DNA of 33,570 nt, from the NCBI GenBank assembly GCA_044220955.1, contig JBGAQA010000077.1, positions 1 through 33,570 on the forward strand, given 5' to 3'. Positions 1 to 33,570 of this stretch are shown here, in pieces. The notes beneath the pieces were generated by a model. That model had not been told where the DNA came from, made no database searches, and saw nothing but the letters and a program-made list of their open reading frames with translations. The translations under genes and the position numbers were made by a program. Every line of letters begins with the position of its first letter. Position 1 is the stretch's first letter. The DNA comes from Sandaracinaceae bacterium. Lineage in GTDB: Bacteria > Myxococcota_A > Polyangia > Polyangiales > Sandaracinaceae.

Positions 1-82
1 CCGAGGGCGCGGCAATGGCGCCGGTCCCGGTCGTGCTGCCGTGACGCGGAGCGTACGTGGGCGACGAGGCCTCTCGGGCCGT

Positions 83-1183
83 TCAATCGTGCGGGCTGGT
101 CAGCGCGTCGAACAGCTCCAGGTCGATCGGCGGGGCGGGAACCGGCGCGGGCAGGGGTGGCACGAGCAAGACGCCGCGCTCGGGGCGAGCGCTGGTGCGC
201 GCGACACGGGCGACGGCGAGGACCACGGGCAGCGGGTGATCGCCGAGGAGCAGGCGAACTCCGGCGACCGAGTCGAGGCTCGATCGCGCGCGGGTGAGGC
301 ACGTCGCGAGCCCGACGAGGTCCGGCGCGCCCCCGACCGCCGCGACCGTCGGCAGGCCACGGCCGCGGACGACCTCACACCCCGGGCCGAGGAAGCCGCC
401 CGTTCCGCTGACCCACGCGTCGCCGGAGTCCACGACTTGAACGAGCAAGAGGGTGTCGTCGGCGAGCTCCTCCTCGGGCGAGCGGACGTCGCTCTCGCGG
501 CGGAGGCGCGGAGCCGCCAGCGGGACCGTCGCGAGGGCGCCGTCGGCCGCGACGGCGACGTCCACCCGGCGGGTCCCGAGCTCGGCGAGCGCACCCACGA
601 GCCTCTCGAGAGCCTGCGCCGTCAGCGTCCCTGGCGCGTGGAGCGTGACGACGCGGAGATCCGTGCGGGCGATGCGGAGCGTCTCGAGCGCAGTGCCGAG
701 GGGGGCCTGGCTCGGGTGTCCGTCCTCGCCGACGGCTCCGGGGAAGACGAGCACGCCCTGCTCGAGACGCGCGATCTCCAGCAGCGGCTCGGGTAGCGCG
801 TGCGTCGCAGCGATCGGGTCGCGGAAGGACTCGAAGCGCAGCCCTCGTGCCGCCGGCGACGCGTCGAGCTCGATCGAGGCGCCGTCGACGAAGAGACGCG
901 GCGCACGCTCGTCCGGCGGGACGAGATCGTCGCCCCGCGGGACGTCGACGAGCAGGGCGCGAAGCTGCGCCGCGCGCGCGTCGGCGGCCGCCGAGCGCTC
1001 GTCGCGGCGAGCTTCCCAGTCGGCGCGCTCCGTCGCGCATCCGCTCGCGGTGGCGAGCAGGCCCGCGAGCACGAGGTGCCGTACGCGAGGGCGCGCGCCC
1101 GGGCGACTCGCAGTGCGCGTGTCGCGCTCGCTCGGTGTCGCTGGGCCCCGGTCCGGATGACGGCTGGCGGACGTGCCCTCCAC
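83..1183 (-). CDS. Hypothetical lipoprotein
   Basis: 366-aa ORF; hydrophobic stretch ending in lipobox-like LLATASG-C; no recognised domain; start uncertain. Confidence 0.6.
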   Translation of the reverse strand: MEGTSASRHPDRGPATPSERDTRTASRPGARPRVRHLVLAGLLATASGCATERADWEARRDERSAAADARAAQLRALLVDVPRGDDLVPPDERAPRLFVDGASIELDASPAARGLRFESFRDPIAATHALPEPLLEIARLEQGVLVFPGAVGEDGHPSQAPLGTALETLRIARTDLRVVTLHAPGTLTAQALERLVGALAELGTRRVDVAVAADGALATVPLAAPRLRRESDVRSPEEELADDTLLLVQVVDSGDAWVSGTGGFLGPGCEVVRGRGLPTVAAVGGAPDLVGLATCLTRARSSLDSVAGVRLLLGDHPLPVVLAVARVARTSARPERGVLLVPPLPAPVPAPPIDLELFDALTSPHD

Positions 1184-1320
1184 GCGCGCGACCTTGCCAC
1201 ATCCGGGAGCGCCGTCGCCAGGAACGCCGCCCCGCGGCGGCGCCGCCCACCGCCGGCGCCGGCGACGCGCGACGACGCGGTGCTGCTCGCCGCGCGCCGA
1301 GCGCGATACGCTCGCCCCTC

Positions 1321-2160
1321 ATGACGACGCCCCTCGAGACGGTCCGGCTCGCCGATCCCGCGCACCGCTCGGAGGTGCTGCTCGCACCTTCCAGGGGAGG
1401 GATGGCGACCCGCTTCACCGTGGGGACGCGCCCGGTGTTCTTCCTCGACGAGGCGTCGCTCCTCGACGAGACGAAGAACGTGCGCGGCGGCAACCCCGTG
1501 CTCTTCCCCTCGCCCGGGCCGCTGCCGGGCGATCGCTTCACGCGCGACGGCAGGTCCGGCGCGATGAAGCAGCACGGATTCGCGCGGAACGTCGCGTGGA
1601 GCGTCGTCGAGCGCTCCGATCGCGCCGCGACGCTCGAGATGGTGTCGGACGACCGCACGCGCGCGCAGTTCCCTTGGGACTTCTGCGTCCGCTTTCGCTA
1701 TGCGCTCGAGGGCCGCACGCTGCGCATCGAGCAGCGCTTCGAGAACACGGGCGAGGTGCCGATGCCCTTCGCCGCGGGCTTCCACCCGTACTTCCACGTG
1801 CCCGACGCCGACAAGGGCCGCGCGGCGATCCCGACCCGCGCCACGCGCGCCTGGGACAACGTCACCAAGCAGCACGTGGCCGTGCGCGCGCCGATCGACC
1901 TCACGGCGAAGGAGGTGGACCTGCACCTCGTCGACCACGGTGGGCCCGAGGCCGAGCTCAGGCTCCCGGACGGTATGCGCATCCTGGTCGCGGGCAGCCC
2001 CGAGCTCGCGCGCTGGGTCGTCTGGACGCTCGCGGGCAAGGACTTCGTCTGCCTCGAGCCGTGGACGGCGGCGGCGAACGCGCTCAACGATGGCACGGGG
2101 CTGCTCGTCGTCCCGCCGGGCGGCGCGCGGGAGCTCTGGACCTCGTACACGCTCGGGTGA
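1321..2160 (+). CDS. Aldose 1-epimerase / galactose mutarotase-like protein
   Basis: Motifs RGGNPVLFP, HGFAR, GFHPYF, FVCLEPW; ATG at 1321 (the ORF-track extension from 847 overlaps the opposite-strand gene). Confidence 0.9.
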   Translation: MTTPLETVRLADPAHRSEVLLAPSRGGMATRFTVGTRPVFFLDEASLLDETKNVRGGNPVLFPSPGPLPGDRFTRDGRSGAMKQHGFARNVAWSVVERSDRAATLEMVSDDRTRAQFPWDFCVRFRYALEGRTLRIEQRFENTGEVPMPFAAGFHPYFHVPDADKGRAAIPTRATRAWDNVTKQHVAVRAPIDLTAKEVDLHLVDHGGPEAELRLPDGMRILVAGSPELARWVVWTLAGKDFVCLEPWTAAANALNDGTGLLVVPPGGARELWTSYTLG

Positions 2161-2169
2161 CGGCGGCGT

Positions 2170-3111
2170 TCAGCGCGTCGCAGCCGCTCGCTCGCGGAAC
2201 CACGCGACCGTGCGCGCGAGCCCCTCGGCCAGAGGGGTCACCCCGCCCATCGCCTCGACGCTCGGGACCAGCAGCGAGCGCTCGACGTCGCCTGCGCGCC
2301 GGGGCCCCGAGCGCCGCGGCGACGTCCGGCCGGCCGCCTGCTCGATCGCGTCGAGCAGCGCGCGCGTCGTCGTCGCGACGCCGGTGCTCACGTTGGCGAT
2401 CGGCTGCGCGATCTCGCCGGCGATCGCGCGCGCGTTCGTGCGGACCACGTCGGCCACCGCGACGTAGTCGCGCACGCACCCGTCGTCGCCCTCGTCCCTG
2501 CGCGCGTTGATCTGCACCGCCTGCCCCGCGAGCACGCGCTCGGTGAAGATCGCGACCACCCCGGCCTCGCCGTGCGGATCCTGGCGCGGGCCATACACGT
2601 TGGCGTAGCGGAGCACCGTCGACGGCAGGCCGAGATCGACGCGCGCCCAGCGCAGGTAGCTCTCGACGGCGAACTTGCTGCACGCGTAGGGGCTCATCGG
2701 TGCCGGCGGCGTCTCGAGCGTGGCCGCGCCCTCGGCGACGTTGCCGTAGATCGCTCCGCCCGTGGACGCGAAGACGAAGCGCTTGCACCCGTGGCGCGCC
2801 GCGGCGCGGATGACGTTCAGGCTCCCGAGGACGTTGATCTCGGCGTCGCGCTCGGGCTCCTTCACGCTCACCGCCACCGAGATCTGCGCGGCCTGGTGCG
2901 AGACCGCGTCCGGCTGCACCTCGGCGAAGACGCGCTCGACCGCCGCCGCGTCGCGGACGTCACCGACGACGAGGCGCGCCTTCGCGCTCACGTTCTCGCG
3001 CTTGCCCGAGGAGAGGTCGTCGAACGCCACCGCCTCGTGCCCGTCCGCCACGAGCCGGTCGATCACGTGCGACCCGATGAACCCCGCTCCGCCGGTGACG
3101 ATGACGCGCAT
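2170..3111 (-). CDS. galE: NAD-dependent epimerase/dehydratase, UDP-glucose 4-epimerase-like
   Basis: TGGAGFIGSH Rossmann motif, ASTGGAIYG, catalytic YACSK (YxxxK), RYANVYGPRQDPHGEAGVVAIF, RDYV. Confidence 0.9.
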   Translation of the reverse strand: MRVIVTGGAGFIGSHVIDRLVADGHEAVAFDDLSSGKRENVSAKARLVVGDVRDAAAVERVFAEVQPDAVSHQAAQISVAVSVKEPERDAEINVLGSLNVIRAAARHGCKRFVFASTGGAIYGNVAEGAATLETPPAPMSPYACSKFAVESYLRWARVDLGLPSTVLRYANVYGPRQDPHGEAGVVAIFTERVLAGQAVQINARRDEGDDGCVRDYVAVADVVRTNARAIAGEIAQPIANVSTGVATTTRALLDAIEQAAGRTSPRRSGPRRAGDVERSLLVPSVEAMGGVTPLAEGLARTVAWFRERAAATR

Positions 3112-3252
3112 GCGGCGCTCTTAGCACCCGGTCGGTTTCACTCCAGGCCGCTCCCGCCACCACCGACGTCGTAGGACCGAGCGCCCGTCGCGGTCTGGCC
3201 TTCGGGCGTTGCGGGCGCAGGTCTGGGCGCCGCATCGACGCACGGCGTTCGA

Positions 3253-3283
3253 CGAGCAGCGAGCAGCGAGCAGCGAGCAGCGA
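3253..3283. repeat. Heptamer tandem repeat (CGAGCAG) x4.4
   Basis: Read directly in the 3112-3304 intergenic region. Confidence 0.9.
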
Positions 3284-3304
3284 CCTACGCACGGCCGCGT
3301 CGTC

Positions 3305-6300
3305 TCACGAGTGCGGCGGGCGGCGTCTTCGCCGCCATCGGAGGGCGGGGAGGACCAGCGCCAGCGACGTCGTCGCCATCCAGGGACGCGCGGCGGGTGC
3401 GCCGACGACGCAACCGCACCCCGCGATGGGTGGCGCCACCGCGCCTGCGTCGTTCGCGAGCGCGGCGTCGGGTGACGTAGCGCTGCCCGCGTCCGCGCCG
3501 TTGCCACCATCGGCCATGCCCGAGTCCATGCACGACGTCATGTCCGGCGGACACGTCGATGCCGTGCCGTCGCACACCTCCGGCGTGTCGCAGGACTGGG
3601 TGGCGTCCCGGCAGGGTGCGCCCGTCGCGAGCAGCGCATCCGGCGGGCACGACGCAGCCGTGCCGGAGCAGCTCTCCGCGACGTCGCACGGGCCGGCGGC
3701 GGCCCGGCAGACGACCCCGGTCGCGAACGTCGGGATGCAGTCCGCGCTCGAGCCGGCGCACAGGTCCGGGGCGTCGCAGAGGTCGCCGAACGCCGGCGCG
3801 CAGACGGTCCCTGCGGGCGCGTACGTCGGGGGACAGCTGTCATGCACGCCGTCGCAGAAATCGTCGAGATCGCATGGGTTGAGCGGGTCGCGCCGCAGAC
3901 ACGGGGTTCCCGCGGCGAAGATCATCGCGCCCGGACACGAGGTCGAGATGCCGTCGCACGTTCCGAGGGTGGAGCACGACCCGGGCCCCGAGCCGCCGCA
4001 CGCGATGCCCGGCGGAACCACGGCGTCGCCCGGACAGGCGAAGCTGGTTCCGTCGCAGCGCTCCTCCGCGTCGCATGCGCCCACCGGAACGCGGCAGATG
4101 GTGTCGGTGCGAGCCGCCGTGTCCGCGGGGCAGACACCGGACGTTCCATCGCACACCTCGGCCGCGTCGCACGCGAAGAGCGGCGATGCGGCGCGACAGA
4201 CGGTCCCCGCGCTCAGGCGCGCGTCCGCCGGGCACACCGTCGACGAGGACGAGCAGGACTCGGGCAGATCGCAGTCACCGATCGCTGCACGACACACGAC
4301 CGGGCTCGTGAGCGCGGTGCACGTACCGTCCATGCTGCCGCCGGCGGCGACGCTGCACGCCTGGCAGTCGGCCACGCCTCCGCCGCAGCCGCCGGCGCAG
4401 CAGACGCCGTCGACGCAGAATCCGGACGCGCAGGCCGTAGCGTCGGCACAGGCGTCGCCGTCGGCCCCGACGACGGAGAAGACGTGCGCCGCACCGCGAT
4501 AGACCGCGATGGGCGTGTAGGCTTGTGGTCGTCCGAGGAGCGCGACGCTGCCGCTGCGGCTCCACGCGACACTGCTCCCGTGCAAGCTGCCCACTTGCAG
4601 CTCGGCCGGTTGGAGCGCCGTTTCCGTGGACCACGTGCCGGCGGCAGTTCGGAGATAGAGCCCGACCGTTCCTCCGACTGCCGTGAGCGGAGCTCCCACG
4701 AGCGCCCGGTTTCCGTCACCGCTGAGCGCCACCGCGGCGCCGAATCGGTCACCGGTGACGCCAGCCGGGAGGGCGAGAAGGGCCTCCTCTGTCCAAGCCC
4801 CGCCGACGAAGCTGAAGACGCCGACGTGACCCGGTCCGGTCGGGGTCGTCGAGGCTCTCACGTCGATGCTTCCGACGAGTGCACGGCCTCCGCCGGCACT
4901 GAGCGCGACCGACGTCCCGTACAGCGCGTACGCGGGGGCCGCGGAAGGGGTGATCAACGTGGGCGCCGACCACGTCGTGCCGGAGCGAGTGAAGATGCGC
5001 GCGCCGCCGACGTCGGTGAGCGACGCGCGGTTCTCGAAGGGCGAGCCGACGAGCGCCGTAGCTCCGTCGTCGGTGATCGCGACCGATGCGCCGAAGCTGA
5101 CCGAGCCCTGCGTGACGCCCGAGAGCAGAATGGCCTCTTCAGACCAGACGTTCGTCGAGCTGCGGAAGAGCACGCGCGCCGAGCCGCTCCCGAGCCCGAG
5201 CGGTGTCGTGTCCGAGGGTGCTCCGACGACGATCCTGGAGCCGTCGGCGCTGACCGCCACGGAGGCACCGAACTGATCGTACGGCGCAGCCCCCTGCGCT
5301 CCGACGAAGGCAAGCGACGTCCAGCCACCCGCGTCGTGCCCGAACACCACGATCTGGCCCGCGTCGCTGCCCACCGGGGTGTCGGAGTTGGGGCTGCCCA
5401 GCACCACGATCGTGCCGTCGCTCGATATCGCGACGGAGGCGGCCATGTCGGACCACGTGTAGCCGGTGGGTGCGGGCGGCGCGAGGCGAGCGTCGAGCGC
5501 CCACGCCGAGGCGGTGCGCAGGAATACGTAGGCAGCGTTCTCACCAGGAGCGCCCACGACGGCACGTGTCCCATCGCTGCTGAGCGCTACGGATGTACCG
5601 AACACGTCTCCGTCCGTCCCGCCTTCGGGCCCCACTGCGACGCCGGCGTCCCAGCTGGACCCGGTCTTCGTGAACACGACCGCTCCGCCGGCGTTGGTGC
5701 CTACGCCCGCGATGTCGACGCCGGGCGCCCCCGCGATCACCAGCCCTCCCGAGCTCGAGATGGCCACCGATCGTCCGAGCTGATCGGCACCGAGCCCGCC
5801 TGCGTAGGTCAGCACCGGACCCGCCGTCCACGAAGTGCCGTGGTCGTAGGTGCGCAACACGCCCCCGCCTGGGGGGCTCGCGAACTGCGACGGACCACCT
5901 GCCACGAGATGCGCACCATCCGGCGTGAGCGCGACCGACGAGCCGAGCTGCTCGCTCGCACCGACGCCACCGAGGGTGGCGTCCGCGGTCCACGCCGACG
6001 CCGCGAACCGGAACAGGACGACGGCGCCAGTTGCCGCGTCGTACGGGATGCCCACCGCGAGCAGCGTTCCCGACGCGTCGAACGACAGGGCGGACCCGAA
6101 CATGTCCCCCATCGCCGGCGCCGGATCGAGCAGCGGCGCTGCCTCGGGCGTCCAGCTGGTCCCGCTCCGCCGGTACACCCGCACGCTCCCCGCGTCGTTG
6201 CCGCCCGGCGTGTTGTCGCGCGCCGCCCCGATCGCGGCGACTGTTCCGGCCGCGTCCAGCGCGACGCTGAAGCCGAAGTGGTCGCCCGTGGCGAGGTCCG

Positions 6301-7447
6301 TCGGCTGAAAGAGGGCCTCTTGCATCCAGCCTCCGCCTGTCCAGACGAGGGCGAGCGCCTGCCCACTGGTCGTGCCCGCGGATGTGTCCATGTTCTCGGC
6401 ACCGACCACCATGCGGCTCGCATCGGACGCGATGGCGACGGAGCCGCCGAACCGACCGAGGTCGTCGGTCCCAGGCCAAGTCGCCGTGGTCACCTCGGTC
6501 CACGTGGTCCCGCTCCGCGTGAACGTGCGGACGCTTCCCGGCGCGATCGCTCCCACCTTGTCCGTCGGCGCGCCGATCACGACGGTGCTGGCGTCGGCGG
6601 TGACCGCGATCGAAGCGCCGAACGAGTCACCGCCTTCGCCGTCGCTGGCGTAGAGGACGGCCTGCGCGCGCCACCCGAGCGCCACGCGCTGGAGCACGAC
6701 CACCCGACCCGCCGCCAACGCGACGGGTGAGGTCGCGCGGGGCTCACCGACGAAGACGTACATGCCGTCCGCGCTCATCGCCACCGCCGTCCCGTAGCCG
6801 CCGTTGGTCACACCGCCCGGCGGCGCGAGCGACGCCTGCTCGGTCGCGAGGAGCGGGTCGACGACGAGCGGGTACGAAGCTCCGCTGTCGTCGATCTCCA
6901 CGCGCAGTCCGTGCTCGATCGCCGCGAGTCGCGCAGGGACCCGCCCACCGCGGGCATCGAGCACGACGAGCTCGCCATAGCGAGCGACGCAACGGCCGAG
7001 CGCGTCCACGAGCCCGACGTTCTCGTCGTCGATCTCTCGCGCCGCCAGCCCGTCGAGGTGGATGTCCACGAGGAGCGCGCCCGGACCGGAGGGCGGGTCC
7101 GCGATGGTGACGCCATGCTCGAGCCCGGAGGGCAGCGCGCGCCACCACTCTTGCGCCCCCGCGAGGCCGACGTCGAGAACCACGTCCGTGCCTTCGGCGT
7201 GTGCAGGGTGGGCATGCGCGGCTCTCATCGCTCCGACGCGGCCGATCGCCGCGACGCCCAGTTGGAGTCGCTCGCCCTCACCCGCTCCGCGGTCCAGGCG
7301 CACGCCGGCGACACCCGAGTCGAACGTTGCCGAGATCCCCGGCGACGTCAGCGAGAGGGAGGGAGGCGGGCGTATGAACGCCGGGCTCGGGCCGGACGCA
7401 CCGCAGACCACCGCCAGCGCGACGCACAACGCCTGCTGATTCGACAT
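3305..7447 (-). CDS. Large surface protein: N-terminal YPxxVDP domain, 14 FG-GAP repeats, 8 disintegrin-like Cys repeats, MYXO-CTERM-like tail
   Basis: ATG at 7447 with GGAGG upstream; signal-like N-terminus; 14 FGxSVAxSxDG...GAP repeats; 8 repeats of type CRxxxGxCDxxExCxGxSxxCPxD; C-terminal GCGC + hydrophobic segment + RRRRR. Confidence 0.9.
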   Translation of the reverse strand: MSNQQALCVALAVVCGASGPSPAFIRPPPSLSLTSPGISATFDSGVAGVRLDRGAGEGERLQLGVAAIGRVGAMRAAHAHPAHAEGTDVVLDVGLAGAQEWWRALPSGLEHGVTIADPPSGPGALLVDIHLDGLAAREIDDENVGLVDALGRCVARYGELVVLDARGGRVPARLAAIEHGLRVEIDDSGASYPLVVDPLLATEQASLAPPGGVTNGGYGTAVAMSADGMYVFVGEPRATSPVALAAGRVVVLQRVALGWRAQAVLYASDGEGGDSFGASIAVTADASTVVIGAPTDKVGAIAPGSVRTFTRSGTTWTEVTTATWPGTDDLGRFGGSVAIASDASRMVVGAENMDTSAGTTSGQALALVWTGGGWMQEALFQPTDLATGDHFGFSVALDAAGTVAAIGAARDNTPGGNDAGSVRVYRRSGTSWTPEAAPLLDPAPAMGDMFGSALSFDASGTLLAVGIPYDAATGAVVLFRFAASAWTADATLGGVGASEQLGSSVALTPDGAHLVAGGPSQFASPPGGGVLRTYDHGTSWTAGPVLTYAGGLGADQLGRSVAISSSGGLVIAGAPGVDIAGVGTNAGGAVVFTKTGSSWDAGVAVGPEGGTDGDVFGTSVALSSDGTRAVVGAPGENAAYVFLRTASAWALDARLAPPAPTGYTWSDMAASVAISSDGTIVVLGSPNSDTPVGSDAGQIVVFGHDAGGWTSLAFVGAQGAAPYDQFGASVAVSADGSRIVVGAPSDTTPLGLGSGSARVLFRSSTNVWSEEAILLSGVTQGSVSFGASVAITDDGATALVGSPFENRASLTDVGGARIFTRSGTTWSAPTLITPSAAPAYALYGTSVALSAGGGRALVGSIDVRASTTPTGPGHVGVFSFVGGAWTEEALLALPAGVTGDRFGAAVALSGDGNRALVGAPLTAVGGTVGLYLRTAAGTWSTETALQPAELQVGSLHGSSVAWSRSGSVALLGRPQAYTPIAVYRGAAHVFSVVGADGDACADATACASGFCVDGVCCAGGCGGGVADCQACSVAAGGSMDGTCTALTSPVVCRAAIGDCDLPESCSSSSTVCPADARLSAGTVCRAASPLFACDAAEVCDGTSGVCPADTAARTDTICRVPVGACDAEERCDGTSFACPGDAVVPPGIACGGSGPGSCSTLGTCDGISTSCPGAMIFAAGTPCLRRDPLNPCDLDDFCDGVHDSCPPTYAPAGTVCAPAFGDLCDAPDLCAGSSADCIPTFATGVVCRAAAGPCDVAESCSGTAASCPPDALLATGAPCRDATQSCDTPEVCDGTASTCPPDMTSCMDSGMADGGNGADAGSATSPDAALANDAGAVAPPIAGCGCVVGAPAARPWMATTSLALVLPALRWRRRRRPPHS

Positions 7448-7532
7448 CGGGCCTCCTAGTGATGGCGGCGAACGCGGAGAACGCCGATCGCCGCTCATGG
7501 ATAGCTGATACACGACGCGAGCGGCGCCCGGC

Positions 7533-7541
7533 AATCGATTT
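7533..7541. repeat. Left target-site duplication AATCGATTT
   Basis: Identical to 9338-9346; abuts IRL. Confidence 0.92.
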
Positions 7542-7559
7542 GGGTGCAGTTCCCGATCT

Positions 7560-7724
7560 GCGTTCGAGCGCGTGTTCGCGAAGAACGCGTTCGTGCTGGG
7601 ACAGGAGGTCGAGTTCTTCGAGCGCGAGGTGGCCGCCTACCTCGGCGTGAAGCACGCGATCGGCGTCTCGAGCGGCACCGACGCGCTGCTCGTCGCGATG
7701 ATGGCGCTCGGCGTCGGACCGGGG
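7560..7724 (+). pseudogene. 55-codon fragment of a DegT/DnrJ/EryC1/StrS sugar aminotransferase, located inside the IS
   Basis: Translates AFERVFAKNAFVLGQEVEFFEREVAAYLGVKHAIGVSSGTDALLVAMMALGVGPG, the typical DegT N-terminal region; breaks where DEVI would follow; no continuation seen in the window. Confidence 0.88.
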
Positions 7725-7830
7725 AGAAGCGTAGCGATTTCGATCGGTTGCACGGCGTAGGTTGAGGGTCGGGGCTTGCTCGCGGCAGATATCCGGCTGC
7801 TGACACCCAACACCAACCGGAGAAGCCCCG

Positions 7831-9309
7831 ATGCCGCCGAGTATCGACGAGGCACGCGCAGCCGTCGAGGCCGCTGTGCGCTCGCTCGTAGTGTGCGCCG
7901 AGAGCGACGAGAAGTTCGCCGAGTTCGAGTCCATGACGTGGGGCCGCCTTCTGGCGCTGGGTCGCGCCGTGGTCGTGCTGTTCCTGGTGCGCCGCGCGCT
8001 CGCCGAGCCCGCCGCCGGGTACGCGCACGCGGGTACGCGGTGGACGCCGGCCGAGTGGCGCACGACCGACCTCGGGACGCGCTTCGGCAAGGTGCTCTTC
8101 GCGCGCCGCGTCGGCCGACGCGCGGGCTTGTTCCGACGCGGCAGGGCCGACCTGCGACTGGATCGCGTGCTCGGGCTCTGCGGCGGCTTCAGCCTCGGCG
8201 CGGCGACGGCGCTCGCGCGCCTCTGCGCGCAGATGGCGTTCGCGCAGGCGCGCGCGACGATGAGCGCGTTCTTCGAGTGGGCGCCGAGCCCGCGCGCGAC
8301 GTTGCGAATCCTGGACGCGATCGGCGGCCACGCACGCGCGTTCCTCTCGCAAGTGCCGGCGCCGACGGACGACGGCGAGGTGCTCGTCGCCGAGGTGGAC
8401 GGGGGCGGCGCGCCCGCGATCAGCGCGCGCGAGCTTCGACGACGGCGCAAGCCGAAGAAGCACCGGCGTGGTCGACGAGATCGGCGCGAGCGTCGCCGGG
8501 CGAATCCGCGCCCCCGCCGCACGAAGGGCAAGAAGAGCAAGAACAGCAAGGTCGCCTTCGTCGGCGTGCTCTTCACGCTGAAGCAGAGGCCCGACGGCAC
8601 GATGGAGGGCCCGCTCAACAAGCGGATGATCGCGACCTTCGACAGCCACCGCGCGCTCTTCGAGTGGCTCCACTGCGAAGCCGTCAAGCGCGGCTACGGC
8701 ACCAAGCGCACCGTGTTCATCGCCGATGGCAGCGATCACATCTGGAAGTTGCAGAAGGAGTTCTTCCCGCTCGCCGAGGCGTGCATCGACTGGTGGCACG
8801 TCGTCGAGTACCTGTGGACCGCCGCCGGGTGCCTCCACGCCGAGGGCTCGCCCGAGCGCAGCGCGTGGGTCGACGAGCAGAAGCGACGCCTGCGACGCGG
8901 CCACGTGAAGCTCGTGCTCGACACGATGGCCGCCGCACACCGCGCGATCCCCAAGACCGGGCCCGGCAACAAGGGACGCCGCGAGCGCCTGCTGGACACG
9001 CACGAGTACCTCGCCGAACATCAGCACCGGATGATCTACGCCCGCCTCCGCCGCGACGACCTCGACATCGCATCCGGTGTCGTCGAGGGCGCCGTGCGCA
9101 ACCTCGTCCGCATGCGTCTCGACGGACCGGGCATGCGCTGGGGACGAGACCGCGCCGAGATGATGCTCCACCTACGCTGCGTGCTCCTCAACGGCGAGTG
9201 GGAGGACTTCGAGCGCTACCTCGCGAAGCAGACGATCACTCTCGCCGCGAACCCGAAGCCGACGCGCACGCACGACGCTCAACCCAACCCTCTCGCCGAG
9301 GTCGCGTGA
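7831..9309 (+). CDS. ISKra4-family DDE transposase
   Basis: EVDG (D 8398), IADGSDHIW (D 8725), CIDWWH (Mutator C/DxxH signature), IASGVVEGAVRNLV...GMRW (E 9085). Confidence 0.92.
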   Translation: MPPSIDEARAAVEAAVRSLVVCAESDEKFAEFESMTWGRLLALGRAVVVLFLVRRALAEPAAGYAHAGTRWTPAEWRTTDLGTRFGKVLFARRVGRRAGLFRRGRADLRLDRVLGLCGGFSLGAATALARLCAQMAFAQARATMSAFFEWAPSPRATLRILDAIGGHARAFLSQVPAPTDDGEVLVAEVDGGGAPAISARELRRRRKPKKHRRGRRDRRERRRANPRPRRTKGKKSKNSKVAFVGVLFTLKQRPDGTMEGPLNKRMIATFDSHRALFEWLHCEAVKRGYGTKRTVFIADGSDHIWKLQKEFFPLAEACIDWWHVVEYLWTAAGCLHAEGSPERSAWVDEQKRRLRRGHVKLVLDTMAAAHRAIPKTGPGNKGRRERLLDTHEYLAEHQHRMIYARLRRDDLDIASGVVEGAVRNLVRMRLDGPGMRWGRDRAEMMLHLRCVLLNGEWEDFERYLAKQTITLAANPKPTRTHDAQPNPLAEVA

Positions 9310-9337
9310 CCACCGACGGAGAACGGGATCTGCACCC

Positions 9338-9346
9338 AATCGATTT
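9338..9346. repeat. Right target-site duplication AATCGATTT
   Basis: Identical to 7533-7541; abuts IRR. Confidence 0.92.
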
Positions 9347-9373
9347 CGAGGCGCTCGGAGGGCTCCGGTCCCC

Positions 9374-10189
9374 TCACGGCCGTGCGCGGCGAGAGCGCGC
9401 GAGAGTCAAGGCATCCTCGTCGGGCGCGCGCTCCTCCGAAGTGGACGCGCGCGCTGGCGCCGCGGCGGGGCGCCGCACCCAGAGGTGGAGCGCGAGGCCG
9501 ATGGCGAGGCCGGCTCCGACGATGCCGAAGAAGAGGCCCGGTCCGGGGACGTGCTCGAGGCCGGTCTGCACGTTCATGCCGAGCATCGCACCGAGCGCGG
9601 TGAACGGGAGACAGACCGCGGCGAGCAGGTTGAGCCGGTGGCTCTCGAGGGCGATGCGCGCCGAGGCGCCGGCCTCGCGCTCGGCGTCCTCTGCGAGGCC
9701 GAGCTGGAGCGCAGCGGCGGCCTCCTCGGAGAGCGCGCCTGCCTCGCGCTCGAGATCGTAGGCGCGGTCGCGCGCGGCCAGGACGTCGAGGTCGGCGGGG
9801 ATGGCGGTCCGTACGTCCTGCAGCGCGGCGTGCAGGTTGCGCGTCGAGCGCGCGAGCGGTCGCGCCTCGCGGATGAGCGTGAAGCGCTCGCGCGCGCTGG
9901 CGGCTCGGGCCAGCCGCCGCTCGAGCTCGTCGAGCCTGCCCGCGTACGCGTCGAGGAGCGTGCGCAGCGCGACGGGGCCGCTCGGTCCGGGCGAGCCGCG
10001 CCACTGACCTTCCGGATCGCGCCAGAGCAGGGTCCCGCGTCGCTCCTTCTCTCCAGCGCGCGGCGGCTGGTGCAAGAGGAGCAGGGCGTGGCCCTCGTGC
10101 AGCATCGCCCGCTGGCGGCCGATCGAGGCGCCGACGCGCGCGCGCAGAACCGCGGGCAGGGTCCATCCGTCCGGGAGGATCTTCGGCAT
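9374..10189 (-). CDS. CorA-family divalent cation transporter-like protein (short form)
   Basis: C-terminal LNLLAAVCLPFTALGAMLGMN (GMN signature) plus a second TM helix; ATG at 10189 after AGGAGG. Confidence 0.75.
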   Translation of the reverse strand: MPKILPDGWTLPAVLRARVGASIGRQRAMLHEGHALLLLHQPPRAGEKERRGTLLWRDPEGQWRGSPGPSGPVALRTLLDAYAGRLDELERRLARAASARERFTLIREARPLARSTRNLHAALQDVRTAIPADLDVLAARDRAYDLEREAGALSEEAAAALQLGLAEDAEREAGASARIALESHRLNLLAAVCLPFTALGAMLGMNVQTGLEHVPGPGLFFGIVGAGLAIGLALHLWVRRPAAAPARASTSEERAPDEDALTLARSRRARP

Positions 10190-10274
10190 CGAGGCCTCCT
10201 TCGCCCGCATGAACGCGCACGGGAGGCCGACTGTTTCGCCGGTTCACCGGAACGTCACGCACGCACTCGCTCGC

Positions 10275-11123
10275 TCAGCGGGGCGCGGCGTAGACGCGGA
10301 CACCGACCGTGTCGCGCAGGAGAAAGTAGAGCGTGCGGCACGAGGGCGCGATCTCGGGTGAGCCGACCATCTCGCCGGCGGTGGCGAGGTCGAGCGTCGT
10401 CGGCGTCGTCCCGAACGTCCCGCTCGCGCTCGGCCGCGCGTAGCTCACGACGTGGCCCGCGAAGGATCCGTAGAGCGTGAGGCCGTCCGGGGAGAGGTCG
10501 GGGGCCGTGAGCTGGATCGTCGCGAGCTCGGCCACGATGTGGAGCGTCGGGAACGGCTCGCCGATCGCCGCGCGGATCGCGCGGAAGGGCGCGCCGCCGG
10601 AGGCGCCGTAGATCGCGCGCTCGTCGTCGACGACGGCCAGCAGCTCGACGCCATCGGCGACCGTGCCGTCCACGACGAACGCGCTGCGCCGGTCGGCGCG
10701 ATGGGCGACGAAGACGGGAGAGGCCGCGCTCGAGCACGTGAAGTACACGCGCAGCCCGTCGGCGCTCACGTCGATCTGCGGGTTGGCGAGCCCGGCGCTC
10801 GCGCACGCGGCGTCGAGCTCGGGCAGGGCGGTACGCGCGGTGAACGGCGCGGGGACGGCCGAGCGCCGCACGACCGCGAAGTGCGGCCCGTCGCCGAGGA
10901 AGATCTCGAGCTCGTCGGCGGTGACCGCGGGCGAGGACGCCGCGAGCACGCCCGGAACGATCACGGTGCCCAGCCCGAAGATCCCGGTGCAGTCGGGGGC
11001 GGCGGGCCCGGTGTCGGGCGTCGCGGGGGCGTCGCTGCCGGCGTCCGCCGGCGCCACCAGGGGAGGGTCGCAGGCGAGGGCGAGCGCGGCGAGCACCAGC
11101 GAGCCGGCTGCGAGTCGCGTCAC
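10275..11123 (-). CDS. Lipoprotein with TolB/PD40-like beta-propeller repeats
   Basis: LAALALA-C lipobox; repeats PAVTADELEIF, IDVSADGLRVYF, PDLSPDGLTLY, PEIAPSCRTLYF; GTG start inferred. Confidence 0.7.
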   Translation of the reverse strand: MTRLAAGSLVLAALALACDPPLVAPADAGSDAPATPDTGPAAPDCTGIFGLGTVIVPGVLAASSPAVTADELEIFLGDGPHFAVVRRSAVPAPFTARTALPELDAACASAGLANPQIDVSADGLRVYFTCSSAASPVFVAHRADRRSAFVVDGTVADGVELLAVVDDERAIYGASGGAPFRAIRAAIGEPFPTLHIVAELATIQLTAPDLSPDGLTLYGSFAGHVVSYARPSASGTFGTTPTTLDLATAGEMVGSPEIAPSCRTLYFLLRDTVGVRVYAAPR

Positions 11124-11140
11124 CGTGCGATGATACCGGC

Positions 11141-11962
11141 TCAGAGCGCGCGCAGCTCGGGAAAGAGCCGCGCGAGGGTCGCGTCGTCGAGCGCGTGAGA
11201 CTCCTCGACCGGCACCCATCGCACCTCGACGTGCAGCACCCTCTCGGGCTCGATCGGCAGCACGGCGTCCACGGCCGCGCGCAGCGCGCCCCGATCATCG
11301 AGCGGCGGCACCTCGCCGGGCCCGCGCACGACCAGCGCGAGCGCGAGCACCGCCGTGCCGCTCGCCTCGGTCGAGAGCGTCCGGGCCCCGCCGCGATAGC
11401 CCACACCGTCGGGCACGACATCGCGACGCACGAGCGCCTCGAGCGCCGACGTCGCCACCTCGATCGGCGAGCCCGACCCGGCGGGCGGTGTCACCGTGAG
11501 CGCGGCTCGAATGGGCGCGTCCGCGCGCGCGAGCGCGTCCGCGAGGTCGCTCAGCCGCTTGTACGGGGTGCCCTCCGCGGCGAGCGCACCGAGCTCGCTG
11601 CGGAGCGTCGAGGGCACGGCCAGGGTGAACGTCACGAGCGAGGGAGGCCCGTACGCCACGATCGGCTGCACGCGTCGCTCTTCCCACTCGATCCGTGCCT
11701 CGACCCGCTCCCGGCGCCGACGCGCGAGGAGGGTGACGACGGCCACCACGGCCATGAACGCCAGCGCACCGAGCGCGAAGACGGGGCAGAGGTGCTCCGG
11801 TCCGCTCGTCCACGCCGCCCAGGCGACGAACAGCACGATCCCGACGACCAGCAGCCCGGCGGGGTTCTCGTCACCGTCCCCGCCCGGCGCGCGGCCCCCC
11901 GACCCCATCGGCGCGCGATGGTGGTGGTGCTTGTGGTGATGATGGTGGTGATGGTGACCCAT
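11141..11962 (-). CDS. Membrane protein with poly-His N-terminus and DUF1517/FLAP1-like C-terminus
   Basis: MGHHHHHHHHKHHHH; two TM segments; C-terminal VEVRWVP...ALDDATLARLFPELRAL resembles the DUF1517 ending. Confidence 0.6.
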   Translation of the reverse strand: MGHHHHHHHHKHHHHRAPMGSGGRAPGGDGDENPAGLLVVGIVLFVAWAAWTSGPEHLCPVFALGALAFMAVVAVVTLLARRRRERVEARIEWEERRVQPIVAYGPPSLVTFTLAVPSTLRSELGALAAEGTPYKRLSDLADALARADAPIRAALTVTPPAGSGSPIEVATSALEALVRRDVVPDGVGYRGGARTLSTEASGTAVLALALVVRGPGEVPPLDDRGALRAAVDAVLPIEPERVLHVEVRWVPVEESHALDDATLARLFPELRAL

Positions 11963-12038
11963 CCCTCCCCAGCGTCGCCGGCCCCGCGCCCCGTCGCAAG
12001 ACTGCAACTCCTGGCGCGCGTCGCGATACGATGGCGCG

Positions 12039-13001
12039 ATGGGCGGAGCGGCGTCGAGGGCGGTGGCATGCGCGTGGCTCGCGCTCGCGTGCGCGCTCGG
12101 TGCCAGCTCGGCATCTGCGCAGCCGCTCGCCGAGCCGGCGGCGTACCGCCCGCTCGTCGACGAGGCGCTCACCGAGTTCGACGCGGGCCGCTACGCGGAG
12201 GCCCGCACGCTCTTCGAGCGGGCGCACGCCGTCTACCCGAACGCGCGGACGCTCCGCGGCATCGGGATGGCAGCGTTCGAGCTGCGCGACTACGTCGCGT
12301 CGGCCGCGGCGCTCGAGGCCTCGCTCGCCTCGGACGTCCGTCCCCTGACCGAGGAGCAGCGCACGGCGGCGATCGCGCTGCGCGAGCGCGCTCTCGTCTT
12401 CGTCGGATCGTTCGGCATCGGTCCAGCGCCCGCGGGCACCGAGGTGCGCGTCGACGGAGTCGTCACCGCGCCGGCCGGGTCGATCGAGTCGAGCGCGCGG
12501 GTCGCGCTCGCGGTCGGCAGCCACGAGATCGCGCTCCGCGCTCCCGACGGACGCAGCGTGCGCGCGGCGGTCGTCGTCCACGGGGGCGAGGACGAAGACC
12601 TGGGCCTCGTGATCGAGGCGCATCCGTCGACGACCGCACCGGGCCTGGAGATCGGGCTCCCGATCGCCCCGACGCTGCCGCCGGAGCGGGCCGGGCGCGA
12701 CGACGTGCCGTGGATCGTGCTCGGCGTCGGCGCGGTCGGCGCGGCTGCGGGTGCGGTCCTGCTCGCGCGCGGGACCGTCGACGCGTCGGCCGTCTCCGGC
12801 GCACCGTCCGCCACCGAGTGGGCCGACGTCGAGGTCGCCTCCGATCGCGCGCTCCCCGCCCTCGCCGCCGGGGGCGTGCTCGCGGGTGTCGGGCTCGCCG
12901 CCGTGATCGGGGGCCTCGTGTGGGGCCTGCTCGTGACCCCGACGTCGCCCAGCCGAGCATCCGTCACCGCGAGTCCCGGCTCGCTCGAGGTGCACTTCTG
13001 A
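12039..13001 (+). CDS. Secreted TPR + PEGA domain protein with C-terminal membrane segments
   Basis: Signal peptide; TPR (FDAGRYAEARTLFERAH...PNARTLRGIG); PEGA-like EVRVDG...GSHEIAL; hydrophobic C-terminus. Confidence 0.8.
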   Translation: MGGAASRAVACAWLALACALGASSASAQPLAEPAAYRPLVDEALTEFDAGRYAEARTLFERAHAVYPNARTLRGIGMAAFELRDYVASAAALEASLASDVRPLTEEQRTAAIALRERALVFVGSFGIGPAPAGTEVRVDGVVTAPAGSIESSARVALAVGSHEIALRAPDGRSVRAAVVVHGGEDEDLGLVIEAHPSTTAPGLEIGLPIAPTLPPERAGRDDVPWIVLGVGAVGAAAGAVLLARGTVDASAVSGAPSATEWADVEVASDRALPALAAGGVLAGVGLAAVIGGLVWGLLVTPTSPSRASVTASPGSLEVHF

Positions 13002-13753
13002 TGTCCGTTCGCTCTGCCCTCGCTCTGCTCGTCGCGCTGCTCGTCGCTTGCGCGCCCACCGTCGGAGGCGACGGCTTCTACCGCTGCGCGCGCGTCGGCC
13101 GCTGCCCGGCGAGCGCGCCCCACTGCGGCGACGACGGCGTCTGCCACACCCAGCCTGGAGCTCACGACGCGGGTGCAGACGCGGCTTCCGAGGACGCGCG
13201 CGTCGGTCCGCCCGCGCTGAGCTTCCGCGACTGCCTCGTCAGCAGCACGTGCGACCCCGGCGAGGAGTGCTTCACCGACACCGACTCGACGACGCACACG
13301 GTCGCCGGCTACTGCACGCGCCCCTGCCTGGACGATCCGGACTGTCCGGACCTCGCCGGCGTCCCTTCGGCGTGCGGCGTGAGCGCGCCTCGCGTCTGCC
13401 TTCGTCCGTGCACCGGCGGGACCGACTGTCGCTATCCGCTCCTGTGCATCGCGGGCCGCTGGGGCGCGGCGAGCGCGGTGTGCAGCAACTTCGACGACGC
13501 GTTTCCGCTCGAGTACTACGAGCCTTGCGCCGACGACTCCGGCTGCCCGCGCCCGCTCTCGTGCCTCGCGGGGCGCTGCATGCGGGGCTGTCCGACCGGC
13601 GGCGAGTGCATCCTCGGGATCGAGGAGTGCACCTCGGGCCCGGGGGGCCTGCCGACGTGCCTCGTGACCTGCGACGTCGACGGGACCTGCGACCTCGTCA
13701 CCGGTGCTCCCTGCGGCGGCACGCCGATGCTCTGCCGCCCGCCGGGGTGGTGA
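13001..13753 (+). CDS. Cys-rich lipoprotein
   Basis: TGATG overlap with the upstream gene; LLVA-C lipobox; repeated CTRPCxxDxDC-type modules. Confidence 0.8.
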   Translation: MSVRSALALLVALLVACAPTVGGDGFYRCARVGRCPASAPHCGDDGVCHTQPGAHDAGADAASEDARVGPPALSFRDCLVSSTCDPGEECFTDTDSTTHTVAGYCTRPCLDDPDCPDLAGVPSACGVSAPRVCLRPCTGGTDCRYPLLCIAGRWGAASAVCSNFDDAFPLEYYEPCADDSGCPRPLSCLAGRCMRGCPTGGECILGIEECTSGPGGLPTCLVTCDVDGTCDLVTGAPCGGTPMLCRPPGW

Positions 13754-13782
13754 GCCCGGCGCGCGTGCTCGCTGGGGAGGAC

Positions 13783-13821
13783 CCGGCCCGAGGCGCGTCG
13801 CGCGCGGAAGGCACGGGCCGG
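13783..13821. terminator. Possible bidirectional hairpin between convergent genes
   Basis: CCGGCCCG (13783-13790) / CGGGCCGG (13814-13821); long loop, no U tract. Confidence 0.3.
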
Positions 13822-13855
13822 TGGGGTGAGCCGATGCAATCGGGGATGCGGCGGC

Positions 13856-14512
13856 TCAGAACAGGAACGTCTCGCAGACGCCGCCCATGAAGCGGTACCA
13901 GGTGCGGTTCGAGGAGTGCACGCGGATGCCGTAGTTCTCGGCGAGGTGATCGCTCGGCGCGCGCACGCGCAGCTCGTGGTCGTCGTTCGGGTCGCTGATG
14001 CAGACCAGGCCCATCGCGTCGCACGCGGCCACGACGGCGGCGGTGTACGCGGCGTCGTCGACGACGAGCCAGCTCGAGGTGTCCCTGAACATCACGGGAT
14101 CGAAGAGCTCGGGCCGGGTGTCCATCACGCTCTGGACCGACGCCTGGACCTGCGCGGAGAAGCGCGCCGGGCTGCTCGGGGCGCACCACACGTCGTCGAC
14201 GCAAGGATCGCAGCCGAGCGTGTGCCCGCAGCCGTCGGGCGCGTCGCCGCAGCACGCCGTGCAGTCGTATGCGGGCACGCAGCCCGGGCCGGCGTCGGGA
14301 GTGACGAACGCGTCCGCCGGTACGGCCATGTCGACGGTCGCGAGCGCGTCCGCCGCTCCCGCGTCGCCCGGCGCGGCTGCATCGGTGCCCGGCGCGTCGA
14401 CGCCGACGTGCCCGCCGTCCGCGGCGGCGGCGTCGCCCCGCGCGCGCCCGCCGAGGTCCGTGGCGCACGCCGGCAGCGCGAGGACGAGCGCGATCACGAT
14501 CGTGCGTCGCAT
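13856..14512 (-). CDS. Hypothetical lipoprotein
   Basis: MRRTIVIALVLALPA-C; DA-rich linker; Cys-rich segment. Confidence 0.7.
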   Translation of the reverse strand: MRRTIVIALVLALPACATDLGGRARGDAAAADGGHVGVDAPGTDAAAPGDAGAADALATVDMAVPADAFVTPDAGPGCVPAYDCTACCGDAPDGCGHTLGCDPCVDDVWCAPSSPARFSAQVQASVQSVMDTRPELFDPVMFRDTSSWLVVDDAAYTAAVVAACDAMGLVCISDPNDDHELRVRAPSDHLAENYGIRVHSSNRTWYRFMGGVCETFLF

Positions 14513-14576
14513 GCCCCATGGTGCCACGGCCGCGGCCGCCGCGCGCGCCGACCCCGTGCTAGCTTCGCGCCCCGTC

Positions 14577-15602
14577 ATGGCCCACCCGAAGCTGCCCGTG
14601 CTCGAGCTCGTGCTCGTCAACTACAAGAACTTCAACGCGCGCGCGACGCGCGACGCGCTGCTCGCGTACTGGCGGCACGTCGAGGGCGGCGGGAAGATGT
14701 TCTGGGCGCTCGCGGGCGCGATGAGCTCCGCGCAGCTCGGAATCACGCTCGCGCCGGCGATCCGCGCGGGGCTGATCCACGGCCTCTCGGTCACGGGCGC
14801 GAACCTCGAGGAGTCGCTCTTCCGGCTCGTCGCGCACCACTCGTACAAGGACTTCCCCGAGTACCGTTACTTCACGAAGAACGACGACACGAAGATCCTC
14901 GAGGATCGGATGCGCCGCGTCACGGACACGAGCATCCCGGAGGACGAGGCGTTTCGTGCGGTCGAGAAGTACGTCGTCCCGATGTGGACGAAGGCGCAAG
15001 AGACGGGCGCGCGCCGCTTCTGGCACGAGTACTTCTACGAGCTGATCCAGGCGCTTCCGAAGGAGTCGCACGAGGGCCCGGCGGACGAGTGCTGGCTGCT
15101 CGCCGCCGCGCAGGCGAAGCTCCCGATCGTGGTGCCAGGCCACGAGGACTCGACCTTCGGCAACATCTTCGCCTCGCACGTCGCGCACGGCGACTGCGGC
15201 GCGCAGATCGTCAAGAGCGGCATCGAGTACATGGTCGCCTGGTACGACCAGTACCAGGAGCTCTCGGCCGGCAAGGGCATCGGCTTCTTCCAGATCGGCG
15301 GCGGCATCGCGGGCGACTTCCCGATCTGCGTCGTGCCCTCGATCAAGTACGACCTCGAGAAGCCCGTGAAGCCCTGGGCGTACTTCTGCCAGATCAGCGA
15401 CTCGACGACGTCGTACGGCAGCTACTCGGGCGCGACGCCGAACGAGAAGATCACCTGGGACAAGCTCACCGAGACGACGCCGATGTTCGTGATCGAGTCG
15501 GACGCGACGATCGTCGCCCCGCTGATGCTGAGCGCGCTGCTCGAGTGCAAGGCGCACCCGGCCGAGGCGAACGCGCTCATCGCGAAGCACACCGGGAAGT
15601 AG
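14577..15602 (+). CDS. Deoxyhypusine synthase-family protein (possible homospermidine synthase)
   Basis: LAGAMS, TGANLEE, IGGGIAGDF, QISDSTTSYGSYSGATPNEKITWDK (catalytic Lys position retained), ESDATIVAPL. Confidence 0.9.
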   Translation: MAHPKLPVLELVLVNYKNFNARATRDALLAYWRHVEGGGKMFWALAGAMSSAQLGITLAPAIRAGLIHGLSVTGANLEESLFRLVAHHSYKDFPEYRYFTKNDDTKILEDRMRRVTDTSIPEDEAFRAVEKYVVPMWTKAQETGARRFWHEYFYELIQALPKESHEGPADECWLLAAAQAKLPIVVPGHEDSTFGNIFASHVAHGDCGAQIVKSGIEYMVAWYDQYQELSAGKGIGFFQIGGGIAGDFPICVVPSIKYDLEKPVKPWAYFCQISDSTTSYGSYSGATPNEKITWDKLTETTPMFVIESDATIVAPLMLSALLECKAHPAEANALIAKHTGK

Positions 15603-15621
15603 TCGACCGACGGGAGATCCC

Positions 15622-17166
15622 TCAGGGCTCGTCGGCGAAGACGGGCGCATCGACGGTGATCGCATCGACGAACGCGGGCGGCGCGGCGGCGTGCGTGACG
15701 GCGGGTGCGAGCGGACCTTCGACGGCCGAGCCGTCGAGGACGCGCACGCTGGGCGTGCCGGGAAGCGATGCGAACGCGTCCCTCCAGGCGGCCGCGTCCG
15801 CGGCCGTACGCAGCACGACGTAGACGCTCGTCTCGATCTTCGCGATGCGCGTGAGGCGCTCGAGGAAGGTGAGCGTCGCAGCCACCGCGGACGGGTCGAG
15901 GAGCGCGGCGCGGACGCGCGCGATTCCTTGCAGCTCGAAGACGTCGGCATCGGTGAGAGAGAAGAGAGGTGTGGCGTCACCTGCGACCTCGACCTCCGGG
16001 CCCGGCAGGTGTGCGGCCTCGCGGAGCAGCGCCGGCGCGGCCGGGTGGTCGAGCCCGCCCGCGATGCGCAGGACCGCCGAGCCCTCCTGCGCGGCGCGGA
16101 TCATCCTCGCGCGGAGCACGCGCGTGCTGGTCGTCACCGGCCCGAACGAGACACGGAGCACCGGCAGCGGCGCGGCGGGGCGATCGATCAGCGGGTCGCC
16201 CTCGACCTCGCCACGTCGGACGATCGCGCGCACGTCCCGCACGCGCGTGGTCGGTGCGCGGCCGGCCCGGGCGGGGACCGACGTCGGTACGCCCGGTGGC
16301 GCGGGCGCGTGCGGGCGCTCGACGCGCCGAGACTCCGAGACGATCTCCCCCGAGCCGAAGCGAGCGACGTAGTCGGCGGGCGCGCCGGCGCAGACCTCGG
16401 CGCCCGGGCACGAAGGGCAGCGGGGCCCCTGGGGCTGCGCGTACGACGCGGCGATCGCGGCCCACGCGGTGCCCTCGACGAACGCGTGCGCGCGCGTCCG
16501 GCCGATCGCGGCACCGAGCTTCGGCGCGACGCAGCGCGGGAGGTCGTGCACGTGCAGGGAGAGCCGCGCGCGGGTCGCGGCGGCCCACGCGTCGTCGAGC
16601 GGGTCCTCCAGCAGGCCGAAGCGCGGCGCGAGCATGATCGCCTCGCGCAGCGCGACGCCCCGGTGCGCCAGCCGCACGAGGTGCACGACGCGCGCGCGCA
16701 CACCCTCGGCGAGCACGACCAGCTCGGCCACGTGCGAGGCCGTCGGGCGCGTCAGCGTCGCCTCGATCTCGGTCGGGATTCCCGCGTCCGCCGCGGCGAG
16801 GAGCGCACGCATCGCGCGCTTCGCCGCGCCCGGCTGACCCACGAGCCAGTCGTGCGCGTCGGGCCGGGCCGAGTGGAGCACCACCCGCAGCGTGCCGAGC
16901 CCCGCGGCGCGGAGCTCGCGCAGCGTCTGCACCGACGCGAGCACGAGCGCGTCCGTGCGGAGCGTCGCCCCGCGGAGCGCGCCGAGCACCTCCGGCAGGT
17001 CGGCGCGGAGCGTCGGCTCGCCGCCCGCGAGCACGAGCGGGCCTGTGATCGACGCGGCGCGCGTCGCGAGCGCGGCGATGGGCGGATCCGGCGCGTCGAG
17101 CTCGGGATCGTCGAGGCGCGCAGGGCCGCGGGCGCGCGCGGTGACGTGGAGGAGCGTCTCGCTCAC
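15622..17166 (-). CDS. Pseudo-radical SAM protein (no CxxxCxxC; retains GGEP and auxiliary Cys motif)
   Basis: LAGGEPTL, AHDWLVGQPGA, DLPRC, CPSCPGAEVCAG...Y..RFG; GTG start overlaps the upstream stop (GTGA). Confidence 0.75.
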   Translation of the reverse strand: MSETLLHVTARARGPARLDDPELDAPDPPIAALATRAASITGPLVLAGGEPTLRADLPEVLGALRGATLRTDALVLASVQTLRELRAAGLGTLRVVLHSARPDAHDWLVGQPGAAKRAMRALLAAADAGIPTEIEATLTRPTASHVAELVVLAEGVRARVVHLVRLAHRGVALREAIMLAPRFGLLEDPLDDAWAAATRARLSLHVHDLPRCVAPKLGAAIGRTRAHAFVEGTAWAAIAASYAQPQGPRCPSCPGAEVCAGAPADYVARFGSGEIVSESRRVERPHAPAPPGVPTSVPARAGRAPTTRVRDVRAIVRRGEVEGDPLIDRPAAPLPVLRVSFGPVTTSTRVLRARMIRAAQEGSAVLRIAGGLDHPAAPALLREAAHLPGPEVEVAGDATPLFSLTDADVFELQGIARVRAALLDPSAVAATLTFLERLTRIAKIETSVYVVLRTAADAAAWRDAFASLPGTPSVRVLDGSAVEGPLAPAVTHAAAPPAFVDAITVDAPVFADEP

Positions 17167-18587
17167 GACGCCACCTCGACGCGGACGGCGACGCCCGGGA
17201 GGTCGAGGGCGAGCACGTCGCGCAGCCGCGACCAGTGGCTCGCGCCGCGGGCGGCGATGCGCACGGACTCGACCCCTGCCTCGGCGAGGGCGTGGATCGC
17301 CCGGTGCACCTCGCTCGGCGCCGCGTCGGCGGCGACGCGCGCGGCGATCCGGATGCGTCCCTGAGCAGGTCGTGTCCGATCGAGCGCGCCGAGCGCGACC
17401 AGCTCCCGGACGAGCGGCGCGTGCAAAGTGGACGCCGCGAGATCGAGCGCGAGATCCGTCGCGCCGGAGGCCCTCAGGCGCGCGGCATCGCCCTCGGCGA
17501 GCGTCGAGACCACGACCCAGACCGTGGGCGCGCTCGTCGCGATCGGTCCGCCGTTCCACGCGCGCTCGACGTGCTGGGCGCCCTCGGCGGCGCGGGCGCT
17601 CGCGTCCCAGGGCTCGACGCGGGGCAGGGGCGCCACGAGGCCGCTGCCCCCGCGGTGCGTCCAGTACGCGCGCCAGGCGCCACCGCAGCGCGTTCGGAGG
17701 GCACAGCCGAGACACGGCGGGCCCTGCTCCTTGTCTCCCTGGTTCTCGATCCCCGGCAGCGCCTCGAACGTCGCCCCGCGCGCCTCGATCGCCTCGATCG
17801 CCTCGACCGAGCGCGCGCGCCCCTCGTCGTCGTCCCAGCCGACGCAGAGCGGCAGGCCGCAGTACGGGTTGAGGAGGCGGATGCCGCGCTCGCGCGCGAC
17901 CGCTCGCGCCTCGCGCACCGAGCGCGCGAGCACCGCGTAGTCGGGCAAGAGCTCGAGGTTCGCCTTCGCGCGCCCGTGGGGCTGCACGGCGGAGAGCGAG
18001 ATCGACTCCACGCGCGGAAGCCGCGTCGCGACGAAGCGCACGTAGTCGGCCACGCGCGCCTCGGTCTGCCGCGCCGTCACCGGGTTCAGCACCACGCGGA
18101 CGCCGGCGTCGAGCAGCCCGTCGATCCCGCGCAGGCAAGGCTCGAACGCGCCCGGCAGCCCGGCGAGCTCGTCGTGGAGGGATGGCTGATCGGAGAGCAG
18201 CGACACGAACGCCGAGGTGAGGCCGGCCGCCGCGAGCTCCGTGGCATAGCCCGGATCGACGAGCGTCGCGTTCGTCTGCAGCTCGACGAAGGGCACACCT
18301 CTCTCTCTCGCCTCGCGCACCAGCGCCACGAGCTTCTTGCGGTAGAGCGTCGGCTCGCCGCCCGAGATCGTCAGCGTGCGCTCGCCGCTCAGGACGAACG
18401 CGTCGAGCTGGCGCGCGATCTCGCCCTCGGGCGGTGTGACGGGGTCGTAGTCCTCGAAGGGCACGTTGCAGAACGGACAGCGCTCGTTGCACGCCATCGT
18501 GAGGCGCAGCAGGCCCTTGGTCCGATCGCTCGCCTCCGCGGACGAGGAGCCCACGACGGGCAAGGAGCGCGCGGACGAGGACGGCAT
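17163..18587 (-). CDS. Radical SAM protein with Twitch/SPASM-like auxiliary Cys motif
   Basis: CNERCPFC, ISGGEPTL, LQTNA, YCGLPLC, CLGCALRTRCGG. Confidence 0.9.
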   Translation of the reverse strand: MPSSSARSLPVVGSSSAEASDRTKGLLRLTMACNERCPFCNVPFEDYDPVTPPEGEIARQLDAFVLSGERTLTISGGEPTLYRKKLVALVREARERGVPFVELQTNATLVDPGYATELAAAGLTSAFVSLLSDQPSLHDELAGLPGAFEPCLRGIDGLLDAGVRVVLNPVTARQTEARVADYVRFVATRLPRVESISLSAVQPHGRAKANLELLPDYAVLARSVREARAVARERGIRLLNPYCGLPLCVGWDDDEGRARSVEAIEAIEARGATFEALPGIENQGDKEQGPPCLGCALRTRCGGAWRAYWTHRGGSGLVAPLPRVEPWDASARAAEGAQHVERAWNGGPIATSAPTVWVVVSTLAEGDAARLRASGATDLALDLAASTLHAPLVRELVALGALDRTRPAQGRIRIAARVAADAAPSEVHRAIHALAEAGVESVRIAARGASHWSRLRDVLALDLPGVAVRVEVAS

Positions 18588-18655
18588 CGAGCCGCGGGAA
18601 GATAGCACCCGCGCGGCTTGACCCTGCGCGCACTTCCGGCGCTTCATCGCGTCCG

Positions 18656-21600
18656 ATGACCGCCGAGGGGACCCGGGTCGGCAGCCGCTACCTCGTCGTG
18701 GCACCGCTCGGGCGCGGCGGCATGGGCGTCGTCTGGGTGGCCGACGACGAGCGCCTCGGCCGGCGCGTCGCGCTCAAGGAGCTCTCGCCAGCGGCGCTGG
18801 GCGATCCGACCGCGCGCGCGCGCTTGATCCGCGAGGCGCGCCTGGCCGCCTCTCTCGAGCACCCGCACATCGTGCGCACCTACGACGTCGGCGAGACGCC
18901 CGACGGCGGCGCGTTCCTCGTGATGGAGCTGGTGCGGGGCAAGAGCCTCGCGCAGCTGCTCGGCGAGAGCACCTTCTCGCTCGCGGAGCGGCTCTCGGCG
19001 CTCGTCTCGATCGCGCGCGCGCTCGCGCACGCCCATCGAGCGGGCCTCGTGCACCGCGACGTGAAGCCCGACAACGTCATGCGGGAGGACGGCGGGCGCA
19101 TCGTGCTGCTCGACCTGGGCGTGGCCAAGCCGATCGCGGCCGCCGCGGGCGCGTCCGACATCACCGCCACGGAGCACGGCGCGATCGTGGGCACGCCCGC
19201 CTACCTCGCCCCGGAGCAGGCACGCGGCGCCGCGATCGATGCGCGGGCCGATCAGTTCGCGCTCGGCGTGACCGCGTACCAGCTCGTGACCGGGCGCCTG
19301 CCCTGGTCGTCGACCAACGTCGCCGGGGTGCTCGCCGAGGTCGTGGCCGACACGCCCCCGCCGCCGAGCGCGCACGTGCCCGAGCTGCCTGCGTCGGTCG
19401 ACGCGGTCGTGATGCGCGCGCTCGAGAAGCGCGCCGACGATCGCTTCAGGACGATGGACGCGCTCGCGGACGCGCTCGAGGTCGCGCGCGCCGATCTCTC
19501 GCCCTCGGTGCGCGCGCCACTCGCCATGCCGGTGGACGCTTCGGCGGCGACGACGCCGGCGGTCCCCGCCACGGGCGATGGCGCGAAGGTCGAGACACCC
19601 CGCCCGACGCCACCGAGCGCGGTCGATCCGATCGCGGCCACCGCGCTGAGCGCGCGGACCGGGGCGCGCTCGGGCGGGAGCCGCCGTGCTCTCGCCGTCG
19701 TGGCCTCGCTCGGTGTGGTGGCGCTCCTGGCGTGGGGAGGCTTCCAGCTCGCGCAGCGCTCGCCGCTCGAGGCGCCGGGCTCCGTCGTCGCCTGCCCGCC
19801 GCTCGCCGTCGAGTCGTCGAGGGAGGGCGAGCCGTGGATCGGCGCGGTGGCGGCGTCGCTCGTGTGCCAGCAGGCGGCGGTGTTCCTCGGCGGCGACGGC
19901 GAGCGCACGCGCGTTCCGGCGGAGCTCCTCGATCTACCGCGGGTGCCGACGGCCGACGTCGAGCGCGACCCCTACGTCCGGCCGGACGCGCGCGAGCGCG
20001 CGATCGTGGCGGCGCGGGCGCGCGCGGCCGCGTGGGTGGACGGCGTCGTGCGCCCTGGAGAGGACGACTTCGTGGTCGAGCTGGTGCTGCGCGACGCGAG
20101 CGGCGGCGAGCTCGGCCGGAGCACGGCGCGGGCGCCCGTGCTGCCGCGCGCGGTGGGCGAGGCCTTCCGCGCGCTGCGCCCCGCGCTCCCCGTGCTGCCG
20201 CTCTCGCCCGTGGCGGCGGATCTGCTGGGCACCTCGGACGTCGAGAGCGCGTCGTGGCTCGTGCAGTGGCTCGCGATGCTCAGCGTCGGCTCGTACATCT
20301 GCGACGACGAGTGCCCGCGCCTCGTCGACGACGCCCGCATCTCCGAGGACCAGCGCGACGTCGTCCGCTACTGGTGCGCGCACGCGGCCGCCGATCGCGA
20401 GCCCGCGTTCCCGGTCGCGATCGACGCCACGAGCCCCGCCACCGTCGCGCGCACCGCGTTCGCCGCCCTCGCGGTCGACCCCGCCGTCGACTTCGCGGCC
20501 CTCCTGGAGGCCGTGACGGAGGCGCGCGCTCACTCGACCTCGCCGCAGACGACCGCACGCCTCGTGGCCCTCGAGCTCACCGCGCGCACCGCGCTCGGCC
20601 AGGACGGCGAGGAGCTCGCCATCGCGTCCGTCTCCACCGATCCACGCCTGCACGTGGCGTGGGCGATGCTCGACGCGGAGCGCTACGGCCTGCCCGAGGC
20701 GGGCGCCACCGCAGCGGCGTACGCGGCGTGGGTGCCCGAGGAGCCCGACGCGTGGAACGTGATCGGACATGCCGTTCGCGCCGCAGGGGATCCCGTCGGC
20801 GCGCTCGGCTTCACGGCTCGCGGCGTGCGGATCGGCGGCGACTTCCCGCTCTTCGCCTCCAACTTCGCCGTCTCGGCGCTCGCGCGCGGTGACCGCGACA
20901 CGGCCCGCGCGCTGGCGGCCCGCCTCTCGCTGCGCACCCGGCCCGGGCAGCGCGTCGGCAGCCAGGGCATCCTCGCCGCGATCGACCTCGCCGAGATGCA
21001 CTTCCAGGCTGCGGTCGACCGCTCGCACACGACGTTCAGCACCATCGACGTGCTCGGGGGCATGGACTGGATCGATGCCGGCTTGCTCGAGACCAGCGCC
21101 CGGGCGGCCCGCGTCCTCGGACGGCAAGACGAGATCGTCAGCGCATTCACCGAGCGCTTCCTCGATCCCGAGCCTCCGCGCGTGACGCGTGGCGGCGGGT
21201 ACCTCCCCGCGATGCTCGCGCCCCTCTGCGCCACCGCCTCCGATGTCGCGCTGGGGACGCGATGCCTCGCGCGGCTGCGCCGGCTGCTCCAGCCGGACTG
21301 CGTGGCGCCGGACTCGATTCCCTCCGTCACGAGCGCGATCCTCGACGGCTCGGACCACCTGATCGCCGGTGATGTCATCGCGGCCGCGCGCCTGCTGCGC
21401 GACGTGAGCGCGCCGGCTGGCGCGATGCTCCTCGGGCACGAGGCCGAGGCACGCGCCGGGGTGCCCGACGCCGGCGAGCGGCTCGCGACCATCGTCGACG
21501 ACACCACGCGCCCGGTCGGCTGGATCCACGTCGTCGCTGCACGCGAGGCCGCGGCAAGAAGCGACCACGCGCGCGCCGCGGCGCTGGCCGACCGCATCGT

Positions 21601-21673
21601 CCGCGCGTGGGCGGGCGCCGACGCGGAGATCCCCGTCCTGCCCGAGATGCGAGCCCTCGCCGCGCCGCCTTGA
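18656..21673 (+). CDS. Membrane Hanks-type Ser/Thr kinase with long C-terminal helical/TPR-like region
   Basis: LGRGGMGVV, VALK, HRDVKPDN, DLG, GTPAYLAPE; TM segment near aa 345-365. Confidence 0.9.
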   Translation: MTAEGTRVGSRYLVVAPLGRGGMGVVWVADDERLGRRVALKELSPAALGDPTARARLIREARLAASLEHPHIVRTYDVGETPDGGAFLVMELVRGKSLAQLLGESTFSLAERLSALVSIARALAHAHRAGLVHRDVKPDNVMREDGGRIVLLDLGVAKPIAAAAGASDITATEHGAIVGTPAYLAPEQARGAAIDARADQFALGVTAYQLVTGRLPWSSTNVAGVLAEVVADTPPPPSAHVPELPASVDAVVMRALEKRADDRFRTMDALADALEVARADLSPSVRAPLAMPVDASAATTPAVPATGDGAKVETPRPTPPSAVDPIAATALSARTGARSGGSRRALAVVASLGVVALLAWGGFQLAQRSPLEAPGSVVACPPLAVESSREGEPWIGAVAASLVCQQAAVFLGGDGERTRVPAELLDLPRVPTADVERDPYVRPDARERAIVAARARAAAWVDGVVRPGEDDFVVELVLRDASGGELGRSTARAPVLPRAVGEAFRALRPALPVLPLSPVAADLLGTSDVESASWLVQWLAMLSVGSYICDDECPRLVDDARISEDQRDVVRYWCAHAAADREPAFPVAIDATSPATVARTAFAALAVDPAVDFAALLEAVTEARAHSTSPQTTARLVALELTARTALGQDGEELAIASVSTDPRLHVAWAMLDAERYGLPEAGATAAAYAAWVPEEPDAWNVIGHAVRAAGDPVGALGFTARGVRIGGDFPLFASNFAVSALARGDRDTARALAARLSLRTRPGQRVGSQGILAAIDLAEMHFQAAVDRSHTTFSTIDVLGGMDWIDAGLLETSARAARVLGRQDEIVSAFTERFLDPEPPRVTRGGGYLPAMLAPLCATASDVALGTRCLARLRRLLQPDCVAPDSIPSVTSAILDGSDHLIAGDVIAAARLLRDVSAPAGAMLLGHEAEARAGVPDAGERLATIVDDTTRPVGWIHVVAAREAAARSDHARAAALADRIVRAWAGADAEIPVLPEMRALAAPP

Positions 21674-21693
21674 GCTCAGGCCACGGTGGGGGA

Positions 21694-23253
21694 TCAAGGC
21701 GACCAGGCACGGCAGCACGTGTCCGCGGCGTGCGCCGCGTCGCAGCGCGCGCCCGATCGGAACAGGGAGATGCACGCCGCCATGAGACGATAGTAGTAGT
21801 CGCCCATCACGTTCGCGCCGGGCTCGATGTCGCGGCTGTACTCCACGTCCCACTGATCGATGAAGCATCCGTCGGGGTAGGCGCTGCACGGACACGCAGG
21901 GTGACCGCAGGGCTGTCGCTGGGCGATCCACTCGTTCCAGCCGGTGATCGTGACGATGGGCGTCTCCGGCCAGTCGAAGACACGCTCGAACTGTCGCCGG
22001 AACGTGAGGCCCTGGTGCTTGGGTGTCGCCGTGGAGACGTTCATGAAGGTCTCCTGGTAGGCGGCGGCGACCGTGATCTGCTCGATGGAACCGTCGCGCG
22101 TCGCGACGCGCTGCATGCATGGCTCGGGGCTCGTCGGGGCCTCTTGGCATCGCTGCATGAAGCTCCAGGGAGCTCCGTCCTCGCGGTACACGCCCCACAT
22201 CCGGCGCACCGTGTAGCTGCGCGCGAGCTCGGCCTCGCGTGTCGCATCGACGGGATACTGCTCGTTCTCGGTGATCAGGAGGAGCGGGCGACCGAGGTAC
22301 TCGAACTGGATGCCCGGGTATGCACCGAGGCGAGCGAGGATCGCATCGACGGTGTAGGTGCTGGCGCTCTCGTGATCTCCGACGACGGGGACCCAGGGCA
22401 CGACACGCGGCGCACCGGGCACCGTGCTCCACACGGCCAGCAGGCGATCGAGGGGCTCGAGGATCATGCCGCGCGTGTCGTCGCTCCGAGCGTCCACGTA
22501 CGCGTGGTTCGTCGCGTCGAAGAAGACGAAGTCGATGCCCGCATCGCGCAGCAGCTCCGCGTGGTGGCGCAGGATCGCGTCGGCCTCGCTGGGGCAGTAG
22601 TAGCCGGCCTCCGGGCGGCCCCAGTAGTGGAAGTCGCCGTAGTCCCCCCACGCCTGGCGTCCCGCGAGGACCTCGGAGATGTCGTGGACCGGCCGGCTCC
22701 GCGCCGCGCGACAGTGCCAGGTGCTGTAGAAGATCCCGAAGCGTGTCCGGGTGGTGTCCACCGCGCGCTCCGTGCAGATGCTCCGCGCCGTGTCGCAGCG
22801 CTCGCGCCCGCTCGCACAGTCGACGTCGGTGCGACACTCGACGCAGAGCCCGCCTGCGCAGATCGCGCCCGAGGCCGCGGTGCCGCACCAGACGCCGAGC
22901 ACGCACTCGTTGCGACAGAGTCCGGAGCGGCAGCCACGGTTCGGGCCGCACTCGGCGTCGTCGCGGCACTCCGGCGCCGACGCATCCGCCGGGGCGCTCG
23001 CGTCCGGCGGGGCGGCCGCGTCAGGGGCTGGGTCGGCGTCCTCGCTGGGTGTCTCGAGGACGTCGAGGAGCGGGGCGTTCCAGGCGTCCGCGCTCGCATC
23101 GTCGAGGACCGCGACGGCGGCGTCCATCGAGGCCGCGTCGGGCGCGTCGGAGTGCGGTCTCGCGGATCGCGCGGCGGTGCAGGCGACGAGCGTCGCCGCG
23201 AGCAGGGATGCGACGAGCGACGTTGCGGTGGCACGGGCCGGAGCGACGAGCAT
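21694..23253 (-). CDS. Lipoprotein with Cys-rich repeats and GH99-like glycoside hydrolase domain
   Basis: LVA-C lipobox; GIFYSTWH, HYWGRPEAGYY, HAELLRDAGIDFVFFDATN, TGWNEW, EYSRDIEP. Confidence 0.7.
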   Translation of the reverse strand: MLVAPARATATSLVASLLAATLVACTAARSARPHSDAPDAASMDAAVAVLDDASADAWNAPLLDVLETPSEDADPAPDAAAPPDASAPADASAPECRDDAECGPNRGCRSGLCRNECVLGVWCGTAASGAICAGGLCVECRTDVDCASGRERCDTARSICTERAVDTTRTRFGIFYSTWHCRAARSRPVHDISEVLAGRQAWGDYGDFHYWGRPEAGYYCPSEADAILRHHAELLRDAGIDFVFFDATNHAYVDARSDDTRGMILEPLDRLLAVWSTVPGAPRVVPWVPVVGDHESASTYTVDAILARLGAYPGIQFEYLGRPLLLITENEQYPVDATREAELARSYTVRRMWGVYREDGAPWSFMQRCQEAPTSPEPCMQRVATRDGSIEQITVAAAYQETFMNVSTATPKHQGLTFRRQFERVFDWPETPIVTITGWNEWIAQRQPCGHPACPCSAYPDGCFIDQWDVEYSRDIEPGANVMGDYYYRLMAACISLFRSGARCDAAHAADTCCRAWSP

Positions 23254-23490
23254 GGAGCCTCCGCGCGCGACTCTGCGCGCGCCGGGCTCCGGTCCCGTCT
23301 TACATCGTCTGTCCCCGTTGACGGCCGAGGCGGAAGTCCGGAGCATCCACGCTGTGGCGCAGGAGCATCATCGCGCGTGCCTCGTCGCAGCCTGCGGCCT
23401 GCTCGTGTCGAGCAGTGAGGGTGCCCCGGCCGCTCTCCAGGCCGCGAGCTACCCGGTGCCCCCACCGCCGTGACGGACGCGGTGGCACAC

Positions 23491-25179
23491 ATGCGGGCGC
23501 TCCAGGCCAGCTGGCTCGCCGTGGCGGTATCGGGCTGCACGGTCGCGCTTCCCTACCCGGGTGTGGAGCAGGAGATCTGCGACAACCACGTCGACGACGA
23601 CTTCGACGACGAGGTGGACTGCGACGACGACGGGTGCGACGGAGAGTGCCCGGAGGACGACGCGACGTCCTGCACCGACGGGCGCGACGACGACCGCGAT
23701 GGCCTCTTCGACTTCGCCGACCCCGGGTGCTGGCCGCTCGCGCACGTCGAGATCACGTCGTGCGGCAGCGCGCCCGGCACGGACGCGCGCTTCGACTTCG
23801 ACGGCACCGACGAGCGCTGGGCGTTCAGCGACGGCGCGCACGCGGCGGACCCCACCGGGAGCGTCTCGCATCCGGTCTTCGTCGTGGGGCCGGACGACTC
23901 GGGCCGTGCCGACCAGATCGACGTGTCGACCGGGCGCCTGGTCGGGATGTCGCTCATTGCACGCCTCCATCTCGATCCCGTCGCGAGCCGTGTCTCCGTC
24001 GAGCTCGACGTCCGCGACGCGCCGGTCGACGTGTCGCTGATCTCGGTCTCGCTGGGCTCCGGCCGCCTGTCTCTCGAGGCGCTGACGACCGACAGCGCGA
24101 TGCTCACCGCGACGGAGGAGGGCTGGTACGAGGTCACGCTCGACGTCGTCGACCTGGGGACGCTGCACGCCGAGGTCCGGCACGGCGGCGTCGTGGTGGC
24201 GCAGACCACGGAGGACATCCCCACGGGTAGCTGGTCGCCGAGCCAGATGCTCGGCGTCCGCCTCCGCGGCTACACCGGCGCGGCGAGCCCGCCCCTCGTG
24301 GTCACCGAGATGACGCTCCATCGCGACCCCTTCACGACGCCGTGTGGCGCGGTCGTTCCCGCGCTCGAGCCGCTCGTCGGCCTCTTCTTCTTCGGCGTGC
24401 GCGCCGTTTCGATGCAGGGCGACGGCTCGCTCTGCGCCGTCGGCGACAGCTTCGTGGACGAGCGCGGCGAGTCGTACGTCCCGCCCGTGCCTGCGCTCGC
24501 GCGCTCCGCGGACGGCGGGCTCGCGTGGGCGCTCGACGCGCACGAGGAGCTCGCCGATCCGCCTGATCCCTTTCACCCACTCCGCTTCGAGGGAAGCTCG
24601 CTCTCGGGAGACGTGCTGCACACGCTCCTCTGGCGCGCGGCGTCACCGAGCCAGGTCGGGGTGCTCGATGGCTGCTCGACGTATCGCGCGATCGGTGACG
24701 TGCCGCTCGGCGCCGACATCGAGGCCCGTGGATACGCCTTCGACGGAACCGAGCACGAGATCTTCGCGGTGCAGGGCGATCGCATCGTGCGGCGCCGCTT
24801 CGCGACGGGCGACGTCCACTTCACGTCGAGCGACGTCCTCGCTCGAGTCGATCCGGACGCGATCGGACCGATCACCCGCGTCGGCAGCGACCTCGTGGTG
24901 ACGGGCGGCGGCGGACCGACCCCTGGCCTCTTCGTCGTGTCGAGCGGGCCGCGGCACCACGACGCACTGCGCCCGCTCCATCCGATCGGCGGGTCCGGGC
25001 TCTCCGGGGCGTGCGACGAGTACGAGGCGCGCGGCCCGGTGCTCGCGATGGACCCTCGCCCGGTCGTGACGGACGCCGCGGCCACCGGCACCGTGCTCGT
25101 CACCTGCGCGGGACGCACGACGCTCGGTGGCCAGCTCGCCGGCCATGTGCCGCGGCGCTTCGTCGTGCGCGCGCCATGA
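23491..25179 (+). CDS. Lipoprotein with acidic Cys/Asp metal-binding-type repeats
   Basis: AVSG-C lipobox; EICDNHVDDDFDDEVDC and CTDGRDDDRDGLFDFADPGC; start at 23470 or 23491. Confidence 0.7.
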   Translation: MRALQASWLAVAVSGCTVALPYPGVEQEICDNHVDDDFDDEVDCDDDGCDGECPEDDATSCTDGRDDDRDGLFDFADPGCWPLAHVEITSCGSAPGTDARFDFDGTDERWAFSDGAHAADPTGSVSHPVFVVGPDDSGRADQIDVSTGRLVGMSLIARLHLDPVASRVSVELDVRDAPVDVSLISVSLGSGRLSLEALTTDSAMLTATEEGWYEVTLDVVDLGTLHAEVRHGGVVVAQTTEDIPTGSWSPSQMLGVRLRGYTGAASPPLVVTEMTLHRDPFTTPCGAVVPALEPLVGLFFFGVRAVSMQGDGSLCAVGDSFVDERGESYVPPVPALARSADGGLAWALDAHEELADPPDPFHPLRFEGSSLSGDVLHTLLWRAASPSQVGVLDGCSTYRAIGDVPLGADIEARGYAFDGTEHEIFAVQGDRIVRRRFATGDVHFTSSDVLARVDPDAIGPITRVGSDLVVTGGGGPTPGLFVVSSGPRHHDALRPLHPIGGSGLSGACDEYEARGPVLAMDPRPVVTDAAATGTVLVTCAGRTTLGGQLAGHVPRRFVVRAP

Positions 25180-25212
25180 CGCGGCCGTGCTGATCGCCAC
25201 CGGCGACGGAGC

Positions 25213-25368
25213 GAGAGCGAGAGCGAGGTCGAGAGCGAGGTCGAGAGCGAGAGCGAGAACGAGAGCGAGGTCGAGAGCGAGAGCGAGGTCGAGAGCGAGG
25301 TGGAGGTCGAGAGCGAGAGCGAGGTCGAGAGCGAGAGCGAGAGCGAGAGCGAGAGCGAGAGCGAGAGC
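25213..25368. repeat. Intergenic hexamer array, 26 units of GAGAGC/GAGGTC
   Basis: 156 bp in register, with single GAGAAC and GAGGTG variants. Confidence 0.95.
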
Positions 25369-25427
25369 GTGCGCCCCCTTGCTGTCGACGAGCCCCCGTC
25401 TCGCATCGGCGGTAGCATCACGCTCTC

Positions 25428-26654
25428 GTGGACCTCGCGAACGGCCTCCTGGTGGTTCCCTCGGCGCACGATGCGCGCTTGCGTGATCTCGCGCGCAAGC
25501 TGCGGCTGCTCGTGCTGCGCGATCTGCTCGCTCGCGGTCCCGGCGAGGTCTCCGAGCCCGTTCGGCGCGCGCTCCCGCGCGTGCAGCAGGCTCTGGTCGG
25601 CTGCGCGCGCACGCACTCGGCCGCGCTGCTCGCGGCGCTGGGATCGGAGGACGTGCTGCCGCCGCTGCTCGCGATGATGGGTGGCGTGTGTCCTCCGGAC
25701 GCGATGCTGCGCCAGGCGATCCCGCCGCTCCTCGCGCGGCTCGGGTCCGCGCGCGGCGTGCTCGAGGAGAGCGTGCTCTGGGACGTGCCGATCGCGGTGC
25801 TTCCCTTGCCCGGTCGCGGGGTCGCCCGCTTCGCGCCCGAGGCGCAGGGCATGGTCGCGAACGCCGCGGGCGTGGAGGTGCGGCTCGCGGGCGGCGAGGA
25901 GGTGCGGCTCGACCGGCTCGAGACTGGCGCGACCTTCCACGCCATCGCCGGGCTCGACGCGCACCTCTCTCTCTTCGACGTGAACCCGCTCGCGATGCGC
26001 GAGGAGCACCCCGACAAGCAGGGCAACGCGATCGAGCTGGGCGGGAGGTCGATCGACGAGTGGACGCGCGCGCTCTCCGAAGCGGCCGCGCTGATCGGTC
26101 TCGCGCTCCCGACCGTCCACGCCGAGCTCGCGCTCGCGCTCCAGCGCATCGTGCCGGTCGGCTACGAGCCCGAGCGGCACCTCTCGGCGTCGTACCGCGA
26201 GGCGCCGGGCCTCGTGTACATGACCCTCCACCCCAGCGTGCTGACGCTCGCCGAGGCGCTGGTGCACGAGACGCAGCACGGCAAGCTCAACGTGCTCTCT
26301 TACTTCGATCCGGCGCTCGTGAACGGGCGCACGACGTGGACGCCCTCGCCGGTGCGGCCCGATCTACGGCCGCTCTCGGGCGTGCTGCTCGCCGTGCACG
26401 CGTTCGTGCCCGTCGCTGCGCTGCACCTCGGCCTGGCCGAGCTCGACCACCCGATCGCGCGCACGCCCGAGTTCGCCACGCGCCGCGCGCAGGTGCTCGC
26501 CGGCAACGCGCGCGGCCTCGCCATCGTGCACGAGCTCGGCGAGCCGACGCCGCTCGGCCGCGAGCTGATCGCGGCGCTCGACGCGCTGCACGCGCAGACG
26601 CAGGCAGCCGCGCCCCCCGCCGTCGTGGACGCCGAGGCGCTGCCGCCTGGCTGA
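25428..26654 (+). CDS. HEXXH-motif peptide modification protein (aKG-HExxH-like oxygenase)
   Basis: SASYREAPGLVY, LAEALVHETQHGKL, SPVRPDLRPLSGVLLAVHAF. Confidence 0.85.
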   Translation: MDLANGLLVVPSAHDARLRDLARKLRLLVLRDLLARGPGEVSEPVRRALPRVQQALVGCARTHSAALLAALGSEDVLPPLLAMMGGVCPPDAMLRQAIPPLLARLGSARGVLEESVLWDVPIAVLPLPGRGVARFAPEAQGMVANAAGVEVRLAGGEEVRLDRLETGATFHAIAGLDAHLSLFDVNPLAMREEHPDKQGNAIELGGRSIDEWTRALSEAAALIGLALPTVHAELALALQRIVPVGYEPERHLSASYREAPGLVYMTLHPSVLTLAEALVHETQHGKLNVLSYFDPALVNGRTTWTPSPVRPDLRPLSGVLLAVHAFVPVAALHLGLAELDHPIARTPEFATRRAQVLAGNARGLAIVHELGEPTPLGRELIAALDALHAQTQAAAPPAVVDAEALPPG

Positions 26655-26657
26655 CGG

Positions 26658-26693
26658 GCGACGCCAGCTCTGTCGGCGTGCTGGCCGCGTCGC
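26658..26693 (+). terminator. Hairpin just after the HEXXH stop codon
   Basis: GCGACGCCAGC...GCTGG-CC-GCGTCGC; no U tract. Confidence 0.35.
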
Positions 26694-26703
26694 GGGGCGG
26701 TAT

Positions 26704-26904
26704 CCCCGTTGCTTCGCTCGGTCGGACACGAACCGCAGCCGCGAGACCCGGGAAGTGTGTCCGAGTCGGGATGGGGTGCGCGAGGGGCTAGCCCCTGAGT
26801 CACAAAGAGAACTGCGAGGGTGAACGGTGGCGGCCGGGTCGGGTGCCCCGCTGTTGAGCGCGCGACGACACCGCAGCTCGTGTCGTTGCAGCGAAGCAAC
26901 GGGG
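26704..26904 (+). ncRNA. Unidentified ~200-nt multi-stem structured element
   Basis: Perfect 15-bp terminal inverted repeat plus three internal stems whose imperfect pairs read as G-U on the + strand, and a 14-bp palindrome. Confidence 0.55.
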
Positions 26905-26951
26905 CATCCGGCTCCGCCGCGGCCCGCTCGAGGTTCGGCGCCCCGAGAGGC

Positions 26952-28139
26952 TCACTCGATCTTGCGGACCATGCCCTCGCGCACCAGCCGCTTGATCAAG
27001 ACGAGCTTCCCGTCGTCGTCCAGCTCGCCCGGCAGATCGCGGATCGCGAAGTCCGCCGTCTCGAGCGCGTAGCGCGTCGGCTCGGCCGCGTACGCCGGCA
27101 GGCGCATCTCGGCGCCGTAGCACGACACGATGAACTGCCCGTCCATCTCGCGGTACCGGTAGAGCAGCGCGGGGCGCGCGCCGACGCGGTCGTCGAGCCT
27201 CAGCTTCGAGATGGAGAGCACCTGCTCGAGCTGCCCCTCGAGGAGCGCCGTGCGCGTCGAGACGAGGTCGTCCGCGAAGTGATCGAGCGCCGCGTCGGCG
27301 TCGGCCTTGTCGGCGAGGCGCCGGAAGAGCTCGCGGAAGGTCCCCCGCGCCTTCGTACGATCGAACTCGGTGCGCGCGTAGCCGGGTGGCAGCGCGCGGC
27401 GGAACTCGAGGTCCGAGAGCGCCATCTTCGCGACCGCCTCGAGCAGCACCTCGGTCCACGTGGTCGCGAGCGCGCCGACCGTGATGTGCAGCGTCTCGCC
27501 TTGGAGCGTCTGCGCGTCGTGCATGATGCCCCGCGGCAGATAGAACATGTCGCCCGGCTCGAGATCGAACTCCATCGTCACCGCGCCCACCGGCGTCGCG
27601 TCGCGCTTGAAAGGCTGGCCGCGGAAGGGCAGCTCGATCGGCGTGTCGAAGATCTGCCAGTGCTTGGTCCCGTGCACCTGCAGGATGATCACGTCGTGGC
27701 TGTCGTAGTGCGGCGGGAAGCCCTGCGAGCCGGGCGGCGTCATGTAGATGTTCGTCTGGAAGCGGCACGAGAGCTCGCGCTCGAGCGAGCGGCAGAGCTC
27801 GTGCAGGCGCGGCACGAACGTGTGCAGCTGGTTGAACCCGATCGTCCCGCCGTCGGCGAACTTCTGATAGAGGCGCGCGAGGTCGACGGTGCCGTCGGGG
27901 AACGTGTAGTCCTTCGCGTCGACGGGGTTGCGCGCGTTCGCGATGAACGCGTTCGACTGCGTGAGCGTGTGCGAGGTGAGGACGCGGTCGAGCGACTTCA
28001 GCGTCAGCAGATCGCCGTAGTACGCGGGGTTGTTCCTGCGGATCAGCAGCGGCTTCTTCTCCCAGTACTCCTCGAAGAAGCGCTCGCGGGTGATCGGCGC
28101 CAGGATCGCGTCGAAGTCGTAGGCTCTCGGCTGGCTCAT
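26952..28139 (-). CDS. JmjC/Cupin_4 2-oxoglutarate-Fe(II) oxygenase, NO66/RIOX-like
   Basis: FFEEYWEKKPL, NIYMTPPGSQGFPPHYDSHDV (HxD), GTKHW, LEPGDMFYLPRGIMH. Confidence 0.9.
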   Translation of the reverse strand: MSQPRAYDFDAILAPITRERFFEEYWEKKPLLIRRNNPAYYGDLLTLKSLDRVLTSHTLTQSNAFIANARNPVDAKDYTFPDGTVDLARLYQKFADGGTIGFNQLHTFVPRLHELCRSLERELSCRFQTNIYMTPPGSQGFPPHYDSHDVIILQVHGTKHWQIFDTPIELPFRGQPFKRDATPVGAVTMEFDLEPGDMFYLPRGIMHDAQTLQGETLHITVGALATTWTEVLLEAVAKMALSDLEFRRALPPGYARTEFDRTKARGTFRELFRRLADKADADAALDHFADDLVSTRTALLEGQLEQVLSISKLRLDDRVGARPALLYRYREMDGQFIVSCYGAEMRLPAYAAEPTRYALETADFAIRDLPGELDDDGKLVLIKRLVREGMVRKIE

Positions 28140-28259
28140 GCGGGGTCCTCCACCAGGGAGCCCTAGGCACCCGGGCAGCTTCGGGTCTGGGGCTGCTCAC
28201 AGAGCCGGCTCGGCAGACCTGTCTGGACGTGAGCGGTACGGCTCGCGCATGCTGCACCC

Positions 28260-30491
28260 GTGGCTGAACGCGCAACGGCGGGGTCCCCGTCCGCAACTCC
28301 GACGAGTCCCGCCGACGCGCCCGATCCCAGCCCCGCCGGCGCCTTCGTCTCGGTGGGCGTGAAGCTCACGCTGGCGACCGTGCTGGTCGTCGCCGCGGTG
28401 ACCGCGCTCACGTACGTGGCGCTGACGCGCTTCGAGCGCGACAACCTGCTGCGCGCCAAGGAGACGGCGGCGCACATGATCGTCGAGCTCTTCGCCGACG
28501 CCGTCAGCGCGCCGGTCGTCTTCGAGGACGCGACCGGGATCACCGATACGCTCGCCTACCTCGGGCACAACCAGGACGTGACGTCGGCGTACGTGTGGCG
28601 CGGCGAGGCGTCGTCCCCCGAGATCCTCGGCCGGTACGAGCGCAGCCCGCGCGAGGCGCCCGCGCTGCGCGGCGAGGGCACCTGGCGCTCGGACACGGAG
28701 CTCTGGGTGACGCTCCCCATCCACGATCCGGCCGGCACCGAGGTCGCGATCGCGACGGTGGCCTTCTCGCTCGCGCCGGAGAACGAGGCGTTCGCGGCCC
28801 TCTCGACCCGCATCCTCTCGTCGGCGGCCGCGATCGCGGCGCTGCTGACGCTCGTGCTCGCGTGGATGTCGCGCCGCACGATCGTGACGCCGCTCGCCAG
28901 CCTCGTCTCGCTCGCTCGCGCGCTCGAAGAGGGCGGCGAGGCGAAGCCCGTCGTCCGCGCGAACGACGAGATCGGCCGCCTCGGCTCCGCGCTCTCGCGC
29001 ATGGCCTCCGCCGTCGCGTCGCGCGAGAAGGCCATCGCCACGAAGAACGCCGACATGCGGCGCGTCCTCGACAACGTCCGGCAGGGCTTCCTGATGCTCG
29101 ATCGCGGCGGGCGCCTGGTCGGGGAGCGCTCGGCGATGGTCGATGCGTGGCTCGAGGGGGCCGAGGCAGGCGCGACGTTCGCGTCGGTGCTCGGGCGCAT
29201 CGACCCGATCGTCGGCGACACCTTCGACCTCGGCTGGGAGTCGCTGATCGAGGGGGTGATGCCCACCGACCTCTGCCTCGACCAGCTTCCGTCCAAGTTC
29301 CAGAAGCGGGACCAGCACTTGCGCGTCGAGTACCGGCTCGTCGGCGACGAGGCGCACTTCGACGCGGTGATGGTCGTCATCTCGGACGTGACGAGCGAGA
29401 TCGAGCGCGCACAGGCGGAGGCCGAGCAGCGCGAGCTGATGGCGGCCGTCACGCGCTTCGTCGCCGACCGCAGCAGCTTCCTCGCGTTCGTCGCCGAGGG
29501 AAGCGCGCTCCGCGACCGCATCTGCGCGGACCCCGTCGAAGGCAAGACGCTCATGCGCGACGTCCACACGCTCAAGGGCATCTGCGCGATGAACGGCGCC
29601 GACCGTGTGGCGACGATCTGCCACGAGATCGAGAACGCCGCCGCGGAGCGCGGAGACGTCCCGACGTCTGTCGAGCGTGGGGTCATCGCGGACGCGTGGG
29701 ACGCGCTGGCCGACCGGATCGGTCCGCTGAGCTCGGTCAGCGAGGAGGGTCGCGTGGAGCTCACCGCTCGCGAGATCGACGACCTCGTGCGCGCCGTCGT
29801 GGAGCACGCGCCCTACGCCAAGCTCCTCTCGATGGTGGAGGGGTGGTCCGGCGAGCTGATCGAGCCGCGCCTGCGCCAGCTGGCCGACGAGGCCGCCCGG
29901 CTCGCGCGGCAGCTCGCCAAGCCGGCGCCGGAGGTGACGATCGACGCGGCGGGTCTACGCGCGCCGGACGCGTGGGCACCGTTCTGGTCGTCCCTCGTGC
30001 ACCTCGCGCGCAACGCGATCGATCACGGCATCGAGGCCGGTCCGGCGCGGGAGAAGGCTGGCAAGCCGGCGCGGGGCAAGCTGGGCTTCACGGCCACGCG
30101 AGGCGAGGCCGGGATCGTGATCGCCCTCTCGGACGACGGTGCGGGCATCGACTGGGACGCGCTGGCTGCGAAGGCCAAGGCCCGCGGGCTGCGTGCGGAC
30201 ACGAAGGAAGCGCTGGTCGACGCGCTCTTCACCGACGGCGTCAGTACGCGCGCGGAGGTCACCGAGGTCTCGGGCCGAGGCGTCGGGCTCGCGGCGCTGC
30301 GCGACACGGTGGTGTCGATGGGCGGCGAGCTGCGCGTCGAGAGCTCGCGGGGGAAGGGAACGCGCTTCGAGATCCGGCTGCCGTTCACCCCGCGGTCGCG
30401 CACCATGCGGCCTCCGCGCGCGTCGAGCGCGCCGCCCGGCACCGGCGGTACGCCGCTGCCCGGCAATCCCGCCGGCGTCAATCGGGCCTGA
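28260..30491 (+). CDS. Membrane CheA-like histidine kinase (TM-sensor-TM-HAMP-Hpt-HATPase, no CheW domain)
   Basis: Two TMs; HAMP NDEIGRL; Hpt RDVHTLKG; HLARNAIDHGIE, DDGAG, SGRGVGL, GKGTRF; start uncertain. Confidence 0.85.
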   Translation: MAERATAGSPSATPTSPADAPDPSPAGAFVSVGVKLTLATVLVVAAVTALTYVALTRFERDNLLRAKETAAHMIVELFADAVSAPVVFEDATGITDTLAYLGHNQDVTSAYVWRGEASSPEILGRYERSPREAPALRGEGTWRSDTELWVTLPIHDPAGTEVAIATVAFSLAPENEAFAALSTRILSSAAAIAALLTLVLAWMSRRTIVTPLASLVSLARALEEGGEAKPVVRANDEIGRLGSALSRMASAVASREKAIATKNADMRRVLDNVRQGFLMLDRGGRLVGERSAMVDAWLEGAEAGATFASVLGRIDPIVGDTFDLGWESLIEGVMPTDLCLDQLPSKFQKRDQHLRVEYRLVGDEAHFDAVMVVISDVTSEIERAQAEAEQRELMAAVTRFVADRSSFLAFVAEGSALRDRICADPVEGKTLMRDVHTLKGICAMNGADRVATICHEIENAAAERGDVPTSVERGVIADAWDALADRIGPLSSVSEEGRVELTAREIDDLVRAVVEHAPYAKLLSMVEGWSGELIEPRLRQLADEAARLARQLAKPAPEVTIDAAGLRAPDAWAPFWSSLVHLARNAIDHGIEAGPAREKAGKPARGKLGFTATRGEAGIVIALSDDGAGIDWDALAAKAKARGLRADTKEALVDALFTDGVSTRAEVTEVSGRGVGLAALRDTVVSMGGELRVESSRGKGTRFEIRLPFTPRSRTMRPPRASSAPPGTGGTPLPGNPAGVNRA

Positions 30492-31965
30492 CGGAGCCGT
30501 CGGACGCATCCGCGGCGCCGTGGCCCGCGGCCTGGGGCATGGCCGCCGATCTCGGCGACGCCATGACGACACGGTTCCGGCCCGACGTCTTCGCGGCGTA
30601 CATCGCGTGGTCTGCCCGCTCGATCAGGGCGTCGAGCCCGTCTCCGGGCTCCCACGTCGCCACGCCGAACGAGGCCGTCACGGGGATCTTCGCGCCCGCC
30701 TCCGAGGTGATCTCCAGCGCCTGGAGCGCGACGCGCATCCGCTCGGCCGCGACGCGGGCCGCCTCGCTCGTCGAGCCGGTGAGCCCGACCACGAACTCCT
30801 CGCCGCCCCAGCGGCCGACGATGTCGCTGCCGCGCGACTCCTTGACGAGCGCGGCGGCGACCCGCGCCAGCACGACGTCGCCGGCCGCGTGTCCGTGCCC
30901 GTCGTTGATGGACTTGAAGTGGTCGATGTCGAGCAGGAGCAGCGAGAGCGGCCAGCCGTGGCGCTCGCTCCGCGAGATCTCGGCCACGAGCGCCGCCGAG
31001 AACGCGCGCCGGTTGAGCAGCCGCGTCAGCGTGTCGGTCCGCGCGAGGCGCTGCGACTCCTCGACGAGCATGGCCATCTTGATCGGGCCGCCGAGCTCTC
31101 GCGCGACGATCTGCATCAGCGCGTCGTCGCCGGCCTCGAGGCCGCTCGACTCCGTGCTCTGACAGGGTCCGAGCGCGAGGTGCGCGATCACGGCGTTGCC
31201 GAAGGGGATGTCGCAGACGATGGGGCGCGTACCTCGCTCGTCCACGCTCGCGTCCTCGTCCTCCACCCGGTAGAGGGCGAGGTCGGCCGGGATCGCCAGC
31301 GCGGCGCGCGCCTCGGCCTCGGCCACGTCCCGGCGCTCGGGGTGCGCGTGCAGGCCGAAGCGCGCGGGGCTCGTGCCGGCCGCCGGTACGTGCAGCGCGA
31401 CCCAGCGGTACGTCGTCAGGCGCGTCAAGAGCTGCGTGAACAGATCGAAGAGTCGCTCGACCTCACCGCTCATCGAGAGCGCCCGCACCTCCGAGGCGAC
31501 GACCGACTCGAAGAGCGCCGAGTCGAGGTGCGACGCGATGCGGTCGCGGATGTCGAGGTGCGTCCCGCCCAGGTCGGTGAAGAACGCCGAGGGCTCCGGG
31601 GCGCGCGCGATGGCGTCGGAGACCGCGCGCACGAGGTCTCCCATCCGCCCCTTGGGGACGTAGGCCGTCGCGCCGGCGCGCTCGGCCCAGAAGCGGTTCC
31701 GGCTCGTGAGCGGCCCACGCAGGATGATGGGCACGTGCTCGGTCGCGGGCTCGGAGCGCAAGAGGCGGCAGAGCTGCACGCCGCTGATGCCCGGCATCCA
31801 CAGGTCGGCGACGACGACCGTCGGGGGCTCGGCGAGCGCGATGCGCGCGCCCTCGGCGGGGCTCGCCGCGACGTCGACGTCGTAGCCCTGCATGCGAAGG
31901 CGCGCCGCCAGCACGTCGCGGTTCGGCTCGTCGGCGTCGACCAGGATCACGCGAGAGGTGGCCAT
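30478..31965 (-). CDS. Response-regulator diguanylate cyclase (REC-linker-GGDEF)
   Basis: REC ADLWMPG; TDTLTRLLNRR, DIDHFKSIND, I-site RGSD, GGEEF. Confidence 0.92.
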   Translation of the reverse strand: MATSRVILVDADEPNRDVLAARLRMQGYDVDVAASPAEGARIALAEPPTVVVADLWMPGISGVQLCRLLRSEPATEHVPIILRGPLTSRNRFWAERAGATAYVPKGRMGDLVRAVSDAIARAPEPSAFFTDLGGTHLDIRDRIASHLDSALFESVVASEVRALSMSGEVERLFDLFTQLLTRLTTYRWVALHVPAAGTSPARFGLHAHPERRDVAEAEARAALAIPADLALYRVEDEDASVDERGTRPIVCDIPFGNAVIAHLALGPCQSTESSGLEAGDDALMQIVARELGGPIKMAMLVEESQRLARTDTLTRLLNRRAFSAALVAEISRSERHGWPLSLLLLDIDHFKSINDGHGHAAGDVVLARVAAALVKESRGSDIVGRWGGEEFVVGLTGSTSEAARVAAERMRVALQALEITSEAGAKIPVTASFGVATWEPGDGLDALIERADHAMYAAKTSGRNRVVMASPRSAAMPQAAGHGAADASDGSVRPD

Positions 31966-31978
31966 CGAGCTCCTGTGC

Positions 31979-32350
31979 TCAGCGCGCGAGCCGCTGGACG
32001 GCCGCGACCAGCTGCGGGACCTGGAAGGGCTTCACGATCCAGCCCGCGGCGCCGGCCGCCTTCGCGCGACGCATCAGCGCGGGCTGGCCTTCGGTCGTCA
32101 GCATCAGCACCGGCAGCGTCGCGGTGGCCGGCGAGCGCCGCACCTCCTCGAGCATCTCGATGCCGTTCATCAGGGGCATGTTCACGTCGGCGATGACCAG
32201 GCTCAGGGTCCGATCGCTCGCGATGAGATCCGCACCGGCGCGGCCGTCGTTGGCCTCGACCACCTCGAAGCCAGCGGCCGAGAGCGCCCGCGATACCTGA
32301 TCTCGCACCGTCGCCGAGTCGTCCACGACGAGGACCCGCTTGTCCGCCAT
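31979..32350 (-). CDS. cheY: Single-domain CheY-like response regulator
   Basis: VVDDS, ADVNMP, MLTT, WIVKPF. Confidence 0.88.
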   Translation of the reverse strand: MADKRVLVVDDSATVRDQVSRALSAAGFEVVEANDGRAGADLIASDRTLSLVIADVNMPLMNGIEMLEEVRRSPATATLPVLMLTTEGQPALMRRAKAAGAAGWIVKPFQVPQLVAAVQRLAR

Positions 32351-32369
32351 TGCCCGCTTCCTCCGATCA

Positions 32370-32864
32370 TCAGAAAAGGATCAGCTCGCCCTCGGACGGA
32401 ATGTCGAGCCCCTCGTCCGACGCGGGTCCGAGCACGAACTTCGCGTCCGCCAGGACGTCGAGCCAGACGCAGAGCGCGCCACCGGGCCCCTCGAACGGGT
32501 ACGCCCAGAGCTCTTTGCTCGCGCCGACGAGCTCGACGCGCAGGCCGCGCAGCACCATCGGGAGCGTGATCCCGATCGTCGCGCCGTGCCGCATGAGGCG
32601 GTTCTTGATGCGCCCGAGCAGCTGGTTGGACATCTCCGAGAGCCAGTCGTCCGGCTGCGGCTGCCCGAGCTTCTCGAGCAGTGCGTTGCTGAGCCCGAGG
32701 CCGAGCGCGCCTCGTAGCCCGCCGCCGCCGAAGCCGATGACCGCCACGCGATCGAGGCTCGGCGTCGTCGTCGAGGGCACGATGGCCATCCCCGTCGAGG
32801 CGAAGAGCTCGACGGTCGCGTTCGTCACGATGGAGTCGAACACCGCCTTCTCTCGGCCGTCCAC
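32370..32864 (-). CDS. cheX: CheX-like phosphatase
   Basis: VIGFGG..LRGAL, SEMSNQLLGR (ExxN), ITLPMVLRG; GTG start inferred. Confidence 0.78.
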   Translation of the reverse strand: MDGREKAVFDSIVTNATVELFASTGMAIVPSTTTPSLDRVAVIGFGGGGLRGALGLGLSNALLEKLGQPQPDDWLSEMSNQLLGRIKNRLMRHGATIGITLPMVLRGLRVELVGASKELWAYPFEGPGGALCVWLDVLADAKFVLGPASDEGLDIPSEGELILF

Positions 32865-32982
32865 GCGATCAGAGTACGGTGTCTCGCCCGCAATTGCGAC
32901 GCCGTGCAGCAGCACTGCACGAGCGTTCCCTGGCGCCCGTCGCTGTTGATGCGCTTCGCGAAAGCATGGACACTGGGCTGCG

Positions 32983-33570
32983 GTGCGTCGGACCACGCGG
33001 CAGTTCTCGGCGCTGTGCTTGAGCGCGCTGCTCCTCACCGGCTCACTCGCGCCGGCCGCAGCCGACGAGGTCTCGGTCCCGATCGAGCTCCAGGTCGCCC
33101 TCCTCGAGCGCATCGTTCGCGACGAGCGGACGTTCGCGGCCGAGACGACGCCGGTCCACGTGCTCGTGGTGAGCCGCGCGAGCTCGCCGGAGTCGCAGCG
33201 CGTGAGCGGGCAGCTCGTCGCGGGGCTGCGGCACGCGGGGACGCTCGGCGGCCGCACCGTCGAGGCGACGACGTCGAGCTACACGTCGGCGAGCGCCCTC
33301 GACGCCATCCGCATCACGCCCAATGTGTATTACATCCGCGGCGAAACCGGCGTGCCGTCGCCGGTCAACCGCGGCCATACCTCCAACGCCGGGTTTGTCG
33401 TCACCGCCGAGGGCGTCGTGAAGGTCCTCGACTTCGGGCTCGCGCGGTCGATCCGACCGACGACGTCGGAGGCGGTGAACCTGCCCGCCATGACCACGGA
33501 CAACTCCTTCGACATCTACCTCACGGACCCGGGCACCGTGATCGGAACGCCGGCTTATATGTCGCCGGAG
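32983..33570 (+). CDS. YfiR/DUF4154-like secreted protein N-terminus, continuing in frame into unrelated fragments; partial, runs off the window
   Basis: Own translation: MRRTTRQFSALCLSALLLTGSLAPAAADEVSVPIELQVALLERIVRDERTF..., then ITPNVYYIRG...SNAGFVVT, then VKVLDFGLAR...GTPAYMSPE; not in the ORF track because it has no stop. Confidence 0.55.
   Translation, partial: MRRTTRQFSALCLSALLLTGSLAPAAADEVSVPIELQVALLERIVRDERTFAAETTPVHVLVVSRASSPESQRVSGQLVAGLRHAGTLGGRTVEATTSSYTSASALDAIRITPNVYYIRGETGVPSPVNRGHTSNAGFVVTAEGVVKVLDFGLARSIRPTTSEAVNLPAMTTDNSFDIYLTDPGTVIGTPAYMSPE

Follow-up and report, generated by a model that had tools for sequence, protein, structure and literature searches.

A single patch of the host's own degT gene directly inside the left inverted repeat of one ISKra4-family insertion sequence copy in a Sandaracinaceae bacterium

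An insertion sequence (IS) assigned by sequence to the ISKra4 family carries, directly inside its left inverted repeat (IRL), a short patch of a degT-family aminotransferase gene of its host, a Sandaracinaceae bacterium; the patch is present in one IS copy, and it is real, well resolved and recent. The IS lies in the window, which is the whole stretch of DNA that was analysed (33,570 nucleotides of contig JBGAQA010000077.1, assembly GCA_044220955.1). The patch was probably acquired in a single recent event, in which microhomology-templated DNA from the organism's own degT was placed by double illegitimate recombination into an otherwise ordinary ISKra4 element. A repair accident, and not a built-in capture process, is the most likely origin, because the sister copy of the IS and the relatives of the element carry no such piece. 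This reading is supported by direct observations: an empty and a filled state of the element, a donor, both joints, and a family in which such a piece is rare. As a one-off, the window copy is a natural snapshot of an IS starting to carry host DNA, with the empty ancestor, the donor and both joints together in a single genome; the first step by which a transporter IS comes to hold DNA between its inverted repeats (IRs) can seldom be followed base by base.

The IS spans positions 7542-9337 of the window, and each of its ends has an IR, flanked by a direct 9-bp target-site duplication (TSD). An element closed by matching IRs and a perfect 9-bp TSD had been described in an earlier, sequence-only reading of this DNA, and this description holds: IRL (18 bp, 7542-7559, plus strand) pairs with the right inverted repeat (IRR; 9320-9337, minus strand) at 16/18 bases, and the left TSD (AATCGATTT, 7533-7541, plus strand) is identical to, and perfectly matched by, the right TSD (AATCGATTT, 9338-9346, plus strand). 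Between the IRs, a DDE transposase of 492 aa is encoded on the plus strand (7831-9309) and is intact in the window. The transposase scores 212.1 bits against the NCBIfam model for ISKra4 (NF033572; cut-off 205), and its catalytic residues (D190, D299, DxxH at 320-323 and E419) are all present and are invariant across 20 aligned homologues. A frameshift, caused by an additional T after position 8992 (codon 388), was seen only in the contigs of two of the metagenome runs described below (X3 and X8). Members of the ISKra4 family have IRs of 18-39 bp and direct repeats of 8-9 bp (Guerillot et al. 2014, PMC3942029); the IR length of the window element (18 bp, 16 matching) falls within this range, and its direct repeats measure a perfect 9 bp at the window copy, while the sister copy has 9-bp repeats of another sequence. 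By these sequence characters, the window element is a member of the ISKra4 family of prokaryotic Mutator-like elements, which agrees with the assignment made before the profile search.

The insertion is intergenic, with a large gene of FG-GAP repeats on its left and a CorA-like gene on its right, each encoded on the minus strand; the CorA-like assignment of the right neighbour comes from a weak Pfam match (E 2e-4) below the cut-off. The FG-GAP gene (3305-7447, minus strand) encodes 1,380 aa with 8 FG-GAP and 5 disintegrin-like cysteine-rich stretches, and its start lies about 85 bp from the IS, such that the IS is upstream of the gene and may have a promoter effect on it. Some ISKra4 members are inserted 13-17 bp from a sigma-A promoter (PMC3942029). 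An empty target site was sought in two ways: the left flank of the IS was not found in any of the five congeners, and the joints listed for the four metagenome runs include none that bypasses the complete IS.

A stop-free piece of a DegT gene at the inner edge of IRL had also been proposed from the letters of the window, and the searches confirmed and refined it. The stretch 7560-7724 is free of stops over 55 codons and matches Pfam DegT_DnrJ_EryC1 (PF01041) with an E value of 2e-15 at model positions 11-64 of 360. The stretch that matches the donor is 164 nt long (7560-7723), and 159 nt of it (7563-7721, plus strand) are new to the IS and derive from the host degT-family aminotransferase gene, as seen by Pfam, by identity to contig C79 of the same genome and by the congener orthologues. 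Numbered by the congener orthologue, the insert corresponds to about codons 27-79; it lacks its own start codon, and its frame hits a stop 11 codons into the leader of the IS. The parent gene, for which a search of the source genome had been proposed, is found on C79, which begins with 7647-7723 (77/77 nt identical); past the repeat, its degT frame stays open and ends at a natural stop, with 333 codons in all on this contig. The closest solved structures to the parent are sugar aminotransferases, including QdtB and WbpE. The contig with the 5' part of the parent is absent from this genome's bin, and C79 starts inside the repeat; in run X1, parent-type loose ends occur both before 7560 and after 7723, around one 164-nt node. 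The piece is 87-92% identical to the orthologues in all five congeners, and the sole internal difference listed among the runs is one base in X8. A paralogue on C55 was considered as the donor and rejected, as it is only 75% identical to the piece. By sequence comparison, the piece is a recent copy of the organism's own gene, because it matches C79 at 77/77 nt, the congener orthologues at 87-92% and the in-genome paralogue at only 75%. A degT gene disrupted at the site of the IS was also rejected: the rest of degT lies on C79 with its natural stop and is not found beyond IRR, where the CorA-like gene lies instead, and the earlier view of the piece as cargo therefore stands.

The genome contains a second copy of the IS, split over the ends of contigs C29 and C32, that has its own matching 9-bp TSD and no degT. 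The sister copy reads IRL, GCG, C, leader, and the window copy reads IRL, GCG, 159 nt of degT, leader; the insertion thus consists of 159 nt (7563-7721) in place of one C of the empty copy. The distance from the IRL tip to the ATG is 131 nt in the empty copy versus 289 nt in the filled one, a net gain of 158 nt, and the ordinary, empty element has a length of 1,638 bp. Only one filled left end is present among this genome's contigs. The empty joint (7562 to 7722, with one C between) was seen in three of the four runs. At the left joint, the 3-nt microhomology GCG (7560-7562, plus strand) is also present in the empty C29, and the shared node starts at 7560 in X1-X3; GCG occupies the left-joint position in 3/5 of the congener orthologues shown. 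At the right joint, the 2-nt microhomology GG (7722-7723, plus strand) is present in both C79 and the empty C29. Microhomologies of 3 and 2 nt at both joints have a chance expectation of about 3% at this GC content. Untemplated bases are absent at either joint, and an IR tip is absent from both joints, which lie on the inner side of IRL. A pseudo-IR at 7722 (6/8 to the IRL tip, by eye) was considered as a joint made by the transposase and rejected, as it is not conserved in the family; it also fails to account for the left joint.

Very short microhomologies and the loss of a single base fit end joining. In this main alternative route, a double-strand break immediately interior to IRL would have been sealed by Ku/LigD-type joining around a loose chromosomal degT fragment, which would likewise be a one-off and neutral event. 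Ku is encoded in 2/5 congeners, the two most complete ones, but this genome (88% complete) has no match to Ku or LigD_N, and the lack of untemplated bases at the joints also speaks against this route, which is unlikely overall.

The preferred reading, a templated patch, starts with an IS of the empty type. At GCG, a nascent or loose strand would have left the IS template for degT, of which it copied about 160 nt before it returned to the IS at GG, with one base lost; the transposase would have made neither joint. The transposase of this superfamily joins the outer tip of one IR beside the other IR or to the target (PMC3942029, PMC7780238). Host repair, and not the transposase, is indicated because neither joint has an IR tip, while strand transfer in the superfamily joins the outer IR tip. 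Against the templated patch count its length of 159 nt, which is beyond the SPDIR range given below, and the very short exact microhomologies, as well as the X1 depths and, weakly, a variant joint that runs from 7558, at IRL's inner edge, to 7783.

The junctions were examined in independent assemblies of 4 out of 22 listed runs, which come from four studies dated 2019-2025; one of these runs is possibly the source sample. The runs that contain the window stretch are chiefly sludge and bioreactor metagenomes. A contig that joins the left flank, IRL and degT and a contig that joins degT and the leader are both present in 4/4 runs (four studies), and in X1-X3 the 164-nt node occupies exactly 7560-7723. 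Bridging was defined as 31 letters on each side of a junction and was found only at the left junction in X8; the remaining junction contigs have 30 letters on the repeat side, as expected at a graph branch. It had been suggested that a misassembly would leave the junctions at 7560 and 7724 uncovered, and each of them was found in contigs of all four runs and all four studies. Five other contigs of the genome end within this IS with 77-nt overlaps, and such a tangled graph could in principle have yielded a chimeric de Bruijn path; however, because both junctions occur in independent assemblies of 4/4 runs from studies of 2019-2025, an assembly artefact is hardly credible.

No contig in the four runs spans the whole 164-nt repeat. 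This would allow a different phasing, in which IRL is joined to the 3' part of degT at one place and the 5' part of degT is joined to an IRL-less IS at another, degT having been split by recombination between the patch and its parent. In keeping with this, the parent path is broken at the repeat, where C79 starts and the 5' contig is missing. However, the assembly of the window runs through this repeat as well as through two that are longer, and its flanks are paired with matching TSDs; a contig of X2 (7694-9434) links the degT junction to the right flank and confirms this join; and the patch would still have to arise first. The phasing of the window is accepted because of the window's own assembly, the matching TSDs and the X2 contig, and the alternative phasing is improbable.

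The filled copy is present at the same locus in 4/4 runs. The read depths in X1 are 15.5 for the flank, 46.5 for the degT node, 31.9 for degT-leader, 14.1 for the empty form and 48.4 for the leader; these values are not copy numbers, and the best balance among them is obtained with two filled left ends, a hint that the filled form had moved or undergone duplication. X1 has no second filled flank among those listed, and in X2 and X3 the depth of the IS body is about that of the flank. For the mobility of the cargo, one filled locus was thus seen, and the X1 depths hint at a second. The variant joint from 7558 to 7783, observed in X2 and X3, describes a left end without most of the leader and with its break at the inner edge of IRL; it is a weak observation, as its short side has 21 letters, and it may derive from another organism. 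In genome G000, the ends of contigs C151 and C149 (equivalent to 7989 and 8772) mark another IS copy that is broken by two other elements, which encode an ExeA-like ATPase and an IstB-like protein (named by eye from their translations). In X1, the contigs share the 5 bp 8772-8776, as expected of a TSD.

The sequence-only reading had further proposed a fixed slot next to IRL in which this type of IS repeatedly acquires host snippets. For the relatives of the IS in metagenomes and genomes, 82 loci were compared, made up of the best 80 of 119 metagenome matches and the genome loci L001 and L002; L003, a 216-nt piece of a transposase, was omitted from the set. IRL could be resolved in 69 of the 82 loci, and the leader is plain and 122-159 nt long in 65 of these. 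The other four leaders measure 747-781 nt and contain a whole passenger ORF of 181-194 codons that begins after a normal leader. Most of the 13 unresolved loci are truncated at the end of a contig; there is also one with another IS inserted in the leader and one with a passenger ORF. A host fragment at the IRL edge was found in 0/69 resolved relatives. These relatives are mostly 50-60% identical, so that a hot spot limited to the close clade would be judged against only six empty left ends. A related IS in the congener G001 is empty in 3/3 copies, and the two closest metagenome relatives among the best 80 of 119 (L034 and L035, 84-85% protein identity) are both empty. Furthermore, a class-wide search for ISKra4 elements yielded 30 loci, eight of which, besides the window, have an IR pair and a TSD; six of these distant elements have short leaders and two have a whole small ORF, and host fragments next to IRL are lacking from all eight, as judged by translation and, for one of them, by comparison with its own genome. 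The IRL pattern occurs at eight places in 32 genomes of the bacterial family: two in this genome, three in G001 and three by chance, the latter inside a coding gene without a transposase nearby. A pattern run over 401 genomes of the phylum was built such that only empty leaders could match, and its result is left out of the count. No relatives of the IS were found in viral contigs, either by protein or by leader pattern, or on plasmids at E 1e-40. With an empty sister copy, three empty copies in G001, the empty L034 and L035 and no host fragment in 69 relatives, the proposal of a fixed, repeatedly filled slot was not upheld.

Several left ends of other kinds were encountered among these loci. 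L076, L081, L083, L084 and L096 form a sub-clade in which an ORF of 181-194 aa with a basic N-terminus precedes the transposase; the one passenger ORF that was scanned has no Pfam match. In L064, a different IS lies in the leader, about 35-40 nt from the expected IRL. L126, L128 and L129 (genome G064) are three left ends of the same IR type with nearly the same 10-nt flank and no transposase match within 1.5 kb, and are possibly part of a larger repeated element. In L151 (2758-3587, genome G485), the left end of an ISKra4 element includes a short repeat that is found at dozens of places in the genome, followed by a divergent small ORF.

The same comparisons bear on a capture coupled to transposition, similar to that of Pack-MULEs, in which a replication fork that meets the bound transposase would switch template at the inner edge of IRL, copies would gain or lose DNA there again and again, and the filled copies would still transpose and spread the host fragment. 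The related transposase of ISCth4 binds bp 7-11 and 14-25 of its end, and a shortened recipient end still works (PMC7780238); the insert at bp 22 lies at the edge of such a bound region, and the tolerance of a shortened end would suit this route. The intact transposase ORF, the X1 depths that hint at two filled ends and the deletion variant, which also starts at bp 18, point in the same direction. Against this, host fragments at the IRL edge are lacking from the 69 resolved relatives and the eight distant elements, the contigs of this genome contain one filled left end, and X2 and X3 show an IS body depth about equal to that of the flank; capture coupled to transposition is accordingly rather unlikely. 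It is similarly doubtful that the inner edge of the ISKra4 IRL is a transposition-linked hot spot of template switching and that the window copy is an early, autonomous, mobile Pack-element, each new copy of which would add a 164-nt repeat able to recombine with the parent sugar-aminotransferase gene, with variation of the surface glycans of sludge populations as the outcome.

For the templated patch, the leader of the IS suggests why the insertion was tolerated. At the IRL end, per-position conservation over 60 distinct leaders is high to about bp 20 and falls at bp 21-26. A subterminal box (7738-7750, plus strand) that resembles the IHF consensus is conserved in the leaders; counted from the IRL tip, its place is +39 in the empty copy, and the insert pushed it by 158 bp to +197. 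The best site for this IHF-like box is at +39 in 31/60 distinct leaders, and 12/60 leaders have the box with at most one mismatch versus a mean of 2 and a maximum of 7 in shuffled sequences. IHF helps to assemble the transpososome of IS10. If the putative IHF-like box aids transpososome assembly in this IS as well, the filled copy may be less mobile, by analogy, although the shift need not abolish mobility; lower mobility, and a settled copy in general, fits the presence of the filled copy at one locus in 4/4 runs and the frameshift in 2/4. Further downstream, a leader hairpin (7766-7835, plus strand; fold -29.7 kcal/mol) covers GGAG and the ATG with its 3' arm; a -10-like box (7788-7793) follows downstream of the 5' arm. 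Among the 60 distinct leaders, at least six pairs of the hairpin are present in 49, with changing pair types, and folding of each leader gives z < -2 in 43/60 versus 2/60 for a control segment. Hairpin-type protection against read-through transcription is known from IS10 and IS50, and a hairpin over the ribosome-binding site and start codon resembles it; nothing relevant was found in the literature on such a hairpin in ISKra4. The degT insert lies upstream of the promoter-like box and the hairpin, both of which are intact downstream of it. Judged by this conservation pattern, the insertion site inside IRL is permissive, because conservation drops from bp 21 and the promoter-like box and hairpin remain intact. 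The patch would thus have survived because bp 22, where it begins, is already past the conserved 20-bp end but still precedes the promoter-like box and the hairpin, and its likely effects would be no protein and little effect on degT.

Retention of the patch for a function, either as a source of minus-strand antisense RNA against degT or as a repeat that switches surface-glycan variation, is very improbable. The filled copy does occur at its locus in 4/4 runs, both neighbours are on the minus strand, read-through is conceivable, and the parent resembles the sugar aminotransferases WbpE and QdtB; but the patch is a single occurrence, no consensus promoter or terminator is found nearby, and selection is not required for a patch to persist in strains only a few bases apart. 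The search for a consensus promoter covered both strands of 7350-7900 and is a weak test in a genome of 72.5% GC. Since the piece also lies upstream of the promoter-like and hairpin region, the antisense or guide role that had been suggested for it gained no support. A role as a recombination handle, which had been named as well, is possible by construction, given a near-perfect repeat of 164 nt.

In the open-access literature, no report of a host-derived fragment within a bacterial Mutator-like IS was found. With ISKra4 elements (p-MULT 4; PMC3942029) the window IS shares a Mutator-like DDE transposase, 18-bp IRs and 9-bp repeats. A circular transposition intermediate is a feature of the family; the data on the window IS are assembled contigs. 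PMC3942029 describes additional genes, without a known function, in four ISKra4 elements; the extra sequences in that account are whole ORFs, whereas the window IS has a start-less fragment from the same host, in one copy and directly inside IRL. Other ISs with DNA that does not serve transposition are the tIS, which carry whole passenger genes, and the TMos, which take adjacent DNA by misreading an end (PMC9330008). The window element is like both in carrying such DNA, but it differs from the tIS described there in that its cargo is a start-less fragment that runs into a stop and is missing from the sister copy, and from TMos in that its cargo comes from a non-adjacent donor and is enclosed by the true IRs.

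SPDIR events offer a likeness in mechanism (bioRxiv 10.1101/2023.11.22.568220 and 10.1101/2024.07.02.601687), as a heterologous short patch from elsewhere in the genome is placed by two illegitimate microhomology joints and few bases are replaced. SPDIR patches measure three to ~100 bp in a genetic assay (10.1101/2023.11.22.568220), in contrast to 159 nt in a natural isolate here, and the likeness rests on the exact microhomologies, with only a 30-letter loose end of the donor's 5' flank seen. Pack-MULEs of plants are described as numerous and non-autonomous, with the transposase lost (PMC6446971). Unlike these, the window element is a single copy with an intact 492-aa transposase (frameshifted only in X3 and X8 contigs), and capture did not recur in the relatives, the congener copies or the distant elements (0/69, 0/3 and 0/8, respectively). 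Like a Pack-MULE (PMC6446971), however, it has Mutator-superfamily ends, a 9-bp TSD and a host fragment inside, with the parent gene elsewhere; if filled copies are mobile or the site is a hot spot, gene shuffling of the Pack-MULE type would extend to bacteria, with a simple assay.
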